Sequence record: KT184314.1 | Length of the DNA stretch: 64,000 nt | Origin: Enterobacteria phage KhF2 | Direction: 5' to 3' (one strand) | Shown: positions 1-64,000 of the stretch, piece after piece | Numbering within the stretch: the stretch's first letter is position 1 | Layout: the number at the start of each line of letters is the position of its first letter | The notes under the pieces: model-generated | Database searches by the model: none | What the model saw: only the letters and a program-made list of their open reading frames with translations | What the model was told of the DNA's origin: nothing | Made by a program: the position numbers and the translations under genes

Positions 1-688
1 TATCACGAGCTTTACAAACATCATCAAAACAGACTAATAAGATACCTGATAAGAAACCATTGATATTCGTTTTCAGGTACTCTGCAATAAGAGNNNATTN
101 TTNTNCNNTCATCTGCACAACTTCATCTGCATAAGCTGTAATCTTCGAAATACCTTCATTAATCTTACTAACAGCTTGGTTAGCTAAATCAGAAATAGTA
201 TCAAGACCTTTGTCAATAGCATCTTGTAAGTCACTTAATACATCATTAACGACATCTAGTGCACTGTTAATTGTGTCAATAGCTTTTTGACCATATTCTG
301 TAGCAACGCCCATAATACCACTAAACGGTGTACAGCCAACTTGTTCCCCTGCTGCACCCATAACATTGGAATACCCCTTTGCTACCTGCATACGTGATGA
401 AAACTCATCAATAGACTTTTGACCATAGTCTGTTAAGGTCTTAGTAGTCGCTGTAGTGCTTGTAAGGCTTGTTGTAAAGCTGTTTAGAAGGACTGTTGTA
501 AGTCCAGCAGCAACAAGTTTCTCCTTCATTGTAGGGTCTGTTACAGAGCTAATAGAACTTACAAGTGATGTAGAGGCAGCTACGGTTCCACCGAGAACTG
601 CTGCACCAGTAATAAGGGGATTAGAAAACCCTCTACCGGTTTTTAAGAGATTAAAAATCTCCTTACCTTGTTCTGTCATCTCTTTCAT
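1..688 (-). CDS. partial CDS, hypothetical Ala/Thr/Ser-rich protein (N-terminal part; 3' end lies beyond window start)
   Basis: Continuous minus-strand frame from ATG at 686-688 (MKEMTEQGKEIFNLL...); interrupted by N-run at 94-108; the listed plus-strand ORF 456..701 is its antisense shadow. Confidence 0.4.
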   Translation of the reverse strand, partial: MKEMTEQGKEIFNLLKTGRGFSNPLITGAAVLGGTVAASTSLVSSISSVTDPTMKEKLVAAGLTTVLLNSFTTSLTSTTATTKTLTDYGQKSIDEFSSRMQVAKGYSNVMGAAGEQVGCTPFSGIMGVATEYGQKAIDTINSALDVVNDVLSDLQDAIDKGLDTISDLANQAVSKINEGISKITAYADEVVQMXXXXXXLIAEYLKTNINGFLSGILLVCFDDVCKARD

Positions 689-704
689 TAAGCACCTTTG
701 AAAT

Positions 705-780
705 TGGTAGTCCAGTGGGATTTGAACCCTCTTCTCATGTTTTTCAGACACGCGCTTTAACCATATAAGCTACTTGGACT
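705..780 (-). tRNA. tRNA-Phe (anticodon GAA)
   Basis: Hand-folded cloverleaf; T-loop TTCAAAT; anticodon loop CTGAAAA; CCA encoded. Confidence 0.6.
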
Positions 781-786
781 ATAAAT

Positions 787-862
787 TGGGGTGACCTACG
801 GGATTTGAACCCGTATAGACCATGTTCACAGCATGGGTCATTACCATTTATGATAAGGCCAC
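787..862 (-). tRNA. tRNA-His (anticodon GTG)
   Basis: Anticodon stem CCATG/CATGG with loop CTGTGAA; T-arm CGGG-TTCAAAT-CCCG; CCA encoded. Confidence 0.6.
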
Positions 863-893
863 ATTTAAGGACTCTCGTAAGAATCCTTAGAAG

Positions 894-969
894 TGGCAGC
901 GGCATAAGGATTTGAACCTTAATAGGACAGCTTCAGAGACTGTTGCATTGCCAGTTATGCTATACCGCT
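894..969 (-). tRNA. tRNA-Gln (anticodon CTG)
   Basis: Acceptor AGCGGTA/TGCCGCT, D-stem GCAT/ATGC, anticodon loop CTCTGAA, G73, CCA encoded. Confidence 0.6.
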
Positions 970-974
970 AAATT

Positions 975-1054
975 TGGTACTCCATATCGGATTCGAACCG
1001 ATACATAACACAGATTTTAAGTCTGGCCTCTCTGCCAATTGGAGTAATGGAGCA
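975..1054 (-). tRNA. tRNA-like, anticodon probably TAA (Leu by anticodon), atypical short variable loop
   Basis: T-arm ATCGG-TTCGAAT-CCGAT and CCA present; anticodon loop CTTAAAA on a 4 bp stem; D-arm weak. Confidence 0.35.
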
Positions 1055-1055
1055 T

Positions 1056-1131
1056 TGGCGGGGGATGTTGGAATTGAACCAACTTCTTCGATTTCAAAGA
1101 CCGAGGTTTTAACCTTGTAAACTAATCCCCT
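1056..1131 (-). tRNA. tRNA-Gln (anticodon TTG)
   Basis: Acceptor AGGGGAT/ATCCCCC with G73; D-stem GTTT/AAAC; anticodon stem TCGGT/ATCGA with loop CTTTGAA. Confidence 0.55.
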
Positions 1132-1139
1132 TTAAATCT

Positions 1140-1697
1140 TTACTTTCTCAGTGGATGAATAAAGAATGCCAACATAACTCTTTCCCTTGAGAATGCTCTT
1201 TCTTCTGGGACAACACTTTTTAGTTTCCATCCAATATAAATTCTCCAGTAAAACTGTTTACCAAAGACTTTAATTGATGGGATAAAGGCGAATAATCCCC
1301 AAGCATTACTGTTCCACATTAGGAGATAACCAGTCTGATTATCTTCAGGGTCAGAACTTACGTTGATATTACCTTTCCACTTAGTAACATCTTTTACATC
1401 TCTTCCTAATACATGGTAAGAGAAGTTATAAGCTTTGTTTCTCCAGAGCCATCCGACTCTTTGCATGTAGACGCCTAGTTTACCAATCCATCTAATATTA
1501 GCCCATCTTTTAACGTGACCTTCATCACCATCAATTGGGTTGTCATATGTCTCCATCCATCTGAACCCGAAAGGTAAGCGTCCTTTCTTCTCACTGTAGA
1601 ATGGAACTACAAAAGGTGCTAAGATAACTGCTAAGATTGCTGCAAATGGCTCTAACAAAGCTAAGAAAATCCATGAAACATATTTTAAGTATCTCAT
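1140..1697 (-). CDS. hypothetical membrane protein (185 aa) embedded in tRNA array
   Basis: ORF track; hydrophobic N-terminus; start overlaps stop of upstream ORF (ATGA). Confidence 0.45.
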   Translation of the reverse strand: MRYLKYVSWIFLALLEPFAAILAVILAPFVVPFYSEKKGRLPFGFRWMETYDNPIDGDEGHVKRWANIRWIGKLGVYMQRVGWLWRNKAYNFSYHVLGRDVKDVTKWKGNINVSSDPEDNQTGYLLMWNSNAWGLFAFIPSIKVFGKQFYWRIYIGWKLKSVVPEERAFSRERVMLAFFIHPLRK

Positions 1698-1936
1698 TGT
1701 CTAACCCTCGTAAGGAGGTAAGCATTATTATTTGTTTCTGAGCTTTCTGGTAACATTGTCTCAAAATTGACGCTTTTAAGTTGTCTTCCACCAAAGCAAT
1801 GACCAATAAATCTTTCTACTTTTATTGGGTCGCATTCCCATCCGACTTTCAAGAAAATGTGGGTATCTATAGTGGGAACCCTTACAAACTCAATACTATT
1901 GGGATTTTCATGTTCAACGACGATTAATGTTTGCAT
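1694..1936 (-). CDS. hypothetical protein (80 aa)
   Basis: ORF track; translationally coupled to 1140..1697. Confidence 0.4.
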   Translation of the reverse strand: MQTLIVVEHENPNSIEFVRVPTIDTHIFLKVGWECDPIKVERFIGHCFGGRQLKSVNFETMLPESSETNNNAYLLTRVRQ

Positions 1937-1954
1937 AAATTCCTCTTGCTTATC

Positions 1955-2030
1955 TGGCGCAGGATAAGGGATTCGAACCCCTATTAACAGCTTCGTAGAC
2001 TGTTGCTCTATCCATTTGAACTAATCCTGC
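1955..2030 (-). tRNA. tRNA-Arg (anticodon ACG)
   Basis: Acceptor GCAGGAT/ATCCTGC, anticodon stem ACAGT/GCTGT with loop CTACGAA, T-loop TTCGAAT, CCA encoded. Confidence 0.6.
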
Positions 2031-2035
2031 AAAAT

Positions 2036-2113
2036 TGGTGTTCCAAGACGGATTCGAACCGTCACTAGTACAAGGTTTGAGCTTGCATCCTCTGCCAATT
2101 GGGATACTGGAAC
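2036..2113 (-). tRNA. tRNA with anticodon CAA (Leu by anticodon) but class-I-like short variable loop
   Basis: Acceptor GTTCCAG/TTGGAAC with A73; anticodon stem GCAAG/CTTGT with loop CTCAAAC; only a 6 nt variable region. Confidence 0.45.
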
Positions 2114-2114
2114 A

Positions 2115-2193
2115 TGGTACTCACTAAAGGACTTGAACCTTTTTCTTCATCTTGTAAGGGTGATGTTTTACCATATAAACTAAGCGAGTATGA
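2115..2193 (-). tRNA. tRNA-Val (anticodon TAC)
   Basis: Acceptor ACTCGCT/AGTGAGT, D-stem GTTT/AAAC, anticodon loop CTTACAA, A73, CCA encoded. Confidence 0.55.
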
Positions 2194-2195
2194 AA

Positions 2196-2283
2196 GAGGT
2201 CTGGAGTTGTGCCGCTAACTCAACTCCGTGGAATTTGTTACGGTCTTCAGTTGACTCAAAGCGGTCTTTCACTTGACCTCTGA
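2196..2283. ncRNA. structured RNA candidate / non-canonical tRNA-like element
   Basis: Closing stem GAGGTC...GACCTC plus internal hairpins (GGAGTTG...CAACTCC; CCGT...ACGG); no canonical T-loop found. Confidence 0.25.
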
Positions 2284-2285
2284 AT

Positions 2286-2362
2286 TGGTGCTGCTCACAG
2301 GACTCGAACCTGCATTTCCATCCTTACAAGGGATGTGTAATAGCCAATTATACGAAAGCAGC
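2286..2362 (-). tRNA. tRNA-Thr (anticodon TGT)
   Basis: Anticodon stem CATCC/GGATG with loop CTTGTAA; T-loop TTCGAGT; CCA encoded. Confidence 0.6.
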
Positions 2363-2368
2363 ATTGTT

Positions 2369-2443
2369 TGGAGCATCCAGAGGGAATCGAACCCTCAACC
2401 TCAGTTTGGAAGACTGTAATTTTCCCGTTTAAACTATGGATGC
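2369..2443 (-). tRNA. tRNA-Gly (anticodon TCC)
   Basis: Acceptor GCATCCA/TGGATGC; anticodon loop CTTCCAA; T-arm GAGGG-TTCGATT-CCCTC. Confidence 0.6.
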
Positions 2444-2449
2444 ACTAAT

Positions 2450-2526
2450 TGGTGGAGAAGCAGGGAATTGAACCCTGTACTTAAGTTTGCAAAACTTATG
2501 TTTTAACCATGTAAACTACATCCCCA
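2450..2526 (-). tRNA. tRNA-Ala (anticodon TGC)
   Basis: G3:U70 wobble pair in acceptor stem (Ala identity element); anticodon stem TAAGT/ACTTA with loop TTTGCAA. Confidence 0.6.
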
Positions 2527-2531
2527 ATGTC

Positions 2532-2607
2532 TGGTACAGGTGGAGGGAATTGAACCCATCGTCTTACTGATTAAGAGTCAGCCGCATAACCATTTTGCTA
2601 CACCTGC
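2532..2607 (-). tRNA. tRNA-Lys (anticodon CTT)
   Basis: Acceptor GCAGGTG/CACCTGT; anticodon stem GCTGA/TCAGT with loop CTCTTAA; T-stem only 3 clean pairs. Confidence 0.5.
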
Positions 2608-2614
2608 ATTAATT

Positions 2615-2692
2615 TGGTAGGAGACAAGGGATTCGAACCCTCAAACACCAACTTCTAAGGATGGTAGGTTTACCAATTACCATCAATCTCCC
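2615..2692 (-). tRNA. tRNA with anticodon TAG (Leu by anticodon), short variable loop
   Basis: T-arm GAGGG-TTCGAAT-CCCTT; anticodon stem CCATC/GTTGG (one mismatch) with loop CTTAGAA; A73. Confidence 0.4.
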
Positions 2693-2948
2693 ATTAAATC
2701 TTTTTAGAGAACTTCTAAGAACCTGAGCAACAAGGTTCCACAACAAGCGACTAATAACCTTAGAAGCCCTCTAAAAAGACCTAAATAGGTCTTTGCATAG
2801 TCTTGTTTAATCCGGTGACTAGAACCTTTGGAGAGCTTGATATTATCTCTTCTCCGTGACACCTACTAGGTGCTTTGACAGTGTACGACAATACACGAGG
2901 GATAAACCGACAATGCGAACAAGCATGGACGGAGTAAATCTTATTAGG

Positions 2949-3036
2949 CGGTAAGTAAAGGAGTCGAACCCTCACCGTATCTCTACAGTGGCAACTGTTT
3001 TCAAGACAGTTTGGCTACCATTAGCCGCTACCTACC
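2949..3036 (-). tRNA. tRNA-Ser (anticodon TGA), class II with long variable arm
   Basis: 88 nt; acceptor GGTAGGT/ACTTACC, G73; anticodon stem ACTGT/ACAGT with loop CTTGAAA; long extra arm; CCA not encoded. Confidence 0.55.
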
Positions 3037-3049
3037 CCTAATAAGACTT

Positions 3050-3132
3050 TGGCATGGGACGGAGGAGTTGAACCCCTTTGAAACGGTTTTGGAGGCCGTT
3101 GCTCATGCCTTAGAGTCTTAACATCGTCCCAT
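3050..3132 (-). tRNA. tRNA-like, possible Trp (anticodon CCA), atypical 5' region
   Basis: Good T-arm and acceptor ATGGGAC/GTCCCAT with G73; anticodon-like stem-loop ACGGC-CTCCAAA-ACCGT; about 7 extra nt between acceptor and D-arm. Confidence 0.3.
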
Positions 3133-3274
3133 ATTATAATTCGAAGCTTACCCTGTTATCTCAACACTGTCAAGCTTCTTCTCAGATTATTTACATGTTC
3201 TGGAAAACATGAGATACAGACCACCTCCCTACAGGAAGACCCGCTAAGGCCGTCTAAGTAATCTGCTAACTATT

Positions 3275-3356
3275 TGGTCGAGGCGGCAGGACTCGAACCC
3301 GCATACTCCACTTACTCGGTTAACGGCGGTTTAGAAGACCGCTGAGATACGCCCCG
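3275..3356 (-). tRNA. tRNA-like, possible Arg (anticodon TCT), atypical architecture
   Basis: Acceptor CGGGGCG/CGCCTCG, T-arm GCGGG-TTCGAGT-CCTGC, perfect stem-loop GCGGT-CTTCTAA-ACCGC; D-arm not identifiable, 23 nt between anticodon arm and T-arm. Confidence 0.3.
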
Positions 3357-3604
3357 TAATTATCTTTAAAGACTCTCTTAGAAAGCCCTTAAAGATGCCC
3401 ACCTTATTAATCATACCGTGGGCGAGTACGCCAAATTCTTTAATGAGGGATTGGAAGACCTCACTGGTGTTTAGCCTATCAAGCTACTGCCAGAAAAACA
3501 TTGTCGTTTGCATTTATTTTAAATTTGCAAAATAGACGCTACGCAACGAAAACTAAGGTTACTATAAAGCAGTCACATCTCAATGTCAACAACTTTATTG
3601 AAAT

Positions 3605-3680
3605 TGGTACTGGTAGGTGGAATCGAACCACCGATGTTCCCTTATCAGGGGAGTGTTATAACCTTCTTAACTATACCAGC
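3605..3680 (-). tRNA. tRNA-Ile (anticodon GAT)
   Basis: Acceptor GCTGGTA/TACCAGT; T-arm GGTGG-TTCGATT-CCACC; anticodon loop CTGATAA. Confidence 0.55.
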
Positions 3681-3681
3681 T

Positions 3682-3758
3682 TGGAGGTTCAGATGGGAAT
3701 CGAACCCACATTCATAGGGCTTATGAGACCCTTGCATTACCTTATCTGCGACTGAACC
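3682..3758 (-). tRNA. tRNA-Met (anticodon CAT; elongator, initiator or Ile2 not distinguished)
   Basis: Acceptor GGTTCAG/CTGAACC; anticodon stem AGGGT/GCCCT with loop CTCATAA. Confidence 0.55.
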
Positions 3759-3762
3759 ATAT

Positions 3763-3838
3763 TGGTAGAAGTGGAGGGATTCGAACCCATCGCCTGTCAG
3801 ATTAAAAGTCTGCCGCATCACCATTCTGCTACACTTCC
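3763..3838 (-). tRNA. tRNA-Lys (anticodon TTT)
   Basis: Acceptor GGAAGTG/CACTTCT; anticodon stem CAGA/TCTG with loop CTTTTAA. Confidence 0.5.
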
Positions 3839-4035
3839 ATTAAATTATCTTTGTAGATAAGCTACCCAGACTTGCTTAAGGTCTGTAGCGATGTGCCTTG
3901 TTGGGTTTAAATCTAGAATTTACCCTTTCACCCTTTGTGGTCGCATACTCACAGGTAAGCTTAATAACTTATCTACAAAGATAATTACCAGACCGTTGTT
4001 TATCATCTTAAGTGCTACCATTACACCAACTCGAC

Positions 4036-4063
4036 ATCTGCCGAGTGAAGGAATCGAACCTTC
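4036..4063 (-). pseudogene. tRNA 3' fragment (T-arm plus acceptor 3' strand without a matching 5' half)
   Basis: GAAGG-TTCGATT-CCTTC T-arm followed by ACTCGGC-A; no complementary 5' acceptor strand within 100 nt. Confidence 0.25.
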
Positions 4064-4270
4064 GCCTTTTCTTTACCGGAGAAATAGATTGTTTAAGTTT
4101 TGCTGTAAACGGTCTTCTGTAAATTTGTTGAGCCAGACCAAGTTTTAAATTTTTTCAAAATTAAATTGGCTTGAAATTTTCATACGTTCTTGATGTATTT
4201 GGTCTTCTGCTCCTTTAAAGAATACTCGTAAGAACTCTTTAAGGGAGGGGCTAAATAGCCCTCTCAAAAT

Positions 4271-4347
4271 TGGCGGCTACGATGAGACTTGAACTCACAT
4301 CATCTCCCGTGACAGGGGAGTATTTTCTCCAGTTAAACTACATAGCC
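4271..4347 (-). tRNA. tRNA-Asp (anticodon GTC)
   Basis: Acceptor GGCTATG/CGTAGCC with G73; anticodon stem CTCCC/GGGAG with loop CTGTCAC. Confidence 0.6.
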
Positions 4348-4352
4348 TTTAT

Positions 4353-4440
4353 TGGTGTGCCGTGTAGGAGTCGAACCTACCGAGTCTCAATGACAAGGGA
4401 TTTACAGTCCCCACCGCTACCATCTACGGGATAACGACAC
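4353..4440 (-). tRNA. tRNA-Tyr (anticodon GTA), class II
   Basis: 88 nt; anticodon loop CTGTAAA; long variable arm; T-arm GTAGG-TTCGACT-CCTAC. Confidence 0.6.
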
Positions 4441-4448
4441 ATTTAATT

Positions 4449-4525
4449 TGGCGGTTAGTCAGGGATTCGAACCCTGTGCCATTCGCTTAACAGGCGACCG
4501 CACATACCTTATGTGCTTCCTAACC
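4449..4525 (-). tRNA. tRNA-Asn (anticodon GTT)
   Basis: D-arm GCAC-ATAAGGTAT-GTGC; anticodon loop CTGTTAA; G73. Confidence 0.55.
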
Positions 4526-4602
4526 TTAATACATTGCCAGACCGTGTTTTTTCTTTTATCCGCAAAAAGTATTTTGTTGCTGAATACGGTCTTCTGCAAA
4601 AT

Positions 4603-4679
4603 TGGAGGCGGGTGCAGGAGTCGAACCTGCCGATACCATGCTAATGAGACATGTGAGACGCCCTTTCTCTATACCCGCA
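4603..4679 (-). tRNA. tRNA, anticodon probably CAT (second Met/Ile2-type), fold imperfect
   Basis: T-arm GCAGG-TTCGACT-CCTGC; candidate anticodon stem CATGT/GCATG with loop CTCATTA (unusual T37). Confidence 0.4.
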
Positions 4680-4768
4680 ATTCTTAATGACCAGACCAAA
4701 TATCTTCTTTGTCCGATTAACTTTCAGATGAGTAGATTAAGTTTGCTGTAATTGGTCTTCTGTCAAAA

Positions 4769-4847
4769 CTGGCGTTCCAGAAGGGATTTGAACCCTCAGA
4801 TATCCACTTTGAAAGAGTGGTGACTTTACCATTTTGTCTACTGGAAC
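4769..4847 (-). tRNA. tRNA-Glu (anticodon TTC)
   Basis: Acceptor GTTCCAG/CTGGAAC with G73; anticodon stem CCACT/AGTGG with loop CTTTCAA. Confidence 0.55.
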
Positions 4848-4854
4848 ATTAATT

Positions 4855-4930
4855 TGGTCTCTGTTGGAGGACTTGAACCTCCGGCCTTACCGCCCCAAAC
4901 GGAACGCTCTACCAAGCTGAGCTAAACAGA
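4855..4930 (-). tRNA. tRNA-Pro (anticodon TGG)
   Basis: Canonical D-arm AGCTCAGCTTGGTAGAGC; anticodon loop TTTGGGG; T-arm GGAGG-TTCAAGT-CCTCC. Confidence 0.6.
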
Positions 4931-5096
4931 GATAAACTTTTCAAACTCTATGTAACAACTTTAACATTATTTTTTAGTGGTTGTCAAGAACTTTTTTAAA
5001 ATATTTTTCAGTATCTTAGAAAAGCTCTCATTTCGTTTCTATGTAGAACATATTAAAGGGTATTAAACACATTGTCAATACCCTTTTTAAAACTTT

Positions 5097-6512
5097 TTAC
5101 CAGATGTAACGGTCAATCATTACTGCTTTGAGCATTACGCTGATTGGGTCAAACTTCTCACCACCAAGCAGAGCTTTTAAAGTGGCTGGAGAGAAACCAG
5201 ATACCATTGCTACACCGTTATCCTTAACAGACACTTCGCAAGTACCACTACGGTTTGCTAAGTACCAGAATACCAGTTGTGGCATTTCGTATCCAGCTTT
5301 TTTGTACTTACTACGAATTGCTTCAAAGTTTGTACGACCATTTGCACCGTCAACCTGATTGAACTCCATATCAGAGAAGATGATAAGCTTACTTGGCATA
5401 TCTTTCTGAGTCAAGTTGTTTCTCTTACCTGTCTCAAGGATGCGGTCAAAAGCTGCTTGTAAGTTAGTTGAACCGTATTCAACATGTCGCATTACTTGAC
5501 GGTGACGGTTCTTTAAATCGCCACTCAGTTCGATGAAATGAGGGTTTGTTGAATAAACCATTAACTCGTTCTTAAAGCAACCTGTATTGCGTTCTGCTAC
5601 ATACAAGGCAAGTGATACACCAATATCAAGGGCAGTAATTGAGCCAAAATTCACCCAAGACATTGAACTTGAAACATCAGACATACATAGAATGTTTTCA
5701 CCCTCTGCCATCCAGTTTGGTAGTGCTTTCCACTGCTCATTAGCAACATCTGCATTACCATACTTAACAGATTTAATCACATCGTATGGGTAAACAGCAC
5801 CAGCATTAATCTTAGCCTCACCCTTTGATAATGACTCGATGTAAGCTTTGTAGCGTTCTCCATCTTTACGGTTAAACAGTTTTTGGTAACGTGCAGCAGC
5901 AAGTGAAGGAATCTTACTGTAGTCAATCTTACCAAACTCATTAGCAGAGATTTTTTGCTCAACTGTATCAGATAGTGCAGACAACAGTGTGCGGTACTCT
6001 TTCTCACTTAAGTTTGCAAACTTGCAGAAACGTTTTACAAACTGCTTATGACGTGGTTTGACTCGTGGTAACCACTTAGCTGCCAAACCTGCTGTTGCAG
6101 GGTCTAGTAATGCTGCTTCTAAATGTTTGAAGGCATCTGTCTCGAAACGAGTACCTACGAAGATTTTGAAGTCATCAAAACGACCAAGTTCTGCAATCTT
6201 ATCCATAATACGAAGAACCTGTGTAGGCTCTAAAACTTTGTCTTCGATTGCTTGAAGTAAAACAGTTCGGAAAGCTTTACGCTCACCCATACCTTCTCGT
6301 ACATCTCGCATATGCAGTAAAATACGAACTGCAACATCAACACCCTCACGCAAAGCTTTGTAGAACAGGTCTGGTAAGATTTCTACATTGCTACGGCTTG
6401 AACCAGCAGCTTTGTAAAAGTCTACCAGAGCAGACATTGATGAAGTATGGTTTACAGCACCATTTTCAGTTCGACCTGCATGAAGGTGCGCATGTTTAAA
6501 TAATTCGCTCAT
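5097..6512 (-). CDS. vWA-like domain protein (putative MIDAS motif D-x-S-x-S)
   Basis: 471 aa ORF; motif LCMSDVSSSM resembles a von Willebrand A metal-ion site; no other recognisable motif. Confidence 0.4.
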   Translation of the reverse strand: MSELFKHAHLHAGRTENGAVNHTSSMSALVDFYKAAGSSRSNVEILPDLFYKALREGVDVAVRILLHMRDVREGMGERKAFRTVLLQAIEDKVLEPTQVLRIMDKIAELGRFDDFKIFVGTRFETDAFKHLEAALLDPATAGLAAKWLPRVKPRHKQFVKRFCKFANLSEKEYRTLLSALSDTVEQKISANEFGKIDYSKIPSLAAARYQKLFNRKDGERYKAYIESLSKGEAKINAGAVYPYDVIKSVKYGNADVANEQWKALPNWMAEGENILCMSDVSSSMSWVNFGSITALDIGVSLALYVAERNTGCFKNELMVYSTNPHFIELSGDLKNRHRQVMRHVEYGSTNLQAAFDRILETGKRNNLTQKDMPSKLIIFSDMEFNQVDGANGRTNFEAIRSKYKKAGYEMPQLVFWYLANRSGTCEVSVKDNGVAMVSGFSPATLKALLGGEKFDPISVMLKAVMIDRYIW

Positions 6513-6594
6513 ATTTTACTCTCTTCTCTCATTTTGTTTGTTGATGTGACAGACTTTAGAGCAACTTTGTAGAGTCTGTCAACACCTTTTAAAA

Positions 6595-6966
6595 TTATTT
6601 TTTGAGGGTTGCAACAGCAGAGAACGTTGGTTTGTTATCTGTCTGAGACTGACCGCCGTTATCAGGGGTCTTCTTAGTGTCTGCTGCAATTGCTTTCATC
6701 TCACCTGCTGAGTGAGTCATGATAGTTTTACCGACCTCAATCATACTCTTGATGGTTACGTCATCTGTGTTTAACCCGAACTCTGCAAGCTTAGCAGCAT
6801 CCCTTGTAACAATCGCTTCAAATAACTTTGCAGCAAACTCAGCAGAATTGTCAATGGTCAGTTGAGCTTTTACAAGTGAGCTTTTGTTACGAGAGCCTTT
6901 TGGTCTTCCAGATGGGTTTCCAGACTGGCCTTTTTTAAACTGGCCTTTGTTTGTTCTGTTTTTCAT
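6595..6966 (-). CDS. hypothetical protein with N-terminal basic GNPSGRPKG motif
   Basis: ORF track; motif KGQSGNPSGRPKGSRN. Confidence 0.5.
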   Translation of the reverse strand: MKNRTNKGQFKKGQSGNPSGRPKGSRNKSSLVKAQLTIDNSAEFAAKLFEAIVTRDAAKLAEFGLNTDDVTIKSMIEVGKTIMTHSAGEMKAIAADTKKTPDNGGQSQTDNKPTFSAVATLKK

Positions 6967-7193
6967 TGGTATGCCTCTTATAAGACCTCTTAAAAGGCTT
7001 TTAAGATAAAAGATAGATATCCAGAAAGATATCTGTTTAAATAGCCTTTTTAGAGGAACCTTTTAAGTTATCTTCTAAGTATTTATAAGCCTACACCTTG
7101 TCAAGTACTTTGTCAACAACTTTTTAACTTGCAATAGTTCTTGACTTGTTGTATGGATTACTGTACCATCTTAGTTAAAGCTGTAGGTCTGCC

Positions 7194-7376
7194 TTGTTCT
7201 ACAAAGGAGACTTAATGAGAAAATCAAATAAACCGAAGAAAGGTAAGAATACCAATCACTGTAAGGAATCAAAAAGGGTAGAGTTAATCTACTATTCATC
7301 CTCTGAAATTGGTCTGTACCTGTTCTTTCAAAATTACAGAAGACAAGAGGATTATCTATGTGTAGTTCCCAATTAG
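7194..7376 (+). CDS. hypothetical small basic protein
   Basis: ORF track; AGGAG RBS upstream. Confidence 0.3.
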   Translation: MFYKGDLMRKSNKPKKGKNTNHCKESKRVELIYYSSSEIGLYLFFQNYRRQEDYLCVVPN

Positions 7377-7591
7377 AAATCGCAGATATTATAGATTTAT
7401 ATCAAACTGCAAAGAGTCATGGCTATATAACCTCAATTGGAAAGAATAGTCACTATGATGCTTTGACTGGAATGTATTTCAGGGCAATGGCTCAATCTAG
7501 TGAACAACACTTAATGGTTTCTTCCAGTGAGTTTACTTCGTTTCTCTATTGCAGCAAAATTATAAATCGCAGGAGAACTGAAAAATGTTAA
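7358..7591 (+). CDS. hypothetical protein
   Basis: ORF track; GAGG RBS. Confidence 0.3.
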   Translation: MCSSQLEIADIIDLYQTAKSHGYITSIGKNSHYDALTGMYFRAMAQSSEQHLMVSSSEFTSFLYCSKIINRRRTEKC

Positions 7592-8175
7592 CAGTAAGTT
7601 TTAATTACAATAGTGATGGCTCTGTATCAATTAATTCACCATATGCAAATGACCTTCTTAAAGAGCTAGTCAATCAGTGTGATAGAGGTCTTCACTATGT
7701 TCAAAATTCTTTTAAACAGAAGACTATTGCTAATAACTTGATGCGTGTAACAGTGACGCCATCGAATCCAAATTATGACTTTGATAGTGAAAGTCCGTAC
7801 TCATTAGTTGCGCTTGGAGAGAGCAGCCAATTCAAACTTGTTTGCCACGACTCAGAAACATTTCTTAAGGTATTTTCCAACCTTATCCATAATAATAAGT
7901 ACAGCTACGTTGATGGTAGTGTAAACTTCTATCCAGCAAACTATACATGTTTGTTGGTTGATAATATGAGAAAAAGTAAGCAAGAACCTACAGAAATTTC
8001 ATTTGATGTGAACTCTAGTCCAGACGCAGAAACAAGTAAGAACTTCGATATGAGTTACGCATTGTCACTCAGTAAGAAATCCGAGTTCATTGATTATGTC
8101 AATGGATTTGGTTTTAAGTTTGATGAGAGTATGAATCTTAAAAAACTTAAGAACCTACTTAAGACCAAAGCTTAA
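7585..8175 (+). CDS. hypothetical protein
   Basis: ORF track; AGGAGA RBS; followed by hairpin GGGGCtgatGCCCC. Confidence 0.5.
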   Translation: MLTVSFNYNSDGSVSINSPYANDLLKELVNQCDRGLHYVQNSFKQKTIANNLMRVTVTPSNPNYDFDSESPYSLVALGESSQFKLVCHDSETFLKVFSNLIHNNKYSYVDGSVNFYPANYTCLLVDNMRKSKQEPTEISFDVNSSPDAETSKNFDMSYALSLSKKSEFIDYVNGFGFKFDESMNLKKLKNLLKTKA

Positions 8176-8222
8176 GTGTGAATAGGGGCTGATGCCCCTT
8201 TAACTATTTATAAGGATATTTA

Positions 8223-8594
8223 ATGAAAGCTAAGAGTGCAAAAGACTTTTATTGCTTCCTACAATCCTATATCAATTCCGTGCAAAATGGTGAAAGGTAC
8301 AACCTTAATGATGTTATCCCGACACCTTTGACATGGAGACTAAGTAAATGGCCTGAAGAAGATATTACACCAACAATCGAACAACGCACCTACAAACCCG
8401 AAATCAATATTCCAGACTCTGAGAATCTATTATATCCAATGTTCCATATTGTTGGTCTTGGAAGATTCCTTATGGATATTCAGTATGTAATTGGTAAAGG
8501 TTATAAGGTTAAAGGTATTGTTGTTGGTGATGTATCTCCGCATCACAAAGGTTATTTTAGACTAAACGCACATTTAGAGGCTAAAAAGAAATGA
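8223..8594 (+). CDS. hypothetical protein, paralog of the N-terminal domain of the next gene
   Basis: Alignable by eye to residues 1-100 of 8591..9475 (shared ...RY...W...KP...LLY...MDLQY...). Confidence 0.55.
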   Translation: MKAKSAKDFYCFLQSYINSVQNGERYNLNDVIPTPLTWRLSKWPEEDITPTIEQRTYKPEINIPDSENLLYPMFHIVGLGRFLMDIQYVIGKGYKVKGIVVGDVSPHHKGYFRLNAHLEAKKK

Positions 8595-9475
8595 TTAAAG
8601 CAAAGACTTACCCAGACTTCAAAGAGTTTGTGAAGGGCTTCATTGCAAACGTAAAGGCTGGTAAGAGGTATGATTTTAGAACATATCAAGAGGCTATTTT
8701 ACCACTTACCTATAGCTCGTATTGGCCTGAAGCTGATATTGCAGAAGTTGAGAAGTTTGACTATAAACCAGACTATAAAGTTCCTTTTAGTGATGAACTC
8801 CTTTACAGTGTTGGTGCACAGATGAGAACTGCTGATTTCTTCATGGATTTGCAGTATGCAATCATCAATGGTAAAGATGTTGACACTATTTACTGTGAAT
8901 GGTTGGCAAGAGTTAAGCCGTTCTCAATGTTGAATGCTAAGCTGAAGGATGCTATCAAGCCACCAGCAATTACTCAGCAACCAACAGGTCAAACAGTCAA
9001 TGAGGGTGGCACACTTACCCTAAGCATTCTAGCAACTAACGCCACTGGATATCAGTGGAAGAAGGATGGTGAGGATATCCCTAGTGCCAATTCTGCAACT
9101 TACACAAAACAGTCAGTAGCACCTTCTGATGCTGGTTCATACACTTGTGTTGTATCTGGAGAGGGTGGAACAAGTGTTACCTCAGATGCAGCAACAGTGA
9201 CTGTGAATGCACTTCCAGTAATCACTCAACAGCCAACCAATCAAGAAATCACTGAAGGTGAAACCTTAACGCTGAATGTTGTGGCAACAGGTGCGACAGG
9301 TTACCAGTGGAAGAAAGGTGAGGAAGACATCCTCGATGCAACTACTGCAACTTACACCAAAGAAGGTGCAACCGCTGCTGATTCAGGAAGCTACACCTGT
9401 GTAGTGACTGGTGCAGGTGGTTCTGTAACGTCTAATGCTGCAACAGTTACTGTTAACCCAGCAGGGGAGGCATAA
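8591..9475 (+). CDS. protein with N-terminal paralog domain and two tandem Ig-like repeats
   Basis: Two about 80 aa repeats (TQQPT.Q...EG.TLTL...ATGATGYQWKK...SGSYTCVV.G.GG...TVTVN) typical of Ig-like folds. Confidence 0.55.
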   Translation: MIKAKTYPDFKEFVKGFIANVKAGKRYDFRTYQEAILPLTYSSYWPEADIAEVEKFDYKPDYKVPFSDELLYSVGAQMRTADFFMDLQYAIINGKDVDTIYCEWLARVKPFSMLNAKLKDAIKPPAITQQPTGQTVNEGGTLTLSILATNATGYQWKKDGEDIPSANSATYTKQSVAPSDAGSYTCVVSGEGGTSVTSDAATVTVNALPVITQQPTNQEITEGETLTLNVVATGATGYQWKKGEEDILDATTATYTKEGATAADSGSYTCVVTGAGGSVTSNAATVTVNPAGEA

Positions 9476-9939
9476 TGCAACTCTCAAGAAAAGGTTTAGA
9501 AGCTATTAAGTTCTTCGAAGGTCTTGAGTTAGAGGCTTACGAAGACTCTGCCGGAATCCCAACAATCGGGTATGGTACAATTCGTATTGACGGAAAACCT
9601 GTTAAGATGGGAATGAAAATCACCGCTGAACAAGCTGAACAGTATCTTCTCGCGGATGTTGAGAAGTTTGTTGCAGCAGTGAACAAAGCTATCAAGGTTC
9701 CAACTACTCAGAATGAGTTCGATGCACTTGTAAGTGAAACATACAACATCGGTATCACAGCTATGCAGGATTCCACATTTATCAAGCGCCACAATGCTGG
9801 TAATAAGGTAGGTTGTGCAGAAGCTATGCAGTGGTGGAACAAGGTTACAGTCAAAGGTAAGAAGGTCACTTCAAACGGTCTTAAAAACAGACGTAGGATG
9901 GAAGCTGACATTTATCTTGACAGTGTATACCCAAAGTAA
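9475..9939 (+). CDS. GH24 lysozyme (T4 e-type endolysin)
   Basis: E-x8-D-x5-T catalytic triad pattern (EGLELEAYEDSAGIPTIGYG) matching T4 lysozyme; followed by terminator. Confidence 0.8.
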   Translation: MQLSRKGLEAIKFFEGLELEAYEDSAGIPTIGYGTIRIDGKPVKMGMKITAEQAEQYLLADVEKFVAAVNKAIKVPTTQNEFDALVSETYNIGITAMQDSTFIKRHNAGNKVGCAEAMQWWNKVTVKGKKVTSNGLKNRRRMEADIYLDSVYPK

Positions 9940-9951
9940 TATCTTCATAGG

Positions 9952-9978
9952 CTCCTTCGGGAGCCTTTTTTATTTTCT
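9952..9978 (+). terminator. rho-independent terminator
   Basis: GGCTCC-ttcg-GGAGCC followed by TTTTTTATTTT. Confidence 0.7.
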
Positions 9979-9990
9979 AAGGAGAAAACT

Positions 9991-10389
9991 ATGAAACTTT
10001 GGGCTAGTGACTTTGGAACTTTTAAGTACACTCGTAATGGCTCGCTTGTACGCATTGTAGGAAACAATGTGGTTTCAAGAGGCGACAAGGTATATACACG
10101 GTTTACTGTAGAACTTGTTGAATTGTCACCTATTGAGTCTGTGAACAATGGCCTGTTCAAGTTTGAGACTTACAATGTCAACGAACATGGACAATTCAAC
10201 CCTCTTGGTGAAAGTGGACTTGATATTATTTCAGAGCACCCATTGACAAAAGAGCAACTCGCAAGTTATTATAAAACTGTTCTGGAAAGGCAGTTAGCAA
10301 CACATGAACAAGAAGCTAACTATCATTTACAACATTGCGAAGCTTTAAGAGCAAAAATAGAACAAGCAGAGAGAGGTTTTTATGAATAA
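9991..10389 (+). CDS. hypothetical protein
   Basis: ORF track; GGAG RBS. Confidence 0.5.
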   Translation: MKLWASDFGTFKYTRNGSLVRIVGNNVVSRGDKVYTRFTVELVELSPIESVNNGLFKFETYNVNEHGQFNPLGESGLDIISEHPLTKEQLASYYKTVLERQLATHEQEANYHLQHCEALRAKIEQAERGFYE

Positions 10390-10771
10390 AGAGATTCAAG
10401 TAAAAGTTGACACCTTTGGCCATGATGGTCGAGAAGATGCTGGACTTGCTGACGCAGTGATTTTTGAGTGTAATGGAAATATTAGTCTTCGCTTTACAGG
10501 CTCAGGTAGCACCCTTCGCAGAATGCGAGATGATGCAGATGGTTGCCCTGTATTTGGTTGGTATGACATGGAGTTTCCTCTTTACGCCATCCATTATCCA
10601 GATGGTGGAGAAGACTGGACAACTCAATCAATCCGCGATGAGCTTAATGGCATTCCAGTTGAGCAAGAAGAGCAAGAGCCTGTTGAACTCACATTCACTT
10701 TTATCAAAGAAGAGAAAGTTGGTGATTTGTCTGTAACTGAAGCAATTCAAGTCTCACAGGTTATTCGTTAA
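10382..10771 (+). CDS. hypothetical acidic protein
   Basis: ORF track; start overlaps previous stop. Confidence 0.5.
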   Translation: MNKEIQVKVDTFGHDGREDAGLADAVIFECNGNISLRFTGSGSTLRRMRDDADGCPVFGWYDMEFPLYAIHYPDGGEDWTTQSIRDELNGIPVEQEEQEPVELTFTFIKEEKVGDLSVTEAIQVSQVIR

Positions 10772-11064
10772 TGAGTAAAGTACAGGTTGTTTTCCCTATT
10801 TGTGACTTCTCACTAGAGCGTGAACTTGACCTGTACGAAGAAATTACTGACGAAATTATCTGGTCTGTTGTAGAAGAGGCTATCAAGAAGCTGTATGGTG
10901 GCCTCTTAAATCCATCAAGTAAGAAGTTAAGCACTAAGCAAGTAGCTGACCCATATGTTTCATACGATGCCTACAACAAGCCTTTTGAAAATACCTGCTT
11001 TGACCTTATGGTAGGTAATAACAAAGTCAACTATTTCTTCGTCAGAGAGTTTAACGATGAGTAA
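10771..11064 (+). CDS. hypothetical protein
   Basis: ORF track; coupled starts. Confidence 0.5.
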   Translation: MSKVQVVFPICDFSLERELDLYEEITDEIIWSVVEEAIKKLYGGLLNPSSKKLSTKQVADPYVSYDAYNKPFENTCFDLMVGNNKVNYFFVREFNDE

Positions 11065-11401
11065 GCTCCATGTCACAGTTTACAAAAACTTCTCAGATAT
11101 CAAAGAGTCTTTAACAAATAAGCTTGACTTACAACGTAAAAGACTCTTTTTAATGTATGACATAGACAACTACAACCATCCTAAAGAGTTTAACTACAAA
11201 GATGGTACAAAGGTTGTTGAGTTTGAAGATTCTGTGACGGTGTATGTCAAGCATGACTTACCAGCAAAGTATATAGGGATGTTAGAGTACTACATATTCA
11301 AACACACTGGTATGCGTGGTGAGTCTGTCAAGATATCTTCTATAGAAGTTTTTGAGAAACCTAACACACAACTTAAAAAGTATTTAATGAGGAAACTGTA
11401 A
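11057..11401 (+). CDS. hypothetical protein
   Basis: ORF track. Confidence 0.5.
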   Translation: MSKLHVTVYKNFSDIKESLTNKLDLQRKRLFLMYDIDNYNHPKEFNYKDGTKVVEFEDSVTVYVKHDLPAKYIGMLEYYIFKHTGMRGESVKISSIEVFEKPNTQLKKYLMRKL

Positions 11402-11991
11402 TGTCCGAAGAGCAACAGAATATTACCCCACAAGTAACACTAGTCCAACATTTTGGGAACATTGAAGGTTGTGTTGCACTTTTTCAACCAAATATCAATT
11501 CTCCTGCAAAAGTCTGTAAGTTGACTATGAATGTCAACAATATCAGTGTTTGCCTTGTTGACGAAGTACAATACTTCAAATTCAATGACAGAGAAGTTGA
11601 TGCTGCACTATTGAAGTATCGAGCAAGCCTCGAAAAAGATATTGACCACAAAGAACTTGTAACACTGTTTGGTGACCTTCACAAGCTTCTTGAAAAGGTT
11701 ATTAAGCGTACATACTACATGAACAATGGTTCAATCATCACAACTTTGATTTCTCCATGTATCTCAGAGCCAATTCTGACTGATGAAGGTGGATACTACG
11801 TAGTGGCATCAGCAGATTCTGATTGGTGGATGAAAAATACAGCACTTAAGACAGTTATTGAGGCTATTCGTGAGCATATCCCTTCATTCAGCCCGTGGAA
11901 AGGTAAAGGTGATGACTTTATCGCACTATTGAGTGAAGAAAGTAGCAAACGCAGTGCATTAATGCCTAAGAAGTACTCTTGCCGAGTATAA
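11401..11991 (+). CDS. hypothetical protein
   Basis: ORF track. Confidence 0.5.
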   Translation: MSEEQQNITPQVTLVQHFGNIEGCVALFQPNINSPAKVCKLTMNVNNISVCLVDEVQYFKFNDREVDAALLKYRASLEKDIDHKELVTLFGDLHKLLEKVIKRTYYMNNGSIITTLISPCISEPILTDEGGYYVVASADSDWWMKNTALKTVIEAIREHIPSFSPWKGKGDDFIALLSEESSKRSALMPKKYSCRV

Positions 11992-12063
11992 AATATTGAC
12001 TATAATGGGAGCTATCGAGAGGTAGTTCCCTTTTTAGCTTCTTAAGAAGATGCGTGGTGAAAA

Positions 12064-12282
12064 ATGAAAAAACTAACTACAGTTGAAGATTACTACAAAC
12101 TGTCCCTATTAGAACAATATCGTAGGAGTCAGAATATCAGAAAATGCTATGGTAAACACGCTGAAGGTGACTTTTACCGTTGCTACGATGCAGATTTAAA
12201 AGGTGTAACACCTAGAGGGAAAGTCCTGCAAAGACTTGTTGACCTTGAGTGGAATAAACGATTGAGAGGGATTGGAAAATGA
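12064..12282 (+). CDS. hypothetical protein
   Basis: ORF track. Confidence 0.4.
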   Translation: MKKLTTVEDYYKLSLLEQYRRSQNIRKCYGKHAEGDFYRCYDADLKGVTPRGKVLQRLVDLEWNKRLRGIGK

Positions 12283-12782
12283 TTTATGAAGAAAGATACA
12301 AAATAGACTATCAAGATACTCGTCATCACACCTCTTTGAGAGTAACCAAACCAAATGGGGATACTGGTATCATAGCGCATTTTGGTGGTGATTATTGGTA
12401 TGGTACAGGTTGCTTTGAAGGCTACACTCAAGAATACTTGAAAGCTTTCTACAGAGACTTTACAAATGACTACAACAGGGTTGTTGAAGAGAAGAATAAG
12501 TGCATTAAGCATGAATACCATGCCAGAGGTTGTCTGAATATTGCTATGATACTGGTTTTCTTCTTAGCAACATTACTAGCTGTATCAGCAATCAGCTACA
12601 TAGCTCAAGACTTGACCATTACACAGATTACTGCAAAGTTGCATGATGTCTGGTACTTGTATGCTGTTCCTTTAGCTGGTATCATAATCTCACTACTAAG
12701 ATTCAGAGTTCATAAGAAACGGCTTAAGGACTCTGAGGTTAAACTTGAAGAGGTAAGTAAAGAATGCAACCTACAATTATAG
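12279..12782 (+). CDS. hypothetical protein with C-terminal transmembrane helix
   Basis: ORF track; hydrophobic stretch LNIAMILVFFLATLLAVSAISYIA. Confidence 0.5.
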   Translation: MIYEERYKIDYQDTRHHTSLRVTKPNGDTGIIAHFGGDYWYGTGCFEGYTQEYLKAFYRDFTNDYNRVVEEKNKCIKHEYHARGCLNIAMILVFFLATLLAVSAISYIAQDLTITQITAKLHDVWYLYAVPLAGIIISLLRFRVHKKRLKDSEVKLEEVSKECNLQL

Positions 12783-12858
12783 CTGTATGTGTTCGTTTTG
12801 CAATCGCTGAAATGATTAACAAGGCAATCTTAAAAGATGCCTATGGAGAGACTAAGTA

Positions 12859-13083
12859 ATGATTAAGACACCTGTACCAATTTTTGGATTTCCTTCTATA
12901 GAAGAGTTCAAAGTTTATCTTGACAAAAACTTCTACAACGAGCAGCCTGTTACTTTGCTGAAGAGTGACTTATCAGAGCTTCTTGATATGGTTATCAAGG
13001 CAACTTCTGAGAAGGAACCTGAGCAGAAAGCTGAGAAGAAGACTAGTAAGAAATCTGATAAGAAGACTGAAAAGTCTGAGTAG
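12859..13083 (+). CDS. hypothetical protein with lysine-rich C-terminus
   Basis: ORF track. Confidence 0.4.
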   Translation: MIKTPVPIFGFPSIEEFKVYLDKNFYNEQPVTLLKSDLSELLDMVIKATSEKEPEQKAEKKTSKKSDKKTEKSE

Positions 13084-13136
13084 TAACTTGAGGGGTTACT
13101 TGATAGCCCCTTTGTAGAAACTTAGAAGGTAGCGAA

Positions 13137-13559
13137 ATGAAAGAGCTTATTGGTAAAAGATTGACAGTTTACTGCTCTAAAACAAAGAAACCACTCACTT
13201 CTGTGAAGGTTTTTGATGTTGACACCACTGGTGTAGAGTACCCAATCCAATGCACAATAATTACTCCATTCAATGCAGATGATATGGATTTTAAAGAGTG
13301 TGAAGTGATATCTTTTAATGCTGATGGGTATTGGAGAGGTAAGTTAAACAAGCAATCAAAAGATTTTGATATGCAAATCCTTATCAATGAAGGCTATATC
13401 TGTGTAAAAGATATCCTCGTAGAAGCCTATGAAGAAGGTATAATTGATATTGTGCATGATGTTGAAAAAGCTTTAAAGCTTGTTATGCCGCATTTAGAAT
13501 CTGGAAAGCTGACTTTAGAGATGCTTAATAGGGTTATTCGGAGAGCTTATGAAAATTAA
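13137..13559 (+). CDS. hypothetical protein
   Basis: ORF track. Confidence 0.5.
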   Translation: MKELIGKRLTVYCSKTKKPLTSVKVFDVDTTGVEYPIQCTIITPFNADDMDFKECEVISFNADGYWRGKLNKQSKDFDMQILINEGYICVKDILVEAYEEGIIDIVHDVEKALKLVMPHLESGKLTLEMLNRVIRRAYEN

Positions 13560-14013
13560 AGAAGTAGTGCAAAGAGCAATGCTTGACAATTCTACTAAAG
13601 ATGAGATGTACACAGAAATTTGTGATAAGTTGAACTGCTCAAGACATGCTGCTAAGGTTCTTGTACATTGTTTTATTTGGGAATGCTCAGAAGCCTATAT
13701 GAAACACGTAGCTTTTGAGAGTTCTCATTTACTCGGTGATGCAAAAATAGGTGTAGCACTAAAAGAGCCTGAGATGAAAACAGTACCTAAAGTTGGTAAT
13801 GTGTATAAACTAAAAAATTTTATTACAGGCGAGATTGTTGCAGAAGGTGAAGTGCAACAGGTTTATCATGATGGTAAATATCTGTTTAAGATATTCGAGT
13901 ATGATAGTCGTTACAGACACTTATGTGGTATTACATTTTTAGTTTCAGAGGATGACCTCATCAAGAACAATAGTAATAAATTCGCAGTACCAGAATATCA
14001 AGTTTTACGATAA
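13549..14013 (+). CDS. hypothetical protein
   Basis: ORF track. Confidence 0.5.
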   Translation: MKIKEVVQRAMLDNSTKDEMYTEICDKLNCSRHAAKVLVHCFIWECSEAYMKHVAFESSHLLGDAKIGVALKEPEMKTVPKVGNVYKLKNFITGEIVAEGEVQQVYHDGKYLFKIFEYDSRYRHLCGITFLVSEDDLIKNNSNKFAVPEYQVLR

Positions 14014-14026
14014 TGGTGTGATAGAT

Positions 14027-14575
14027 ATGGAAAAAGATAACTTAAAAGAAGTTGAAGGTAACTACTTAGTACTTGACTGGAAGGATGTTCGGGAAGCACT
14101 CTCCGAAGAAAATCTTGACTGGTTCGAACAAATTATCTTTGCAGTACGGCATAACAGAGAAGTTGAAAATGGTAAAGAGCCACTTGAAGGAATCTTTGTA
14201 GAAAGGTCTTATCCGTTCTATGAAGACACTTTGCAGAAAGTTAAGATGTACTTTAAACAGAAGAACCGTAAAGTGGTCACTATGGTATCTCTTGGTGGAC
14301 AGAGTATGTCTGTGATGGAAGATATCAACCCTAAGAGACCGAGTAAAGGTGTTTGTATAAAAATCACAGGTCATGAAGAGTATATCTCAGTTGATGACTT
14401 TAGTGCATTCTGTAATGGCTCTTGTGTCTTTAATGGTTTTCACTATGATATCCGAGTGTACCCAATCAAGGGAGATGATATCATGATGCAGGTATTTGAT
14501 AACAACAACGGATTTACTCATTTTTATCAGACAACCAAGTCATCATTAAAAACAGTTCTGGAAACACTGATTTAA
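14027..14575 (+). CDS. hypothetical protein (start moved to internal Met to remove 62 nt overlap)
   Basis: ORF track 13952..14575; in-frame ATG at 14027. Confidence 0.45.
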   Translation: MEKDNLKEVEGNYLVLDWKDVREALSEENLDWFEQIIFAVRHNREVENGKEPLEGIFVERSYPFYEDTLQKVKMYFKQKNRKVVTMVSLGGQSMSVMEDINPKRPSKGVCIKITGHEEYISVDDFSAFCNGSCVFNGFHYDIRVYPIKGDDIMMQVFDNNNGFTHFYQTTKSSLKTVLETLI

Positions 14576-14585
14576 AATATCTTAA

Positions 14586-14614
14586 GAGCCTCCTTAATCG
14601 GGGGCTTTTTTATT
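14586..14614 (+). terminator. rho-independent terminator ending the plus-strand block
   Basis: AGCCTCC-ttaatc-GGGGGCT followed by TTTTTTATT. Confidence 0.65.
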
Positions 14615-14619
14615 GAGTA

Positions 14620-16100
14620 AAATTTACGAAATTTATATTTTTTATAAAAATTTTATCGGTTGTCCCAACCTCTGGGTCACCATCATATGTGAATAAAGTA
14701 TCTACCCTTCTTAACAACCTTCTTAAGCTTACTCTCTATATAGTTATATAGTACTATATAGTATCTTAGTAACTATCTAGTGGTCTTAATAGCCCTCTGT
14801 ATAGCCCTTCTAAACACTCTTCTAACAAGCCTTCTTAACAACCTATACAATCACCTTAACCATCTCTCTACATCCTCTTAGAAGCTCCTATACACCTCTT
14901 AATCTCTATGTCAGCTATGATACTCTCTATAGGTGTTCACTAGGTGCTACTAAGCCTCTATATAGACTGTTTTAACAAACTTAACAGGAATGTCTTCACA
15001 GACCTTATCTCACAAGGTCTAACACGGTACTAACAAGGTATCTTATAAGCCTGTTATTACCTGTATTTTAGAAAGACTGTATAGGTAATTATTCAGATTT
15101 TTAAAATTTTTATAAAATAGGACTATCAAGTCATTTTTTAGGGTCTTTGAAGGAACTGAAAAATATCTGTAGAAGATGTATATCTGCTTGGTAGCCCTTA
15201 ACAACTCCCTTACAAGTACTTTGCAAAATTTTAAAATATCATTAACAATTCCTTAACAACTCTCTCAAGTTCTTAACATCTCTTCAGAGGTCTTAACAGA
15301 TTCTTAACAGAACTAACAAGGTTGTAACAAGTTCTTAACAGTTGATACATAGGCTTTACAGAATCTTAACAGATGACTAACAAGAGCTAACAAGTTAATT
15401 TTTAAGAGTTATTTTGTTAAGATAATTAACAAGTCTCTAATAAGTGTTTAATCTTTTTAACAAGCTATTAACATGGTCACTACTCTTTTCTTATCGTTCC
15501 CTTTCCTTTCTTAGTGATTCTTTAAACATACCTCTTAAAAGCTCTCTATAGCCCCTTGTAAGCCCTTTTAAGCCTCTTCCTAGTAATTACACCCCAACTG
15601 TACAGATACCTCTTTATAGGGCTTTACAGGAGCTTTTAAGGCTATGTCAAAGGTTCTTACAAGGCTTTTACGTGGTCTTAACAGAGATTTAACAAGGGGC
15701 TAACAAGTCTCTAACAAGTGCCTTAAAAGCATAACTATGTAGGGATTGTTAAGAAATTGTTAAGAAAATGTTAAGGGGGCTAGCATTTACGTAACTTTTA
15801 AGCAACTTCAAAGTAACTTTATAGCCCCTATAACATACTTTTAAGACACTAACAAGCCCTTTTTAGATATTCACAAGAATACTAATGAGATGATAAAGCT
15901 TACACCCTTATAAGATTCTTTTAAGTCTCTGGGAAGCTTTATAAAGGGCTTTTAAGGGTGAGGTAATGCAATCCCTTAAGTTAGGTTGATAAGGCTGTTA
16001 TAGAGCTTTATAGAGCGTTTAAATGGGCCATCCCCTTTCTGGGGTTATTGGCTTTTATTTAAGTTGATTTGATAAGAGGTTATAGAGTAGACTATAGAGT
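14620..16100. repeat. non-coding iteron field: more than 30 copies of (C)TTAACA(A/G) / CTAACAAG in both orientations
   Basis: No ORF of 60 aa or more on either strand; motif recurs every 10-40 bp (e.g. 15291-15400 has ten copies); lies where convergent transcription units meet. Confidence 0.7.
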
Positions 16101-16167
16101 TATTGTTTTTAAGGTCTGATAAGATTCTGGAAAGGAAAGGAAAAGGATTGTATAGAGGCTATTACAT

Positions 16168-16195
16168 AGACGTAAAAAGCCCCATTTTAAGGGGC
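16168..16195 (-). terminator. rho-independent terminator ending the minus-strand small-gene array
   Basis: Minus-strand reading AGCCCCTTAAAATGGGGCT followed by TTTTTAC. Confidence 0.6.
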
Positions 16196-16234
16196 TGTTC
16201 AGGTATCTGGGGCTATTTAGCCCCGTTGCGTCGA

Positions 16235-16483
16235 TTAGTTATAATCTTGTTTGTTGTAGTACAGGGAGACGATTTTTTCTCCCCAATAGTGATAAGTATA
16301 ACCATCCTTGAGAACTTCTTGTTTTGTTTCCTCCCAGAACTCATCCGAAGGATTATAATCTTTGATGGTCTGACTGATAAGACATTTCACCATTTCAAAG
16401 GCGTTATCAGTGCCTGCAATGTCAAATTTAACATCCAGAGAGGAAAAACCGAACTCGTTAACAGTAGCGCGGATAGTTGCCAT
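16235..16483 (-). CDS. hypothetical small protein (array gene 1)
   Basis: ORF track; conserved leader module directly upstream. Confidence 0.55.
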   Translation of the reverse strand: MATIRATVNEFGFSSLDVKFDIAGTDNAFEMVKCLISQTIKDYNPSDEFWEETKQEVLKDGYTYHYWGEKIVSLYYNKQDYN

Positions 16484-16549
16484 TTTTGAATCTCCTAGTT
16501 TAAGGGTTTTATTTAGTGGGGAGGTTATCGCCTCCCGTTGATTAGTAAT
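16484..16549. repeat. leader module, subfamily A (hairpin GGGAGG...CCTCCC + conserved RBS)
   Basis: Shares TAGTGGGGA(A)GG...CCTCCCCGTTGAT and RBS block CTAAACTGGAGATTC with six other copies. Confidence 0.7.
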
Positions 16550-16813
16550 TTACTGCATATTGGCGTATGTTGCAAGCCTTTTTTCGTTGTATTTTGTAAG
16601 AATCTCACAAGATACAACATCATACTTTGTAACAGCGTTGCCTTTATCGAGGTCAAAAAAGCCAAACGCTTTACCATCTTTGAATCCGACAACTTCGTAA
16701 GATTCTTTGATGATTTCACCATTGAACAAATCACTTTCGATACGGTGAAATAATGCTACATCTTCTTTGTCGGTTGCAATTTGTAAAAGTGTGGTTAATT
16801 CTACGTTTTCCAT
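16550..16813 (-). CDS. hypothetical small protein (array gene 2)
   Basis: ORF track; leader module upstream. Confidence 0.55.
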   Translation of the reverse strand: MENVELTTLLQIATDKEDVALFHRIESDLFNGEIIKESYEVVGFKDGKAFGFFDLDKGNAVTKYDVVSCEILTKYNEKRLATYANMQ

Positions 16814-16879
16814 CTTGATAACTCCAGTTTAGGATTTTATTTAGTGGGAAAGGTCATTCCCTCCCCGTTGATTGACAAT
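16814..16879. repeat. leader module, subfamily A
   Basis: Conserved sequence with other A copies. Confidence 0.7.
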
Positions 16880-17410
16880 TTACAGACTTTTGATTGTCTC
16901 GTCAATATCTTTTTCAATATCTTTTAAAGTTTTTTCTAAGTTCTTGATATTGAACGTTAAACCTTCACCAAGAGTCTTAGAGTAACCACTAGGACGTAAA
17001 TTATACAGTTTAATTTCTTCCACTTTAAAGAGGCTAGCTAACTCACCGTTTACATCATAAGCCATTGAAACAGTATTTGCAGGTGCATTGTAAAACTTGT
17101 TTAGTGACTTGATAGAACGTTCATAAGCCATTTTATAACCGTTTAAAAGGCTTTTAACGTGGTTGTGAACGTTTTTACACTCATCTAGATAAATCTCTAA
17201 GAATAACGGTAATAATTCCGCTACAGCTTGCATAAAGTGAGAGACTACAACGGTTGAGACATTACGACGATGAACGTAATAAGCCCCGTTTTCTGATTTG
17301 GTGATTGTTGCGAAATGTACCCCATTACAACGAAATTCGTATGTATCTTTTACAGGCTTAGACATTACAGCATTTGAACGAATGAAGTTGATAGCTTGAA
17401 ATTTGTTCAT
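16880..17410 (-). CDS. hypothetical protein (array gene 3, 176 aa)
   Basis: ORF track; leader module upstream. Confidence 0.55.
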   Translation of the reverse strand: MNKFQAINFIRSNAVMSKPVKDTYEFRCNGVHFATITKSENGAYYVHRRNVSTVVVSHFMQAVAELLPLFLEIYLDECKNVHNHVKSLLNGYKMAYERSIKSLNKFYNAPANTVSMAYDVNGELASLFKVEEIKLYNLRPSGYSKTLGEGLTFNIKNLEKTLKDIEKDIDETIKSL

Positions 17411-25613: not shown

Positions 25614-25854
25614 ACGTTAGTACCTCTTTTGTGTGCTTATTCTTAGCAAGCACATCTTTCAAATCATTTTTGTAATTGGTGCTGAGTGTGGCTAAACCTT
25701 CCTGATAAGCATCTTTGGCAACACTTATTAGTTTCTCATTATTTAGCTCAGTTTCAGCAACTTGGTAGTCTCTGTAAGAGTATCCTCCCCAGACACCTGT
25801 CCCAACTAAGAAAACAATTATGAAAGTAGCTTGACAGAACTCTTTAAATGTCAT
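25507..25854 (-). CDS. putative i-spanin (N-terminal TM helix, charged helical periplasmic domain)
   Basis: TM segment FIIVFLVGTGVWGGYSY followed by a Glu/Lys-rich region; architecture only. Confidence 0.45.
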   Translation of the reverse strand: MTFKEFCQATFIIVFLVGTGVWGGYSYRDYQVAETELNNEKLISVAKDAYQEGLATLSTNYKNDLKDVLAKNKHTKEVLTYEKTKPEFYNVCVTDNYVRVFNEQSEQYIQKLPSK

Positions 25855-25871
25855 TTAACAATCTCCTGAAA

Positions 25872-25899
25872 TGAAAAAGGCTCCCGAAGGAGCCTGTAT
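25872..25899 (-). terminator. rho-independent terminator
   Basis: Minus-strand GGCTCCTTCGGGAGCC followed by TTTTTCATTT. Confidence 0.6.
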
Positions 25900-25906
25900 C
25901 TTAACC

Positions 25907-26386
25907 TTAACCGAGGACTTTAGCAAGGATATTCGCAGCCATCGAAGAAGCTTTTGCAGCAGCAACTACGCCAGCTTTGACAGTGCTATCCTTAATAGCA
26001 GATACCGTTGCAGCATCAGTAAAGAGATAAGTGATTGTTTTGGAACCACTTGTAAAGGAAAGCATAAGGGTAGTTTCCAGATTGAAAGAGCGATACGGAG
26101 CACCTTCTTTAACGATACCTTCAGCACCTAACTCTGAAGCCTTACCCATATCATAGATAGTCATCAGGTTTTCTTTGTGTGCAGTCGTTGAACCAACACC
26201 TTTTACGTGCTTCTTAACGTTCAACAATGCACGATATTCACGAATGCTGCCATCAGCTTTTACATTAACAGCACGGAAAATTTTACCTTCAAAGTTACCT
26301 TGAATCATTTTACGAACTACTTCAGATTTGTTTGCCGTATCGTCCAGTGCTACCGTAATGATATTGTTCATAAGTTCTTCTCTCAA
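25907..26386 (-). CDS. hypothetical protein
   Basis: ORF track. Confidence 0.5.
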   Translation of the reverse strand: MREELMNNIITVALDDTANKSEVVRKMIQGNFEGKIFRAVNVKADGSIREYRALLNVKKHVKGVGSTTAHKENLMTIYDMGKASELGAEGIVKEGAPYRSFNLETTLMLSFTSGSKTITYLFTDAATVSAIKDSTVKAGVVAAAKASSMAANILAKVLG

Positions 26387-27078
26387 TGTTTAACTAACAT
26401 GGTTTTAATGTGTGGAAGGATTCTGTTTACCTTCTGAACATTCTTCTCTGTATCTTCTATAAAGCATACTATATTAAAGTAAGGAAGAATGCAAGACTGA
26501 ATCATCCTCACTTTCAAACTTTCTGCACTTATAGAGTTAGTTCCAAAACCACGCATAAAAAGCAAGTAATCATGCTCTATATTGTGCCTTAAAAACATCT
26601 CAGTAGGTATTCTCTGAGATTCACCTCTTGCTGTCAAGAGTCCAACTGCTGCATGATTTGCAATTGCATCAATAATGTTGAAAACATATGTTGGTTTTGC
26701 TCTTACAGAATCAAGAAGATTAGTGTACTGTGAGAATGACCCATCAGTCAATTCCGTTGAGCAATCTTCGTGATTAAAATTTGTAAGAACACCATCAATA
26801 TCTGCTAAGATGAGGTTACCTTTTTCTACAAGGTCTTTATTGACTATCACTAAGCTATCACGCCTTACACCTATAGTTTGTCCAGTCTCTTTGTCCACAA
26901 CGTTCACAATGGGTTCTGATGTGTGGAACTCTTCAAGTGAACATACAACCTCTCTTGCAGTATCTTCAAAATCCCTGCACTGTTCTGGAGTCCATACACA
27001 GGAATCAAGACCTAACTCATGAGGGTGCAAGTCGTAAGCATGGCACAGTACTTCATCAGACTTTCTTAATTTTTTCAT
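26383..27078 (-). CDS. HAD-superfamily phosphatase-like protein (possible nucleotidase)
   Basis: Motif ILADIDGVLTNF resembles HAD motif I (DxDG[TV]); assignment by motif only. Confidence 0.45.
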   Translation of the reverse strand: MKKLRKSDEVLCHAYDLHPHELGLDSCVWTPEQCRDFEDTAREVVCSLEEFHTSEPIVNVVDKETGQTIGVRRDSLVIVNKDLVEKGNLILADIDGVLTNFNHEDCSTELTDGSFSQYTNLLDSVRAKPTYVFNIIDAIANHAAVGLLTARGESQRIPTEMFLRHNIEHDYLLFMRGFGTNSISAESLKVRMIQSCILPYFNIVCFIEDTEKNVQKVNRILPHIKTMLVKH

Positions 27079-27604
27079 GGTTTACCTTAGAAATGTTTGT
27101 TGCAAATTCACATTGAGCAATAACTTTCATGTTGTTATAGACATCTTGAGAATATTTCTTAGCTTTAGGGATTCTGTACGAATACCCAGCATTATATGAT
27201 GCTAAAACTTTTTGTAAAGTCTTCTTTGACTTTGGCTGACCATGCACCTTTGTCCAAAACTCAAGCTCTTTGTGAGTTTCCTTCGCAGCATAGTCAAAGT
27301 CTTTTAAGAGTTTCTTTTTAGCCACATTAGGACTAATTTTGTTACGCTTTACAACAGTCTTCAAGTGATTCTGGAAAATACCATAATCATGTGTCTTTTT
27401 ATTCTCTACCTTCAGACCTAACTCTGACTCTTGTAAGGCTATAGCAGCTAGAGTGATACCCCAACCTTTACCCATGTTATTCTCACCATACTGGTAAGCT
27501 TTTAACATGTTTACTTTTTGGCTAATTGATAGCTCTGGGCAGTCAACTGCATAAGATAAGTGTGCTGTAAACATTAAGCACAAACCTAGAATCAATTTCT
27601 TCAT
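27056..27604 (-). CDS. secreted lytic-transglycosylase-like protein
   Basis: Signal peptide MKKLILGLCLMFTAHLSYA; motif AAIALQESELG resembles the SLT catalytic Glu-Ser region. Confidence 0.4.
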   Translation of the reverse strand: MKKLILGLCLMFTAHLSYAVDCPELSISQKVNMLKAYQYGENNMGKGWGITLAAIALQESELGLKVENKKTHDYGIFQNHLKTVVKRNKISPNVAKKKLLKDFDYAAKETHKELEFWTKVHGQPKSKKTLQKVLASYNAGYSYRIPKAKKYSQDVYNNMKVIAQCEFATNISKVNHEKIKKV

Positions 27605-27662
27605 TGGTTCTCCTGTTTAGTTTATCGTGACAACAATTATACAGTACTCTGCACAAAATACA

Positions 27663-27690
27663 AATAAAAAAGGCCGCCGAAGCAGCCTTT
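27663..27690 (-). terminator. rho-independent terminator
   Basis: Minus-strand GGCTGCTTCGGCGGCC followed by TTTTTTATTT. Confidence 0.6.
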
Positions 27691-27704
27691 TAAGAAATTA
27701 CTTA

Positions 27705-28814
27705 TTAGATTTCACGTTTACGCTGAGAGATAAGTTCACCAGCAGTGCCAACGATGACATGCAGAGCTTCAGTCTTGCCATCCCACGCTTTCAGTACCTT
27801 ACGTTGATTATCAACGATTGCTGCAACTTCATAACGAGACGAGCGCATCTTCATATCATTGTAATCAGTTGGAACAGATACAACATCTCGTGGATGGACA
27901 CGAACCTTCAGAATTGTATCGCCTGAGAAGCAACGAACATAATCCCAAGCACCAACGTGAAGACCTTGAGAGCAAGTCACGTTACGGTTATTATCAACCA
28001 TCCAACGTGGCATTTCTACAACGTTACCCAAATCATTAGGTACTTTGTAGGTGTGGGAGTCAACCAGCTTGCCTTCACGAGTGGATACTTTCTTCCAACC
28101 AATGATGTAGCCTTCCTCATCAATTTCGACATCAAGGTGAGATACGAAGCCCCAAAGTTGTTCTACAGAGTCTTTAGATGGGTTTTCCATCAGTTTTTCG
28201 AAGAACATCACAAGGCGTTCAAAGCCTTTGTCTCCAGTCTTCATCATGTGAAGAATACGGTCAACCAGAGTAGAACGCATCTCAACAGCACCGTAGAATA
28301 GCTTGTCGCCTTTGATTGTGATAGCACCCTGAGTGAAGTTTTCGATAGACTTACGAATGTTCATCAGTTCAAATGCTTTCTTGAACTCACCTTTCACAAC
28401 ATGAACTACAATCTCTTGATAGTTCGGATGAGTAGACTCAACAATTTCAGATTCTGAACCATAAGTCATAATTACAGAATCACCAGTAATCATGTACTCA
28501 ATCTTGTCATCTTTCTGCATAGCTTCGTGCAGTTTATTTACTGGAGCTTTCTGTACAGCGTCTTTAACTACCTTTTCAACTGGTTTTCCATCTTTCTTCT
28601 TAAAGGTCTTAGCAACTTGTTTCAAAGTCTTCGTAGCTGGTGTAGAAGTTGCCTTCTTATTCCCTTTTAAGGTTGCTTCATGACGCTCTACAGCACGACC
28701 GACTGAACGGGTTGAAGTATTAAATTTCTGTGCAATAGCTGTTTTAGTCAGCTTACCTTCTTTAACCAGTTTGTAAATTTCTGCGTCAATCTGTGCTTTA
28801 GTTTTAGTAGTCAT
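27705..28814 (-). CDS. rIIB: rIIB-like protein
   Basis: Directly downstream of the rIIA-like gene, similar size class; assignment by synteny, not motif. Confidence 0.4.
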   Translation of the reverse strand: MTTKTKAQIDAEIYKLVKEGKLTKTAIAQKFNTSTRSVGRAVERHEATLKGNKKATSTPATKTLKQVAKTFKKKDGKPVEKVVKDAVQKAPVNKLHEAMQKDDKIEYMITGDSVIMTYGSESEIVESTHPNYQEIVVHVVKGEFKKAFELMNIRKSIENFTQGAITIKGDKLFYGAVEMRSTLVDRILHMMKTGDKGFERLVMFFEKLMENPSKDSVEQLWGFVSHLDVEIDEEGYIIGWKKVSTREGKLVDSHTYKVPNDLGNVVEMPRWMVDNNRNVTCSQGLHVGAWDYVRCFSGDTILKVRVHPRDVVSVPTDYNDMKMRSSRYEVAAIVDNQRKVLKAWDGKTEALHVIVGTAGELISQRKREI

Positions 28815-28857
28815 CTTATTACTCTCTCTTGTTAGTTAATAAATCATTTTGTGATGC

Positions 28858-28893
28858 TATTTTAAGGGGCTTTGAAGCCCCTTGTCAAACACT
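28858..28893 (-). promoter_or_regulatory. sigma70-like promoter with a hairpin in the spacer
   Basis: Minus-strand TTGACA - AGGGGCTTCAAAGCCCC (17 nt) - TTAAAAT upstream of the rIIB-like start. Confidence 0.45.
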
Positions 28894-31260
28894 TTAATCG
28901 TAAATTGTAGTCCCTTCTGGAACACATTTTACATCAAAACCTAAGAACTTACTCACTTCGATGGGTGACACTTTATTCCAATCTAAATGAGAAAGCAAGA
29001 AGTTTTCTTGTTTTCTTTTTGAAAGATAGTTTGTCACCTTAATAACCATACGGTCACCAGCTTTCTTAATTTTCTTGTAAAGCTTTGTATCGTTGTCAAG
29101 GCAGTCTTTCAAAGTTTTCAATACACTAATGGTATAAGTGTATGCAAATGGTGCAGCAACGTATTGGATTTTACCGAACATTGCCTCTACAGCCTCTTCA
29201 TTTCCTTCTAGGAAGATAGTTTTGTTTGTATCCCTTGAATAACAATACCCGCGAGAAATCTTCCTGTTATTAAACGTAAAGTTTCTGGCAATAATCCAAC
29301 TGCTTGTAAGGTCAAGGACACCATTCATATAGATACGCGTCATATATCTGTTATGGTTAATCCAGTGAACATCAGTTAAGCTGTCGTTCAAGAGTTTCTC
29401 ATCTACTTCAATCCAATCTTCTGGTATCTTTTTCCAATTTGCTTTTCGGAAAACATAGACTGTCTTACCTGTAACATTAGCAACTGACTTAGCTACATCT
29501 TCTGGAGATGAGCAAAAACATTCACCATCAACTGTGTCACCGATTGCCTTAATGTAAAGCTGAGGTTCTTCAATTGTGTCTAAGTCCTCTGACACCTCTT
29601 TGTAGGAGGCTACACCTTCTGCTGGAACAGCTTTCCAGAGTTTTACAACACCTCTTACAGCTTCTTTACGTTGGTAATGGTGTTCCTTATCAGACATTTT
29701 CACAATCTTTAACAAGCTTTTATCAAGTTTGTGCAGATTGATTAAGTCATCTAACTCTTTTTCAGTCGAGAATACAAAGACAATACCATTGTATCTGTGA
29801 AACAGACTTGACTCACTGGCATAGTCTCGACATGCACCACGCAAGATTTGGTTGCGTCCTACAGTCTTCTCAGTACCATTTTTATTGCGACGGTCATTTA
29901 TAACAAACAAAAACTGTTCAATTTGGCTTTTACGCATTGCGCCAAAGATATTGAACATACTTGCCTCTTGAGTGTAGGAAAGTGCTGTTGCACGAATCTT
30001 ACTCTCTAAAGAGTTGAACTTGACATAAGCAACTGGGTCATAAAGATAATCTACTTTAGGGATGTTGTTTCCGTTCCTATCAACCTTAATATTACCTTTA
30101 CCGTCACGTTCATAAATGACTGAGCCGTCTTCTGCGTAGATAATTCCACGACGAATGTTTAGTAATTCTTCTTCCAGAGAATCAAGCTTAACGCCTCCCC
30201 ACTCTAACTTTGGACACACAGCATTAAACATCTCTCGTGAGTTCAAACGTAACTCAGCATAAGCCTGTGCAGCATCCATGAGTGTAGGTTGACTGTTAAC
30301 TTTCTTGATAACATCCTTTGTAATTGCTTCAGTTATCTTTTTAGTAGCCTCAATGATAACATTTTTTGTCGTGTCATTCATCTGCAATGCTTCACGAGAA
30401 GCTGCAATAGCGACTGAACCAATAGGCATGTAGATGTTTACAAGGTCTACGCTCCTACGGAAAAATTCTGGCAATACTTTGAAGAAATCATCACCAAGTA
30501 ATGCTTCCATGTTAACAGGGTAGGCAATGTTACCCATCACCACATTAAACTCTGTCCTGTTATCACTAGAACGCCAGCTGTGCTTATGAATCATGGCATC
30601 ATAAACACCTTCTTCACGGGCAATGACGTTCATATCTGCTAATACATCGTCGTACTCAATATTACTTTCTGGTTTTACAGTGAAGTATGAGTACACATTC
30701 CCAGCTTCTTCAAAGAACTTTGAGATACGGTGGTCAGCAACCGCCACACGTACAGCTAAACCATTAGGTTCTTTTGTTGGGTTAGTTGTCAGCTTAGTTA
30801 CTTGAGGGATACCATTCTCAAGATAAACAGAGTACTTATTAACAACACCATCAACATAGCTAGATACTGTGAATGACTGAGCAATTGCAAATGGTGACTT
30901 TGAGCCGATACCCATTGCACCAATGTAGTCATTAGAGTCATTCTTCGTAGAAGCTCCATAGTTTAGGTACAAACTCATAACTTTATCATGAGTCAATCCA
31001 GTTCCAAAATCACGAACTTCGAAGTAAGGCTCAAAACGAGTAGGTAAATGCACATGGAACGGGATGTTCTCTTTTCCAGCCTCTTTCTGAGCATCTACTG
31101 CGTTACATGACAGTTCACGAATCACTGCCCTTTCTTTAAAGGTATATACACCAGAACTCAAAAGGCTGAACATCTCAGGTGTCATTGTAATCTGTGCTTG
31201 AGACGTCTCTAAAGAAGTTGAACTCTTAATCACTTCTGCGTGGTCGTTTACCATGCGCAT
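28894..31260 (-). CDS. rIIA: rIIA-like protein with N-terminal GHKL (Bergerat-fold) ATPase motifs
   Basis: Motifs VIRELSCNAVDA, RDFGTGL and GAMGIGSKSPF correspond to the N, G1 and G2 boxes of GHKL ATPases as found in T4 rIIA; 788 aa. Confidence 0.6.
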   Translation of the reverse strand: MRMVNDHAEVIKSSTSLETSQAQITMTPEMFSLLSSGVYTFKERAVIRELSCNAVDAQKEAGKENIPFHVHLPTRFEPYFEVRDFGTGLTHDKVMSLYLNYGASTKNDSNDYIGAMGIGSKSPFAIAQSFTVSSYVDGVVNKYSVYLENGIPQVTKLTTNPTKEPNGLAVRVAVADHRISKFFEEAGNVYSYFTVKPESNIEYDDVLADMNVIAREEGVYDAMIHKHSWRSSDNRTEFNVVMGNIAYPVNMEALLGDDFFKVLPEFFRRSVDLVNIYMPIGSVAIAASREALQMNDTTKNVIIEATKKITEAITKDVIKKVNSQPTLMDAAQAYAELRLNSREMFNAVCPKLEWGGVKLDSLEEELLNIRRGIIYAEDGSVIYERDGKGNIKVDRNGNNIPKVDYLYDPVAYVKFNSLESKIRATALSYTQEASMFNIFGAMRKSQIEQFLFVINDRRNKNGTEKTVGRNQILRGACRDYASESSLFHRYNGIVFVFSTEKELDDLINLHKLDKSLLKIVKMSDKEHHYQRKEAVRGVVKLWKAVPAEGVASYKEVSEDLDTIEEPQLYIKAIGDTVDGECFCSSPEDVAKSVANVTGKTVYVFRKANWKKIPEDWIEVDEKLLNDSLTDVHWINHNRYMTRIYMNGVLDLTSSWIIARNFTFNNRKISRGYCYSRDTNKTIFLEGNEEAVEAMFGKIQYVAAPFAYTYTISVLKTLKDCLDNDTKLYKKIKKAGDRMVIKVTNYLSKRKQENFLLSHLDWNKVSPIEVSKFLGFDVKCVPEGTTIYD

Positions 31261-31288
31261 AATACTTTCCTCTTAGTTTACTGTTAAA

Positions 31289-31465
31289 TTACTTGTTAAA
31301 CATTTTACCAGAACCACCACACATAGGGCAACAACCTGCTCTTGTATAACCTTCCCCATTACAGTAGTCACATTTTTTGTGCTCTGCATAGTACTTACAA
31401 AGAAGGTAAACAAACACTGCTACGCCACCAAGTGACAGTAAAATTTCTATCCAATATGCTTGCAT
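31289..31465 (-). CDS. small membrane-anchored protein with DnaJ-type zinc finger (58 aa, below the ORF-track cutoff)
   Basis: Hand translation MQAYWIEILLSLGGVAVFVYLLCKYY...CDYCNGEGY...CPMCGGSG; two CxxCxGxG motifs. Confidence 0.4.
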   Translation of the reverse strand: MQAYWIEILLSLGGVAVFVYLLCKYYAEHKKCDYCNGEGYTRAGCCPMCGGSGKMFNK

Positions 31466-31782
31466 GACTCACCTCTCATATTCTTGTAAAGGATAAAGCT
31501 TCTGTCATGGACGATACTTGTAGATACTGCAAAGTTACTTTCAAGCATCTGTTTATTTGGATTGTAGAAGCTTTCTTTAAACTCGTCAAGTGCAAATTGG
31601 TGATTGTCTGGAAGACCTTTTACACAGACCTTTATTGTGATTGCTGCTGCAATCTTACCAGTCAGTTCTTCTTTAGCTGCTACTAAAATTTTGTTAAGGA
31701 ACTTATGACCATTTTCAGGTTTCTTGATGTTCTCCCAACGTTCCTCTAAGACGATGTTGATGTTCATCTCTTTGATTTTCAT
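31447..31782 (-). CDS. hypothetical protein
   Basis: ORF track. Confidence 0.45.
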   Translation of the reverse strand: MKIKEMNINIVLEERWENIKKPENGHKFLNKILVAAKEELTGKIAAAITIKVCVKGLPDNHQFALDEFKESFYNPNKQMLESNFAVSTSIVHDRSFILYKNMRGESCKHIG

Positions 31783-31802
31783 AATCTTCTCCAGAAATTA
31801 AA

Positions 31803-31828
31803 AAGGCTCCCGTAGGAGCCTCTTATCA
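31803..31828 (-). terminator. rho-independent terminator
   Basis: Minus-strand GGCTCCTACGGGAGCC followed by TTTTTAATTT. Confidence 0.6.
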
Positions 31829-31835
31829 TATACTT

Positions 31836-33617
31836 TTAAAGCTGCTTGTCAATATTATTTCGAATATCACCAAGAGTTGTGTATCCGAACTGCTCAGAGT
31901 CACTAAAGACTAGACGTAAAGCACAAGCTGGATGTTCAAGTGCATCTGCAAAGCTCTGGAACCCATAGCCATCTACAGCTTTCAGATTTTCACCATCCCA
32001 CATAGGTGCTACACCACCAAAAGCAGACTTCTTAACACCACTATCTGTTTTAGGGTCTTTTGCAAGCATAATCTCTTTACCACCAATGCTTGCAAGGGTT
32101 GCTTTGACAGCAAATGCAAAGGTGTCACGAGTCATGTACTGGTAAGTGTAAGAACCTACACCAAACACTACGTTAGAGCTTGCAAAACCCATTTCATACA
32201 AACGCTTCAGTATTTCATTTGCACGTTCCAACGTGATAGAGTCGCCATAAATAAGTCCAATATGCTCATCCAGTACCTTAAAACCTTTAGAGTTAATAGT
32301 TCCTCCAAAGATGTTATACAGTGTCTTGATAGCTCCATCAATCTCAGCTACAGGACGTGTTACAACGTTTGCAGAACCAACCATATAAGCATTTTTCAAC
32401 ATCACTGTATCAGCAACTTCAAAGTCTTCTCTGTCAACAACCATCTCGTAGCCTTCTGACAGTAGCCATCCAGCAATACCATAGTTGATGTTCTCAAGCT
32501 TCATGTTCAGAACAGCATTCAACATTGTGTCACTGGCTTCCAGCTTGCTTAGGTGCTCGTAATAAGCCTTCTTAGCACATTCTAAGTGGATTGCTTTATA
32601 ACCTGTGACAATATGTACAGGGTCTCCAGAGTCAGGGCGAATTACCAGTTTGCCATCACGTCCCATAATTTCTTTACGAAGTGCTGGTAAGATTTCTGAC
32701 ACAGTTCTCCAGAAGTTATAAGTATCTGAAACAATGCTTGCAATACCTGTTGGGTAAGTTTCTGTTAAGAAACGACGGAAGGTTTGTAACTCACCTTTAA
32801 AGCGTCTTTCTTCTTCAATCAACTCATTACCACCTTCCCAAGCAATGTTTGCACACATTACAGAGTGCTCAGTGGCTGGTACAGAACTACCAATATCAGA
32901 GATTGGGTAGGACTGTCCATAGATTCGTTTAGCCGTGTATACAGCAGGGAAGCTATCAGTCCCTTTAAAGCTGGTTAAGTGACCTACAGCGTTAAATGCG
33001 TCATCAGTAAAGCCGGACATACCACGCATAGCAAAATCATGGCACTGATAAGGTAAATGTAAGTCATTGTCACAAGTAAGGTCAGCCCACTTCTTACAGA
33101 TGCGTTTGTAATGCAATGCAATAGTTGCAATGGTGCAAGCCTTCCAAATTTCAGCAGAGAAAGCATCTTCCAGATAACCTGCTACCCAATGAAAACCTGA
33201 AACAGTGTTCTGAAAGACAATCATCGGGACACGCATTGGAACAACTGTGCCTTCTTCTACAGCGTATACTTCAACTGGTAGATAACCTAAGTCGTGAAGT
33301 GCTTCCCAATGCTCTCGACCGATAGCATCTTTACCCAGAACACCATTCATGACTTCTAAGATTTCATCAATGGCTTCTTTTTTATCACGTTCAAAGAAAG
33401 TGGCATTCCAGTGGTCTATCAAGTAATCTTTAACAAAACGTTGAATACCAAAAGCCACTACACCGTCAATTGCTAAGGGGCTGTTAAACCATTTGTCGCT
33501 ACGTGGTGTCAGATTGAACATCAAGTACTCTGTTGCGCTAGGATACTGGTAAACATGACCAGATTTGTAAGCATCTGCATTTAAACCTGCTGGTACTGCA
33601 TAAAGTGATTTAGTCAT
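31836..33617 (-). CDS. nicotinamide phosphoribosyltransferase (NAMPT/NadV)-like protein
   Basis: 593 aa; recalled similarity to the NadV/NAMPT family (not motif-verified); paired with a PRPP-synthetase-like gene. Confidence 0.6.
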   Translation of the reverse strand: MTKSLYAVPAGLNADAYKSGHVYQYPSATEYLMFNLTPRSDKWFNSPLAIDGVVAFGIQRFVKDYLIDHWNATFFERDKKEAIDEILEVMNGVLGKDAIGREHWEALHDLGYLPVEVYAVEEGTVVPMRVPMIVFQNTVSGFHWVAGYLEDAFSAEIWKACTIATIALHYKRICKKWADLTCDNDLHLPYQCHDFAMRGMSGFTDDAFNAVGHLTSFKGTDSFPAVYTAKRIYGQSYPISDIGSSVPATEHSVMCANIAWEGGNELIEEERRFKGELQTFRRFLTETYPTGIASIVSDTYNFWRTVSEILPALRKEIMGRDGKLVIRPDSGDPVHIVTGYKAIHLECAKKAYYEHLSKLEASDTMLNAVLNMKLENINYGIAGWLLSEGYEMVVDREDFEVADTVMLKNAYMVGSANVVTRPVAEIDGAIKTLYNIFGGTINSKGFKVLDEHIGLIYGDSITLERANEILKRLYEMGFASSNVVFGVGSYTYQYMTRDTFAFAVKATLASIGGKEIMLAKDPKTDSGVKKSAFGGVAPMWDGENLKAVDGYGFQSFADALEHPACALRLVFSDSEQFGYTTLGDIRNNIDKQL

Positions 33618-33662
33618 CTTTTAATCTCTCTCAAAATGGGGCTTGGAAGCCCCTATAAAGTT

Positions 33663-34559
33663 TTAATCAAGGTTTGCTACAGTAACTTGGCTATAATGTG
33701 TTAAGCCACGGTCTTTAGCTTCCCCTAAAGAGTTTGTAGTGTAGATATGGTCAATACCATTGTCAAGCAAGTTTTCAACATCTTTAGAGAAAATACCATG
33801 AGTTACATAGAGTTCCACACGTTTTGCACCTGCTTCACGAAGATGTTTGGCTGCTTCTATGAAGGTTCGACCTCCATCACAAATATCATCCAGAATCATG
33901 ACAGTTTTATCTGTCAAATCAACATCGTCAAGGATTCGCATACCAGTAATTTCACCAGTCTTAAGGTTACGCACCTTAGACATTGTGATGTATGGTTTAT
34001 CCACCTCTTTAGCAGTCTCTGCAATCTTCTTAGCAGCACCTGCATCTGGGGCTACTAAGTAATCAATCAGTGGGTCATTTGCGTAGTGAACTGCAATCTC
34101 CTTTTGAGGAATACTCTGGAAGCAGTTAAACAGGTTATCTGGAACGTAACTGTGAGGGTCAACTGCACAGACTGCACCAAATCCCATTGCATTTACCTGT
34201 TTAGCAAAAACCTTTAAAGCTGCTGCGTCGCCTTTAAACATGTGACGGTCATAACGTGCATTTGGTAAGTAGTAAAAGATGACAGTCTTTAAAGCATAAT
34301 CATGAGGAATTAAATCATCAATTGCTTCTTTAGCAAGTGCCACAGCAAACAATGTATCCTTATCATAACCTTTTACAATCATAATCACATTGTTGATGGA
34401 TGATGCTGCATAAGCAGTGAAATCAACAAACTCTGGCGAAAAGTGTCCACCAATCTCACCAGAAGGAAATTGGATGATGTTAAACTCTTCTTCATGAGTT
34501 CCTTTAGTTGGTGAATGAACTGTAACACGGATAGATGTTTTCATAGTTTTCTCTCTCAA
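33663..34559 (-). CDS. ribose-phosphate pyrophosphokinase (PRPP synthetase)-like protein
   Basis: PRPP-binding signature VMILDDICDGGRT; 298 aa. Confidence 0.6.
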   Translation of the reverse strand: MREKTMKTSIRVTVHSPTKGTHEEEFNIIQFPSGEIGGHFSPEFVDFTAYAASSINNVIMIVKGYDKDTLFAVALAKEAIDDLIPHDYALKTVIFYYLPNARYDRHMFKGDAAALKVFAKQVNAMGFGAVCAVDPHSYVPDNLFNCFQSIPQKEIAVHYANDPLIDYLVAPDAGAAKKIAETAKEVDKPYITMSKVRNLKTGEITGMRILDDVDLTDKTVMILDDICDGGRTFIEAAKHLREAGAKRVELYVTHGIFSKDVENLLDNGIDHIYTTNSLGEAKDRGLTHYSQVTVANLD

Positions 34560-34834
34560 TCAAAAGTTACGTTTGTTACTGCCATTGCAGATTTGCATTT
34601 TGCAGGGTCTACAACGTGATAAAGTACACTACAGTTACCTGTGCTGTCTGGTACAGGTTTAACCCATTGTTGCTTGACAGTTGGTTCGCCTAAGTCTTTG
34701 TAAGAACCATCTGTAAAGTTGTTTACCATCTCAAGTGCAATTGGCTCTGGAACATGACCACGTATCATGTACATTTCACAACCATTACCTCCTTCACTGA
34801 CTAATGGTAAAATCTCCCACTTTTCTTTAGCCAT
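34556..34834 (-). CDS. hypothetical protein
   Basis: ORF track; coupled start. Confidence 0.45.
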   Translation of the reverse strand: MAKEKWEILPLVSEGGNGCEMYMIRGHVPEPIALEMVNNFTDGSYKDLGEPTVKQQWVKPVPDSTGNCSVLYHVVDPAKCKSAMAVTNVTFD

Positions 34835-35342
34835 TATAAGTTGCCCTATAAACTGTCTCGAACTTCAACAGGAGAGATATTGCCAAATCTGTATAGTTGT
34901 TGTCAAGCACATCTGGCATATTATTTTTGATATATTTCTCTTGCTCTTCATAGGTCATCTTAGGGATACTTAGGAGGCTATCTCCTTGCTTCTGGTTATC
35001 AGTTTTAGTTTGGATAAACCAGTTCGCACAGTGATGTTCACCACCTTTTGTAACAGGTTTGTGGTGGCCTAGTGTAAATGTTTGCTTACCCGTATACCTG
35101 CAAAGATTGTTCAGTGTTGCAATGGTGTTCTTCACAACACACCATTCATACAGGTTATCTATTGTGTAGTGTGGGTAATAACGGACAAGTGCTCTTTCAC
35201 GGAAGTTATCACGATTCCAAAGAACCATGTGATTAGAATTTGAAGGGTCATATTTGTGGGAGTCTATAAACTCTTGACGCTCATCAAAGCTGAGTCTTAG
35301 AACTGACATTGCAACCGAACGTTTCAGGTTTGACAGATACAT
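34827..35342 (-). CDS. possible HNH-family endonuclease
   Basis: His-rich segment GHHKPVTKGGEHHCANW resembles an HNH core; weak. Confidence 0.3.
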   Translation of the reverse strand: MYLSNLKRSVAMSVLRLSFDERQEFIDSHKYDPSNSNHMVLWNRDNFRERALVRYYPHYTIDNLYEWCVVKNTIATLNNLCRYTGKQTFTLGHHKPVTKGGEHHCANWFIQTKTDNQKQGDSLLSIPKMTYEEQEKYIKNNMPDVLDNNYTDLAISLLLKFETVYRATYNG

Positions 35343-35393
35343 TTTACCTCCAAAATAAAAAGGGAACCTTTACAGTCCCCTTATAGTATCTGT

Positions 35394-35714
35394 TTACTGA
35401 GCTACTTTCAAGATGCTTGTGAATGAAATATCACTCTCATCCATAAACTCTTTTGCTTCTCCAGTAACTTTCACAAAGTTATCTAGGCAGATAATCTTCT
35501 TATCTTTCTTGCTGTAGGTTAGCTTAACCTTTTCAATATCTTTCTTAGAGCTTTTCTCTTCATTAAAGAGTTTTACAGCTTCTTTGAATGGGAGGTATGA
35601 GCCATCATCATCGCTAATAAAACCTGTACCACAATAGTAGAAGTTGTATTCTTTAGCCATAAACTGGCACAGTACGAAAATCTGTAATTTACGAGTGTTA
35701 TAAACTTTGCTCAT
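35394..35714 (-). CDS. hypothetical protein
   Basis: ORF track. Confidence 0.45.
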   Translation of the reverse strand: MSKVYNTRKLQIFVLCQFMAKEYNFYYCGTGFISDDDGSYLPFKEAVKLFNEEKSSKKDIEKVKLTYSKKDKKIICLDNFVKVTGEAKEFMDESDISFTSILKVAQ

Positions 35715-35716
35715 GG

Positions 35717-35983
35717 TTATTTAACCTTCTTGTTACGTTTACGGTTACGAGCTTTCTTAGCTGCTCGTTTAATAGCTGCTGCACCAGATTGGCGGTGGGC
35801 TTGTTTCTTACCACCTTTACCACGTCCTACGTAGATGTAAGGATGCTGTTCAATTTGGCTTGCAAGAACCTGTGCAACCGCTGAAGCATCTACACCGACC
35901 TGCTTTCCAGTCATAGAAACAATTGCTGCTGCTTTTTCCAGTGCCTTCAAGAATCCAGCTTTCATATTACCTAAAATTCCCAT
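35717..35983 (-). CDS. hypothetical basic protein (Lys/Arg-rich C-terminus)
   Basis: ORF track. Confidence 0.45.
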   Translation of the reverse strand: MGILGNMKAGFLKALEKAAAIVSMTGKQVGVDASAVAQVLASQIEQHPYIYVGRGKGGKKQAHRQSGAAAIKRAAKKARNRKRNKKVK

Positions 35984-36079
35984 TTTTAGTCTCTCTCATT
36001 AAAGTTTAATACAGAACTTATGAAGTTCTTCTTCAGTGATACCAATTGGAGTTATACCTTAGTCCATTTGCCAGAATAA

Positions 36080-36565
36080 TCACTCTGCTCTCCACTGACA
36101 ATCACCTTGCCATCCGTACTCTTTTCTCCAGAGGTTTTGGTTATCTGAACCACGATACGGTTTAACTGTTGGTTTAGATGAATCATACTTACCATCAATC
36201 ACCACGTCAACATATTTCATCACATCAAGGTGAATTTTTTCATGTAACTGAAAACCTGTCCAGAGCCAGATAGATTTTTCTGGGTAAACGGTTTTAATAC
36301 GTTTGCATATGTTGGTAACCTCTTGAATGTTTCTATCATCCAGAGGTTCTCCACCAAGTATTGACAGCCCACTGATGGCATTATCATCCATTAACTTAAT
36401 GATGCCATAAAGGTTTGCATAAGTGAACTCTTTACCAGCATTAAACTTCCAAGATTCCTTATTAAAGCAACCTTCACAGTGATGCTTACAACCAGCTACG
36501 AAGAGGCTTACACGAACCCCTTCACCATTAGCTGTGTCAAATGGTCGAATCTCCATGTAATTCAT
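36080..36565 (-). CDS. nrdG: anaerobic ribonucleotide reductase activating protein (radical SAM)
   Basis: CxxxCxxC cluster (CKHHCEGC) near N-terminus; about 160 aa; near nrdD. Confidence 0.7.
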   Translation of the reverse strand: MNYMEIRPFDTANGEGVRVSLFVAGCKHHCEGCFNKESWKFNAGKEFTYANLYGIIKLMDDNAISGLSILGGEPLDDRNIQEVTNICKRIKTVYPEKSIWLWTGFQLHEKIHLDVMKYVDVVIDGKYDSSKPTVKPYRGSDNQNLWRKEYGWQGDCQWRAE

Positions 36566-36574
36566 CTAGTTACC

Positions 36575-36874
36575 TCACCAATACATATAAGTGTTCTTAG
36601 CGGCTTTCTTTGGAGACTTGCTATCAATATCAAAATCTTCATCTAAGAAGGATGTCTTAGAAAGCTGCCTTATTTGTGTTCTTGTAAGACGTTTAGTGGC
36701 CTTCTTAATCTCTCTACAAGGCTGGCTTGTGAAGTCGTAAGAGCCACCTTTTCTGGACATCATATCAGAATGGAAGTAGACATCTGAAGCATTTTCTCTG
36801 TTACGTACCTCATTTCTCCACTCATAGAGTCCATGAACGTTCTTTAAACCTTTTCTTCGAATTGTTTTACTCAT
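36575..36874 (-). CDS. hypothetical protein
   Basis: ORF track. Confidence 0.45.
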   Translation of the reverse strand: MSKTIRRKGLKNVHGLYEWRNEVRNRENASDVYFHSDMMSRKGGSYDFTSQPCREIKKATKRLTRTQIRQLSKTSFLDEDFDIDSKSPKKAAKNTYMYW

Positions 36875-37266
36875 TCAAACACCACCTGACAAGGAACCTG
36901 TTTAGTAATAAATTCTTCACAGTGCTCTTTAATGAAGTTTTGTAGTGGCACACAGTCTTGTGCACAAGTCATTAGCATAATGTACTCTGGATTCATAATA
37001 TTTTCAAGACTGTAGAAGACAACATCGTCAGATAGCTCGTGACCATCTTCTTCACTCCACGTTCCAGTGACTACAGCTAATTTATCAAGCAATTCATTAG
37101 GCAATGCTACACCATCTTCTACGGAATCGCTTAGAACGTTGTCGCTGATATACAATGTGAAGGCCGTATGGAATGTTGAGTATTTTACGTGATTCTTTTC
37201 GCAAGAGCCACACTCTGAGGCGTAATCTTTAATCCACTCTAACTGTTTTTGGTTTAACTTAATCAT
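36871..37266 (-). CDS. hypothetical protein
   Basis: ORF track. Confidence 0.45.
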   Translation of the reverse strand: MIKLNQKQLEWIKDYASECGSCEKNHVKYSTFHTAFTLYISDNVLSDSVEDGVALPNELLDKLAVVTGTWSEEDGHELSDDVVFYSLENIMNPEYIMLMTCAQDCVPLQNFIKEHCEEFITKQVPCQVVFE

Positions 37267-37463
37267 AATTTCACCTTAGTTGGTAATGCACTGAATGCTA
37301 TAGCTAACCCTAAAAATGGTTTGAAGCATGACCATAAATCCATCTGACCATGATATGATAAACTCCATTGTGGGTCTGAAAAACCCCATAACATAACACT
37401 AACCCCAAAGAAGAAGATTAGAATGTGGAGTATGTATATCATCGTTTTTGATATCTTAAACAT
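37263..37463 (-). CDS. hypothetical small membrane protein
   Basis: ORF track; two hydrophobic segments. Confidence 0.4.
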   Translation of the reverse strand: MFKISKTMIYILHILIFFFGVSVMLWGFSDPQWSLSYHGQMDLWSCFKPFLGLAIAFSALPTKVKL

Positions 37464-37617
37464 TTTAACTTATCTCTCAATTCACAATAAGAGAGTCCTA
37501 AAAAGAACCCTAGTAAGACAGAACCTATGAATAGGCCAATGATGTTCTCTGCCATATCTAACATCCAATAAAAAAGGTGATGCAAGCCTATCAAGACCCA
37601 CATCACCTTGTCAAGTT

Positions 37618-39762
37618 TTACATAGAAATTCTGTCACGAATCTCAGCGATTTTTGCATCATTCATTCGAGATTCACCTTTAATCTTAGTCCACCCAAGAT
37701 ATCCGCACACCCTGTTAATCACAGAGATGTCGTGTGAATGGCAAACCTCACATTCTTCAACATCAGCCTTTGGTCTGTTACCACAATGTTCACAGATTGC
37801 TAAGTCAAAGTTAAGTCCCTGATAAAAACCCTTCAACATCCCTCTGGTAATACAACTTTTAAGTGCTGGCAAGTTTTCTGGGTTAGCTACCCTTACATAC
37901 TGGATTCTGCCGCCTCTACAGATATGGAAGAATGGCTCTTCTAAGTCCTGCTTCTCAAATGGTGAGATGTCTGCTGCAACATTCATATGGAAACTGTTTG
38001 TAAAGTATTCCTTGTCAGAGACACCTTTAATGACGCCAAACATATCTCTGAACTGTTTTAACTGAGTTCCACAAAGTGATTCTGCTGGAGTGCCATATAC
38101 CGCATACAAGAAGCCATCTTCGTTCTTAAACTCTTCAGTTTTCATGTTGATGTATTCCAGAACATCATATGCAAAACTATAGCCTCCAACTTCATGAAGT
38201 CGTTTACCTTCAGCAAGAACAGACAGCTCATCAAGAGCAGTAACCCCAAAAGAAGCTGTGAAGGACTTCACGATATCCCAACCAACCTTGTCAGTAGGTT
38301 TCTTAGTCCCTTTGTACAGACCACCTTGTGTGAATGCAAGAGGGTTAGAACTTGCTGGCATATTAGCAATCATTTCGTAGCGTTTCTTGTGGAAGCTGCG
38401 AATCATCTCTAGGTACTTATCAAGCTCTTTCCAGAAATCTAAACCATTCTCTTTAGAATACTGGTAAATCATTGGTAAGTTCAAAGATACAGCACCAATG
38501 TTAGCACGACCAACGTAGAACTCTTCCCCATCCTCGTTAAGATATGGAGATAAGAAGGCTCTACAACCCATCGGCGAGATTACCTTGCCAGAACGCTCAA
38601 AAGCTTCTGCTACAGCACCATGACCAGATACACTTAAGAAATCTGGATACATCGCTTTAGAGCAACACTCTATAGCTTTACTGTACAGGTGGCCTTGACA
38701 GATATTCTCATTATGTCTCTTCTGGTCATAAATATAAACCAGTTTAGGGAATACAACAGGTTTCTTGCTCTTACCTTGTCCATTCATACGAACATCTAGG
38801 AGAGTACTTGCAATCATATATTGCAGTCGGTTATCTTCATTAGACATATCTGAGTCAAGTAACCCGAATGTCAAAGTTGTAAATGCAAAATCCCCACGGC
38901 TACAAGGTACGGTATTTAGTTTCATTTCAAGTGACTGGAAACCTTGAGTTAGTTCAATCTGTAGCTGCTCCATTACATAATTGTGGTAATGCTCTTTAGG
39001 AATACCATAAGATGATGCTTTCTCAGCATGATAGCGTAGAGACTTCTTAGCATACGGTACAAGTACCTTATCAATCTCTGCTAAAGTAAAACCACCAAAT
39101 TGCTGTGCAGTTGCTGAAAGTACTACGTCACCAATAACCTGCAACGCTGACAGTACAGATTTAGGTTCACAGTACTCAATGCCGGACATTTCAAAGCCAC
39201 CTTTTAGTACTTTACCAATGTCAAACAGGCAACAGTTAATACCACCAAAAATCAGGTCTCTCAAATCGTGGATATAGATAAAGCCTTTCTCAATGGCTTC
39301 AAGTTCCTCTGGTGTTAGATGATACTGTTTAAATATTTCTTTAGTCAGGTAACCACGGATAATTGAACCTTTCGTAGAAATTAAACTGCTGTCAAAGTTA
39401 GCATTTTCACGGTCACCTAAGAAGAGTGTATCTTTAGTCTTCTGGTAGAGTTCGTCCCAATTTTGAGCAACCTCTTTACGGTAATTTCTGTATGTTGAGT
39501 AAGACTCATAAATCTCGTGATTGACCTCTGCCAAAGCACCTTCAACAATACTGTGAATATCATTTACCGAGATAAGCAAATTATTCTGCTTAGTGGACTT
39601 TACCAAAATCCTCATGAATGCTGACTCAAGAGCTTGGGTAACATCTGGTGGAAGTTCTTTATATCCAACCCTGTTAGCTGACTTAGCTACTGCTGCTAAA
39701 ACTTTTTTGATATCGGGTTCTTCAAGTGAGCCGTTCTTTTTAATAATCTGTACTTTGTTCAT
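37618..39762 (-). CDS. nrdD: anaerobic ribonucleoside-triphosphate reductase (class III)
   Basis: 714 aa; C-terminal glycyl-radical motif RVCGYLG and C-terminal Cys cluster (CEHCG...CEVCHS). Confidence 0.8.
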   Translation of the reverse strand: MNKVQIIKKNGSLEEPDIKKVLAAVAKSANRVGYKELPPDVTQALESAFMRILVKSTKQNNLLISVNDIHSIVEGALAEVNHEIYESYSTYRNYRKEVAQNWDELYQKTKDTLFLGDRENANFDSSLISTKGSIIRGYLTKEIFKQYHLTPEELEAIEKGFIYIHDLRDLIFGGINCCLFDIGKVLKGGFEMSGIEYCEPKSVLSALQVIGDVVLSATAQQFGGFTLAEIDKVLVPYAKKSLRYHAEKASSYGIPKEHYHNYVMEQLQIELTQGFQSLEMKLNTVPCSRGDFAFTTLTFGLLDSDMSNEDNRLQYMIASTLLDVRMNGQGKSKKPVVFPKLVYIYDQKRHNENICQGHLYSKAIECCSKAMYPDFLSVSGHGAVAEAFERSGKVISPMGCRAFLSPYLNEDGEEFYVGRANIGAVSLNLPMIYQYSKENGLDFWKELDKYLEMIRSFHKKRYEMIANMPASSNPLAFTQGGLYKGTKKPTDKVGWDIVKSFTASFGVTALDELSVLAEGKRLHEVGGYSFAYDVLEYINMKTEEFKNEDGFLYAVYGTPAESLCGTQLKQFRDMFGVIKGVSDKEYFTNSFHMNVAADISPFEKQDLEEPFFHICRGGRIQYVRVANPENLPALKSCITRGMLKGFYQGLNFDLAICEHCGNRPKADVEECEVCHSHDISVINRVCGYLGWTKIKGESRMNDAKIAEIRDRISM

Positions 39763-39773
39763 TATTGCCCCTT

Positions 39774-39798
39774 TACATGCTAAAAAGGTCTCCGAAGA
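39774..39798 (-). terminator. rho-independent terminator
   Basis: Minus-strand GGGTCTCTTCGGAGACC followed by TTTTTAG. Confidence 0.55.
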
Positions 39799-39810
39799 GA
39801 CCCTTTCATT

Positions 39811-40017
39811 TTAAATCTTTTTAGAAAACTTAGAAACGAGTTTTCTCAGTTTTTCAGTGATGCCTAGCTGTATCTCTAATATTTCGAAGATAACCCATAG
39901 TAACATGGCTCCAAACAATGAACCTTGTTCAAAGTCAGTAAATAGGTTAACAATAAGCATACCAATCACAATAGCTGGTGCATCAACAACCAAACCTTCC
40001 CAAAGGCGTTTAAGCAT
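39811..40017 (-). CDS. hypothetical small membrane protein
   Basis: ORF track; hydrophobic. Confidence 0.4.
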   Translation of the reverse strand: MLKRLWEGLVVDAPAIVIGMLIVNLFTDFEQGSLFGAMLLWVIFEILEIQLGITEKLRKLVSKFSKKI

Positions 40018-40252
40018 TATTCACCTCTGCCATAAAATTCTGTAGCGTTCCAACAGGTTTTAGGTTTTGTCCATCAGTTTTCATGATGAACGGCATCTGA
40101 CGAACTGGCATCTGTGCAATATCCATCAGGTCTGACAGTTCATAATCCTGCCCTAACATTCTCACAACATGGTCAATACCACGAGCTTTTGCAAAATTCT
40201 TTGCAGTCTCACACTGAGGGCATCCAGTTTTGGAGTAAATCACATAAGTCAT
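40010..40252 (-). CDS. glutaredoxin / NrdH-like redoxin
   Basis: 80 aa; CPQC redox motif near N-terminus; adjacent to nrdB. Confidence 0.6.
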   Translation of the reverse strand: MTYVIYSKTGCPQCETAKNFAKARGIDHVVRMLGQDYELSDLMDIAQMPVRQMPFIMKTDGQNLKPVGTLQNFMAEVNNA

Positions 40253-41325
40253 TAAGGAACCTCTAAAAATCCACTATTCAAATCATCTACAATAGTATTC
40301 AACAGGTACGCACCGTTCTGTTGCTCCTGATTAGCATTCTGCTCTTTATCAATTTCCATCTTCTTAATCATATACTTCAAAGGTGGTTCTTTAGGAGCTA
40401 CAAAATCTCTGGGAATGCCAAACATATCATACAGTGGGGCAGCATTATAGTAAACCCACTCATGAAGAAGCTTTGTATTTAAGCCAACTACAGCACGTCC
40501 TTCGGAGAAGATATAATACGACCATTTCTCTTCACTTTCAACTACTTCATCTAAGATTACTTTAATCTCTGGAAGAATTTGTTGAAAAGCTTTCTGCCAC
40601 TCATCATCTCTTAAAGTTTCTTTTAAAACTTCAATATCAATTTTAGTGTGAAGGATTTCATCAAGCATAATCTTCTGCACAGCTTGAGCAATACCCTGAA
40701 ATTTATCTTGAGCATCAAGTGCAAAAGTACATGCAAAGGATGCCATAAAAGATATACCTTCCAGTGCAGTCACTGCAAATAGACCTTTTAGAATCACTTT
40801 ATGGAAGTGTAAAGGGTCTTTGTCCAGAAGCGAATCACGCACATAACTCAGGCGATAGTTTATACCTTCATCCAGTAATTCTTCAAGAACACGATTCACA
40901 GTTTTTAATCGGTCTTGCACAGCAACATTCTGGTTAATCTCATCTAAGATTGTTTCAGGGTTTTTAATACATTGTCTTACAATCTCTGAGTAAGTAAGAG
41001 CATGTAGGTTTTCAATCTCAGACTGCTTCATAATTGCAGTTGCATAGATGTCATCAGAGATAAAGGGTGCAAAGGCAAATGCCAAGCTCTTAGCAACTTG
41101 AGTGTCTGCTTCCCATTGCCACTTAAGAATCTCAAGCATTACACCTGACATTGATGCTGGAACACTCTCAAAATCAAGACGTGATTGTTCAAAAGGGAAC
41201 TCATCTTCTGACCAGTCTTGTGCTTTTTGTTGTTTATAAAGTTCAAAGATTTTTGGGTAGTGCTTATTAAGTGAGTCAAAAGTTTTTCTCTCACCACCTA
41301 AAAAGATTGGGTGCTGGTTAATCAT
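40252..41325 (-). CDS. nrdB: ribonucleotide reductase small subunit (class Ia)
   Basis: About 360 aa directly downstream of nrdA; start set at internal Met (MINQHPIF) to give ATGA coupling with the upstream small ORF; track start is 41385. Confidence 0.65.
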   Translation of the reverse strand: MINQHPIFLGGERKTFDSLNKHYPKIFELYKQQKAQDWSEDEFPFEQSRLDFESVPASMSGVMLEILKWQWEADTQVAKSLAFAFAPFISDDIYATAIMKQSEIENLHALTYSEIVRQCIKNPETILDEINQNVAVQDRLKTVNRVLEELLDEGINYRLSYVRDSLLDKDPLHFHKVILKGLFAVTALEGISFMASFACTFALDAQDKFQGIAQAVQKIMLDEILHTKIDIEVLKETLRDDEWQKAFQQILPEIKVILDEVVESEEKWSYYIFSEGRAVVGLNTKLLHEWVYYNAAPLYDMFGIPRDFVAPKEPPLKYMIKKMEIDKEQNANQEQQNGAYLLNTIVDDLNSGFLEVP

Positions 41326-41579
41326 AGCGTGATTTCTCCTTTCTTTATCATTTCTAAGGCTTGTTTTCTGTCTAAAACTTCCCAATTTTCTTTGTTAAAC
41401 ATCTCATAAGGTCTTGCGTAAATTTTACCATCTGCTGTAGAGATATAAGAGGCTCCAGTGACCCATAAGTCATCATTCTGCTTTATCATGATACCTGTGC
41501 TGCTCACATAGTACAATGTTTTGCGGGGTTTGTAGAGCAAGTATATTGGTCGCTCATGTTTTTCTATTAAATCTTTCAT
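41322..41579 (-). CDS. hypothetical small protein between nrdA and nrdB
   Basis: ORF track 41322..41663, trimmed to Met MKDLIEKH. Confidence 0.4.
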   Translation of the reverse strand: MKDLIEKHERPIYLLYKPRKTLYYVSSTGIMIKQNDDLWVTGASYISTADGKIYARPYEMFNKENWEVLDRKQALEMIKKGEITL

Positions 41580-41634
41580 GGTCTCTCCAAAGTTATTTTT
41601 AGAGGGTCTTTTACGACCCTCATAATTGTTAAAA

Positions 41635-43869
41635 CTAAACACCACAACCCTCGCAATAAGCATCTTGCAGTGCAGATTTACCTACACCAATGCGACTGTT
41701 AAGGTAGTACATAGTTTTCATACCTACTGAGTTAGCATAAATCATGTACTTCAAAGCTTGAGCCAATGATACCTTCTTAGCTTTTGCGTAGTCAACATAG
41801 AAATCTGAAGAGATAGCTTGACCAGTGAACTTTTGAACAATTGCATAACAATCAATCAGGTCAAAGGTGTCAATATCCCAAGCAATTTCATAGACATACT
41901 TCAACTCTTCGTAATCTGGAACAATAAACAGTACGTTACCAGTTGCAGACTTTTTAGTTAAAATAAAGTCACGAATTGGGTACAAGCCGTTTGTCGTATT
42001 AGTTGCCAGTGAAGAACTCTCATTAGGCATGTAAGCCTCTAATACAGAGTTACGGATTCCACCATTTTCTTTAATACGTTGTGCTAAGTCATCCCAATCA
42101 TAACGAAGTTTTGCATCATGCTTCTCATCAATCTTCTTGTTAGCTGTCTTTGGAGGAACCCAGCCTTCAGGATACTTAGTGAACTGCATATACTCAGGTA
42201 CACCACGTTCTTTAGCAAGTCTTAAAGAAGCTTCGTGTAAGTAGTAAGAGTGCATTTCAGCAAGCTCATGAAGCTTCGTCTTACCTGCTCTTGAAGAGTA
42301 GTTCACGTAGTTTTTTGCAAGGTAATGAGCCACATTTGTAAGGCCAATACCAACAGAACGACGCTTCTGAACATGGTTACGCATCGACGGATACGGATAA
42401 TCCATAAGGTCAATAACGGAGTCAACCATTGCAAGAGCATAATAAGCAACGTCAGCGTATTCATCTTCTGAAATTCTCCCTGCAACCAAACTAGCTAGGA
42501 AGCAAAGAGCTACCTCACCATCCTCTTTCACAGCATCATCTCTGTAAAGGTCTGTCTCTTTCTCAAAGCCGTACACTGGCAACACAATTTCCATACAAAG
42601 ATTTGACATCTTCAAAGGTTCTTTAAATGGCGTATGTGTGTTTGCATTATTCGTGAAGAATGGGTACACACGGCCTGTTGCATAACGCTGCTGGATAAAC
42701 AGTTTAGCAATTTCACGAGCCTTTACTCGTCTGTGCTTAACACCTGAATGGACTGCGTGACCAACTGCCATAGCAAACTCATCAGCAGATGCTGTGTAGA
42801 ACATGTCATAGAGTTTTGGTGCATCCTTGTAAGAGAATAGCAACCAGTCTGTATCATATTGAACACACTGCCAGAAATAATCATTTGTACCAAATGAGTA
42901 GTCCATCTCGTTAATACGTTTCGAAGGAACCGTTGTAGGGTGCTTCAAACGCAGTAAATCTTCAATCTGCGGGTCTAGAGCAGTATAGAAGTTGTTAGCT
43001 GAACCACCACGACTCTTCTGTTTGTTTGCCTCTACAGATGAACGTACAAGCTTGTAATAAGGTAGCTTACCCATGTGTTCAATAGTATTTTGACGGATAC
43101 CATCACCAATAGTGCGAGTCTCCATCAGCATCCCGATACCAGCTTGCTTTGTAGTCATATCATAAGCAACCTTTGCAGCAATACCGAGAGATTCAGCGGT
43201 ATCATTCGCCTTAATCAAACAGCATGACGCATAACCTGATTTAGTGGCTCTTAAACCATTCAGGTAAGGAGTAGGAGCGTTAATCTTCAGGTCAGATAGG
43301 TAAGTGTACAGCTTGATAACATCTTGCAGTCTACGGTGCTTTGGTTGCTTCTCAAAGGCTTTCATAGCCATACCCATAAACATAAATTGTGGTGACTCAA
43401 AAAGTCTTCCCGTTTTAATATCACGGATACCATACTTGTCTCTGAACTGTTTCAGGACTGCATAACCATAAGAGATATCTTTTGAGTGCACAATGTACCC
43501 TTGCAGGTATTCAAGCTCTTCCTGAGAATAGTCCATCTTCTCCCAAAGTCCTGCTCTCTCCATATTTTTAACGAAGGTAACCAGCGTAGGAACCTTAGTA
43601 AAACCTCCAAAGGCTTCTTTGTAGATAATTCCCAGAAGTAGCCGTCCAGCCATATCTGAGTACTCTTGAGTTTGTTTATCAACACAAACATCAATCATGG
43701 CTTGGTGCATCTCTTTTGTAGTGCAACCTTCATAGACACGTTTCATGGCTTCCATAGTGACTTCTGACCAGATGATTCCGCGCTTATCTGCCCATGATGC
43801 CCACTTATTCAGTCTTTCTGGGTCAAAGCTTACTACTGTACCGTTTGATTTTTTAATTGTCTTAATCAT
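41635..43869 (-). CDS. nrdA: ribonucleotide reductase large subunit (class Ia)
   Basis: 744 aa; active-site region SNLCMEIVLP (NxCxE) and operon context with nrdB. Confidence 0.75.
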   Translation of the reverse strand: MIKTIKKSNGTVVSFDPERLNKWASWADKRGIIWSEVTMEAMKRVYEGCTTKEMHQAMIDVCVDKQTQEYSDMAGRLLLGIIYKEAFGGFTKVPTLVTFVKNMERAGLWEKMDYSQEELEYLQGYIVHSKDISYGYAVLKQFRDKYGIRDIKTGRLFESPQFMFMGMAMKAFEKQPKHRRLQDVIKLYTYLSDLKINAPTPYLNGLRATKSGYASCCLIKANDTAESLGIAAKVAYDMTTKQAGIGMLMETRTIGDGIRQNTIEHMGKLPYYKLVRSSVEANKQKSRGGSANNFYTALDPQIEDLLRLKHPTTVPSKRINEMDYSFGTNDYFWQCVQYDTDWLLFSYKDAPKLYDMFYTASADEFAMAVGHAVHSGVKHRRVKAREIAKLFIQQRYATGRVYPFFTNNANTHTPFKEPLKMSNLCMEIVLPVYGFEKETDLYRDDAVKEDGEVALCFLASLVAGRISEDEYADVAYYALAMVDSVIDLMDYPYPSMRNHVQKRRSVGIGLTNVAHYLAKNYVNYSSRAGKTKLHELAEMHSYYLHEASLRLAKERGVPEYMQFTKYPEGWVPPKTANKKIDEKHDAKLRYDWDDLAQRIKENGGIRNSVLEAYMPNESSSLATNTTNGLYPIRDFILTKKSATGNVLFIVPDYEELKYVYEIAWDIDTFDLIDCYAIVQKFTGQAISSDFYVDYAKAKKVSLAQALKYMIYANSVGMKTMYYLNSRIGVGKSALQDAYCEGCGV

Positions 43870-43885
43870 TTTTGAATCCTACAGA

Positions 43886-43910
43886 TGAAAAGAGCCTCCG
43901 AAGAGGCTCC
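43886..43910 (-). terminator. rho-independent terminator
   Basis: Minus-strand GGAGCCTCTTCGGAGGCTC followed by TTTTCATCTG. Confidence 0.55.
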
Positions 43911-43915
43911 CTAGT

Positions 43916-44251
43916 TTAAATCTTGAAAATTTGCTCATTCTGCCACATATCGTAAAACTTATCACTTACTTTTGTGATAGACGAAGCGTGCATACAATTT
44001 AAGAGCCATGATGGAGTCTTGCTATCCATGATTATTTTGAGCTTTTGTGCGACGTTGCCATCCATATCTGAAACAACATAATTACCGCGTATTTTACATA
44101 CAACTTTTCCAAACAAGATTGCACTTCTTCCTCTTCGGTCATCACAGTACATAACTGTGTCTCCGTGTTTAACGTCCCGTCCGAGACTGTCAACACCTAA
44201 TTTAGCACCAGAGATAATGGCATCGTAATCTAACTTCTTTGCTTTAAACAC
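43916..44251 (-). CDS. hypothetical protein
   Basis: ORF track. Confidence 0.45.
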   Translation of the reverse strand: MFKAKKLDYDAIISGAKLGVDSLGRDVKHGDTVMYCDDRRGRSAILFGKVVCKIRGNYVVSDMDGNVAQKLKIIMDSKTPSWLLNCMHASSITKVSDKFYDMWQNEQIFKI

Positions 44252-44576
44252 GGTATTTCTCCAAGTTTCTTTTTAGATATAACCAACCGTAGTCAGTCCT
44301 TTCTACACCCATAAAAAGTGGAGCCATCACAACTTTACCAAAAGTATTCCTGTGTTGGCAGATTTCAAAAGAATACTCTTTCTCAATGTCAATCCCGTAT
44401 TTGTACAGGACTGCTTTTAAAACTTGTTCATTATCCAGAAGTGTATCTGGAGTCTCACCATACTTTTCAAGTAACGGGTCATTCATAAACACCGTCATAG
44501 AAATATTGTAGTTTGAGAAGTGGCTCTTCTGAGCCACACCTTCTTTATTAATGTTCTGTGAATCCATTATAACCAA
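44244..44576 (-). CDS. hypothetical protein
   Basis: ORF track. Confidence 0.45.
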   Translation of the reverse strand: MVIMDSQNINKEGVAQKSHFSNYNISMTVFMNDPLLEKYGETPDTLLDNEQVLKAVLYKYGIDIEKEYSFEICQHRNTFGKVVMAPLFMGVERTDYGWLYLKRNLEKYRV

Positions 44577-45303
44577 CCCCTTTTAACCAGCACTTCAGGT
44601 TATTAGCATCATAATTCAGTTTCGGGTATGAGGTTACATGGAACTGCTCACCATCATAGTAGACAATATCTGCAATCCATAGTCCATTCTCTTTACAGAA
44701 GTCTTTATCTGCTTTAGAGGTAATTGGATTAACTTCTACAAAACCATCTACACCCAAATCCTTTAAGCTACATACAATACCTTTGCAGATAACGCATGTG
44801 TCAGATACTACCACAAAAAGTTCTTGGCTTTCAAGTTCTACAATGTATTCACCAAGCTGAACTTTAGGGAGATTAGATTGCTTCATAATCTTCCCATCGG
44901 CTGCGCGAACAATTGCATACCACTCTTTACCATCAACTACTGACATTCTGATGATACACTCTTGACCAGTACGCTTCTCAATATCTGCAAGACGTTTTAA
45001 AGCTTCTTCATAGTCGTCTGTGTACTTCAGGTCATTATTATGGCAAACGGCTTCCATAGCGCCATTGTGGTCATGCTGTGACAGATAAATCAGACCGTCA
45101 AGAACATATTGCAAATCTGCCTGAGCATCCAGTGTCTCAATGGGGTCTTTCTCTTCAATTGCTTTTACAAGCTCTTTTGCTTCTTCAAGCATACATAGAG
45201 ATTGAGATTTCAAAGACTCCCAATACTCATCACTGTAAGGTTGCTTTTGAGTGTTTCCACAACGAAGATTCCAGTTTTTTACTGATTCTCTTGAGTTAAA
45301 CAT
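44548..45303 (-). CDS. hypothetical protein
   Basis: ORF track. Confidence 0.45.
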   Translation of the reverse strand: MFNSRESVKNWNLRCGNTQKQPYSDEYWESLKSQSLCMLEEAKELVKAIEEKDPIETLDAQADLQYVLDGLIYLSQHDHNGAMEAVCHNNDLKYTDDYEEALKRLADIEKRTGQECIIRMSVVDGKEWYAIVRAADGKIMKQSNLPKVQLGEYIVELESQELFVVVSDTCVICKGIVCSLKDLGVDGFVEVNPITSKADKDFCKENGLWIADIVYYDGEQFHVTSYPKLNYDANNLKCWLKGVGYNGFTEH

Positions 45304-45542
45304 TTGGACTCCTTAAAATATCTGTTAACCTTTAGCTCTCGTGTTTCAATATATTCCAGATGTTCACGTAGCTCTTGACGTTTAAGCATTAGGTGCTGCA
45401 TTTGAGATTCAACAGCTTCAACCTCTTTAATTATTGACTCTCTGGCATTTGCAAGAATGCGCTCAAGTTCTTCAATCTTGCTGTCAACTTTTGCTACATG
45501 ACTCACAGCTTTACTTTTGTTAAACATTTTATTCTCTCTCAA
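45279..45542 (-). CDS. hypothetical coiled-coil protein
   Basis: ORF track; heptad-like charged pattern. Confidence 0.4.
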   Translation of the reverse strand: MRENKMFNKSKAVSHVAKVDSKIEELERILANARESIIKEVEAVESQMQHLMLKRQELREHLEYIETRELKVNRYFKESKCLTQENQ

Positions 45543-45548
45543 TAGTTA

Positions 45549-46046
45549 TCAAGCACAGTTTGCTTTCATTACCTTATGGATTCTTTTTTCAGCATCTTCA
45601 TAAGTTTCTTTAGTAATAAACTTAATTGCTGCAATATTGGCATTGTAGAAGAGCCTGAGCTTCGAGTCAATCCTTTTTGTCATTACATCGAATTTATGTT
45701 GAAGGTTTGCTTCACCATAGACTAGACCACCTTTTGTGTAGTAGGTTTGAATAATGTAAAAATCAAAAGATTCTTTTCCAAAGCTTTCAATATCTTTTTT
45801 AATATACTCAGAAGAGGTTTCGTAAGTCATCCAATCACTCTCCTTAGTGACTACCTTCTTCCGAGTCTTCCCAGCAACTTTTCTTTTTGTCACACTGTTA
45901 AGCTGTTTCTTTCCGATATAATATTGTCCAGTCTTCTTACAGTGCACTAAATAGACAAAGCCAAAATGTTTAGTGGGGTCAACTTCCCCACATAAAGATA
46001 CCCAATGACCGTAGGTAGGGCAATTGCCAAATCCTTTAATCTTCAT
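45549..46046 (-). CDS. putative GIY-YIG endonuclease
   Basis: Motif FVYLVHCKKTGQYYIGKK resembles the GIY-x(10)-YIG signature. Confidence 0.4.
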   Translation of the reverse strand: MKIKGFGNCPTYGHWVSLCGEVDPTKHFGFVYLVHCKKTGQYYIGKKQLNSVTKRKVAGKTRKKVVTKESDWMTYETSSEYIKKDIESFGKESFDFYIIQTYYTKGGLVYGEANLQHKFDVMTKRIDSKLRLFYNANIAAIKFITKETYEDAEKRIHKVMKANCA

Positions 46047-47076
46047 TCATACACGGCTCCCAATTATATTTCTTGAAAGAGAAATTGTCTTTTGGATTTC
46101 TCTCTTGATATGCTATCCAGAAATGCTGTTCCATTAACTCTAATGGTGTTTTGGTAACAGTCTGTCCATCCCATGACACATAGGTATAAGAATCTTTTTT
46201 AGCATAAAGTTCATAGATAGCGTCAAGACACTCTTTGTAGGTCTCTTTACCCTCTAAAGCATTCATCACAGCTACTTTACCAGCACCTTTTAGGCCGAAG
46301 TAGTTGTCTGCATTATCTCCAGCAACAGCCTGATAGCACAAGAATTTAAAACCTACACCAACTGTTTTTGCAGCTTTTGGTTTTGATTTGATAGGACAAT
46401 CCCAGATATCACCAACATTATTGTCAGCAATAAAGATTAGTGGTGATTTTTCATAGGTCATATCAATGCAGTAAGTCCCTTCAGCTTGTCGAAGGTCTTT
46501 GTCAATGCTCATAAGAGCAGCTTTCTTACCCATCTTTTCAGCTTTAGCAATTACGATTGAATCGGCTTCGAAGCCACCCTTTAAGAGTTTGAATTCTGGT
46601 CTTGACAGAAGATACTCACGACAAGCAACTAAGTGTGTTGGTGTGACAGCATCTTTACGGTTACCTTGATATTGGTGCTCAAGACCTTTAATGTCTTTAT
46701 GTTTATGCACACCTTTCTCTGTTAAATAACCTACCCAAGTTCTCTCTTTACCAACAATCTTAAGCCATTCCTGAAGCACCTGTTGAGTAGCCATGATAGC
46801 TTCTTTTTCACTCTTAGCTTCTTTCCAAGTCTGTCTTTCCCATTCATCTTCATCAAATGCTAGGCCAAGCTCTTCTACAAGGATTCTCTGGTCTGCTAAC
46901 CATCTTGCAGCATCTTTTGCATTATCAAATGATTCAGATTCTTCTGCTGTGAGTTTATTAACGTATTTATATTTTGCTTTCTCAACTACACAAGCACCTT
47001 TATAGGCAATACTGTCAGAGTCAATAAAAACATGTGTAACTGAATCGGGAAGTTTTGTTAATGTGTACTTCTCCAT
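46036..47076 (-). CDS. putative 5'-3' exonuclease / flap endonuclease (PIN-like)
   Basis: N-terminal THVFIDSDSIAYKGA resembles the Pol I 5'-nuclease / FEN motif (LVDGSSLAYRA). Confidence 0.35.
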   Translation of the reverse strand: MEKYTLTKLPDSVTHVFIDSDSIAYKGACVVEKAKYKYVNKLTAEESESFDNAKDAARWLADQRILVEELGLAFDEDEWERQTWKEAKSEKEAIMATQQVLQEWLKIVGKERTWVGYLTEKGVHKHKDIKGLEHQYQGNRKDAVTPTHLVACREYLLSRPEFKLLKGGFEADSIVIAKAEKMGKKAALMSIDKDLRQAEGTYCIDMTYEKSPLIFIADNNVGDIWDCPIKSKPKAAKTVGVGFKFLCYQAVAGDNADNYFGLKGAGKVAVMNALEGKETYKECLDAIYELYAKKDSYTYVSWDGQTVTKTPLELMEQHFWIAYQERNPKDNFSFKKYNWEPCMNED

Positions 47077-47091
47077 TATGGCTCTCCATAT

Positions 47092-47120
47092 GAAAAAGCC
47101 CCATACTAAGTACAGGGCTT
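47092..47120 (-). terminator. rho-independent terminator
   Basis: Minus-strand AGCCCTGTACTTAGTATGGGGCT followed by TTTTTCATA. Confidence 0.55.
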
Positions 47121-47138
47121 TAAAGTAACTTTTAGAGA

Positions 47139-47996
47139 TTAGTCTTCTGTATCGAAGTCTTCATCTTCTTCGTCATCTGGGTCTGGCAAGTCTTCATCGT
47201 CACCATCATCAGAATCATTCGAAGGTTTGTGGTCTTTTGCGTCTTCTTCAGTGATTTCACCGTTATCTTCAACACCATCAAGACCAAGCATAGCCAGTTC
47301 GTCTTCATCCAGTTCAGGTTCACCGTTAGCACCGTTGCCACCAGTGTAAGGTACAAGAGTATCAATGATAAACTGTTCCTGAATAGGTTTTGTCAGAACA
47401 TTGTTCTCAAAAGTGTAGAAGTGAGTAGAAAGAATCACACTACCAAAAGAACCGTTACCGACTGCAATATCTGGATGAATTACATCATAGTTCTTGTCAT
47501 CTTCATGTTTATCAGATGCTTGAGCTTTGATTTTCTTCATCGGCTGTTTAACAGCTACACGTTTACCATTTACTTCTTCAATCAGCATTACAGGGAATGA
47601 CTGTTTAGCTGTCCACACAGCACCATCTTTATAAGCTGCTGCACGACTTACTTTCAAGATGTAGTAAGTGTCTGCTTCAAAAGGTGGTTTACAACCAAAC
47701 TTCTCTTCGAAGTCGTCTGCATCAACTGCTTCAGTAGTAACTTTATCCCATCCTTCTGGATTTTTCTTAGACTTAGTAAACTCTTTAAACAGTTTGTTAC
47801 CGTCTTCTGCCAGAATTGATACGCTGTAGTTACAATCTTTTCCTGGGAATTTCTTATCAATAGACTTACCTTTTCCCGGACGTGGTGAAGTATTCAGGTA
47901 ATAAAACCAGACATCTTTCAGCAGGTAACGCAGAGTTTGACGTTCAGTACCGTTGTACTTCTCTACCGGAGCTTTCATTTTAACAACTTTAGACAT
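47139..47996 (-). CDS. putative ssDNA-binding protein with acidic C-terminal tail
   Basis: 285 aa; last 45 residues almost entirely Asp/Glu, ending ...DEDFDTED (as in T7 gp2.5-type SSBs). Confidence 0.4.
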   Translation of the reverse strand: MSKVVKMKAPVEKYNGTERQTLRYLLKDVWFYYLNTSPRPGKGKSIDKKFPGKDCNYSVSILAEDGNKLFKEFTKSKKNPEGWDKVTTEAVDADDFEEKFGCKPPFEADTYYILKVSRAAAYKDGAVWTAKQSFPVMLIEEVNGKRVAVKQPMKKIKAQASDKHEDDKNYDVIHPDIAVGNGSFGSVILSTHFYTFENNVLTKPIQEQFIIDTLVPYTGGNGANGEPELDEDELAMLGLDGVEDNGEITEEDAKDHKPSNDSDDGDDEDLPDPDDEEDEDFDTED

Positions 47997-48069
47997 TATT
48001 TTAAACCTCTATCTCAATTTATGAAGAGTACCAATTCTAATTTGTTGATACTCTATTGTCAAACATTAA

Positions 48070-48219
48070 TTACTGGAAGTTGTGCTTATCTTTAGAAGCT
48101 GCTTTACGTGCAGTTTTTCCAGTTCTTACACGTTTTTCTTCATAGTATTTTGCTGGTTTTCCAACAGTGGCTTTTAAAGAGTCCCCAAAAACTTTTTCAA
48201 ATGCTTTAGAGTGTTTCAT
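48070..48219 (-). CDS. small basic protein (49 aa, below the ORF-track cutoff)
   Basis: Hand translation MKHSKAFEKVFGDSLKATVGKPAKYYEEKRVRTGKTARKAASKDKHNFQ; GGAGAA RBS. Confidence 0.35.
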   Translation of the reverse strand: MKHSKAFEKVFGDSLKATVGKPAKYYEEKRVRTGKTARKAASKDKHNFQ

Positions 48220-48509
48220 GATATTCTCCGATATACTTGATATTCAAACACATTTTCTTTCATTATAAACAGCCAACCAATATTATGTTCAGGTATAGTA
48301 ATAGTGACTGTGATAATACTGTGATGGAACTTTTCTTCTACCTCAACACCCCCATCACATTTCATGTAGAGCATTCTATAGAACCTATCAATCTTTGTCA
48401 AACACTCTTCCTGAAATTTATTTAAACTTTTTTCTTCAAAGAAGGGTGTGAACCCCTCTCTTTTATAACTATCACTCAGTTTCAAACGGGCAGTCATCTG
48501 CATCCTCAC
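48216..48509 (-). CDS. hypothetical protein
   Basis: ORF track; coupled to primase-helicase stop. Confidence 0.4.
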   Translation of the reverse strand: MRMQMTARLKLSDSYKREGFTPFFEEKSLNKFQEECLTKIDRFYRMLYMKCDGGVEVEEKFHHSIITVTITIPEHNIGWLFIMKENVFEYQVYRRIS

Positions 48510-50463
48510 TTAATACAGGTGGAATCGTTGAGCTTTGACGTTGTTCTTCAGTATAGACTTCACCAGTCTCACGGTCAAACACTTCATCCTCATAATGAGG
48601 CAAAGAGTCATCATAATGGTCTTCAGCTTCACCAATACCAAACTGTTGACGAATATTTTCTGCTGCGCCATCAATGTCAACACCACATCCAGAAGCTTTA
48701 ATAAGACGTCCTGTATCTGGATTATACCAAGTATGACCAGCAATACCTGTTGACTTACCATGACGACGACACTTAGTTAACTTGATTTTTGTCAAGTTTT
48801 TCTTAACTGGGTCTGGGTCAACCTTGTTACGCATTAACAGAATGTTATTCATAGAAATCTGAAAATACGCACCAGAACCTTTGATATCCTCTTCAGAGAT
48901 ATCTCCACCTTCAGAGTTAGCTTTCTGACCACCTGCACTCTTACGAACGTGACATACGTTTACCTGCGCATACTGGTAGCGTTTGCAACGACGCAATAGC
49001 TCAGACAAAACTTCTTCTTCATCCGTATCAGAACGTGACAGGGCTAACGTGATAGGGTCAAGAATGATAATCTTACAGTCTAAACTGTTAACAAGATAGT
49101 CAACAAACTCTAGCAGGTTATCTTGGTCAATTGCCCCTTGATGGTCAACGATATGGATACGACGGCCTTTAGATAGTTCTGCGTGTGCTCCTTTTAATTC
49201 ATCCCAATCCCGTTCATCATAAGGAATCTCAGAAATCTGCTTGCTCAGGTGGATTGCACAGAGCATCTCCATCAACTCTTCATAGGTATCTTCTACAGGA
49301 ATTACACCGATATTATAATCAGTTTCTTTCCAAGCTGAGTAAATCATCTCACGAGTGTAAGCTGACTTACCTACTGAAGATGGTGCTGCAATAGTTGTAA
49401 TCTCACCTAAACCGTAACCACCATAAGTCAGCCTGTTCAAATCTCCGAAAGATTCTGGGAAAGGAATCAATGGAATCTGACCACGATTCTTCATTGCCTC
49501 AAAACCATCTGCGAAGTTCTTGATACCAGCAGGGCAGTAACGGGGTGCATTGTAGATACGCTGCTTAAATCCTTCCAGAACTGTATCTTTTTCTTTATAG
49601 AACTTTGTCCACCATTCGTTAAGGTCTTTTACACCTTCTGGATACTGGAATAAACGAACCTTCTCAATAGGTAGGATACCAGCAGCCTCTTTAGTGGCTT
49701 TAGCACCTGCTTCATCGTTATCAAAGCACAAGTAAATCTCATCAAATGATGTAATGTACTGATAGTTATCCTTGATAGACTTGATGTTTGCACCTGATGG
49801 AACAGATACGTGACAGTAATTCTTACGACGAGATTTGTCCTTAATCGCAAGAGAAGTCATATAGATTGCTGTCGCACATTCCATCTCACCTTCCCAGATG
49901 AATAGACGGTTACCACCTTCTGGAGCAATCCATGAACCGAACATTGCCAGTTCACCTTTAATGTCTCCAACACCACCAGAAAAGTCTTTTAACTTACCTC
50001 GTAGGTGCTCTTTTGGATGGTCTTCTGGGTAACGGTGACGAACACGATATCCAACATGCTCTAGCTTGCCATCTTCATTGCGTTTGTAAGTTGGGTAGAA
50101 ATGCGCGTCAATTTCACCATCACTGTCAATGTCAACCTTGATACCCAAACGCTCAAGAACTTTTGCAGGAATCTTCCTGTCTTTCAAGTCCATCGCTTCA
50201 AGGTTTTCTTTCACATCGTCTAAATCCATTCCACGGAAAGTACGGTTTTTATTGTCTGAACCAGTAGAATAAGTGCTCACGATTTGTCCTTTATCAAAAT
50301 CCCACTCTGGGAAACCTTTGTTACAACTAAAGCAAGTCATTGAATAAGAACCATCGTCATGATGATAGATTGAACCAGCATCTGATGAACCACAACGTGG
50401 ACATGCGCAATGACCAACAAACTGACCAGCCTCTTTCAATTTACGACCTTTAGACATTAGCAC
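48472..50463 (-). CDS. bifunctional DNA primase-helicase (zinc-ribbon + TOPRIM + DnaB-like helicase)
   Basis: Zn ribbon CxxC (HCACPRCGSSD ... CFSCN), TOPRIM-like LCFDNDEAG, Walker A APSSVGKS; 663 aa. Confidence 0.75.
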   Translation of the reverse strand: MLMSKGRKLKEAGQFVGHCACPRCGSSDAGSIYHHDDGSYSMTCFSCNKGFPEWDFDKGQIVSTYSTGSDNKNRTFRGMDLDDVKENLEAMDLKDRKIPAKVLERLGIKVDIDSDGEIDAHFYPTYKRNEDGKLEHVGYRVRHRYPEDHPKEHLRGKLKDFSGGVGDIKGELAMFGSWIAPEGGNRLFIWEGEMECATAIYMTSLAIKDKSRRKNYCHVSVPSGANIKSIKDNYQYITSFDEIYLCFDNDEAGAKATKEAAGILPIEKVRLFQYPEGVKDLNEWWTKFYKEKDTVLEGFKQRIYNAPRYCPAGIKNFADGFEAMKNRGQIPLIPFPESFGDLNRLTYGGYGLGEITTIAAPSSVGKSAYTREMIYSAWKETDYNIGVIPVEDTYEELMEMLCAIHLSKQISEIPYDERDWDELKGAHAELSKGRRIHIVDHQGAIDQDNLLEFVDYLVNSLDCKIIILDPITLALSRSDTDEEEVLSELLRRCKRYQYAQVNVCHVRKSAGGQKANSEGGDISEEDIKGSGAYFQISMNNILLMRNKVDPDPVKKNLTKIKLTKCRRHGKSTGIAGHTWYNPDTGRLIKASGCGVDIDGAAENIRQQFGIGEAEDHYDDSLPHYEDEVFDRETGEVYTEEQRQSSTIPPVLSEDADDCPFETE

Positions 50464-50650
50464 CTCTTCGTTGTAGTTCTTCCTTCAATCCATTTTCAAT
50501 CTTGTCCAGTTCATGAATTTCATCTGCAATCTCTTTCCTTCGTGATTCAACTCTCTTAAGACGTTCAATCATTACCTCATTGGAAAGAGATGAGAGTTCC
50601 ACTAAACGGTGGTCAATAACTTTAAAATTGTCTTTTACTCTCATCTTCAT
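50450..50650 (-). CDS. hypothetical small protein
   Basis: ORF track. Confidence 0.4.
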   Translation of the reverse strand: MKMRVKDNFKVIDHRLVELSSLSNEVMIERLKRVESRRKEIADEIHELDKIENGLKEELQRRGANV

Positions 50651-50658
50651 TCTCTCTT

Positions 50659-51402
50659 TTAAACTTTAATGATGGCTCTTAGCTTGTTCTCAAGGTCTGC
50701 AAGAGTACCATTATTATGAATAATGTCACGCTCATATTTTGTAGAAATCCCATTTTCTGAAACATGTGATGAAACTTTGTCCACATTGTCTCTTTTTACT
50801 TCAATAGTTTGGTGTGCAAATCTACTCAGCCATTCAGCTTCAGAGTCAAATCTTAAATCACTGATTAAGACAAAACCATATTGGTTTCTAAGTGAGCACA
50901 TTTCATGGAATCTAACCATTCTTTTTTCAAGGTCTTTAGACCAGAACTTGTCGCCCATTACTTTACGGACAACTTCAGTACCCCAAACCTGTTGAATTTG
51001 TCTTGATGAGAATTTATACTTTTTACTAAACCCCAGACGTGTCAATAGAGTCGGTTTAGCAACCTTCTTAAGCTCCATGATTAATCGTCCGGTTAACTCT
51101 GACATAAGCTTGAAGTCCATATGGTAACGTTCATCTCTGAAGGTGAACTCCATAGCTTCCGTAACTTTAAACATCAGTTCAGAGTATGATAAGTCAAAAA
51201 CCTGTGGAGTCTCTTTAGTTTCACCGTACAGGTCATTCCAAGTCAAGTCAAATATCTTTGATGCAGATAGTTTAAGGTTGTCTGCAAAGGCCATTACAGC
51301 AACATTGTAGCCAAACTCATCCTCTAAGATGTTCTTCACAATAGAACATGAGGTGTCTTTTCCAGAACGTGCCTTTCCAGTAAATGCGATAATATTACTC
51401 AT
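50659..51402 (-). CDS. deoxynucleoside monophosphate kinase-like P-loop protein
   Basis: N-terminal IAFTGKARSGKDT resembles the T4 dNMP kinase P-loop. Confidence 0.55.
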   Translation of the reverse strand: MSNIIAFTGKARSGKDTSCSIVKNILEDEFGYNVAVMAFADNLKLSASKIFDLTWNDLYGETKETPQVFDLSYSELMFKVTEAMEFTFRDERYHMDFKLMSELTGRLIMELKKVAKPTLLTRLGFSKKYKFSSRQIQQVWGTEVVRKVMGDKFWSKDLEKRMVRFHEMCSLRNQYGFVLISDLRFDSEAEWLSRFAHQTIEVKRDNVDKVSSHVSENGISTKYERDIIHNNGTLADLENKLRAIIKV

Positions 51403-51463
51403 TTTATCTCCCTTAATTACTAAAAAGCCCCCAACTAAGGAGGCTTGTAAGATTTATAAAGAC

Positions 51464-52264
51464 TTAGTGCAGTTGCTCAGCAGACTCTTTTTCAGCCATA
51501 GCTGAGATTTGCTTCACAAAATCATCACCGAAGTTAATGCGTAGTTTCTCTTCAATGATTGAAGCACCAATGTTCACCAAAACATCATTGATTGCTTGCA
51601 TACTAACGCCACCAGTCATTTCCTCAATGAACTCAATACTCACACCCATCATCTGTGACAGTTGGATTAGTGCAACGATATTCATCATCGTAGAGATAGC
51701 TGGAATCATCAGTGCAACTTTCACCTGAAGTGGTTCAATGTCAGCTACAGAGTCATTTTCAACAGCTTCTTCCAAAGACTCTTTAGTTTGCTGGATAATC
51801 TCTTTGATTCGTGGGTTTAATTCTTCTACGCCCCAATCAAGTTTTTCATATCGTGAAAGTTTCTCTTCCATACGCTTCTCAAGAACAGCCATAACAGCAC
51901 TCGTTGATGAGATAAGCGTATCAATAATGAAATCAGTGTCCTTAGTCAGCAACAGTTCCTTATCTTCGTCTGACATCCTGATATAGTCATTCTTTTGCAT
52001 TTCATAAAAAATGAACTCAGCAAGTGCATCAACACCAACCGCAATAGATGCCAGAGCAAGTGTAGTGTCTGTTAACATCATGTTGACCTGTTCTGCAAAA
52101 GCACCGTTATCAGACTTGTCTTCAGGCAAGTTATAGCTTGCAGGCATAAACTGTTCTGTGTAGTTGTTACCACGAAGAATCATAGCCATGCTTTCTACGG
52201 CATTGATTAAGAATGCTTCATCAACACCTTTCTCTTCAAGCATCTTTTCTACATCGATATTCAT
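51464..52264 (-). CDS. hypothetical protein
   Basis: ORF track. Confidence 0.45.
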   Translation of the reverse strand: MNIDVEKMLEEKGVDEAFLINAVESMAMILRGNNYTEQFMPASYNLPEDKSDNGAFAEQVNMMLTDTTLALASIAVGVDALAEFIFYEMQKNDYIRMSDEDKELLLTKDTDFIIDTLISSTSAVMAVLEKRMEEKLSRYEKLDWGVEELNPRIKEIIQQTKESLEEAVENDSVADIEPLQVKVALMIPAISTMMNIVALIQLSQMMGVSIEFIEEMTGGVSMQAINDVLVNIGASIIEEKLRINFGDDFVKQISAMAEKESAEQLH

Positions 52265-52265
52265 A

Positions 52266-52688
52266 TTATTTCTCTCTCAGTTGGTTAAGTTTCTTTCTAG
52301 AACATTTTAAGTTTTCAGATGAAGAAAAGTCAAGTGTCTTTTCAGAACGTGGATAATAGTGCCTATCCCAAGAAGTTTCAACATCGTTAATCAGTGATGC
52401 TAGATTACACAGGTCTGTACCACTTTGCAACCTCTTTTTAAGAGAATCTAGTAAAGCAACTGTGTCTTTAGCTTTACGTCTCGCTGTAGCAACATCTTTC
52501 ATATGCTCAAATACAGAGCATTTTAAGTCATCTTCATAGTCTTCAGACAACTCTATTTCATGTTGTATATCAACCATTCTCCTGTGATGGTGAGCATATT
52601 CCCGTTGAGCAGCAATGTCAAGTTCTTCCAACTTCTGCAAAGCTCTAACAAAGTCAGCTATGTCTGGGTGAACAAACATTTTCTGCAT
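52266..52688 (-). CDS. hypothetical protein
   Basis: ORF track. Confidence 0.45.
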   Translation of the reverse strand: MQKMFVHPDIADFVRALQKLEELDIAAQREYAHHHRRMVDIQHEIELSEDYEDDLKCSVFEHMKDVATARRKAKDTVALLDSLKKRLQSGTDLCNLASLINDVETSWDRHYYPRSEKTLDFSSSENLKCSRKKLNQLREK

Positions 52689-52863
52689 GTAAGCCTCTTT
52701 TAAGTAGCTATTAAGTTTTAATCTTTTATCTTAACGTATTCTATACGTTATACTTTAAAGCTTTTTAAAAGCTATTAAATAATCTTTTAAGAATTTTAAA
52801 GTATCTGTATAGTTAAACTGTTAAGTAACCTTTTAAGTAAAAACCCACTTCGCAAAGATTAAC

Positions 52864-52888
52864 ACCTTGTCAAGTGCATTGTCAACTT
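52864..52888. promoter_or_regulatory. conserved operator/promoter-like motif ACCTTGTCAAGTGCATTGTCAAC in a divergent intergenic region
   Basis: Near-identical to 7093-7118 (ACCTTGTCAAGTACTTTGTCAAC); TATAAT box 10 bp downstream. Confidence 0.5.
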
Positions 52889-52945
52889 GCTTTTTATAAT
52901 TTTTTGCAGTAATGTATGAGGTTAATGATTTTAGAGGGAGTAAAA

Positions 52946-55645
52946 ATGGAAAACGTAGATTTTAAAAACTTACATTTAGTTGGTGATACAGAAACTGATG
53001 GTTTACTCCTTGAGTTCACTAAAGTGCACGTAATGGCCTTTGCAGACTATAAATCTGACGATGAAGAGCCACCTGTATGGGTCTTTACAGATGAACCTAT
53101 TCTCGGTCACAAGTACACCAAGTACATCAAGGGTGGCTTACGTGAAGGTATTGAGTTTGCGTTAAAGGCAAAACGTCTTTGCATCCATAATGGTCTCGGT
53201 TATGACTGGTGGGTTTTCAATCACATTGCACCTGATTTATGGAACTTTGATAATCCAAAGTGTAAACCGTGGAGTAATTTCTTTCAGGATTCTCTTATCC
53301 AGTCTCGTGTTCAGTGGATGGATAGACCAACTCCAAAGGGTTATAAAGGTGCTCATGGTTTGGCTGCATGGGGTGCTCGTGTTGGTGTTCGTAAACCAGA
53401 GATTGAACACTGGGGTGTGTGGAATGCAGAAATCTTCACTCGTGTTGTAGAAGATATCCGTATTAACGCCAAAACTAAACGGGCACTTGATAACGAGTAT
53501 CTCAAGCTTAAGAAGTGTGGCATAGACACTTATGAAACTTACATGAGAGCTAAAGAGACATCTTTCTGGATGAGCCAACAAGCTATCAATGGTTGGAAAG
53601 CTGATAAAGAGCTTATGGAGTTTCATGTAAAGGAACTTGACAAGTTGACTAATGAGCTTGCTTCAGAGGTTGAACCACATCTACCTCCAACTATTAAGAC
53701 CAAAGGTAAAGTCACTGGAGAAGAGTTTGCAAAAGCTTGGAATGAGTATGTTGAAGCATTTGGTCATGCAGATGGACTGAAAAGAATTACCAAGTACCCT
53801 AAGACGAAGTATCGTCAGCAGGTTCGTAATGGTGAGATGCAGACTTACGCTATCAAACCTTTTGGTAAACCAACTACCAAGATTTTCAACATTGAGAAGC
53901 GGAACTGCTACACTCCAACTAACACAGTTACTGGAGAAGAGTACAAGGAAGGTTTTGTAGCAATGAAGGATGCTCGTGCAATTTGCAACGAGTTGAATGC
54001 AAAGATTGGTAAGAAATGCAAAGACTGGAAGCCAGTAAAAACAGTCAAAACTGTGAAGTACTACAACAGTCATGTTGTTAACCACTTTGAACTTGAGTCA
54101 AGTCGCTATACAGGTTTGATTGATGCACCATATACACCAATTGAGTTCGAAGTTTCTCGTATGACTCAGGTAGCAGTTGTTAAAGACTACTTGAAATCAG
54201 TTGGTTGGATTCCAGATGACTGGAACTACAAGAAAGACTCAGATGGTCGCCCTGTCAAAGTTTGTCGTTTCAAAGACAACAAAAAGATGATTACAAAGCA
54301 TCCTAAGTGGCAGGAGATGGTTGAACGGTGTGGCTTGAGTTATGTTGAACATGAAGGTGTCCAGTACATTGAGCATAACTGGTCTGTGAAGAAGTACACA
54401 GATTTGCTTGAGCCTTGCTTAATCCGTACTTCACCAAAACTTACTGAATCATCTTATGATACGATTGAAGGCGAGCTTGGACAGAAGATTGCTAAATACT
54501 ATACTTTGATGCACCGACGTAGAACTATTGAGAACTCAAAGGATGATGAAAAAGGTTGGTTGAACCAGATTCGTCCTGATGGTCGCCTTAGTGCTGGTGC
54601 AATGGTGTTTGGTACTTCAACTGGACGTATGACACAATATGGTATTGTAAACGTACCGTCTGGTGCTGCTGTCTATGGGGAACCAATGAGGGCAGTGTGG
54701 ATTTGTGAAGAAGGTACTAACGTCGTCTCTGTAGACATGAACTCAGCCCAGCTAGTTCTTCTTTGTAACTTTATGGGTGATAAAGAGTTCACCAAAGCGG
54801 TAACGCAAGGTAAAGAAGAGATTGAGTTTATTCGTCAAGAAGATGGACGCTATTACTGCAAACATTTTGATGAGTACCTCAACCCAGAGATTGATAAGTA
54901 CCTTCGCTATGACTCTGAGAATGACCTTTACGTTGTCTATTCAGGGACTGATGCACACACACTGAACAGTATTTACTTTAGCTTGAATGATGAGCAGGAT
55001 ATCTTGACTTGTCGAGCTACTCAGGATGAGAATCTTCTTCATGAGATTAGTAAAGGTCGTAAGAAAGCTAAGAATGGTATCTATGCACTGCTGTTCGGTG
55101 CAGGGGATGAGAAGTTTGCTAAGACGATTAAAGCTGCAACTACTCAGGAAGGTGCACTGACTAAACAAACTTACTTTATTCGTTTGCCTAAAATTAAGAA
55201 GCTACTAGATGACTTGGAAGCTGACTACAAAGCAACTAAAAAGGCACTTGAAGAGGTGTTTGGTAAGACTGCTGCAATCTCTAAAGGGGGTTTTGTAAAG
55301 GTTGCTGGAGCTTGGTTGTGGTGTAAATCTCCACACAAACTGTTGAACTACCTTTTGATGGGTTCAGAGGCCCAGATTCAAAATGAGGCAATTAACCTTG
55401 CTTGTCGTCGCATGATTGCCGAAGGGTTGATGAAGCTAAATGGGCGTAAACCAGCTATAGGTGCTCGCTTATTGTGCGCATATCACGATGAGACTAGCTG
55501 GGAATGTCCAGAGAGTATGACGGCAGAAGTAAAAGCAGTTACTGATTGGTATTACGGGCAAGCTTCTAAGAACTTAGGTCTTAAGAAAGAAACACTTGTA
55601 ACTGGTACAGGTAAGGTTGGAAAGAGTTGGCTTGAGGTTCACTGA
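52946..55645 (+). CDS. family A (Pol I-like) DNA polymerase with N-terminal 3'-5' exonuclease-like region
   Basis: Exo I-like DTETDG; Pol A motif A (VDMNSAQLVLL), motif B (RKKAKNGIYALLFGAG) and motif C (YHDE); start set at ATG 52946 after GAGGGAG RBS (track start 52916). Confidence 0.75.
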   Translation: MENVDFKNLHLVGDTETDGLLLEFTKVHVMAFADYKSDDEEPPVWVFTDEPILGHKYTKYIKGGLREGIEFALKAKRLCIHNGLGYDWWVFNHIAPDLWNFDNPKCKPWSNFFQDSLIQSRVQWMDRPTPKGYKGAHGLAAWGARVGVRKPEIEHWGVWNAEIFTRVVEDIRINAKTKRALDNEYLKLKKCGIDTYETYMRAKETSFWMSQQAINGWKADKELMEFHVKELDKLTNELASEVEPHLPPTIKTKGKVTGEEFAKAWNEYVEAFGHADGLKRITKYPKTKYRQQVRNGEMQTYAIKPFGKPTTKIFNIEKRNCYTPTNTVTGEEYKEGFVAMKDARAICNELNAKIGKKCKDWKPVKTVKTVKYYNSHVVNHFELESSRYTGLIDAPYTPIEFEVSRMTQVAVVKDYLKSVGWIPDDWNYKKDSDGRPVKVCRFKDNKKMITKHPKWQEMVERCGLSYVEHEGVQYIEHNWSVKKYTDLLEPCLIRTSPKLTESSYDTIEGELGQKIAKYYTLMHRRRTIENSKDDEKGWLNQIRPDGRLSAGAMVFGTSTGRMTQYGIVNVPSGAAVYGEPMRAVWICEEGTNVVSVDMNSAQLVLLCNFMGDKEFTKAVTQGKEEIEFIRQEDGRYYCKHFDEYLNPEIDKYLRYDSENDLYVVYSGTDAHTLNSIYFSLNDEQDILTCRATQDENLLHEISKGRKKAKNGIYALLFGAGDEKFAKTIKAATTQEGALTKQTYFIRLPKIKKLLDDLEADYKATKKALEEVFGKTAAISKGGFVKVAGAWLWCKSPHKLLNYLLMGSEAQIQNEAINLACRRMIAEGLMKLNGRKPAIGARLLCAYHDETSWECPESMTAEVKAVTDWYYGQASKNLGLKKETLVTGTGKVGKSWLEVH

Positions 55646-55706
55646 TTAGTATTGACAAGGTTCTCATGGAAGAGTACCTTATACTGTATCTTATATAGGA
55701 GGGCTT

Positions 55707-55916
55707 ATGAGCCACCGTGGAAGAACTCATGCAGCAATGATGAAAGGTGCTTCAAAGGAGACTATCAAGAATCGTAAGCAAAAGTTGTTTGAGAGAATGA
55801 ATAGACTCATTGATAACACTTCCCTGTCTGGTGGTGAGAAAGTTTTCCTTAAAAGTAACCTTAAAAGCATTGCACAAGAACTTATAGACATTGAATATTG
55901 GAGATATCAAAAATGA
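55707..55916 (+). CDS. hypothetical protein
   Basis: ORF track. Confidence 0.45.
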   Translation: MSHRGRTHAAMMKGASKETIKNRKQKLFERMNRLIDNTSLSGGEKVFLKSNLKSIAQELIDIEYWRYQK

Positions 55917-56131
55917 CACTTGCAGACGTTATTCAGCAACTTCATGATAACTGCTATACTCCAGAGCTGATTCAGGAGATGTGCATTGTAGTCATGCCTA
56001 GTAGGTTCGTAAAAACCTTTAACAGCGACACTTTAAGGTCTGCACACATTCTTATTGTTGAAGGTAAGATTGCAAAAGACCGTACTGGAGTACTCAAAGG
56101 TGAACGTATTGATATTCTGGAGTTGCTATGA
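55898..56131 (+). CDS. hypothetical protein
   Basis: ORF track. Confidence 0.45.
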   Translation: MEISKMTLADVIQQLHDNCYTPELIQEMCIVVMPSRFVKTFNSDTLRSAHILIVEGKIAKDRTGVLKGERIDILELL

Positions 56132-56263
56132 AGAAAATGTACAGTCTCTGGGGGAGGGTTGGTAAAGGTTTTGACTGGACACTTCTTCGTTCAAACGTTA
56201 AACGTAGTGAATTACCAGAACTCATCACTCACTATTTAAAAACATACAGAGAGGTAGATTATC

Positions 56264-56524
56264 GTGAACAATAAGGTTAAGAGTTGTGTGAAAGCAATGG
56301 TTGCACTTGGAGTAATTTTTCTGGCTGGCTGTAACCCATCTTATGAAAACAAAGATGCCTCTTACAGCCTCCCTCCAGAGATGCAAGACTGCAAAATCTA
56401 CAAACTCAATGGGGATGCTATAAGCAGGGATATTGTTGTTGTCAGATGCCCAAACTCTCAAACAACAACATCTTATAGATATGGCAAAAATGGTCAATCA
56501 CACACTACTGTTATTGATGGATGA
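56264..56524 (+). CDS. putative lipoprotein
   Basis: Signal peptide with lipobox VIFLAGC; 86 aa. Confidence 0.5.
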   Translation: MNNKVKSCVKAMVALGVIFLAGCNPSYENKDASYSLPPEMQDCKIYKLNGDAISRDIVVVRCPNSQTTTSYRYGKNGQSHTTVIDG

Positions 56525-56531
56525 GACTAAT

Positions 56532-56738
56532 ATGCAAGTTTTAATACACTATATCTACTGCTACGATGTTGTTTATTCCACTGCAACCGTGGCCCAACGT
56601 AACCCAATCGTACCGCGAGAAGGTGAATTGGTTCGCATTGAGGGTTGGACTTACACTGTGGAAAACATCATTCATAAGTTTGATGTTGCTGGTGATGTTC
56701 AAGTTATTGACGTAGAGATTGGTGGTAAGAGAAAATGA
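56532..56738 (+). CDS. hypothetical protein (start trimmed to internal Met)
   Basis: ORF track 56433..56738 overlaps the lipoprotein gene; Met at 56532. Confidence 0.4.
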   Translation: MQVLIHYIYCYDVVYSTATVAQRNPIVPREGELVRIEGWTYTVENIIHKFDVAGDVQVIDVEIGGKRK

Positions 56739-56926
56739 ACAAAGAAGATAAGCATAAAAATGCTGTACGGACTCCTGATGGAAAGGTTCAATCCTTCATC
56801 CTGACAGTTGGTGGAAAGCCGTTTCGTTGCCACTGCGGAGCAAACTGTTTTCATAAACCAGATAAAAATGACTTAGAGCTTTACGCATGTAATGCTTGCA
56901 ATACTTGGTATCACTCAGAGGATTGA
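56735..56926 (+). CDS. small zinc-finger protein
   Basis: CHCGANC...CNACNTWYH Cys/His cluster. Confidence 0.45.
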   Translation: MNKEDKHKNAVRTPDGKVQSFILTVGGKPFRCHCGANCFHKPDKNDLELYACNACNTWYHSED

Positions 56927-56928
56927 TT

Positions 56929-57453
56929 ATGATTGACAATAGGCGCAGAAATATAATCATCAAAAACTTCCGCGAAGTGTCGCAAAATTTAAGACTAGAT
57001 GATGTCAGACTTAGGAAATCTTGGTATGACATGAAGGTATTAGAATATTCTAAAAATCAGCCAATTAAGTTATCTATCTTAGAACATTGGTATACAAACT
57101 TTGCAACACCTGAAAATCATAATAAATTATACAAAAACTATGTAGATGTTTGTAAAAAGTTTGGTGTAGCAATAGTCGACGACAGTATTGGATTGCTTTA
57201 TGACCTGTACACAAGGTTCTCTGAATATGCTTTTAATGTTCAGTTCAAGAACTACTTAAAGTATGATGATGGTTCATTAAAGTTGTACAACTATGGTTAT
57301 GGAAAACTAGCCTGCAAACAAGATGATGGTTCTTTTATAGACTTCTACACAGGGGTTTTTGTGTACTTACCTGAACAGTGTATGTCACTATCTGATTTAG
57401 CAGTCTCACAATTTGGTATCTTTATTCCAGTAAAATCACACATGCTAAGGTAA
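56929..57453 (+). CDS. hypothetical protein (start at RBS-proximal Met)
   Basis: ORF track 56896..57453; GAGG RBS before ATG 56929. Confidence 0.45.
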   Translation: MIDNRRRNIIIKNFREVSQNLRLDDVRLRKSWYDMKVLEYSKNQPIKLSILEHWYTNFATPENHNKLYKNYVDVCKKFGVAIVDDSIGLLYDLYTRFSEYAFNVQFKNYLKYDDGSLKLYNYGYGKLACKQDDGSFIDFYTGVFVYLPEQCMSLSDLAVSQFGIFIPVKSHMLR

Positions 57454-57458
57454 TTTGA

Positions 57459-58559
57459 ATGACAATTCTATACAAACAAAATAAAGATGGCTCTTTTAAC
57501 GTCTGGTCATGTGTCGCTGTAGGTGACAAAGTTATTACAACCTATGGTAAAGAAAATGGCAAGATGATGTTTGAAGAGTATACAGCAGAACCTAAAAACA
57601 TCGGTAAAAAGAATGAGCGTAACGCTGAACAGCAAGCTCTCTTTGAAGTTGCTGCTAAGTATAAAAAGCAAGTTGACCGTAAAGGTTATGCTTACACAAA
57701 AGAGTCTGCACAGAATACTGAAAAGGTAGGTGTACAGCTTGCTCATGATGCTGCAAAGGTTAGTCACGCAAAGTATCTGAAGTTCCCTGCTGATGCTCAA
57801 CCGAAACTTGATGGTGTCCGTTGTAGGATTTCAAGAGATGCTGATTTAGTTAACTTCACGGCTTATTCTCGTGAGAATACTATTTACAACGTCCCAGAAG
57901 AACTAATCCCAGATTTGCTTTTGTTGCTTAAATTGCATCCACAAGTAGAAGACTTTGATGGTGAGATTTATGCTCATGGTTGGGACTTAGAAGATATTGT
58001 GTCTATGATTAAGAATGCTGACAATCCAGACCGACATCTACTCCAGTTCTACTGGTACGATATCTGTGACAGCACTAAGACGTGGCCTGAGCGTAGAGAT
58101 ATTATTGAGACTTCACCTATTGTTGAGCTTGGTGATACCTGTAGAGTGGTTCCTGTACAGACTATCCGTGTAAATTCTTGGGAAGAGTTTGATGAAGCCC
58201 ATGATAAGTGGGTTGAAGCTAAGTTTGAAGGTGCAATGTACCGTTCAATCTCTGAAGACTCCTTCTATGAGTGTGGTCACCGTTCATACTTCTTGATTAA
58301 GCACAAGAAGATGCACACTGAAGAGTTTAAAGTAACTGGTGTAAAGACTGATAAACGTGGTCATGGTAAGTTCGTCGTAGAGACTCTTCCTAACGTCTTT
58401 GTAGATGTCTCATGGAAGACTACTCATGAGAAGAAACAGTATCTTGCTGAACATCCTGAAGAGTTTATCGGGAAACCTTTAACTGTTCAGTTCCAGAAGA
58501 TGACTCGTAAGGGTTCTTTACAGTTCCCTGTTGGGTTAGTTATTCGAGATTACGAATAA
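57459..58559 (+). CDS. lig: ATP-dependent DNA ligase
   Basis: Adenylation motif I KLDGVR (KxDGxR); 366 aa. Confidence 0.7.
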   Translation: MTILYKQNKDGSFNVWSCVAVGDKVITTYGKENGKMMFEEYTAEPKNIGKKNERNAEQQALFEVAAKYKKQVDRKGYAYTKESAQNTEKVGVQLAHDAAKVSHAKYLKFPADAQPKLDGVRCRISRDADLVNFTAYSRENTIYNVPEELIPDLLLLLKLHPQVEDFDGEIYAHGWDLEDIVSMIKNADNPDRHLLQFYWYDICDSTKTWPERRDIIETSPIVELGDTCRVVPVQTIRVNSWEEFDEAHDKWVEAKFEGAMYRSISEDSFYECGHRSYFLIKHKKMHTEEFKVTGVKTDKRGHGKFVVETLPNVFVDVSWKTTHEKKQYLAEHPEEFIGKPLTVQFQKMTRKGSLQFPVGLVIRDYE

Positions 58560-58566
58560 AAAGTTG

Positions 58567-58594
58567 TTGACATAAAAAATTTGGTGAGTATACT
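58567..58594 (+). promoter_or_regulatory. strong sigma70-type promoter (TTGACA - 16 nt - TATACT)
   Basis: Consensus -35 at 58567-58572 and -10 at 58589-58594. Confidence 0.6.
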
Positions 58595-58619
58595 GAGCAG
58601 CATAAACCAACGGGTACTC

Positions 58620-58880
58620 ACCAGCATCACTTAAGAGTCTTTTAAAAGGGTTTTTAAGTGATGTTTGGTAAAGTATGGTTCTGTCCGGTAATGCGATGTA
58701 TGCTATGGTTTGGTGTGGGTAGTTAGTCTCAGCTACATTAAAATGAGACTTACCTTTTTAAAAGGTCTTTAAACAGGGTCTTTTAATAAGGTCTGGTCGT
58801 GTCCGGTTCGGTAGTGTTGGGCTTGGCTTGGTCTGGTCTGGTAAGGGTGGATGGTAGTAGCCACGTTAAAAATCTACCAA
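58620..58880. repeat. tandem G/T-rich elements (about 2 copies of a roughly 120 bp unit beginning AAAAGGGT(C)TTTAA and ending GGT...GGTAGTAGCC)
   Basis: Copies near 58628-58735 and 58738-58880; a third related copy at 60018-60140. Confidence 0.55.
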
Positions 58881-58936
58881 GTTTCTAAAGAGTCTTCTGT
58901 TGAGGGTTCTTTACAAACAACTTAACAATCAACTAA

Positions 58937-59542
<606 letters not shown>

Positions 59543-59544
59543 TT

Positions 59545-59985
59545 ATGAATACGAAAGCATTAGCAGCAAAGTTTAGTTACGGTGACACTGTATCACATTC
59601 TGAGATGGACACCTTCTTAGGTATTGTGAAACCAACTTATCAAGGTGACATTGTTAAGTACGAAGATGAAATGAAGGCTTATGCGCTTACACGTCTAAAC
59701 CGACTTGAGAAGTTTATTGAGAAGCTTCTTAAAGAAGAGAAGATTTATCTGGTTGCTTCAATGGGTGTTGGTTATCGTGTGGTTGAACCTAAGCATCAAG
59801 CAACTATTGCAAAACGTAAAATGTCTGGTAAGATTGGTCGTGCTTTAAAGCAAGCCACTCAAGCAATTGAGAATGTGAACACTATGGCACTTAGTCATCA
59901 AGAACGTTCACGGTTGATTGAACAGCAAAACCATTTAGCTGCTATGAAAGCTAACATTAACAAGCAACGCAGAAAACCTTTCTAA
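59545..59985 (+). CDS. hypothetical protein
   Basis: ORF track. Confidence 0.5.
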   Translation: MNTKALAAKFSYGDTVSHSEMDTFLGIVKPTYQGDIVKYEDEMKAYALTRLNRLEKFIEKLLKEEKIYLVASMGVGYRVVEPKHQATIAKRKMSGKIGRALKQATQAIENVNTMALSHQERSRLIEQQNHLAAMKANINKQRRKPF

Positions 59986-59995
59986 GTTGACTAGG

Positions 59996-60022
59996 TAGCC
60001 TCTTCGGAGGCTCCTTTTTAAA
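59996..60022 (+). terminator. rho-independent terminator
   Basis: GGTAGCCTC-ttcg-GAGGCTCC followed by TTTTT. Confidence 0.6.
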
Positions 60023-60140
60023 AGGTCTTTAAGAGGGTCTTTTAATGAGGTACGGCGCGGTTAGGTAAGGTCTGGTAGGGTAGGGTGAGGTTTGGTATGG
60101 AAGGATGGCAGTAGCCTTATAAAAAATCTGCCAAATAAGC
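60018..60140. repeat. third copy of the G/T-rich element
   Basis: AAAAGGTCTTTAAGAGGGTCTTTTAATGAGGT...GGTAGGGTAGGGTGAGGTTTGGTATGGAAGGATGGCAGTAGCC parallels 58738-58880. Confidence 0.55.
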
Positions 60141-60224
60141 TATAAAATCTGTTGACAAGTCAGGTGTTATAGCTTATTTTTATACTCAATGTAATACAAA
60201 ATTTAATATAACTTTGAGGTCATT

Positions 60225-60608
60225 ATGAAAAAGATTTTATTAGCTGCTGCAATGGTTATGGTAATGAATTTACCAGTCAATGCAACAGAACTTCCAAATG
60301 TGGACTTATCAGGTGTTCCAGAAGACACTTGCCAGATTGTTAAAGGTGTTGCCCTATCTAAAGGTGAACTACTTAAACCAATCTCTGAAGAGTCTTTAAC
60401 AGAGATGACTGATAAGGTAACTGACTATCAGTATCGTGTTCTTGCAGAGTATTTCCTGCAATCTGCAAATATTAAAGAGAAGCACCCTGATGATATTGAT
60501 GTACAGGCTATGCTCAATCATCGTATCCAGTTTAAAGAAGATTTGATGCAAAAAGCTATGTATGGTGTTGAGTATTTCTTAGAAAACAGAAGCTGCACAG
60601 GTATTTGA
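60225..60608 (+). CDS. secreted/periplasmic protein
   Basis: N-terminal signal peptide MKKILLAAAMVMVMNLPVNA. Confidence 0.5.
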   Translation: MKKILLAAAMVMVMNLPVNATELPNVDLSGVPEDTCQIVKGVALSKGELLKPISEESLTEMTDKVTDYQYRVLAEYFLQSANIKEKHPDDIDVQAMLNHRIQFKEDLMQKAMYGVEYFLENRSCTGI

Positions 60609-60609
60609 T

Positions 60610-60822
60610 ATGGCTCTTAAAAAGTTACATCCCAGAAGCGGTTATGGTAAGATAATTGACGATACAGACGGCTTTACAGTCTTTACAGTCATCTGTCAGG
60701 ATGATTCACAGATTGAAAAGGCTCTTGACGATTATCTTAATGATGAACGTGAAAAGGTCAGAGCTACAAACATAGACTCATTAATTGATACTTCACGTAA
60801 ACGGAAGAAGAAAGATGAATGA
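60610..60822 (+). CDS. hypothetical small acidic protein
   Basis: ORF track. Confidence 0.45.
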   Translation: MALKKLHPRSGYGKIIDDTDGFTVFTVICQDDSQIEKALDDYLNDEREKVRATNIDSLIDTSRKRKKKDE

Positions 60823-61114
60823 GGTTTTTGACCCTTATGCTCCACAAGATGATTGGGAGGCTGATAGAGAGGCTGAAATGGAGAGTTATATTTGTCCAAT
60901 GGATGTAGACGAGATGAGGGATTTCGTTGCACATCGTTTTAAGAGAGAGATTAAATCCAGAGGTCTTTCTCAAGAGCAAGTTGCTAAAATTTGTGGTATC
61001 TCTCAAGCTCGTGTATCCAACATAATCCACCTCACTGGGAATGTCTCTCTTGAGTATATGTTGGGTGTCTGTGAAAAATTTGGTGTTAATTTTAATTTAA
61101 GGTTGGCAGATTAA
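60815..61114 (+). CDS. helix-turn-helix DNA-binding protein
   Basis: HTH-like segment LSQEQVAKICGISQARVSNIIH; start set at ATG 60815 overlapping the previous stop (ATGAATGA); track start is 60785. Confidence 0.5.
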   Translation: MNEVFDPYAPQDDWEADREAEMESYICPMDVDEMRDFVAHRFKREIKSRGLSQEQVAKICGISQARVSNIIHLTGNVSLEYMLGVCEKFGVNFNLRLAD

Positions 61115-61115
61115 T

Positions 61116-61475
61116 ATGAAACGTGAAAACATTATCCACTCTGAAAACTTTGCATTAGGCTTTTATGGTGTACCTACTCACCTTGAAAAGTATTATGGTG
61201 TGAAGATTCTCTCCAATCTCATTATGGCTTACAAAGATGGTAAGATTAAGCATACTGAGAAGAAACGTGTCATGGGCTATATGGCTGTAGGTTCAGCAAT
61301 CTCAAACATTAAGCTGGAAACAACTAGCAGCCAGATTGTAAAAGACCACTTCATCAAAGAGCTTTACCACAACCTTGATGGTGTAGATGTTCAGGCTGTT
61401 TGGCTGGATGTTGATGGTCATAACTACACAAGTTTTGTTTTCAAAAATGATGACATTAAGTGCTTGTTCCCATAA
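61116..61475 (+). CDS. hypothetical protein
   Basis: ORF track. Confidence 0.45.
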   Translation: MKRENIIHSENFALGFYGVPTHLEKYYGVKILSNLIMAYKDGKIKHTEKKRVMGYMAVGSAISNIKLETTSSQIVKDHFIKELYHNLDGVDVQAVWLDVDGHNYTSFVFKNDDIKCLFP

Positions 61476-61488
61476 TAGGTGATTAACT

Positions 61489-62004
61489 ATGATTGATATC
61501 TACTTACAAGATGCTCATGCAGATTTCCTTAAAGAAATGCTTAAAAAGTTTATGGCTTCACAGTATGAGAATGAAGCATCTTTTAAAATAGTTACATGTG
61601 GCGACGAAGCTGGTTTTGTTGAGATTGAACATGAAGGTACTGGAAAGACTGTTTGTAAGCTACCTGATAGCATGTTCTCTAAAACGTTCTTAACAAAGAC
61701 TAGTATAAATGTTAAGCTTGTTCCTCAGATTGAAACATACTCTGGTACAGGTTACCCTAAAGGCTTCAAGTCACTGATGAAACACTTCTTAGATGACTTT
61801 GTGAGTAATCTTCTAAGTGAGGTAACAGAAAGCCGTACAATATTAACTGTAGAGAATATAGGGAACACTATCAGGGTTACTTCTGACCGATATTCTATGA
61901 GCCTCTTCGACTTTGTACCTAAGAACTTTGATGGTATTCTGGATGAAGAAGATGTCTGTGTAGACTTTATATTGGTTCTTGAACCAGTTTTTGAGGTTAA
62001 ATAG
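61489..62004 (+). CDS. hypothetical protein
   Basis: ORF track. Confidence 0.45.
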   Translation: MIDIYLQDAHADFLKEMLKKFMASQYENEASFKIVTCGDEAGFVEIEHEGTGKTVCKLPDSMFSKTFLTKTSINVKLVPQIETYSGTGYPKGFKSLMKHFLDDFVSNLLSEVTESRTILTVENIGNTIRVTSDRYSMSLFDFVPKNFDGILDEEDVCVDFILVLEPVFEVK

Positions 62005-62265
62005 ATGAAAATTGAACACTGCTATGAGTCTGATGGGACACCTATCCGATGTCCACATTGTGGGTGTACAGACTTACAAGGTGAAGTTCATGTGATTGTT
62101 AATGGTCATATAGCTGAAGAAAGTACTACATGTGTTGGTTGTGGTGAGCATCTATCATTCTGGGCTTATGGTTCATACCAACCTACACCACACCTAATAT
62201 ACCATAGCAATAAAGCCGTGAAGAATGTTATCAACTGGTTCATTAAGAAAGGATTTACAAAATGA
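62005..62265 (+). CDS. small zinc-ribbon protein
   Basis: CPHCGC ... CVGCGE. Confidence 0.45.
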   Translation: MKIEHCYESDGTPIRCPHCGCTDLQGEVHVIVNGHIAEESTTCVGCGEHLSFWAYGSYQPTPHLIYHSNKAVKNVINWFIKKGFTK

Positions 62266-62807
62266 TTAAATTAATCTTTGCAAGTGGTGAAAATGGGGAG
62301 TTTGGTACTCCAACTGGTATGCCGTGGCCTCGACATAAACAGGACATGCAAGAGTTTAAGAGACTCACTAAAAACAACTTAGTAGTGATGGGTAACGAGA
62401 CTTTCAAGACTCTGGGGAGTAAACCTTTACCAGAACGTGCAAATCTCATCTTAACAAATTCTGTACCATACTTAGGCATAGACTTTGGCAAAGATGAGGT
62501 AATGTATGCTAAGGCCAGCAAAGAATCCTTTGGAGCATTTTTGAAGTATCTTGATAGCTCTATTGATGAAGATGTCTTTGTAATTGGTGGTGCAGGTGTC
62601 CTTGTCAATGCTTTACCGTATGCTGGTGTGGTGTTCCATACAGTCTTCCATAAAGTTACTGAAGAGGTCACTGTGCATTTACCTTTTGAAAACTTCTTTG
62701 AGAAGCTGTATGATAACCGTGTATTTACAAAGGTACAGTCAAAACCATCAGAGGATGGTAAAGCAACTTTTGAAATTTATGTTCCACAAGTAAAAGGACA
62801 CTTTTGA
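62262..62807 (+). CDS. folA: dihydrofolate reductase
   Basis: 181 aa; resembles T4 Frd by recall (MIKL... N-terminus, VIGGAGVL...LPYA NADPH-binding region); adjacent to thymidylate synthase. Confidence 0.65.
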   Translation: MIKLIFASGENGEFGTPTGMPWPRHKQDMQEFKRLTKNNLVVMGNETFKTLGSKPLPERANLILTNSVPYLGIDFGKDEVMYAKASKESFGAFLKYLDSSIDEDVFVIGGAGVLVNALPYAGVVFHTVFHKVTEEVTVHLPFENFFEKLYDNRVFTKVQSKPSEDGKATFEIYVPQVKGHF

Positions 62808-62808
62808 T

Positions 62809-63708
62809 ATGTCACAAGCAGATTCAAGTTACAAAAATATCCTGAACCATGTTTTATCCGTTGGTGAACTGCGTACTACACGAACTGGAGATGTTATCTC
62901 TGCATTTGCTCCACCTCAGTTTCGTTTTGATATGCGAACTGGTTTCCCACTCTTAACATCTAAACAGGTGTTTACACGGCAAGTTATCGGAGAAGCTTTA
63001 TGGTTCCTGAATGGTGAGAATAAACTGGGTGAACTCCGTTACCGCACTTGGGGTGAAAATGACGGAGAACGTTGGACTATCTGGTCAGATGATTTTAAAC
63101 GTTGGTTAAGCTCTAACTATTCTTCTGAGCAAGACTGGTTAGAAGATGCAGGTGGGAGAATCTACGGGGTTCAGTGGAGAAACTTCGAAGGTCATAATGG
63201 TTGTGTTGTAGACCAGTTAGAGGCCTTAGTAACGAAGATGAAGGGTGATATCACAGACCGTTACATGCTTGTTAATGCTTGGAATGCAGCAGATATTGCA
63301 GCAAACTCAATGGCTTTAGCACCTTGTCATGTTCTGTTTCAGATTTATATCACTAATGAAGGTGAAGTGGATTTGCAATGGTATCAGCGTTCTGTAGACA
63401 CCTTTTTAGGACTTCCATTTAACATTGCGTCTTATGGCTTCATCTTAGAAGTTCTTTGCAAGATGACTGGATACACTCCACGGTACTTGATAGGTGTCTT
63501 TGGAGATACTCAGATTTATCAGAACCATATGAAGCAGGTTTATGAACTGATGAACAATGAAGAGTTCCATGCACCTACTTTTGAGATTGGTGTACAGCTT
63601 AACACTTTAAGTGACTTAAAACATCTTACTGCAAGTGACTTTATTGGTGGAATTAACAACTACCAACATGCAGGGAAGATTGAAGCACCTCTGTCAGTAG
63701 GCAAGTAA
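62809..63708 (+). CDS. thyA: thymidylate synthase
   Basis: Active-site region MALAPCHVLFQ (catalytic Cys) and conserved N-terminal block (...PLLTSKQVF...EALWFLNG); 299 aa. Confidence 0.8.
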   Translation: MSQADSSYKNILNHVLSVGELRTTRTGDVISAFAPPQFRFDMRTGFPLLTSKQVFTRQVIGEALWFLNGENKLGELRYRTWGENDGERWTIWSDDFKRWLSSNYSSEQDWLEDAGGRIYGVQWRNFEGHNGCVVDQLEALVTKMKGDITDRYMLVNAWNAADIAANSMALAPCHVLFQIYITNEGEVDLQWYQRSVDTFLGLPFNIASYGFILEVLCKMTGYTPRYLIGVFGDTQIYQNHMKQVYELMNNEEFHAPTFEIGVQLNTLSDLKHLTASDFIGGINNYQHAGKIEAPLSVGK

Positions 63709-63712
63709 AACA

Positions 63713-63742
63713 AAAAAGGCTCCCGTAAAAAGGAGCCTTAAA
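63713..63742. terminator. bidirectional rho-independent terminator
   Basis: AAAAAAGGCTCC-cgtaaaaa-GGAGCC flanked by T/A tracts on both strands; sits between convergent genes. Confidence 0.6.
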
Positions 63743-63748
63743 CTTTAT

Positions 63749-64000: not shown

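Follow-up and report, generated by a model that had tools for sequence, protein, structure and literature searches.

The 23-bp motif common to two intergenic regions of the 64,000-nucleotide stretch analyzed here (the window; Enterobacteria phage KhF2, KT184314.1) is probably the core of two σ70-type promoters, P41 (~7081-7129) and P97 (~52849-52896), both on the minus strand. The preliminary description took the plus-strand reading, which conceals the identity of the motif; its reverse complement is GTTGACAAnnnnCTTGACAAGGT, two perfect σ70 -35 hexamers (TTGACA) with a period of 12 bp. The upstream TTGACA would act as the -35 element, preceded by an UP-like A-tract and followed by a minimal TAnnnT -10 element at 17 nt (P41) or 18 nt (P97). 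Host RNA polymerase would read both promoters and start two leftward transcription units, that of P41 comprising gp41, gp42, the tRNA cluster, and then morphogenesis genes, and that of P97 beginning with gp97 and taking in genes for replication and nucleotide metabolism as well as small early genes. The second TTGACA appears to be a clade-specific addition to the spacer that is strictly conserved at three promoters. Our best guess is that it offers an extra docking site for σ region 4 or for a phage-encoded factor, and it would modulate promoters that have a strong -35 and a weak -10. To judge from their sequences, the promoters are ordinary in kind (host type), with one conserved extra -35 box.

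The regions around both motif copies are 97 to 99% identical to ~250 Felixounavirus genomes (Felix O1, wV8, KhF1, SeKF_63, and others), and the window can be assigned to Felixounavirus as a Felix O1-like genome whose orientation is opposite to that of the Felix O1 record. The E. coli genomes searched do not contain the region, and an origin as host-derived or prophage DNA was rejected on this ground. [quoted passage not shown] The two motif sites are these two divergent intergenic regions. The first, gp40/41 (hub 1), lies between the open reading frame at 6595-6966 (-) and a gene with its ATG at 7215 (+), and the second, gp96/97 (hub 2), lies between the open reading frame at 52266-52688 (-) and the DNA polymerase gene (+), in agreement with the preliminary placement of the sites between divergent blocks. 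The leftward genes gp41 and gp97 begin with ATGs at 6966 and 52688, respectively. Searches of both intergenic regions against Rfam gave only sub-threshold noise.

On the plus strand, the 23-mer reads ACCTTGTCAAGTACTTTGTCAAC at 7095-7117 and ACCTTGTCAAGTGCATTGTCAAC at 52864-52886, coordinates slightly shifted from those first given. It is found exactly twice in the window, against an expectation of 0, and allowing up to three mismatches gave no further match in the window and none in 100 dinucleotide-preserving shuffles. Similarity between the hubs reaches past the 23-mer, with common blocks AACCTTTTAAGT (~25 nt to the left of the motif) and GTATCTGT. The heptamer TTGTCAA by itself is barely enriched in the window (31 observed versus 20.9 expected), and perfect TTGACA-N6-TTGACA occurs only at the two motif sites; it is the tandem arrangement, not the heptamer alone, that stands out. 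The earlier description as two direct half-sites is correct, these being the plus-strand view of the tandem TTGACA; in the minus-strand direction the two copies conform to (G/C)TTGACA-N6-TTGACAAGGTG.

The elements assigned at hub 1 are the following:

7095..7117 (-), motif copy 1, reading GTTGACAAAGTACTTGACAAGGT, the core of P41.

7111..7116 (-), upstream TTGACA of P41, taken to be the functional -35; identical to the consensus at 6/6 positions, with TAGGCT 17 nt further on, and unchanged in 27/27 loci.

7099..7104 (-), second TTGACA of P41, within the spacer (about -23 to -18), invariant in 27/27 loci.

7088..7093 (-), -10 hexamer TAGGCT of P41; variants TAGGCT, TAGCCT, TAAGTT, and TAGTGT, with T1, A2, and T6 invariant and the middle three positions varying.

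7120..7129 (-), A-tract ahead of the -35 of P41, reading AGTTAAAAAG in the minus-strand direction, in an AAAAAG-n3-4 context.

6967..7081 (-), predicted untranslated leader of gp41, ~115 nt from a putative start, AT-rich and highly conserved.

7141..7169 (+), rightward promoter P40 of the gp40-24 block, composed of TTGACT-N17-TACCAT and retained in Sf14, SUSP1, and M719.

Those assigned at hub 2 are as follows:

52864..52886 (-), motif copy 2, reading GTTGACAATGCACTTGACAAGGT, the core of P97.

52880..52885 (-), upstream TTGACA of P97, taken to be the functional -35; unchanged in 28/28 loci, and annotated as a promoter in phage ASO1A.

52868..52873 (-), second TTGACA of P97, within the spacer; invariant in 28/28 loci, absent in phages P778 and Arno162.

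52856..52864 (-), extended -10 of P97, TGT then TAATCT, 18 nt after the upstream hexamer; TAATCT or TAGTCT in 28/28 loci.

52689..52849 (-), predicted untranslated leader of gp97, ~160 nt from a putative start, very AT-rich.

52887..52915 (+), rightward promoter P96, TTGCTT-N17-TAATGT, for the DNA polymerase block; TAATGT (SUSP1) or TAGGGT (Sf14) in the alignment.

P96 is our own reading, which a promoter scan of the hub did not flag.

Several features argue for the promoter assignment, from which we infer σ70 dependence. First, the -35 hexamer matches the consensus at 6/6 positions at both sites and is invariant in 55/55 related loci. Second, a -10 hexamer follows at the proper distance, TAGGCT at 17 nt in P41 and TGtTAATCT at 18 nt in P97; the overall match to TATAAT is only 3/6, and the pattern of T1, A2, and T6 being invariant across genera with a variable middle is the conservation expected of a σ70 -10. 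Third, both elements are intergenic, upstream of the genes that they would serve and co-oriented with them. Fourth, an A-tract (AAAAAG-n4) precedes the upstream hexamer at both sites, and that at 7120-7129 we take to resemble a proximal UP element. Strong early σ70 promoters of lytic coliphages, such as T7 A1, are of the canonical E. coli type with an UP-like A-tract. P41 and P97 share with this type the perfect TTGACA, the 17- to 18-nt spacer, a -10 keeping T-12, A-11, and T-7, and an A-tract at about -40 to -46, and they share with coliphage early promoters a location at the head of gene blocks in a phage without its own RNA polymerase. They differ in the minimal -10 (3/6) and in the second perfect TTGACA in the spacer, 12 to 13 bp downstream, conserved in three genera and at three promoters.

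The distance between the leftward and rightward -35 hexamers is 24 bp (7117-7140) at hub 1 and 1 bp (52886) at hub 2, whereas the leftward -10 always lies at 17 to 18 nt, implying that the geometry of the motif is fixed for the leftward promoters only. The motif had been proposed as a shared operator or promoter element; the promoter half of that proposal holds, limited to leftward gp41 and gp97, while no sign of an operator for a dedicated regulator was seen, such a role being possible for the second hexamer only. At 52867-52904, the -35 hexamers of P97 and P96 are 1 bp apart. The polymerase footprints on these two promoters would have to overlap, both could not be occupied at once, and the promoters may compete.

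Both promoters have been predicted before, one at a time. Whichard et al. (2010, PMC3185647) used the upstream hexamer at hub 1 for their putative P41. In the ASO1A record (MZ726791), putative promoters are annotated at both hubs, on the second hexamer (as the -35) at hub 1 and on the upstream hexamer at hub 2. These are the same DNA elements as our motif sites. The annotations are consensus matches that describe no tandem architecture, and they differ in the choice of -10 and even of hexamer, which shows that the sequence alone is ambiguous. Whichard et al. (PMC3185647) found no other homologous sequence in the 40-41 or 96-97 regions. A literature search on the motif strings returned no relevant paper, and one for a Felixounavirus transcriptome or promoter motif nothing usable; the common tandem-hexamer design and its conservation have not previously been pointed out.

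Read on the plus strand, TTGTCAA-N5-TTGTCAA could be taken for a pho-box-like site at which a winged-helix response regulator (PhoB/OmpR type) activates the rightward promoters. The pho box consists of CTGTCAT repeated every 11 bp; the motif resembles it in having direct repeats with a TGTCA core, and one distant contig, L193 (IMGVR_UViG_3300045988_028620), has a double hexamer with an 11-bp period. However, the period of the motif is 12 bp (13 at a third site, described below), each half-site matches the pho-box repeat at only 5/7 positions, and the distance from the motif to the rightward -10 is 24 nt (P96) or 47 nt (P40), whereas a pho box takes the place of the -35 at ~10 nt. On the other strand, all six positions of TTGACA, the G included, are invariant, just as the σ70 consensus predicts. 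Such a site would also tie essential phage genes to host phosphate starvation, and we consider this reading almost certainly wrong.

To follow the promoters across relatives, the regions upstream of gp41 and gp97 were taken from GenBank phages of other genera and from IMG/VR contigs by protein-anchored retrieval; a direct IMG/VR scan with TTGACANNNNNNTTGACAAG (14 specified bases) was dropped, as it returned at least 120 unrelated contigs by chance matches. Both hexamers are perfect in 27/27 gp41 and 28/28 gp97 loci from Felixounavirus, Mooglevirus, and Suspvirus, and in all 55 a -10 with invariant T1, A2, and T6 lies 17 to 18 nt past the upstream hexamer. The most variable stretch in these loci is the linker between the hexamers. 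The 6-nt linker of P41 has two to three different bases per column, and that of P97 includes TGCA, TACA, TGTA, TGCG, ATAA, TTCA, AGCA, and ATCA; among otherwise identical Felixounavirus sequences it is the sole polymorphic stretch, being TGCA, TACA, TGTA, or TGCG. Conservation is unusually high over entire intergenic regions (99% within the genus), so that gene conversion or general constraint may explain part of the hexamer invariance.

More distant relatives have a simpler arrangement. At the gp97 position, Yersinia phage P778 and Pectobacterium phage Arno162 have single promoters, TTGACA-N17-TAATGT and TTGACA-N17-TAGGCT, respectively, with no second hexamer in the spacer, and their single TTGACA aligns with the upstream TTGACA of P97. 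Upstream of gp41, Kolesnikvirus has TTTACA-N17-TACACT. The single-hexamer promoters of distant relatives imply that the upstream hexamer is the ancestral -35 and that the second hexamer would have arisen in the spacer within one clade.

How the second hexamer is maintained is less easily explained. A second promoter starting from it was rejected, as no TAnnnT is present 16 to 18 nt after the downstream hexamer at any of three tandem sites (candidates TACTTA, AAGTGG, and GGGGGT), and its conservation is therefore not accounted for by ordinary promoter function. One explanation, compatible with the promoter assignment, is that a DNA-binding protein of the phage uses the tandem (G/C)TTGACAA repeats as its operator; by covering the -35 and spacer of P41, P97, and a third promoter at 17.6 kb, it would repress them or shift transcription towards the overlapping rightward promoters. 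The sole recognizable DNA-binding regulator that was found is encoded in the DNA polymerase transcription unit:

60815..61114 (+), 99-amino-acid HTH_3 (Cro/CI-type) protein; Pfam HTH_3, E = 4.9e-10.

As a protein binding the motif, it is a speculative candidate. An operator would account for a second hexamer that is conserved without a partner -10, and at the 52-kb hub, with leftward and rightward -35 hexamers 1 bp apart, a bound protein could act as a switch. The distribution of the HTH_3 protein would also fit. It is present in 260 phage records, of which all but two (Zymomonas, 34% identity) carry host names of the Felixounavirus/Mooglevirus/Suspvirus group; homologs occur in Ounavirinae of Escherichia, Salmonella, Shigella, and Citrobacter but in none of the Erwinia, Pectobacterium, Hafnia, and Yersinia phages, which do have gp41 and gp97 homologs, and the single-hexamer relatives examined fall in groups without the protein. 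This co-occurrence, however, represents a single evolutionary event and is weak for that reason. Cro/CI-type (XRE) proteins normally bind inverted repeats, whereas the hexamers are direct repeats, and the small palindromes in the linkers (AAGTACTT and TGCA) are not conserved. Furthermore, the flanks of both hexamers (cTTGACAa) match those of the ordinary single-hexamer promoters of the phage, so that nothing beyond a -35-like element is specified. We consider an operator of this kind unlikely. The gp41 (DUF5681) and gp97 proteins and their neighbors were rejected as recognizable regulators, having no informative Pfam, PHROG, NCBIfam, or PDB match.

A broader proposal, which we regard as quite unlikely, is that the second TTGACA joins with the first in a clade-specific control site, present where the leftward units begin and at one early promoter. 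A phage protein (possibly the clade-restricted 99-amino-acid HTH_3 protein) or a second polymerase would dock at this site and time or balance the overlapping divergent promoters. If true, it would give a first handle on the temporal program of Felix O1-type phages. The T4 middle promoters, with a MotA box and an AsiA-remodeled σ70, provide an analogy only, in that phage sequence between the -35 and -10 could reprogram the host polymerase; neither the sequence of the MotA box nor its -30 position is matched here. From -35 to -18 the promoters read TTGACAAAGTACTTGACA or TTGACAATGCACTTGACA, without a TGCTTtA core near -30, and MotA-dependent middle promoters were rejected accordingly.

Expression timing bears on the promoter class. 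By RT-PCR in Felix O1, transcripts of genes 41, 42, 96, 97, and 98 peak at 25 min and those of genes 20 to 22 at 5 min. A maximum at 25 min rather than 5 min for genes 41, 42, 97, and 98 counts against simple constitutive strong early promoters, although the timing is too coarse for a promoter class to be assigned from it.

The genome-wide distribution of TTGACA was determined on the complete genome of SeKF_63, which is 97 to 98.5% identical to the two regions searched. Its intergenic DNA, 12% of the genome, contains 24 sense and 4 antisense copies, and its coding DNA 55 sense and 26 antisense copies. Per kilobase, this amounts to 2.2 (sense) and 0.37 (antisense) in intergenic DNA and to 0.70 (sense) and 0.33 (antisense) in coding DNA, so that the intergenic enrichment by which the preliminary description was to be judged is borne out, the hexamer being ~4 to 6 times denser on the intergenic sense strand than elsewhere. 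There are ~15 intergenic TTGACA-N16-18-TAnnnT promoters in SeKF_63 with a common upstream AAAAAG context, and AAAAAG-n3-4 stands ahead of most TTGACA promoters of the phage. Perfect TTGACA-N5-7-TTGACA occurs three times in this genome versus 0.14 expected, a count reached in 0/300 first-order Markov simulations. Besides P41 and P97, the following promoters are of note in the window:

17568..17596 (-), third tandem-hexamer promoter, with TTGACA at 17591-17596, N7, TTGACA at 17578-17583, and -10 TAACTT at 17568-17573, 17 nt after the upstream hexamer.

37585..37615 (-), single-hexamer promoter with the common 12-mer CTTGACAAGGTG, TTGACA-N18-TAGGCT.

The third promoter keeps its design in Suspvirus, Mooglevirus, and phage M719. 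SUSP2, Sf13, and M719 all have a perfect second hexamer; at the upstream hexamer, Sf13 and M719 have TTGACA and SUSP2 has TTGACG. All three tandem promoters have a skeletal -10 (3/6), compared with 4 to 5 of 6 in most single-hexamer promoters. Related sequences noted earlier at 28873-28893 and in "subfamily B modules" are real and belong to other minus-strand promoters, of which they form the -35 regions (TTGACA/TTTACA), the modules being a recognizable family of TTTACA promoters.

P41, P97, and the third promoter share a conserved noncanonical feature, and a perfect -35 box kept in the spacer of three promoters in three genera poses a small natural puzzle for promoter biology. The analysis also places the most probable starts of two of the four transcription units in Felix O1-type phages, a classic group in Salmonella typing that is also widely isolated for therapy and biocontrol.

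The leaders downstream of these promoters raise the question of replication. The two regions might be origins, in which a strong promoter and an AT-rich untranslated stretch prime synthesis through a persistent transcript, or in which the repeats are iterons. Both sites precede very AT-rich, highly conserved noncoding leaders of 115 to 160 nt, one adjoins the DNA polymerase and primase-helicase genes, and cumulative GC skew has minima at ~7 kb and ~52 kb. With their strong promoter, conserved AT-rich untranslated region, and adjacent replication genes, the sites resemble the T7 primary origin and T4 oriF and oriG; unlike in the T7 primary origin, the tandem elements are hexamers of one promoter, not two complete promoters. 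The turns in GC skew coincide with changes in the direction of transcription, and this confounding with gene orientation led to the rejection of skew as evidence for an origin. AT-rich DNA is present, but the repeats (8 bp each) number only two, where an iteron origin would have an array of three or more; no initiator gene is recognizable, the neighboring proteins lack initiator domains, and the third copy of the design, at 17.6 kb, is in an ordinary short intergenic spacer. A role of the two regions as origins is very unlikely in our estimation. The bolder version of the control-site proposal would have promoter and AT-rich leader together double as transcript-primed replication origins.

The octamer CTTAAAAG has 31 copies in the window versus 5.8 expected, clustered at 15534-15956, 6989-7067, 52697-52837, and 17529. 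It is concentrated in the terminal-repeat region and in the leaders of the three tandem promoters, where it begins at about +11 to +17 relative to the predicted starts, with copies at 7060-7067, 6998-7005, and 6989-6996 in the gp41 leader and at 52830, 52784, and 52697 in the gp97 leader. More distant relatives have arrays of CTGAACAG and CTTAACAG in the same leaders.

The terminal-repeat region lies at the convergence of plus- and minus-strand gene blocks, a 1.5-kb stretch free of open reading frames (14600-16100). The sequence of SeKF_63, a close relative, has both of its ends in this stretch, in the form of an exact direct terminal repeat of 613 bp. The counterpart of this repeat in the window is 15190-15780 (88% identity), which places the physical genome ends of this phage type inside the window. 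Dense phased arrays of the cTTAACA(A/G)G type fill 14700-16000 (30 per kb versus a window mean of 4.9), in runs spaced ~11 bp (9 to 11) such as 15294/15305/15314/15325/15336 and 15679/15690/15701/15712; the units are mostly on the plus strand, with some inverted beyond 15750. The arrays are possibly packaging, architectural-protein, or polymerase-binding sites. The record of Salmonella phage Si3 (NC_041922) is opened at 7084/7096 and lacks the 11 bp (7085-7095) that would join its end to its start; this is probably an assembly or record artifact and not a genome end. A terminus or pac site at the motif, hinted at by this opening, was rejected because the SeKF_63 terminal repeat has its counterpart at 15190-15780.

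The promoter hexamers could themselves be members of this phased family, bound by the same architectural or packaging protein. CTTGACAAG is one base off the array unit CTTAACAAG, the terminal region is dense in units (30 per kb versus 4.9), and related CTTAAAAG and CTTAACAG units are found in the leaders of all three tandem promoters. The G at the promoter-hexamer position, however, is found in 0/35 array units and is invariant in both hexamers of 55/55 loci, and the periods differ (11 bp in the arrays, 12 to 13 bp in the promoters). Membership in the array family is thus hardly credible, and a σ70-type promoter core remains the preferred reading.

Among the genes of the P41 unit, gp41 (6595-6966, -; DUF5681) has a conserved N-terminal GQSGNPSGRPKGSRNK motif, AT-hook-like in appearance, which is also present in proteins of many unrelated viral contigs of ~40 kb; no relative of gp41 with a solved structure was found. 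A small terminase subunit is not identified in Felix O1. The product of gp42 (5097-6512, -) has DUF2828 and DUF7788 domains and is elsewhere annotated as an "RNA-binding" or "vWFA" protein. Its gene is directly upstream of the cluster of 23 tRNA genes (705-4931 of the window), and an RNA-handling role is possible.

Other minus-strand promoters have GC-rich hairpins between the -35 and -10, at 28871-28900 in the window and in modules near 18976, 19311, 21782, and 22162. Examples are TTGACA AGGGGCTTCAAAGCCCCT TAAAAT and TTTACA AGGGGCTTA...TAAGCCCC. Located between small early genes, these units are apparently compact modules that combine a terminator or processing element with a promoter.

Follow-up and report, generated by a model that had tools for sequence, protein, structure and literature searches.

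Organization of the locus

The window, a 64,000-nucleotide stretch of DNA from Enterobacteria phage KhF2 (KT184314.1), carries two overlapping open reading frames on the same strand, at 8223-8594 (123 aa) and 8591-9475 (294 aa), directly followed by a gene for a GH24 endolysin. The source phage is a Felixounavirus, and the region containing the pair is 99.9% identical to Enterobacteria phage KhF1; many further genomes of Felixounavirus, wV8 and those of the O157 typing phages among them, share 94-96% identity with it. The three genes form a compact unit with the following features.

8185..8198 (+), hairpin GGGGC-TGAT-GCCCC followed by TTT (GGGGCTGATGCCCC), the upstream boundary of the unit, read from the sequence
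8212..8216 (+), Shine-Dalgarno sequence AAGGA, 6 nt 5' of the ATG of the first gene, read from the sequence
8223..8594 (+), predicted stand-alone copy of a capsid-binding domain (CapBD), a 123-aa paralog without Ig domain (BLASTP, phmmer, AF2, Foldseek)
8577..8580 (+), Shine-Dalgarno sequence GAGG of the second gene, within the 3' end of the paralog
8591..8594 (+), ATGA start/stop overlap of the two genes, the second being in the -1 frame relative to the first
8591..8956 (+), CapBD of Hex-Dec, residues 1-122, with 98-99% identity to 9NCF chain S over its modelled part
8960..9211 (+), Ig repeat 1, I-set type, residues 124-207 (Pfam, AF2, Foldseek)
9212..9475 (+), Ig repeat 2, residues 208-294 (to 9472), plus the stop codon (Pfam, AF2, Foldseek)
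9475..9939 (+), GH24 endolysin, third gene of the unit (Pfam Phage_lysozyme, 4.5e-41)
9949..9966 (+), intrinsic terminator at the end of the three-gene unit, also annotated in KhF1

The spacer between the hairpin and the ATG of the first gene (stretch 8185-8222) is only 24 nt long and holds TATTTATAAGGA. The same hairpin sequence is given as a rho-independent terminator in the Felix O1 paper, and an analogous hairpin lies 5' of the paralog in a divergent locus (L034). A promoter scan found no convincing sigma-70 promoter before the gene pair. At the other end, the stop codon of the second gene and the start codon of the endolysin overlap by 1 nt (TAATG). A first reading of this DNA, made from the sequence only, had placed the pair directly upstream of the lysozyme and away from any block of structural genes, and both points hold. 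The large open reading frames screened in the window (rIIA/B, NAMPT, ribonucleotide reductases, exonuclease, primase-helicase, DNA polymerase, and ligase) include no structural gene, and the authors of the Bas63 study likewise report a distance of more than 10 kb between the homologous gene and the structural module (PMC12609058).

The Ig-bearing gene as the capsid decoration protein Hex-Dec

In phmmer searches against the PDB, the product of 8591-9475 matched, over residues 1-290, chain S of 9NCF (E 1e-247) and chain S of 9C2D/9C3A (E 1e-167). 9NCF is the capsid of phage Bas63 (PMC12609058) and 9C2D that of Shigella phage Sf14 (PMC11821841). The gene is thereby identified as that of the Felixounavirus Hex-Dec, a Hoc-like decoration protein of capsid hexamer centres. 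In Hex-Dec of Bas63 and its Sf14 counterpart gp20, the N-terminal ~118-122 residues constitute the CapBD, which occupies, as a monomer, the centre of those hexamers of the T=9 head that adjoin pentamers; the other hexamers are without density in both maps, and the Ig domains, unresolved in the maps, are thought to project outward like those of T4 Hoc (PMC12609058, PMC11821841). In Sf14, Arg79 and Arg107 form salt bridges to Asp221 of the major capsid protein (PMC11821841).

The KhF2 protein closely resembles these characterized homologues. Its CapBD is 98-99% identical to that of Bas63 (bas63_0124, 9NCF chain S) and about 87% identical to that of Sf14 gp20, and it shares with the Bas63, Sf14, and Felix O1 proteins the two arginines, the I-set type of Ig domain, and the genomic slot, 5' of the endolysin and 3' of the paralog. 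Among 21 sequences, Arg79 (Sf14 numbering) is invariant and Arg107 conserved in at least 90%, and the dN/dS of this domain is as low as 0.03-0.04. From the 98-99% identity with the Bas63 domain we infer that the KhF2 protein would also bind pentamer-adjacent hexamers. Display on the capsid surface, one of the options raised by the sequence-only reading, agrees with the position of the homologues solved on capsids (9NCF_S, 9C2D_S) and with the detection of Felix O1 gp36 (31.6 kDa) in virions by mass spectrometry, with 44% coverage. As for another option, an association with the lysozyme or with enzymes acting on carbohydrates, nothing beyond the shared operon position speaks for it. In a PhageMaP knockout screen, Bas63 could do without gene 124 on most hosts but had more need of it on strain S17-1.

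We thus envisage that the 122-aa N-terminal domain of Hex-Dec would plug, as a monomer, the 60 pentamer-adjacent hexamers of the T=9 head, that Arg79 and Arg107 would pair with the Asp ring of the major capsid protein, and that the domain would hold a flexible string of acidic I-set Ig domains off the head, in the fashion of T4 Hoc. Like Hoc, Hex-Dec is a dispensable monomer at hexamer centres, with an acidic Ig-like string projecting from the head and a proposed role in adhesion, aggregation, or environment sensing (PMC12609058). However, the PHROG profiles called "Hoc-like" match only its Ig part (residues ~120-292), and its CapBD is N-terminal whereas that of Hoc is C-terminal; it is also larger, topologically distinct, and pseudo-C2 symmetric, without sequence similarity to that of Hoc (PMC12609058). 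Hex-Dec works like Hoc, yet it is not a member of the Hoc family.

The folding of the two repeats as beta-sandwiches, on which the sequence-only reading had staked their Ig-like character, is borne out by the models. AF2 predicts two beta-sandwiches with pLDDT ~95, and a Foldseek search with this model retrieves tandem Ig structures (Robo, MALT1, titin; E 1e-16 to 1e-13). The repeats match the Pfam families Ig_3 (1e-22), Ig_2 (3e-18), and I-set (1e-15). In the full-length AF2 model the CapBD reached a pLDDT of only 30-60, its alignment being shallow; this domain is covered by the solved structures. Between the two repeats, identity is 67% for the amino acids and 60% for the nucleotides; the first is orthologous to repeat 1 of Bas63 (90% identity) and the second to its last, fourth repeat (94% identity), and the dN/dS of the first Ig domain is 0.09-0.13. 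Over 33 loci, the Ig-bearing protein measures 210, 294, 372-377, or 460-461 aa, which corresponds to one to four repeats. In the one-repeat alleles (L022 and others of 210 aa), the single repeat is a chimera of the first and the last, with 80-87% identity to both. These alleles indicate that repeat number probably changes by in-register (unequal) recombination among existing repeats.

The KhF2 allele, with two Ig repeats, differs in this respect from those of Bas63 (four) and Sf14 (three), but it has the size of Felix O1 gp36 and is thus not new. Indeed, the Ig-bearing gene as a whole is already known as a solved and named decoration protein, and the variation of its Ig domain number within the genus, from one to four, has been described before (PMC12609058).

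An Ig-less paralog of the capsid-binding domain

The upstream gene offers more novelty. The claim that 8223..8594 and the N-terminal part of 8591..9475 are tandem paralogs is confirmed by BLASTP (38% identity over 101 aa, E 1e-16), by the cross-family PHROG matches of the two open reading frames (E 4e-15 and E 8e-17), and by phmmer, with which the short protein retrieves only two chains from the PDB, both Hex-Dec (E 6e-12 and 2e-11). In a multiple alignment, the homology runs through the entire ~120-aa domain as far as the LNAxL helix and is not confined to the 100 residues noticed initially, with 31 invariant columns common to both families. The 123-aa protein has no match in Pfam. Its AF2 model, built on 30 sequences, reached a pLDDT of 72.7 and a pTM of 0.72, and the only significant Foldseek matches of this model in the PDB are 9c2d_S and 9ncf_S (prob 1.0, TM 0.63-0.67), across the whole modelled CapBD, for which reason we consider the paralog a stand-alone copy of the capsid-binding domain. 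Its reading frame stops at the LNAxLEAKKK helix, the very point from which Hex-Dec continues into the linker to its first Ig domain. In all paralogs aligned, Arg79 is replaced by Gly and Arg107 by His or Gln.

Equivalents of this protein are Felix O1 gp37, Bas63 0125, and Sf14 gp21, grouped in PHROG 4463 ("unknown function"); in most records they are labeled as hypothetical or, wrongly, as tail protein. The paralog is retained in 232 of the 252 phage records matched (at least 80% query coverage), including the Mooglevirus Sf14 (gp21) and Bas63 (0125), and is lacking in the other ~20. An 87-kb metagenomic contig carries a divergent version (P0098, 45-48% identity) beside its own Hex-Dec (P0099) and lysozyme, in the same gene order. 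The paralog thus appears to persist in three lineages of the Ounavirinae (Felixounavirus, Mooglevirus, and one further lineage) and would have been kept under selection for as long as these have been separate. Its length is steady, at 122-124 aa, across the 33 loci mentioned above. With a dN/dS of 0.07-0.19 it evolves under purifying selection, 2-4 times faster than the CapBD of Hex-Dec, and this dN/dS together with the conservation down to 45% identity rules out a pseudogene or a spurious reading frame. The segment aligned to the capsid-contact region (VGLGxFLMDxQYV) is kept even in P0098, the most divergent paralog, and its conservation suggests a constrained, possibly binding, surface. Net charge was also considered as a clue to binding at the acidic hexamer centre and proved uninformative, the pI of the paralog varying from 5.4 to 9.1 between lineages.

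Despite this long retention, the paralog seems dispensable, since it has been deleted in the lineage of Shigella phage Z31 and L032 and is absent from Kolesnikvirus and three other lineages. In Z31 and L032, which are viable phages, it is reduced to a remnant of ~190 bp in which the 5' and 3' ends of the gene are joined and the ATG is lost (positions 2805-2998 of both L003, the Z31 locus, and L032). The Hex-Dec gene of Z31 is also split (134 + 55 aa); that of L032 is intact and has one Ig repeat.

In Felix O1, RT-PCR detected the transcripts of ORF 36 and ORF 37 with a common peak at 60 min, late and alongside those of the structural genes. Felix O1 gp37 is absent from the published list of virion proteins, which does include proteins of 9.7-13.7 kDa. 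The paralog can likewise be inferred to be absent from the virion proteome of VpaE1, because this proteome adds only three unrelated proteins to the Felix O1 list, and it is not among the structural products of Sf14 (PMC11821841). Neither the paralog nor a duplication is mentioned in the text and supplements of the Bas63 and Sf14 studies (PMC12609058, PMC11821841), and the supplements on Sf14 mass spectrometry and on Bas63 give no data on it. The PhageMaP main text discusses g124 of Bas63 only and never g125, and the wV8 proteome paper covers the tail fibre only. A possible link with the triggering of a defence system was discarded, since the DRT7 trigger of Bas63 is the unrelated Bas63-035. 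The Ig-less paralog is thus a modest novelty, undescribed in the literature searched.

We know of no tandem Ig-less paralog of Hoc in T4.

Origin of the gene pair

Homologues of the CapBD are rare. A profile search over 1.84 billion representative proteins yielded only 12 clusters with this domain; a word-indexed protein search had retrieved close relatives only, and the profile search reached Kolesnikvirus and several metagenomic lineages. All CapBD clusters that could be placed occupy the same slot, between an ORF of ~190 aa and the lysozyme. In four outgroup lineages, this slot contains just one CapBD gene.

Kolesnikvirus phiEa104 gp038, CapBD and a Big_2 domain
P0104, CapBD and a Big-like domain
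P0102, CapBD and one I-set domain
P0103 (L036 5001-5462), CapBD and a K/S/E-rich tail without Ig domain, single copy in the slot before the lysozyme

The CapBDs of Kolesnikvirus (phiEa104 gp038 / phiEa21-4) and of P0102-P0104 are homologous to that of Hex-Dec (E 1e-9 to 4e-5 against the profile) but carry other display modules and have no stand-alone companion: an HMM scan of all six frames found no second CapBD copy in the four outgroup loci. In a neighbour-joining tree, the paralogs form one clade, and they branch in the pattern shown by the CapBDs of Hex-Dec from these same phages. The simplest reading would be one old tandem duplication, either of the anchor module or of the full gene followed by loss of the Ig part. 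The Ig-less copy is most probably the derived one, having evolved faster afterwards, because the outgroups have a single CapBD gene which, in three of the four, already bears an Ig-like domain. The idea put forward from the sequence that one of the two paralogs had gained two Ig-like repeats therefore had the direction wrong. More generally, this family offers a clean case of a decoration anchor used as a free module, combined with I-set, Big_2, or Big-like domains, or with no domain at all.

Possible functions of the Ig-less paralog

Our overall explanation, in which we place considerable confidence, is that the locus encodes Hex-Dec together with an old tandem duplicate of its CapBD that may have a role at the capsid. 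Gene 8223-8594 is a CapBD-only copy with its fold preserved, still under selection and expressed late within the compact unit that also yields Hex-Dec. The mature virion probably does not contain the paralog in stoichiometric amounts, because it is absent from the virion lists and the other hexamers show no density. We propose tentatively, and with clearly more doubt than for the explanation as a whole, that capsid hexamers are still its target, and that its action there is transient or involves few copies. It could sit in hexamer centres while the head is being assembled, or adjust how many sites Hex-Dec fills. The conserved fold, the late expression, the lasting coupling to Hex-Dec, and the retained contact stretch favour such a capsid role. 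A more specific version, somewhat less likely still, is that of a dedicated regulator or placeholder on hexamer centres, either in proheads or on the 20 facet-centre hexamers, that would set where and in what number Hex-Dec is loaded. If true, this would amount to a two-gene "display plus blank" decoration system, which has not been described for Hoc-like proteins. A small protein that competes for the Hex-Dec site, or prepares it, would change the number of display sites per head, and Felix O1-like phages serve in the typing of Salmonella and E. coli, in biocontrol, and as display scaffolds.

On the other hand, the paralog may not bind the capsid at all, because none of the paralogs has kept either of the two arginines with which Hex-Dec is anchored. 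The fold might have been reused for a role unrelated to the capsid, for instance binding to a host or phage protein, its place in the operon being merely historical. Besides the loss of the arginines, the faster evolution relative to the Hex-Dec CapBD, the absence from the virion lists, and the dispensability in some lineages would all fit with such a change of role. Nevertheless, transcription is late with the structural genes and not early, the tight coupling to Hex-Dec has been kept for as long as the duplicate has existed, and neither Pfam nor Foldseek relates the protein to any other family, so that we regard this reuse as rather unlikely.

The paralog could also be a stable second decoration protein, a bald plug seated on the 20 facet-centre (true 3-fold) hexamers that lack Hex-Dec. 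It has the same fold as the known hexamer plug, it is expressed late, and its contact residues differ, as might be expected for a 3-fold hexamer of different shape; moreover, a monomer on a strict 3-fold axis would presumably be smeared in icosahedral maps. However, the Bas63 and Sf14 maps are without density precisely on the facet-centre hexamers (PMC12609058, PMC11821841), and the paralog is missing from the Felix O1 mass spectrometry list despite the small proteins detected there, presumably from VpaE1, and from the Sf14 structural products (PMC11821841). A stable plug is accordingly improbable; a transient or low-copy action on the capsid, the reading that we retain, is less so.

Gene junction and annotation

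A GAGG Shine-Dalgarno sequence and a start/stop overlap are present at every junction between the two genes examined, the ATGA of KhF2 being replaced by ATGATTAA in CHB7-like phages and by TAATG in the divergent L034. The overlap implies that the two genes are likely translationally coupled, and coupling, not frameshifting, would be the conserved feature of the junction. A programmed -1 frameshift at T-AAA-AAG (8582-8588), which would fuse two CapBDs and the Ig repeats in a single protein, could be imagined from the -1 frame of the second gene and from the location of AAAAAG just past the last stop codon of that frame, but a search for frameshift signals, suggested along with the sequence-only reading, showed in 33 loci that this sole slippery-like motif is not conserved. 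The heptamer is imperfect (its first base is T) and exists only in part of Felixounavirus; it is GAA-AAG in wV8-like phages, AAG-AAA or AAT-AAA in Mooglevirus, and GTA-AAA-ATA in L034, and it is replaced in CHB7-like phages, whereas the overlap and the Shine-Dalgarno sequence persist where the motif is replaced. In addition, a single nucleotide separates the Shine-Dalgarno sequence from the motif that follows it, a position unsuited to a -1 stimulator, and the size given for Felix O1 gp36 is 31.6 kDa and not about 45 kDa, all of which makes such a frameshift hardly credible.

Equally negligible is the chance that the Ig-bearing product belongs to the tail, in keeping with the labels "tail protein" or "major tail protein" of most GenBank records and PHROG 3995, or an Ig module serving the adjacent endolysin, because two cryo-EM structures put its homologue on capsid hexamers, the Bas63 authors call the tail annotation found in most genomes wrong (PMC12609058), and the lysozyme has an ORF and a start codon to itself. 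In the KhF1 record, the Hex-Dec ORF (KT184313, 73440-74324; L001 7092-7976) is unannotated and appears as a gap between the coding sequences of the paralog and the lysozyme.

Neighbouring genes

Two genes of the window located upstream of the decoration/lysis unit are divergently oriented from it: one at 5097-6512 (-), for a DUF2828/DUF7788 protein (PHROG 850, "RNA-binding protein"), and one at 6595-6966 (-), for a DUF5681 protein. This pair is kept beside the CapBD slot in the Ounavirinae-like loci for which upstream sequence is available (L034-L036, L039). Farther away, the window contains a block of ~20 tRNA genes at ~1950-4930 (-), with positions transferred from the KhF1 annotation of the near-identical locus, and, at 31836-33617 (-), a nicotinamide phosphoribosyltransferase gene (PHROG 448, E 2e-201), which belongs to the NAD-salvage genes reported for Bas63-like phages.

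Follow-up and report, generated by a model that had tools for sequence, protein, structure and literature searches.

Felix O1-like phages are already known to end in a direct terminal repeat (DTR), which has been published for the genus and is annotated in a few records. A 608-bp DTR was determined for UAB_Phi87 by Bal31 digestion and run-off sequencing (PMC4837284), and analysis of Pr103Blw with PhageTerm indicated a DTR packaging mechanism with 581-bp terminal repeats (PMC8303462). There is a Felix O1-like DTR cluster among large terminases, and no small terminase can be recognised in the genus (PMC4837284). The papers and records on these repeats give only their length and position (PMC4837284, PMC8303462), and a limited search of the literature returned no description of phased TAACA arrays, mirror-image boundaries, or a second flank motif. 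In Bas63 the homologous intergenic field spans positions 70,493 to 72,154, and the PhageMaP paper on this phage contains no discussion of it. In most GenBank records of the genus the sequence opens at an arbitrary point, and the 1.6-kb field is left blank or filled with spurious tiny ORFs.

The record of phage T7 contains a 160-bp terminal repeat with copies of ACCTAAAG inside it and about 12 copies of CCTAAAG just beyond it, at a 13-bp spacing. These short-repeat arrays were reportedly called SRL and SRR by Dunn and Studier, and we know of no function that has been firmly assigned to them. T7 packages its DNA from concatemers, the repeat being duplicated in the process, and in the classical scheme for ends of this type the duplication is accomplished by strand-displacement synthesis. 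Short motifs are also clustered at P1 pac, where seven TGATCA/G hexamers flank the cut, at lambda cosB (R3-R2-R1), and at the pacL and pacR boxes of SPP1. These clusters are phased at about one helical turn and presumably wrap the DNA on a small terminase oligomer. In the R1 parC centromere, ten 11-bp direct repeats are bound cooperatively by ParR.

The DNA analysed here, referred to as the window, is a 64,000-nucleotide stretch of phage KhF2 (KT184314.1). When 1.8 kb around the field of interest was compared with sequence records, 255 phage records matched, 192 of them covering at least 80% of its length. All of the matching records were Felix O1-like myophages (Ounavirinae), the closest being Felixounavirus KhF1 (97.5%), and the window is from a Felixounavirus. 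The original prediction described positions 14620 to 16100 as a noncoding field of dense, short, binding-type repeats at the convergence of two terminated transcription units, and that description was borne out. No ORF of 60 aa or more is present, the longest having 53 aa. Five ORFs of 31 to 53 aa were considered as possible genes and rejected: stops or frameshifts interrupt them in relatives, and not one is conserved as an open frame throughout the 13 relatives compared. A homologous stretch of about 1.65 kb without genes is present in every annotated relative, with a plus-strand block on one side and a minus-strand block on the other, both made up of small hypothetical genes and each closed by a terminator. 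The field is thus found in close relatives, with boundaries that are nearly invariant in 13 genomes. The arrangement in the window is as follows.

14586 to 14614, plus strand: rho-independent terminator that ends the plus-strand gene block (terminator scan: 14590 to 14604, then a T run).
14615 to 15189, no strand: noncoding left flank, before the DTR; in the virion, sub-terminal DNA preceding the DTR copy that ends at 15780.
15190 to 15780, no strand: direct terminal repeat, 591 bp, placed by homology to relatives with determined ends.
15781 to 16165, no strand: noncoding right flank, after the DTR; in the virion, sub-terminal DNA following the DTR copy that starts at 15190.
16168 to 16224, minus strand: two hairpins that end the minus-strand gene block (terminator scan, sequence, and conservation).

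Both bracketing terminators were recovered by the terminator scan where they had been predicted. The plus-block terminator adjoins a 207-aa ORF with its stop codon at 14573 to 14575 and is annotated as a terminator in KhF1. The minus-block terminator lies at 16196 to 16178 with a T run, and the conserved GGGGCTATTTAGCCCC hairpin lies at 16209 to 16224. An Rfam scan of positions 14400 to 16400 (E≤1) detected no known RNA, the sole match being a sub-threshold Phe_leader on the terminator. The eight ORFs flanking the field had no Pfam domain and matched only PHROGs of unknown function. Both terminal gene blocks consist of small ORFs without known function, as is typical of early genes.

Comparison with relatives whose ends have been deposited indicates what the field contains. 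The Pr103Blw record annotates a 581-bp "short direct terminal repeat" at its start and its end, which aligns to window positions 15780 to 15190 with 89.5% identity. Exact terminal repeats are present in four deposited relatives: Pr103Blw (581 bp), Ro111lw (613 bp), NBEco005 (651 bp), and the Mooglevirus HP1 (570 bp). All four repeats begin with GCCCCCTTAACA and finish with TGTTAAGGGCTACC, and their identical boundary sequences map to window positions 15190 and 15780. The UAB_69 record annotates a DTR of 618 bp at the homologous place. The UAB_Phi87 record is not opened at the DTR, and therefore the distance between its homologous boundaries, 614 bp, was compared with the published DTR length of 608 bp. 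Published boundaries thus disagree by a few base pairs (608 versus 614 bp for UAB_Phi87; 618 bp for UAB_69). By homology, the genome has fixed, non-permuted ends that fall at conserved positions in the sequence, as seen in the four DTR-ended records and in the boundaries of 13 genomes.

Window positions 15190 to 15780 are, on the basis of this homology, the DTR of about 591 bp. A BLAST search of this segment against the 64-kb window returned only the self-match, i.e., a single copy, and there is one copy in the window because the assembly collapsed the repeat. Since the terminal repeats of relatives map to a segment that is present once, the 1.5-kb field of this Felix O1-like myophage is almost certainly the concatemer junction, where the genome ends lie, in collapsed form, a reading drawn from sequence comparison. 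The junction is made up of 575 bp of noncoding DNA, the DTR, and a further 385 bp of noncoding DNA. The DTR would be single in the replicating concatemer, as it is in the assembly, and virion DNA would carry it at each end. The two terminal gene blocks of the linear virion would then read towards the ends, with the terminators insulating the repeat. The original prediction listed replication origins, partition or packaging sites, and protein-binding arrays, and held that nothing in the sequence says which. The comparison with relatives overturns the latter statement by revealing genome ends and a DTR at 15190 to 15780, and a packaging site was one of the listed options. The published DTR largely explains the field and removes most of the mystery of the gene-free stretch.

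The two DTR boundaries are mirror images of one another. In the following descriptions a slash marks the cut.

15176 to 15203, plus strand: left DTR boundary, TGTATATCTGCTT/GGTAGCCCTTAACA, cut before 15190, nearly invariant in 13 genomes.
15747 to 15796, minus strand: right DTR boundary, inverted motif copies TTGTTAAG, TTGTTAAG, and ATGTTAAGGGGGC, then /TAGCATTTACGTAAC, cut after 15780.

In window orientation the left boundary reads TATCTGCTT/GGTAGCCCTTAACA in all four DTR-ended records. At the right boundary the three inverted motif copies (15747 to 15777) are spaced at 11 bp, and the right end read on the minus strand is GCCCCCTTAACA, the mirror of the left boundary. The left boundary is therefore CTT/GGTAGCCCTTAACA and the right boundary, on the other strand, is GCTA/GCCCCCTTAACA. 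Inverted copies of CCCTTAACA lie 3 to 5 nt inside each DTR boundary and are nearly invariant across three genera. Given these mirrored boundary sequences, each physical end starts with CCCTTAACA 3 to 5 nt in. The cut and CCC are 5 nt apart on the left and 3 nt apart on the right, which means that the boundary sites are not exact equivalents of each other. The last 60 bases up to 15780 (54 to 60 nt aligned) are 83 to 100% identical in all 12 relatives. Mooglevirus genomes have only about 77% identity over the whole DTR, yet their right-boundary 60 bases are still 83 to 100% identical.

The repeats for which the field was initially singled out are strongly enriched. The field contains 17 TTAACA on the plus strand and 4 on the minus strand, 28 and 6 TAACA, respectively, and 23 and 3 YTAACAR. 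The predicted total of more than 30 copies of an 8- to 9-bp motif therefore holds for the 5-bp TAACA core (34 copies) but not for the longer forms, and both orientations are present, as predicted, but with a strong plus-strand bias. YTAACAR has a density of 17.6 per kb in the field versus 1.1 per kb in the remainder of the 64 kb, a difference of about 15-fold. The frequency of the motif is above expectation: in 2000 dinucleotide-preserving shuffles of the field, the mean number of plus-strand TAACA was 3.3 (standard deviation, 1.8; maximum, 11), compared with the 28 observed. The predicted phased runs were also found. The gap between successive plus-strand TAACA is exactly 11 bp in 10 of 27 cases, the spacing ranging from 9 to 13 bp and being mostly 11, and pairwise distances cluster at 11, 20 to 22, 31, 42, 51 to 53, and 62 to 64 bp. 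The periodogram peaks at 10.4 bp, and 1 of 2000 random placements equalled this peak. Phased TAACA pairs are almost confined to the field, with two chance pairs elsewhere in the 64 kb.

Of the 34 TAACA sites, 23 are in the DTR, 19 on the plus strand and 4 on the minus strand, phased at 10.4 bp. Between its boundaries the following elements were distinguished.

15220 to 15240, plus strand: AT-rich element TTTGCAAAATTTTAAAATATC, about 30 bp inside the left boundary.
15241 to 15394, plus strand: main phased array, 15 slots in about 150 bp, with TAACA invariant and spacers that vary.
15413 to 15476, plus strand: second array, an inverted TGTTAAG and then TTAACAAG, CTAATAAG, TTTAACAAG, and ATTAACATGG.
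15477 to 15650, plus strand: pyrimidine-rich DTR centre with a looser motif in 10- to 11-bp units, period 10.
15654 to 15729, plus strand: third phased array, CTTACAAGG, CTTTTACGTGG, TCTTAACAGAGA, TTTAACAAGGGG, CTAACAAGTCT, CTAACAAGTGC, and CTTAAAAGC.

Eleven of the 15 slots in the main array are canonical, (C)TTAACA(A/G) or CTAACAAG, and the other four are degenerate (CTCAAG, TTCAGAG, ATACATAG, and TTTACAG). Copies of the looser motif in the DTR centre are CTCTTAAAAG, CTCTCTATAG, CCCTTGTAAG, CCCTTTTAAG, CTTTATAGG, and CTTTACAGG. About 20 motif sites, putatively bound by protein, fill the DTR on one helical face with a 10.4-bp period. A search of IMG/VR with the pattern TTAACA-N4-6-TTAACA-N4-6-TTAACA returned at least 120 unrelated contigs, including giant-virus bins, and was set aside because the pattern is too unspecific.

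The arrays were compared in an alignment of 13 genomes from Felixounavirus, Suspvirus, and Mooglevirus. Within the DTR, TAACA columns were 96.7% identical to the window and 81% were invariant, whereas spacers within 4 nt were 81.2% identical; this contrast between motif and spacer was reached by 1 of 590 circular shifts of the mask. Differences in array length across relatives amount to whole units of 11, 12, or 22 bp, and in the third array to whole 11- or 22-bp units. All 13 genomes have 19 to 22 plus-strand sites in the DTR with a period of 10.2 to 10.5 bp, and in all 13 repeated short elements adjoin both cleavage positions in helical phase. The flanking ORFs vary more than the TAACA motif does across relatives. 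The conservation of motif columns over spacers, together with changes in units of 11 to 12 bp, marks the motifs as selected putative binding sites. The CTTAACA(A/G)/CTAACAAG motifs are thus under purifying selection and are, in all likelihood, bound by a sequence-specific protein.

Whole-unit gain and loss in the arrays is also what slippage would give, and the repeats might be regarded as neutral, with no sequence-specific function, having arisen by slippage or recombination where there are no genes. That interpretation is scarcely credible: the motif is kept (97%) while the spacers drift (81%), with a contrast found in 1 of 590 shifts; the conservation of the motif spans three genera whose flanking genes have diverged more; and the strand bias, the helical phase across the DTR, and the mirror boundaries are kept in 13 genomes.

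The arrangement can be followed beyond these genera. Pectobacterium phage Arno18, a distant member of the Ounavirinae, has a gene-poor field of about 1.45 kb between two gene blocks, with one small annotated ORF inside and with 8 TAACA and 14 TGTTA. The part of the DTR that is conserved furthest is TTTGCAAAATTTTAAAATATC, which is common to Arno18 (the match covers DTR query positions 30 to 73).

The locus in KhF2 agrees with the Felix O1-like DTRs of UAB_Phi87 and Pr103Blw in its position, its homologous and near-invariant boundaries, its length range of 570 to 651 bp, and the gene blocks on either side. Within the limited literature searched, the phased arrays, mirror boundaries, and flank motif make this locus a new and well-defined case of a phage terminal repeat with repeat arrays. 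T7 is an analogue in geometry only: it too has a short exact DTR with a 7- to 8-bp motif inside the repeat and beside it. In KhF2, copies of the motif are found in the left and right flanks as well as within the repeat. However, T7 is an unrelated podovirus with an unrelated motif at a 13-bp, non-helical spacing, and its arrays are mostly outside the repeat, whereas those of KhF2 are mostly inside. Furthermore, the small terminase of T7 is gp18, whereas none is known for the Felix O1-like group. The KhF2 arrays resemble P1 pac, lambda cosB, and SPP1 in that clusters of short motifs flank the cleavage position at a phase of about one helical turn. Those systems differ in being pac or cos sites, with 3 to 7 sites and a known binding subunit, in contrast to a DTR with about 20 to 34 putative sites. 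The closest array geometry is that of the type II centromere parC of R1, with head-to-tail 11-bp repeats coating one face; however, no parM- or parR-like domains were found in the ORFs flanking the field, and a strictly lytic phage has no evident need for partition.

Like the iteron origins of plasmids and lambda ori, the field has direct repeats in noncoding DNA next to AT-rich DNA. It is possible, though unlikely, that an initiator binds the arrays as part of a replication origin within or beside the DTR. An origin would then be present at both genome ends, and the terminal position of the motif would be incidental to what it does. The dense direct repeats lie beside AT-rich 40-mers (14610 to 14649, 15090 to 15129, and 15390 to 15429), there is one consensus DnaA box at 14696, and we located no paper that maps the origins of Felix O1-like phages. 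However, the label "iteron" in the original prediction, and with it an origin, fits poorly. The unit size and spacing are those of an 8- to 9-bp core at 10.4 to 11 bp, not of iterons of about 20 bp (17 to 22 bp, with roughly two-turn spacing), and Pfam and PHROGs revealed no initiator-like gene among the eight flanking ORFs. The Mooglevirus group has lost the DnaA box, and eight such boxes occur by chance in the window; a scan of the field for the IHF consensus detected none. The field also coincides with a local maximum of the cumulative GC skew rather than with a minimum. The skew has its global minimum at 52689 to 52915, a divergent gap of 227 bp (24.5% GC) that lies directly upstream of the DNA polymerase gene and is a more conventional origin candidate.

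Taken as a whole, the locus is probably best explained as a DTR/terminus field with selected arrays that serve packaging or end formation. As to the motifs themselves, we lean towards packaging and end formation as their job. The arrays would be an assembly platform for the packaging and end-generating machinery, that is, the large terminase and a DNA-binding partner, and a cooperative array would nucleate this complex at the concatemer junction. With boundary sites that mirror each other, a single enzyme would be able to cut or nick the strand bearing the motif at each of the two boundaries. The nicks would fall about 591 bp apart on opposite strands, and strand-displacement synthesis might then duplicate the repeat, as in the classical T7-type model.

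A more specific version of this proposal, which we offer tentatively and regard as doubtful, is that the approximately 20 phased CTTAACA sites are the loading platform of a non-canonical packaging-initiation protein and that the boundary CCCTTAACA directs strand-specific nicks. A non-canonical protein is suggested because the subfamily is without a recognisable small terminase. The large terminase (TerL) gene lies outside the window, and its homologue in Bas63 carries Terminase_6N and Terminase_6C domains. A 66-aa ORF upstream of TerL in Bas63 was considered as a small terminase and rejected. Its product is strongly acidic (net charge of about −7), and therefore an implausible DNA binder, and it has no Pfam match, belongs to a PHROG of unknown function, and has near-identical homologues only. 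The protein encoded at 60815 to 61114, which the original prediction had named as a candidate binder, is a generic Cro/C1-type helix-turn-helix (HTH) protein (HTH_3) conserved in three close genera. It had no tblastn match in the Arno18 group, which also carries TAACA arrays, and as a candidate it is neither favoured nor discounted.

The arrays might instead act after injection, through a phage or virion protein bound to the genome ends, in protecting the ends from exonucleases, in pausing or ordering DNA entry, or in pairing the repeats for circle or concatemer formation. The repeat-rich noncoding "injection stop" region in the terminal repeat of T5 is comparable. The sites are at both physical ends, each reading CCCTTAACA inward, both terminal blocks are composed of small, early-type ORFs, and phasing on one face would suit a filament or bridging protein. 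However, the cuts are exact and conserved and lie beside the motif, which argues for its being read by the enzyme that makes the ends, and we consider it improbable that a post-injection role is what the arrays are for. Such a role is compatible with one in packaging, and sequence alone does not separate the two.

A host protein might also read the motifs, the field then being a sink or a regulatory hub. TTAACA is one base off the sigma-70 −35 hexamer TTGACA. Response-regulator sites of the OmpR/PhoB type resemble head-to-tail repeats at 10 to 11 bp, the spacing seen here. In addition, phages of Escherichia, Salmonella, Citrobacter, Shigella, and Pectobacterium, hosts that have these factors in common, retain the motif. 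Even so, recognition by a host protein is very improbable. A scan for sigma-70 promoters found 13 versus 13.1 expected, and thus no excess, and the field contains a single copy of the canonical OmpR half-site, GTTACA. Phased sites elsewhere in the 64 kb, promoter regions included, amount to the two chance pairs, and a host protein would leave the exact ends unexplained.

Felix O1-like phages serve in the typing and biocontrol of Salmonella, and phage engineering uses Bas63 as a model. Recognition of the true ends and likely packaging signals in the field corrects the annotation of the records of the genus, and for engineers the field marks DNA that should not be disturbed as well as DNA that could make a plasmid packageable. 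The array and its two mirror boundaries provide a compact, conserved target for finding the DNA-recognition component of the packaging machine. If the arrays are a packaging-initiation platform, they would offer a sequence-defined system for how a short-DTR phage measures and duplicates its repeat and would point to a new kind of terminase partner.

The flanks of the DTR carry a second motif that is mirrored in its turn. CTCTATA is found on the plus strand in the left flank and the DTR, and its reverse complement, TATAGAG, in the right flank; these copies are nearly all of the occurrences of both words in the 64 kb. TATAGAG is present five times in the right flank (15999, 16009, 16081, 16093, and 16151), which is five of the six copies in the whole window. 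In the left flank CTCTATA is present at 14734, 14925, and 14956, and there are three 10-bp TATATAG units at 14736 to 14763. The left flank has seven plus-strand TAACA sites and one on the minus strand, and its mean identity to the 12 relatives is 0.85. It also contains an AT-rich 16-mer at 14640 to 14655 with a perfect inverted copy at 15102 to 15117.

The genes that flank the non-coding field (13952-14575 and 16235-16483) are mosaic among relatives, and the upstream flanking ORF (13952-14575) had no BLASTN match in Mooglevirus. Measured over their last or first 200 bp, the flanking genes were 67-100% identical across these phages, and the ends of the direct terminal repeat (DTR; 15190-15780) were 78-100% identical in the same set. 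This comparison indicates that the non-coding ends are constrained at least as much as the neighboring genes.

Outside the DTR, two further structures were found in the non-coding DNA:
14640-14655 and 15102-15117, left flank of the DTR: perfect 16-nt inverted repeat, TTTTATAAAAATTTTA / TAAAATTTTTATAAAA, arms 446 bp apart
16209-16224: second conserved hairpin, GGGGCTATTTAGCCCC, in the interval that separates the terminator at 16196-16178 from the stop codon of the 82-aa minus-strand ORF
Both arms of the inverted repeat lie within AT-rich stretches that are kept in relatives. The hairpin and the adjacent terminator form a tandem hairpin arrangement.

Some relatives, but not others, carry 22- to 28-bp palindromic insertions within the non-coding field. 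These were located in L006, L010 to L014, and L002 (loci from relatives' records), at sites that align to window positions ~14590, ~15175, ~15395, ~15481, ~15512, ~15862, and ~16030. Examples are as follows:
TTGATTCGGTAGAATCTACCTCAT
GGGATTGGTAACAATACCAATT, also found in inverted orientation
GGATTCGATAGAATC, within a terminator loop
The insertions look like tiny mobile hairpin elements. The window contains no copy of them, its sole match (at 7238) having three mismatches.

Positions 14576-16234 correspond to 14555-16245 of the UAB_Phi87 record (JN225449); the coordinates are nearly equal, and both sequences have the same start and orientation. The KhF2 genome and this record probably share an arbitrary opening point. 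The terminase gene lies beyond the end of the window. In Bas63, gene 1 (positions 1-201 of the Bas63 locus, outside the window) is a 66-aa ORF that directly precedes the gene for the large terminase, in the position that a small terminase gene usually occupies. The encoded protein is strongly acidic, and a search among 5.8 billion proteins returned only near-identical homologues. It is unlikely to be the DNA-recognition subunit.

The whole window (1-64000) contains no GATC site, compared with 190 ± 13 in shuffled sequences. This absence was already known for the genus, as VpaE1 and Alf5 lack MboI sites (PMC4690856, PMC5477317).

Within the window, cumulative GC skew reaches its global minimum at a divergent intergenic gap at 52689-52915 (227 bp, 24.5% GC), directly upstream of an ORF for a 909-aa DNA polymerase (52916-55645). 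This gap is a candidate replication origin or divergent promoter hub, and a more conventional one than the field that contains the DTR.

Follow-up and report, generated by a model that had tools for sequence, protein, structure and literature searches.

The rIIA–rIIB operon of Felixounavirus phage KhF2, a probable counter-defence module with a promoter-like hairpin element between its genes

Described rII pairs and their counterpart in KhF2

The closest rII pairs with a published phenotype act in counter-defence. In phage Bas63 (JohannRWettstein), deletion of either g84 or g85 lowered plating 10^4–10^5-fold on hosts carrying qatABCD, and complementation restored it (PhageMaP; PMC11482910). In phage SUSP1, knockdown of rIIA/rIIB by CRISPRi-ART lowered plating only on hosts with lambda RexAB, and on such hosts both genes are needed by SUSP1, T4, N4 and others (PMC11879866). 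The orthologues are not needed on hosts without RexAB or QatABCD, and by analogy the rII module of KhF2 should be dispensable on naive hosts. RIIB of phage T6 itself triggers a CARD-gasdermin system, and expression of RIIB alone is toxic to E. coli (PMC10312443). We found no solved structure for any rII pair.

The window analysed here is a 64,000-nucleotide stretch of phage KhF2 (KT184314.1), a Felixounavirus (Ounavirinae) with 99.5% nucleotide identity to phage KhF1 over 3.9 kb. A reading made from the letters alone, referred to below as the sequence-only reading, had claimed a 788-aa protein followed by a 369-aa partner, and the ORF listing agrees with this exactly. The two genes lie in tandem on the minus strand with rIIB downstream across a 79-nt gap: rIIA occupies 28894..31260 (788 aa, 89.5 kDa) and rIIB 27705..28814 (369 aa, 41.8 kDa, pI 9.3), each with its TAA stop included. 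The KhF1 record (KT184313) labels the two equivalent ORFs rIIA and rIIB; its rIIA protein, annotated ‘rIIA lysis inhibitor’, is 100% identical to that of KhF2. KhF1 and other Felixounavirus phages show no difference of substance in the rII genes and have the same neighbours (nadV, prs, a 58-aa membrane ORF and polynucleotide kinase), and gene 1 of Felix O1 is rIIA. At least 210 phage records cover 80% or more of the KhF2 rII stretch. Because the pair is already annotated in the nearly identical KhF1 and its kin, the finding is an ordinary and already known one. We read the region as the rIIA–rIIB operon of Felixounavirus and a conserved two-gene counter-defence module, with a probability of about 0.85 that covers its identity and its counter-defence role; the molecular steps proposed below are much less certain and are put forward tentatively.

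Among the phages with published phenotypes, Bas63 has the same gene order as KhF2, with rIIA (bas63_0084) 97% identical and rIIB (bas63_0085) 82% identical, the rIIB differences falling mostly in the linker and at the extreme C-terminus. SUSP1 (phiSUSP1) belongs to a different genus, Suspvirus, within Ounavirinae, and still has full-length homology (63% identity in rIIA, 80% in rIIB); it shares the small membrane ORF upstream of rIIA, at 46% identity. T4 has in common with KhF2 both protein families and the order of rIIA then rIIB, which its linear record places at the record start and record end, respectively. The T4 rIIA–rIIB gap is about 11 nt, compared to 79 nt with a promoter/hairpin element in KhF2, and rIIA.1, the gene upstream in T4, has no relation to the 58-aa ORF.

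Domain content of rIIA and rIIB

The sequence-only reading had called the genes a rIIA/rIIB-like pair and proposed a profile search against the two families as a check. That search, the BLASTP alignments to T4 and the KhF1 annotation all bear out the identity, and the call was correct. Residues 1–770 of rIIA match positions 1–716 of the 725 in the PHROG 612 ‘RIIA’ profile (E 3.9e-189), a family into which T4 rIIA also falls (E 9e-250), and rIIB matches PHROG 609 ‘RIIB’ (E 5e-89), as does T4 rIIB (E 6.6e-111). By BLASTP, KhF2 and T4 rIIA share 32% identity over residues 24–317, that is, the N-terminal ~300 aa (E 5e-37), and rIIB shares 38% identity with its T4 counterpart over residues 11–339 (E 5e-61).

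The N-terminal part of rIIA (residues 25–325; 30286..31188, minus strand) comprises a GHKL (Bergerat-fold) ATPase followed by a second, ‘transducer-like’ domain. Three GHKL boxes had been reported in the same order as in T4 rIIA, and we see this order upheld: ELSCNAVDA (motif I, N box; residue 49, 31090..31116, with E49, N53 and D56 invariant), DFGTGL (motif II, G1 box; residue 84, 30994..31011, with D84 and G86 invariant) and GIGSKSPF (motif III, G2 box; residue 117, 30889..30912, with G117, G119 and K121 invariant), all on the minus strand, align column for column with RELITNMIDA, DFGPGM and GLGSKSPF of T4 rIIA in the BLASTP alignment. The signatures ExxxNxxD, DxGxG and GxxGxG are thus present in GHKL order, and across 63 homologues E49/N53/D56, D84/G86/G88 and G114/G117/G119 are invariant or nearly so. 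The second domain contains an ASREAL motif (30385..30402, minus strand) with invariant columns at R289 and E290, which by analogy may be the counterpart of the Arg/Lys that contacts the gamma-phosphate in Hsp90, GyrB and MutL. The predicted structure has the Bergerat fold, and on the model rIIA begins with a GHKL ATPase of the Hsp90/MutL/topoisomerase-II type and a transducer domain. All nucleotide-binding and catalytic residues are intact, and ATPase activity is predicted.

The C-terminal half of rIIA (residues 326–788; 28894..30285, minus strand) is modelled with confidence as a lineage-specific alpha/beta region, for which we found no solved structural counterpart. BLASTP detected no pairwise similarity to T4 rIIA past residue 317, and no part outside the residue 25–325 module could be aligned to it. 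The PHROG 612 profile nonetheless spans nearly the whole KhF2 protein, this half included. The rIIA C-terminus has been termed ‘highly variable’ (PMC7824862).

One GenBank record labels the 788-aa protein ‘molecular chaperone, HSP90 family’. A rival reading would make it not rIIA but another GHKL enzyme, whether a chaperone of the Hsp90 type, MutL or part of a topoisomerase. Against this stand the full-length PHROG 612 match shared with T4 rIIA, the direct alignment to T4 rIIA, and the rIIB gene immediately downstream; moreover, Hsp90 middle/C-terminal, MutL endonuclease/dimerisation and Toprim domains were not detected in the protein. We consider that reading refuted, with a chance of being right that is close to nil. 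The resemblance to these families is itself real, as rIIA gives a profile match to TRAP1 and 20 of 62 rIIA homologues match HATPase_c_3 at E 1e-3 or better. KhF2 rIIA falls below the Pfam cutoff for HATPase_c (E 0.12; 13.3 bits against 26.4) and below the NCBIfam cutoff for the HSP90 family (42.5 bits against 455). Identity to the GHL-class GHKL ATPases (Hsp90/TRAP1/GRP94, MutL, topoisomerase II/VI B, MORC, SMCHD1 and sacsin) is only 12–17%, and rIIA is missing their Toprim, endonuclease, CW and Hsp90 C-terminal dimerisation domains. An Hsp90/MutL/topoisomerase II-like ATPase is the known nature of the rIIA N-terminus (PMC7824862), and the domain searches gave no assignment to another GHKL family that lacks a relationship to rII.

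KhF2 rIIB has a modular layout. A three-helix helix-turn-helix (HTH) domain at residues 6–51 (28662..28799, minus strand) is, on the model, of the sigma-region-4/LuxR-like, DNA-binding type. It is followed by a disordered, basic linker at residues 54–89 (28548..28655, minus strand; pLDDT <50) that is rich in lysine, with 11 K/R compared to 3 D/E in its 36 residues, and by a conserved C-terminal body at residues 90–369 (27708..28547, minus strand). All invariant residues of rIIB fall in this body (F204, N211, G235, R270, C281, G284, H286, P308 and V312), and no solved structural counterpart was found for it, conserved Cys and His included. T4 rIIB can be aligned over nearly its whole length, HTH included, but has 312 aa compared to 369 aa in KhF2, where the basic linker is longer. 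The Pfam label PF26926, that of the rIIB family, is carried by nearly all of the rIIB homologues listed, including the 97%-identical cluster P0121.

Membrane association, a known property of rII proteins in the sequence-only reading, is not evident in the KhF2 sequence, as neither protein has a predicted TM helix: the highest mean Kyte-Doolittle hydropathy in a 19-residue window is 1.29 for rIIA and 0.69 for rIIB. KhF2 rIIA is accordingly predicted to be a soluble 89-kDa protein.

The rIIA–rIIB gap and its transcription unit

Promoter-early stem-loops (PeSLs) are composite promoter-terminator cassettes of T4-like phages (PMC2839356; Arbiol 2010, Comeau 2014), and both promoter and terminator activities have been demonstrated in phage phi1 (PMC2839356). 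The KhF2 gap contains a PeSL-like element on the minus strand. At 28859..28888, 5 nt past the rIIA stop, lies a composite sigma70-like promoter match, TTGACA-18 nt-TAAAAT, which agrees with the consensus at 11 of 12 positions and is a putative promoter by that consensus match. Its spacer, AAGGGGCTtcaaAGCCCCTT, forms a GC-rich 8-bp stem, and the hairpin AAGGGGCT-tcaa-AGCCCCTT (28864-28883) fills it; this corroborates the promoter with a spacer hairpin that had been claimed between the genes. The predicted folding energy of the gap RNA is -17.2 kcal/mol (z = -3.0), and the UUAAAAU that follows the hairpin is not a proper U tract. The site is the only promoter-like one in the window with a spacer stem of 6 bp or more. 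We also see three composite promoter/hairpin elements within 64 kb, and four occurrences of the stem GGGGCT-N4-AGCCCC where 0.03 would be expected.

The gap hairpin is identical in KhF1 and Bas63, although the Bas63 -10 hexamer is TAGAAT where KhF2 has TAAAAT. The same layout with a GAAA loop is present in SUSP1 and Mordin, SUSP1 having TTGACA-hairpin-TAGAAT with a 17-nt spacer. In KhF1, Bas63, SUSP1, Mordin and Zyzzx the rIIA stop is immediately followed by a perfect TTGACA; in the last of these, rIIA is only 33% identical and the hairpin is shifted, but the TTGACA is kept. A PeSL-type promoter/hairpin is thus conserved in the rIIA–rIIB gap of three genera of Ounavirinae. The KhF2 gap has the defining parts of a PeSL, namely a sigma70-like promoter match, a GC-rich stem-loop and a position between stop and Shine-Dalgarno, and their order (stop codon, -35, GGGG...CCCC stem-loop, -10, Shine-Dalgarno, start codon) is that of the commonest PeSL subclass (PMC2839356). 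It differs in belonging to Ounavirinae and not to a T4-like phage, and in lying between two conserved core-like genes, syntenic across genera, and not flanking ORFans.

The promoter match could instead be fortuitous. What is conserved would then be no more than an RNA hairpin that serves the rIIA mRNA as an attenuator or 3' stabiliser, and rIIB would be expressed by read-through alone. Consensus matches of this kind are common (20 in 5 kb compared to 11 expected by chance), no promoter is listed at this position in the Felix O1 paper, and the hairpin is both stable and conserved. However, retention of TTGACA in Zyzzx despite its divergent rIIA and displaced hairpin, together with the match to a PeSL subclass for which both activities were shown in phi1 (PMC2839356), tells against chance, and we regard this explanation as possible but on the unlikely side.

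Upstream of rIIA lie a 58-aa membrane/zinc-finger ORF (31289-31465, 28 nt upstream; PHROG 3931) and a 111-aa ORF (31447-31782; PHROG 4262), both on the minus strand and both annotated as being of unknown function; their order is kept in KhF1, Bas63 and SUSP1. No terminator-like site was found between these ORFs (31289..31782) and rIIA, and we infer that they share the rII transcription unit. Between nadV and the 111-aa ORF, a further minus-strand promoter match, TTGACA-16 nt-TATGAT (31801..31852), is followed directly by a hairpin and T run. The unit probably starts at this match near 31852 and would end at the intrinsic terminator at 27668..27691 (minus strand), a 10-bp stem then T run 13 nt past the rIIB stop that is annotated as Rho-independent in KhF1 and has the same sequence as terminator t2 of Felix O1. 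Minus-strand transcription from a sigma70-type promoter near 31852 would thus pass through the two small ORFs into rIIA–rIIB, a second sigma70-type promoter would fire in the rIIA–rIIB gap, and the unit would close at 27691-27668. Read-through RNA alone would contain the gap hairpin, which could serve there as an attenuator or as a 3' stabiliser of the rIIA message; transcripts begun at the gap promoter would lack it.

Possible modes of action

Our proposal, drawn from domain content, is that rIIA and rIIB may act as one complex. The HTH and lysine-rich linker of rIIB would tether it to DNA or to a replication-recombination (nucleoprotein) intermediate, and ATP binding and hydrolysis would drive rIIA to dimerise or clamp, as in other GHL ATPases. 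The complex would in this way mask or remove the infection signal read by abortive-infection sensors such as RexA and QatABCD, so that downstream membrane depolarisation or DNA degradation would never start. Any membrane association would then be peripheral and secondary, and in Felixounavirus, Mooglevirus and Suspvirus the membrane tether of the complex could be the 58-aa protein, with its TM segment and CxxCxGxG zinc finger. A site of action at the membrane is preferred both by PhageMaP (PMC11482910) and in the classical view, and we hold this DNA-level scheme as a speculative one that is rather unlikely to be correct in its particulars. It is not specific to the KhF2 window, and rIIB had already been suggested to be a DNA-binding/transcription factor by Iyer et al. 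2021 (PMC7824862).

An alternative places rIIA and rIIB at the inner membrane, where they would directly keep its integrity or potential intact, for instance through a block on the RexB or QatB effector; the annotations ‘membrane integrity protector’ and ‘lysis inhibitor’ express this view. In its favour, early T4 work found the rII proteins in membrane fractions. RexAB kills by membrane depolarisation (PMC11879866), a QatB-depolarisation model was proposed for Bas63 by PhageMaP (PMC11482910), and the KhF2 lineage has an ORF for a small membrane protein immediately upstream of rIIA. That ORF is, however, absent from T4 and Zyzzx, and only g84 and g85 are named as Qat counters in the PhageMaP main text (PMC11482910). 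Neither rII protein has a TM or strongly hydrophobic segment, the rIIA ATPase module is of a class whose members act on DNA or client proteins, and rIIB begins with a DNA-binding-type HTH. Direct membrane action is a possibility to be taken seriously, albeit one we would not bet on. That rIIB is mainly a transcription factor acting on phage or host transcription, with indirect defence phenotypes, would suit its sigma-region-4/LuxR-like HTH, the toxicity of RIIB alone (PMC10312443) and the proposal of Iyer et al. 2021 (PMC7824862). Yet none of the invariant rIIB residues is in the HTH, all being C-terminal, and since rIIA and rIIB are each needed and share one phenotype, a joint complex fits better than a stand-alone regulator; we judge this account improbable.

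In short, the discovery value is little, as hundreds of genomes of Felix O1-like phages carry an annotated rII pair and counter-defence against QatABCD and RexAB has already been published for close orthologues. PeSL-type elements, described so far in T4-like phages, are here seen in the rIIA–rIIB gap of Ounavirinae, as judged from consensus matches. The analysis consolidates a domain picture, with rIIA as a predicted GHL-class ATPase and rIIB as an HTH, basic linker and conserved domain, and this sharpens the experiments needed on the 70-year-old question of rII mechanism.

The rII gene pair and its family membership

The ORF listing reproduced exactly the two genes of the sequence-only reading: rIIA (788 aa, 28894..31260) and rIIB (369 aa, 27705..28814), which lie on the minus strand with a 79-nt gap between them. 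The 788-aa protein matched the PHROG 612 'RIIA' profile across its whole length (E 3.9e-189) and the 369-aa protein matched PHROG 609 'RIIB' (E 5e-89), and T4 rIIA and rIIB (from NC_000866) match the same two PHROGs. Using BLASTP against the T4 proteins, we see 32% identity for rIIA over residues 24-317 (E 5e-37), with all three GHKL motifs paired column for column, and 38% identity for rIIB over residues 11-339 (E 5e-61); past residue 317, BLASTP gave no pairwise alignment of rIIA to T4 rIIA. The profile matches and the direct T4 comparison bear out the earlier assignment as an rIIA/rIIB pair, and domain and profile searches did not place the ATPase in a different GHKL family with no rII relationship. 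The interpretation as an rII pair is therefore supported.

The PHROG 609 profile (1055 positions) behaves like a fused rIIA+rIIB model. Its positions ~20-310 are matched by rIIA N-termini (window, E 1.4e-46; T4, 1.6e-58) and its positions ~750-1050 by rIIB proteins, so an rIIA fragment could be mislabelled 'RIIB' by this profile. The PhageMaP preprint (PMC11482910) describes g84/g85 of phage Bas63 as having 'high sequence homology (>80%)' with T4 RIIA/B; for the window proteins, which are nearly identical to g84/g85, identity to T4 is just 32% (rIIA, over the N-terminal 40% of the protein) and 38% (rIIB).

Over the 3.9-kb rII stretch, Enterobacteria phage KhF1 (Ounavirinae, Felixounavirus) shares 99.5% identity, and ~90 further Felix O1-like phages, from Escherichia, Salmonella and Shigella, share 95-98%; 210 or more phage records contain at least 80% of the stretch. 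The KhF1 rIIA protein is 100% identical to that of the window; KhF1 annotates the same ORFs as 'rIIA lysis inhibitor' and 'rIIB lysis inhibitor', with a Rho-independent terminator after rIIB and with nadV and prs upstream. The rII feature is thus already known and annotated, its orthologues are experimentally characterised, and the window gives no special handle on how rII works. Elsewhere, window positions 94-108 contain eight N bases in 15 nt, probably masked or ambiguous bases.

Domain content of rIIA and rIIB

The three GHKL ATPase boxes claimed for the 788-aa protein (ELSCNAVDA, DFGTGL and GIGSKSPF) were found there, beginning at residues 49, 84 and 117, and their nucleotide coordinates were verified by translation. 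No Pfam or NCBIfam match to either window protein passed the curated thresholds: rIIA reached a sub-threshold E of 0.12 for Pfam HATPase_c, and E 2.9e-11 for the NCBIfam 'HSP90 family' model, yet far under its cutoff. The GHKL and HTH assignments come from scans across the family together with profiles and structure. Across 62-63 aligned rIIA homologues, with identities as low as 21%, E49, N53 and D56 in motif I, D84 and G86 in motif II, and G114, G117, G119 and K121 in motif III are invariant, as is a further cluster at G243, Y247, G281, R289 and E290. Pfam HATPase_c_3 matched 20 of 62 homologues, and the alignment profile searched against the PDB found the N-domains of TRAP1, HtpG and GRP94 (E 1.2e-4). 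The AlphaFold2 model of rIIA is confident (mean pLDDT 86.8), structure prediction having been run on an alignment without the T4 sequence. By analogy, we suspect that R289 may correspond to the Arg/Lys that contacts the gamma-phosphate in Hsp90 and GyrB. Single-sequence PDB searches with the window proteins gave no relatives and so turned up no solved rII structure.

In the rIIB model (mean pLDDT 85.3), residues 6-51 form three helices, residues 54-89 are a predicted disordered segment with 11 K/R in 36 residues, and residues ~90-369 make up an alpha/beta body. All of the family-invariant residues F204, N211, G235, R270, V273, C281, G284, H286, P308 and V312 lie in this C-terminal body, for which profile and structure searches found no strong solved structural counterpart. 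The rIIB homologues carry the Pfam label PF26926, a model that the Pfam set scanned here did not include. The invariant Cys281 and His286 (CSQGLH, residues 281-286) correspond to window 27957-27974 on the minus strand, and the nearly invariant D310 and D317 lie in the same C-terminal domain; a metal site or a catalytic pair might be made up of such residues.

The intergenic element and the transcription unit

Read on the minus strand, the gap between the genes is TAA-agtgt-TTGACA-AGGGGCTTCAAAGCCCCT-TAAAAT-...-GAGAGAG-...-ATG. The sigma70-like promoter with a spacer hairpin that had been placed here is present as a consensus match (11/12 positions, 18-nt spacer), in a region where such matches are common (20 in 5 kb vs 11 expected). 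Its spacer is an 8-bp palindrome with a 4-nt loop, and the intergenic RNA fold has an energy of -17.2 kcal/mol (z = -3.0). Among the promoter-like sites of the 64-kb window, this one alone has a stem of at least 6 bp inside its spacer, and the idea of a frequent hairpin-in-spacer cassette was rejected on that count.

The TTGACA box and hairpin are identical in KhF1 and Bas63, and the element in SUSP1 and Mordin (Mooglevirus) reads TTGACA-GGGGCT-gaaa-AGCCCCT-TAGAAT. In Zyzzx, whose rIIA is only 33% identical, TTGACA is kept directly after the stop codon, with a different hairpin over the -10 region. This architecture, a sigma70 promoter combined with a GGGG...CCCC stem-loop, is that of the PeSLs (promoter-early stem-loops) of T4-like phages. 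[quoted passage not shown] Read-through RNA from rIIA would contain the gap hairpin, which is followed by UUAAAAU; as this is a poor U tract, the hairpin would serve at most as an attenuator or 3' stabiliser. Transcripts begun ~7 nt past the -10 box would not carry it.

In two further composite elements, at 31852-31804 (minus) and 9917-9966 (plus), the -10 box is followed immediately by a hairpin and a T run. Four copies of the stem GGGGCT-N4-AGCCCC exist across the window, where ~0.03 would be expected; they include 33638-33653, 16209-16224 and 4247-4262. The 33638 copy, at least, falls in the gap between the prs and nadV genes and is followed by ATTTTG. Judging from these signals, the likely transcription unit would start at the promoter match at 31852, take in a 111-aa ORF, a 58-aa ORF, rIIA and rIIB, and end with the terminator at 27691-27668, whose sequence equals that of Felix O1 terminator t2.

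The 58-aa ORF (31289-31465, minus) lies 28 nt upstream of rIIA and belongs to PHROG 3931, where its function is unassigned. A transmembrane helix at its N-terminus (mean Kyte-Doolittle 2.13 over 19 residues) precedes two CxxCxGxG motifs (CDYCNGEG...CPMCGGSG), which are a signature of DnaJ-type zinc fingers. Equivalents occupy the same position in KhF1, Bas63 (98% identical) and SUSP1 (46%). The ORF was rejected as a general third rII component because its occurrence is limited to Felixounavirus, Mooglevirus and Suspvirus (257 records), and because the genes upstream of rIIA in T4 (rIIA.1) and Zyzzx are unrelated to it. Just downstream of the rIIB terminator is a 182-aa ORF (27056-27604, minus) with a signal-peptide-like N-terminus (MKKLILGLCLMFTAHLSYA); it is a member of PHROG 600, with no function assigned there, and its relatives are variously called 'putative lysin', 'similar to T4 RegB and contains lysozyme-like domain', or hypothetical.

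Counter-defence and possible modes of rII action

Bas63 (JohannRWettstein, MZ501086) is a Felixounavirus with the same gene order; the window rIIA and rIIB share 97% and 82% identity with its bas63_0084 and bas63_0085. Deletion of either gene reduced plating 10^4-10^5-fold on a qatABCD host, and complementation restored it (PhageMaP, PMC11482910). The rIIA and rIIB of phiSUSP1 (Suspvirus, Ounavirinae) are 63% and 80% identical to the window proteins, and CRISPRi-ART knockdown of either lowered plating on E. coli carrying lambda RexAB, but not on Rex-free cells; T4, MM02, EdH4 and N4 showed the same RexAB-dependent effect (PMC11879866), and the T4 result was reproduced by HIDEN-SEQ. For CARD-gasdermin defence, T6 RIIB suffices as trigger and loss-of-function rIIB mutants escape (PMC10312443). 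Close orthologues thus show that both genes are jointly required against Rex- and Qat-type abortive infection and are otherwise dispensable. Both BASEL and CRISPRi-ART (PMC11879866) describe the locus as long known and poorly understood, and our literature search, from 2023 on, turned up no paper on the structure or mechanism of rII.

From the domain content, we infer that rIIA and rIIB may form one machine, in which the ATP cycle of rIIA would power dimerisation or clamping in the manner of other GHL ATPases, and the HTH and basic linker of rIIB would supply nucleic-acid or nucleoprotein targeting. Such a complex would stop the sensor from triggering rather than plug the effector. The version in which this takes place at the level of DNA is tentative, with a probability of roughly 0.2-0.3.

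The main rival is that rII acts directly at the membrane, which would fit both the Rex depolarisation read-out and the PhageMaP model. In older T4 biochemistry, the rII proteins are membrane-associated. Kyte-Doolittle hydropathy in 19-residue windows revealed no plausible transmembrane helix in rIIA or rIIB (peak means 1.29 and 0.69), so the term 'membrane-associated' in the sequence-only reading derives from that T4 work and not from sequence. Neither this lack of hydrophobic segments nor the domain content favours membrane action, which we rate as about as probable as the DNA-level version.

It is near certain that the pair is rIIA and rIIB and that it serves in counter-defence. Immediately before the rII unit, on its upstream side, lies nadV, encoding a nicotinamide phosphoribosyltransferase (593 aa, 31836-33617, minus), and the ORF upstream of nadV is prs (ribose-phosphate pyrophosphokinase). 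The Bas63 equivalents of nadV and prs, g79/g80, counter Sir2-HerA and other defence systems (PMC11482910), and so the nadV/prs/rII stretch, with NAD+ regeneration beside rIIA/rIIB, looks like a small counter-defence cluster.

Follow-up and report, generated by a model that had tools for sequence, protein, structure and literature searches.

A 58-amino acid protein of Felix O1-like phages with a predicted membrane anchor and a putative single-zinc CxxCxGxG knuckle

A short ATG to TAA open reading frame (ORF) is located directly upstream of the rIIA homologue in the 64,000-nucleotide stretch of the Enterobacteria phage KhF2 genome analysed here (KT184314.1; hereafter the window). Its translated product (58 aa; MQAYWIEILLSLGGVAVFVYLLCKYYAEHKKCDYCNGEGYTRAGCCPMCGGSGKMFNK) is the homologue of Felix O1 gp131, an already catalogued, uncharacterised phage gene product, which can now be described from its amino acid sequence and a structural model as a putative membrane-anchored single-zinc CxxCxGxG knuckle, of the kind seen in DnaJ-like zinc-finger proteins that lack a J domain. 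We propose that gp131 is a bitopic inner-membrane mini-protein whose cytoplasmic zinc knuckle would serve as a tethered protein-binding module, a reading to which we give about an even chance of being correct. The ORF, its N-terminal hydrophobic helix and both CxxCxGxG motifs had been read directly from the nucleotide sequence in a first-pass annotation, and all are present as described there. The location of the ORF between rIIA and the NAD-salvage genes nadV and prs was likewise given correctly. The coordinates of these and associated features are collected in Table 1.

Table 1. Features of the gp131 locus and further sites discussed in the text, with positions in the window
Feature	Position	Strand	Basis or remark
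Coding sequence of the 58-aa protein, stop codon included	31289..31465	minus	ATG to TAA ORF; homologue of Felix O1 ORF131/gp131, PHROG 3931
Shine-Dalgarno-like sequence GAGAGGTGAG	31468..31477	minus	Purine-rich; upstream of the ATG; read from the sequence
Predicted transmembrane helix, codons 6-25, IEILLSLGGVAVFVYLLCKY	31391..31450	minus	Hydrophobicity, AlphaFold, family conservation
First CxxCxGxG motif, CDYCNGEG, residues 32-39 (C32, C35, G37, G39)	31349..31372	minus	
Second CxxCxGxG motif, CPMCGGSG, residues 46-53 (C46, C49, G51, G53)	31307..31330	minus	
A6 homopolymer run	31373..31378		
Alternative-frame 46-aa ORF	31273..31413		Annotated in one GenBank record (Pr103Blw_00130)
rIIA homologue, 788 aa	28894..31260	minus	PHROG 612 RIIA, E = 3.9e-189; starts 28 nt past the stop of the 58-aa ORF
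ORF130 homologue, 111 aa	31447..31782	minus	PHROG 4262 (function not assigned); upstream of the 58-aa ORF
GC-rich terminator-like hairpin with T-run	31801..31824	minus	Directly follows the promoter-like site; prediction
Sigma-70-like promoter TTGACA-16-TATGAT	31825..31852	minus	Consensus scan, 11/12 matches; prediction
nadV	31836..33617		NAD salvage
prs	33663..34559		NAD salvage
Homologue of CPT_Moogle54	63748..63999		89% identical

The 58-amino acid ORF is a gene under purifying selection

The window belongs to a Felixounavirus; the 1.4-kb segment surrounding the ORF shares 99.7% identity with Escherichia phage ECML-1, and at least 80% of this segment is covered by 182 phage records. The order of the genes nadV, ORF130, the 58-aa ORF and rIIA is the same as in Felix O1, EcoM2 and ECML-1. 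The window protein shares 98% identity with Felix O1 ORF131/gp131 (NP_945023.1), which carries the annotation 'hypothetical membrane protein', and 100% identity with the product of an annotated ECML-1 CDS (WCD42903.1), and it matches PHROG 3931 across its full length (E = 4.9e-33; residues 1-58 against profile positions 1-59 of 59). Most of the approximately 210 related phage records annotate the ORF. It can thus not be considered unannotated, as it was in the first-pass annotation, having been present in the databases since the original Felix O1 record; it was overlooked at first reading because of a 60-aa cutoff and for no other reason. Names given to it in other records include 'membrane protein', 'putative membrane protein', 'heat shock protein' (EcoM2) and, wrongly, 'baseplate distal hub subunit'. 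A literature search found no mention of the zinc-knuckle nature of gp131 or PHROG 3931, and gave nothing specific on a characterised phage membrane CxxCxGxG protein or on Felixounavirus transcriptomics. As such, a structural label for PHROG 3931, namely a predicted anchor with one Cys4 knuckle, of either anti-TRAP or half-DnaJ type, would be a useful addition, correcting both 'heat shock protein' and 'baseplate distal hub subunit' and weakening an older suggestion, discussed below, that gp131 is a candidate holin.

Substitutions were analysed in 26 copies of the gene from Felix O1-type phages, obtained from GenBank records and IMG/VR contigs. These comprise 22 distinct DNA sequences, with differences at only a few positions of the protein. 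Variable sites among the 26 Felixounavirus copies are found at the first, second and third codon positions in 8, 5 and 29 cases, respectively (third positions: 29/42), while the pooled pairwise pN/pS is 0.089 in the frame of the ORF, against 1.98 and 0.97 in the other two frames. The low in-frame pN/pS and the bias towards third positions show that the ORF is a real gene under purifying selection. Furthermore, the GAGG core of the Shine-Dalgarno-like GAGAGGTGAG is situated 6 nt before the ATG, and the last 19 nt of ORF130 overlap the start of the ORF; the N-terminus, ribosome binding site and 19-nt overlap are all conserved, the overlap being shared with Felix O1, EcoM2 and Moogle.

The very small size of the ORF, and the frameshifted versions found in a few public records (P0003-P0007), could be taken to indicate a chance open frame or a non-functional remnant between ORF130 and rIIA. 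This is effectively refuted by the pN/pS value and the strong third-position bias, while the motif is kept down to 39% identity across five phage lineages and the ribosome binding site and ORF130 overlap are conserved. The frameshifts, moreover, are located at homopolymers, the A6 run and a G4 run, where sequencing errors are expected, and we consider the probability that the ORF is not functional to be negligible. Programmed frameshifting was considered for the 63-aa variants that arise at these runs, but as they occur in few records only they are most likely sequencing errors. The alternative-frame 46-aa ORF listed in Table 1 was also discarded, its frame having a pN/pS of approximately 1-2.

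The second CxxCxGxG motif begins 14 residues past the first. The pattern C..C.G.G is found three times when the 64-kb window is translated in all six frames, compared to a mean of 0.14 in 200 shuffles, and the 58-aa ORF is the single site in the window at which it is paired. The occurrence of the pattern in the ORF therefore exceeds chance.

Relatives were sought by two word-index searches and by one exhaustive HMMER search covering 1.8 billion representatives. Only 18-21 clusters were recovered, comprising the true family and unrelated proteins that share the repeat. Homologues were found exclusively in the Ounavirinae and RB49-like phages, namely Felixounavirus, Mooglevirus (~50% identity), Erwinia Kolesnikvirus, Pectobacterium phage Arno18 and the RB49-like Krischvirus of the Straboviridae (~42% identity; reciprocal best hits). 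All family members are 52-60 aa in length and consist of an N-terminal hydrophobic helix, a short linker and a zinc-knuckle module (C-x2-C-x-G-x-G-x4-5-G-x-C-x2-C-x-G-x-G), and this architecture of anchor plus knuckle is conserved throughout the family. In the alignment, whose members are 39-53% identical overall, residues C32, C35, G37, G39, G44, C46, C49, G51 and G53 are invariant, and the two CxxC pairs are spaced by 14 residues in nine of the eleven members and by 15 in the remaining two. The additional cysteines C23 and C45 are not invariant; C23 is variable, and C45 is replaced by Ile in Arno18 and by Pro in P0026.

Several other proteins carry the repeat or part of it. HNH proteins with five to seven tandem modules are unrelated to gp131 and have the repeat alone in common with it. 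The same module also follows the signal peptide of a secreted archaeal PGF-CTERM-type protein (P0025), otherwise unrelated to gp131, and is as such not restricted to the cytoplasm. Weak tblastn matches in Synechococcus, Pseudomonas, Prevotella Lak, Rhizobium and Vibrio phages were rejected, as they cover the knuckle only. That in the Pseudomonas Pbunavirus is located inside a larger protein (gp73; 323 aa) and that in Vibrio phage K280 is a generic CxxC ribbon, and neither is a whole-protein homologue.

Genomic context and expression

The 19-nt overlap makes translational coupling of ORF130 and the 58-aa ORF likely. The ORF130 product belongs to no Pfam family and has close relatives in only about ten clusters. 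Its AlphaFold model (pLDDT 69; pTM 0.62) gives weak matches to IF3-C-like beta-alpha-beta folds (E >= 0.012; TM 0.4-0.47), which are uninformative. By analogy with the nrdH neighbour in RB49, it was considered as a thioredoxin-fold partner of gp131, but it has neither a CxxC motif nor a match of that kind. Searches of defence and anti-defence libraries (PADLOC) gave no match for either the 58-aa ORF or ORF130.

A predicted sigma-70-like promoter and a terminator-like hairpin are both found between nadV (end 31836) and ORF130 (start 31782), and probably mark the boundary of a transcription unit between these two genes. As they intervene between the 58-aa ORF and nadV, the ORF is grouped with ORF130 and rIIA/rIIB rather than with the NAD genes, and the link to the NAD module drawn in the first-pass annotation is not upheld. 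RT-PCR in Felix O1 showed that the transcripts of ORF130, rIIA and nadV peak at 25 min, as part of the 'middle' class, while ORF131 is absent from Table 3 of that study (PMC3185647). gp131 would thus probably be produced in the pre-late phase of infection, along with ORF130 and rIIA/rIIB and under the control of a host-type promoter; we infer its co-expression with rIIA.

The order of small ORF, rIIA and rIIB is maintained in Felixounavirus, Mooglevirus and Kolesnikvirus, and in Arno18 across the genome ends, such that rIIA is immediately preceded by a gp131 homologue in all Ounavirinae lineages examined. This linkage may, however, simply follow from the fact that Ounavirinae genomes are collinear in general. 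The homologue of RB49-like phages lies far from rIIA; it overlaps the stop codon of the glutaredoxin gene nrdH and is followed by 55.2.

The context of the gene also bears on the suggestion that gp131 serves Felix O1-like phages as a holin, an antiholin or a lysis-timing factor. Whichard et al. (2010), in their description of the Felix O1 genome, listed gp131 among five possible holins, together with gp79, gp116, gp118 and gp119 (PMC3185647). As a small membrane protein with a Lys-rich C-terminus, the 58-aa protein loosely agrees with the holin criteria of one transmembrane domain and a charged C-terminus, and its gene lies directly upstream of rIIA/rIIB, which carry the database label 'lysis inhibitors'. 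The gene is, however, part of a pre-late unit that also contains nucleotide-metabolism genes and rII and is preceded by a host-type promoter. In phage Moogle, furthermore, the label 'putative holin' was given by the annotators to CPT_Moogle54, located at the end of the tail-fibre unit and with a homologue in the window (Table 1), while the gp131 homologue was left as hypothetical. To our knowledge, a conserved zinc knuckle is not a feature of holins. In addition, T4-type phages carry the holin gene t, and RB49, a T4 relative in the Straboviridae, nevertheless also has a gp131 homologue. A role as holin or in the timing of lysis is as such highly improbable.

Predicted membrane anchor and putative zinc knuckle

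The segment I6-Y25 is strongly hydrophobic (best 17-residue Kyte-Doolittle mean: 2.28), the AlphaFold model comprises one helix (residues 4-28) followed by short beta-hairpins, at moderate confidence (mean pLDDT 69.8), and all family members retain a hydrophobic segment at the N-terminus. These features support the predicted membrane anchor reported in the first-pass annotation. A cleavable signal peptide was rejected, as the N-region has no positive charge, and so was a lipoprotein or spanin, there being no lipobox; Y-L-L precedes C23, a residue that is not conserved.

The flank N-terminal to the helix lacks Lys and Arg in ten of the eleven members and usually contains an acidic residue, while Lys or Arg directly follows the helix in nine of the eleven. 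On this distribution of charges, an N-out/C-in topology with the Cys4 site in the cytoplasm is probable, the charge argument being a weak one. The reducing environment of the cytoplasm is where a Cys4 zinc site would be expected.

With the opposite orientation (N-in/C-out signal-anchor), the Cys-rich C-terminal domain would be periplasmic and its cysteines would form disulfides rather than bind zinc, and the protein would act at the envelope, for example in superinfection exclusion or on a periplasmic or outer-leaflet partner. This would be consistent with the ten residues after the helix of Moogle-type members, which are net acidic (+1/-3), and with Arno18, which has Lys4 on the N side of the helix and an acidic C-flank. 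It would also be in line with the number of cysteines, five to seven in each protein and often with an additional Cys45, which exceeds the need of one zinc site, and with the occurrence of the module behind the signal peptide of P0025. The small early membrane proteins Imm and Sp of T4-type phages, furthermore, act at the envelope. The positive charges usual for an N-in flank are, however, missing in ten of the eleven members and are instead found after the helix in nine, the extra cysteines C45 and C23 are not conserved, and the four invariant cysteines reproduce exactly the zinc-ligand pattern of DnaJ and anti-TRAP. We therefore consider a periplasmic knuckle rather unlikely, albeit with some real chance of being correct, and retain the cytoplasmic orientation in what follows.

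The knuckle is related to those of DnaJ and anti-TRAP. The most significant match of the family profile is to the cysteine-rich domain of DnaJ (PDB 1EXK; E = 4.9e-7), in two stretches, followed by human DNAJA3 (2CTT; E = 4e-4) and anti-TRAP (3LCZ; E = 0.01). The stretch aligned with anti-TRAP is of equal length in both (residues 30-55 against 10-35), and the gp131 family and anti-TRAP thus have the same Cys spacing. The window protein matches the Pfam DnaJ_CXXCXGXG domain (PF00684) with 15.3 bits (E = 0.024), below the gathering score of 32.7, and only at profile positions 41-65 of 65, corresponding to the last two of the four repeats. A weak PF00684 match is seen in all nine aligned family members, the best E-value of 5.8e-5 implying a score below the threshold. 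The Pfam domain of anti-TRAP (PF15777) is matched with E = 1.5 by the window protein, which is not significant, and with E = 0.03 by the best member.

A Foldseek comparison of the model with the PDB ranks three anti-TRAP structures first (rmsd 1.2-1.8 A over 27-32 residues; probability 0.85-0.91) and DnaJ 1EXK after them; the gp131 model has no C-terminal helix. Given the small size of the domain, the Foldseek E-values of 0.5-1 do not reach significance on their own, although they are in agreement with the sequence result. In structural terms, the modelled knuckle resembles the single-zinc knuckle of anti-TRAP more than it does the DnaJ cysteine-rich domain. The four motifs of DnaJ form two zinc centres, by pairing of motifs 1+4 and 2+3, as seen in the 1EXK structure. 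With only two motifs, gp131 would have a single Cys4 zinc site shared by both, as in anti-TRAP, and we infer from the sequence and model that C32, C35, C46 and C49 bind one Zn2+.

The first-pass description of the protein as 'DnaJ-type' thus holds at the level of the motif, as shown by the 1EXK match and the weak PF00684 matches in all nine members, but not in the sense of a DnaJ/Hsp40 chaperone. There are two CxxCxGxG repeats rather than four, the G/F region and substrate-binding domains are missing, the PF00684 score is below the gathering score, and no match of the 58-aa protein to the J domain (PF00226) was found at E <= 10.

A DnaJ-like chaperone element could nevertheless take other forms, for instance that of a membrane-bound holdase or thiol-disulfide oxidoreductase, or it could imitate zinc centre II of DnaJ in engaging DnaK at the membrane. 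The sequences closest to the knuckle are those of DnaJ cysteine-rich domains, the protein is called 'heat shock protein' in one GenBank record, and plant DnaJ-like zinc-finger proteins without a J domain are said to have Hsp70-independent chaperone-like activity (PMC5915565). The best argument is provided by the RB49-like homologue, whose overlap with the nrdH stop codon suggests coupled expression with a redox protein. In the Ounavirinae, however, there is no adjacent gene for a redox partner. The protein, without J and substrate-binding domains, has just half of a cysteine-rich domain, and its 27-residue knuckle offers very little surface for a holdase. A chaperone element of this kind is as such clearly improbable.

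Proposed function and comparison with known systems

In the mechanism we favour, residues ~6-25 of gp131 would form a single uncleaved transmembrane anchor, with the short acidic N-terminus most likely in the periplasm and the C-terminal ~33 residues most likely in the cytoplasm. The two CxxCxGxG motifs would fold back together as two beta-knuckles that coordinate one Zn2+ via the four invariant cysteines. A catalytic or J-domain function is discounted because the protein is too small, and gp131 would most likely be a protein-binding module tethered to the membrane, an adaptor or inhibitor that holds or blocks its partner on the cytoplasmic side of the inner membrane. Speculatively, candidate partners are RIIA/RIIB or, by analogy with the plant protein FIP, a membrane-proximal host machine such as FtsH. 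The RII proteins are membrane-associated, and their function is described as poorly understood in the literature on Felix O1-type phages (PMC4837284). The more far-reaching possibility that the family represents a new class of phage effectors, 50-60-aa membrane-tethered zinc knuckles that anchor RIIA/RIIB or modulate an FtsH-like host machine, is distinctly unlikely.

Should the knuckle indeed tether or inhibit RIIA/RIIB, FtsH or another membrane-proximal protein, it would provide a handle on the rII biology of Felix O1-type phages, which are widely used in Salmonella and E. coli biocontrol. If partner binding holds true, a very small and easily engineered membrane-targeted binding module would also be gained.

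Among known systems, the closest predicted fold is that of anti-TRAP and the closest architecture, by analogy, that of the plant protein FIP. Both are precedents for small knuckles whose action consists of binding alone. Anti-TRAP (RtpA) of Bacillus (PF15777; PDB 2BX9, 3LCZ and 3LD0) is a protein of ~53 aa with a single Cys4 knuckle whose two CxxC pairs are 14 residues apart, as in gp131. It is a protein-binding inhibitor, described by the depositors of its structure as an antagonist of TRAP-RNA interactions. Anti-TRAP is, however, soluble and has a C-terminal oligomerisation helix, whereas gp131 has an N-terminal membrane anchor instead, and TRAP is not known from enterobacteria. The DnaJ cysteine-rich domain (PF00684; 1EXK) shares the CxxCxGxG consensus of gp131, often in the form CPxCxGSG, but DnaJ combines four repeats and two zinc centres with a J domain, a G/F region and C-terminal domains, while gp131 has two repeats and none of these additional parts.

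The FtsH5-interacting protein FIP (At5g02160) consists of a membrane anchor and a C-terminal C4 finger with two CXXCXGXG repeats, without a J domain; it binds the membrane protease FtsH5, and its finger is predicted to face the stroma (PMC5915565). This is the architecture of gp131, the stromal side being equivalent to the cytoplasm, but the match is an architectural one only. FIP is a thylakoid protein of eukaryotes that bears a transit peptide and is said to occur in land plants only, and no land-plant proteins were found among the 21 matches of the representative search with gp131; binding of FtsH by gp131 would as such be an analogy only. A phage precedent for a reduced DnaJ domain is found in the HMO-2011-type marine phages, where a partial DnaJ central domain with exactly two CXXCXGXG repeats is incorporated into the DNA polymerase (PMC9038755). 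In these phages the repeats form an internal insertion in a large soluble enzyme, whereas gp131 is a free-standing mini-protein with a predicted membrane anchor.

Frameshifted versions and database names of gp131

A few public records, namely those of phiWec177, NJ12, GE_vB_B3 and some metagenomic contigs, contain 63-aa or 41-aa frameshifted versions of gp131, the Felix O1 ORF131 family to which the 58-aa minus-strand ORF of the window belongs, with their C-termini read in the overlapping alternative frame. The frameshift sites are homopolymer runs on the minus strand (A6 at 31373..31378 and GGGG at ~31354..31357), and on this ground sequencing errors seem a better account of the frameshifts than a biological cause. 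Homologues have also received divergent names in the databases. The label 'baseplate distal hub subunit/protein' is attached to the CDS at the gp131-homologue position, or to its neighbour, in LC519489 (SP22), MW006474 and MW006475, while the homologue in PQ818761 (EcoM2) is named 'heat shock protein'. Both labels appear to be over-propagated automatic names.

Tandem-repeat proteins with the same module and a holin candidate

An unusual repeat architecture is observed in two large metagenomic proteins (P0011 and P0012). After an N-terminal HNH-like region, a ~40-residue unit holding a CPxCxGxG-x-CPxCxGxG module of the same type as that of gp131 is repeated five to seven times in tandem.

As regards the reading of gp131 as a holin, a stronger candidate for this function is the homologue of CPT_Moogle54 in the window (Table). 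CPT_Moogle54, of Citrobacter phage Moogle, is annotated as a 'putative holin'. It has a TM segment at its N-terminus, its long C-terminal region is rich in charged and polar residues, and its gene closes the tail-fibre unit.

Table. Positions of the promoter-like site, the nadV-prs gap and the holin candidate in the window
Feature	Position	Strand	Details
Near-consensus sigma-70 promoter match and adjoining terminator-like hairpin	31801..31852	minus	TTGACA-16-TATGAT
nadV-prs gap	33618..33662	minus	nadV 31836..33617; prs 33663..34559
CPT_Moogle54 homologue	63748..63999	minus	89% identity over 84 aa; cut by window end

Gene neighbourhood in the window and related phages

The hairpin next to the sigma-70 match consists of GGCTCC-TACG-GGAGCC followed by T5, and the first bases of a transcript initiated at the start predicted from this match would fall within it. 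This hairpin is absent from the terminator table of the Felix O1 paper as far as entry t124, and a text search found no entries for t129-t131.

Several Felixounavirus genomes (Pr103Blw, ULIM3, FSL SP-107, Z31 and LF110P4) carry an insertion of ~350 nt between nadV and ORF130, the upstream neighbour of the gp131 homologue, which codes for an additional 114-aa hypothetical protein (719..1063 in the related locus L039); the window, where the corresponding site lies at ~31783..31835, lacks this insertion. In Erwinia Kolesnikvirus, the second gene upstream of the gp131 homologue codes for a ProQ/FinO-family RNA-binding protein (gp085 of Erwinia phage vEam_S_24, L034 2170..2631; Pfam E=7.7e-19), and no gene of this family is found at the corresponding position in the window. 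Finally, an HNH homing endonuclease gene is located between the PRPP synthetase gene (prs) and nadV in Felix O1, Moogle and a metagenomic relative (L036), whereas this interval in the window is only 45 nt long, which makes the endonuclease gene a presence/absence polymorphism.
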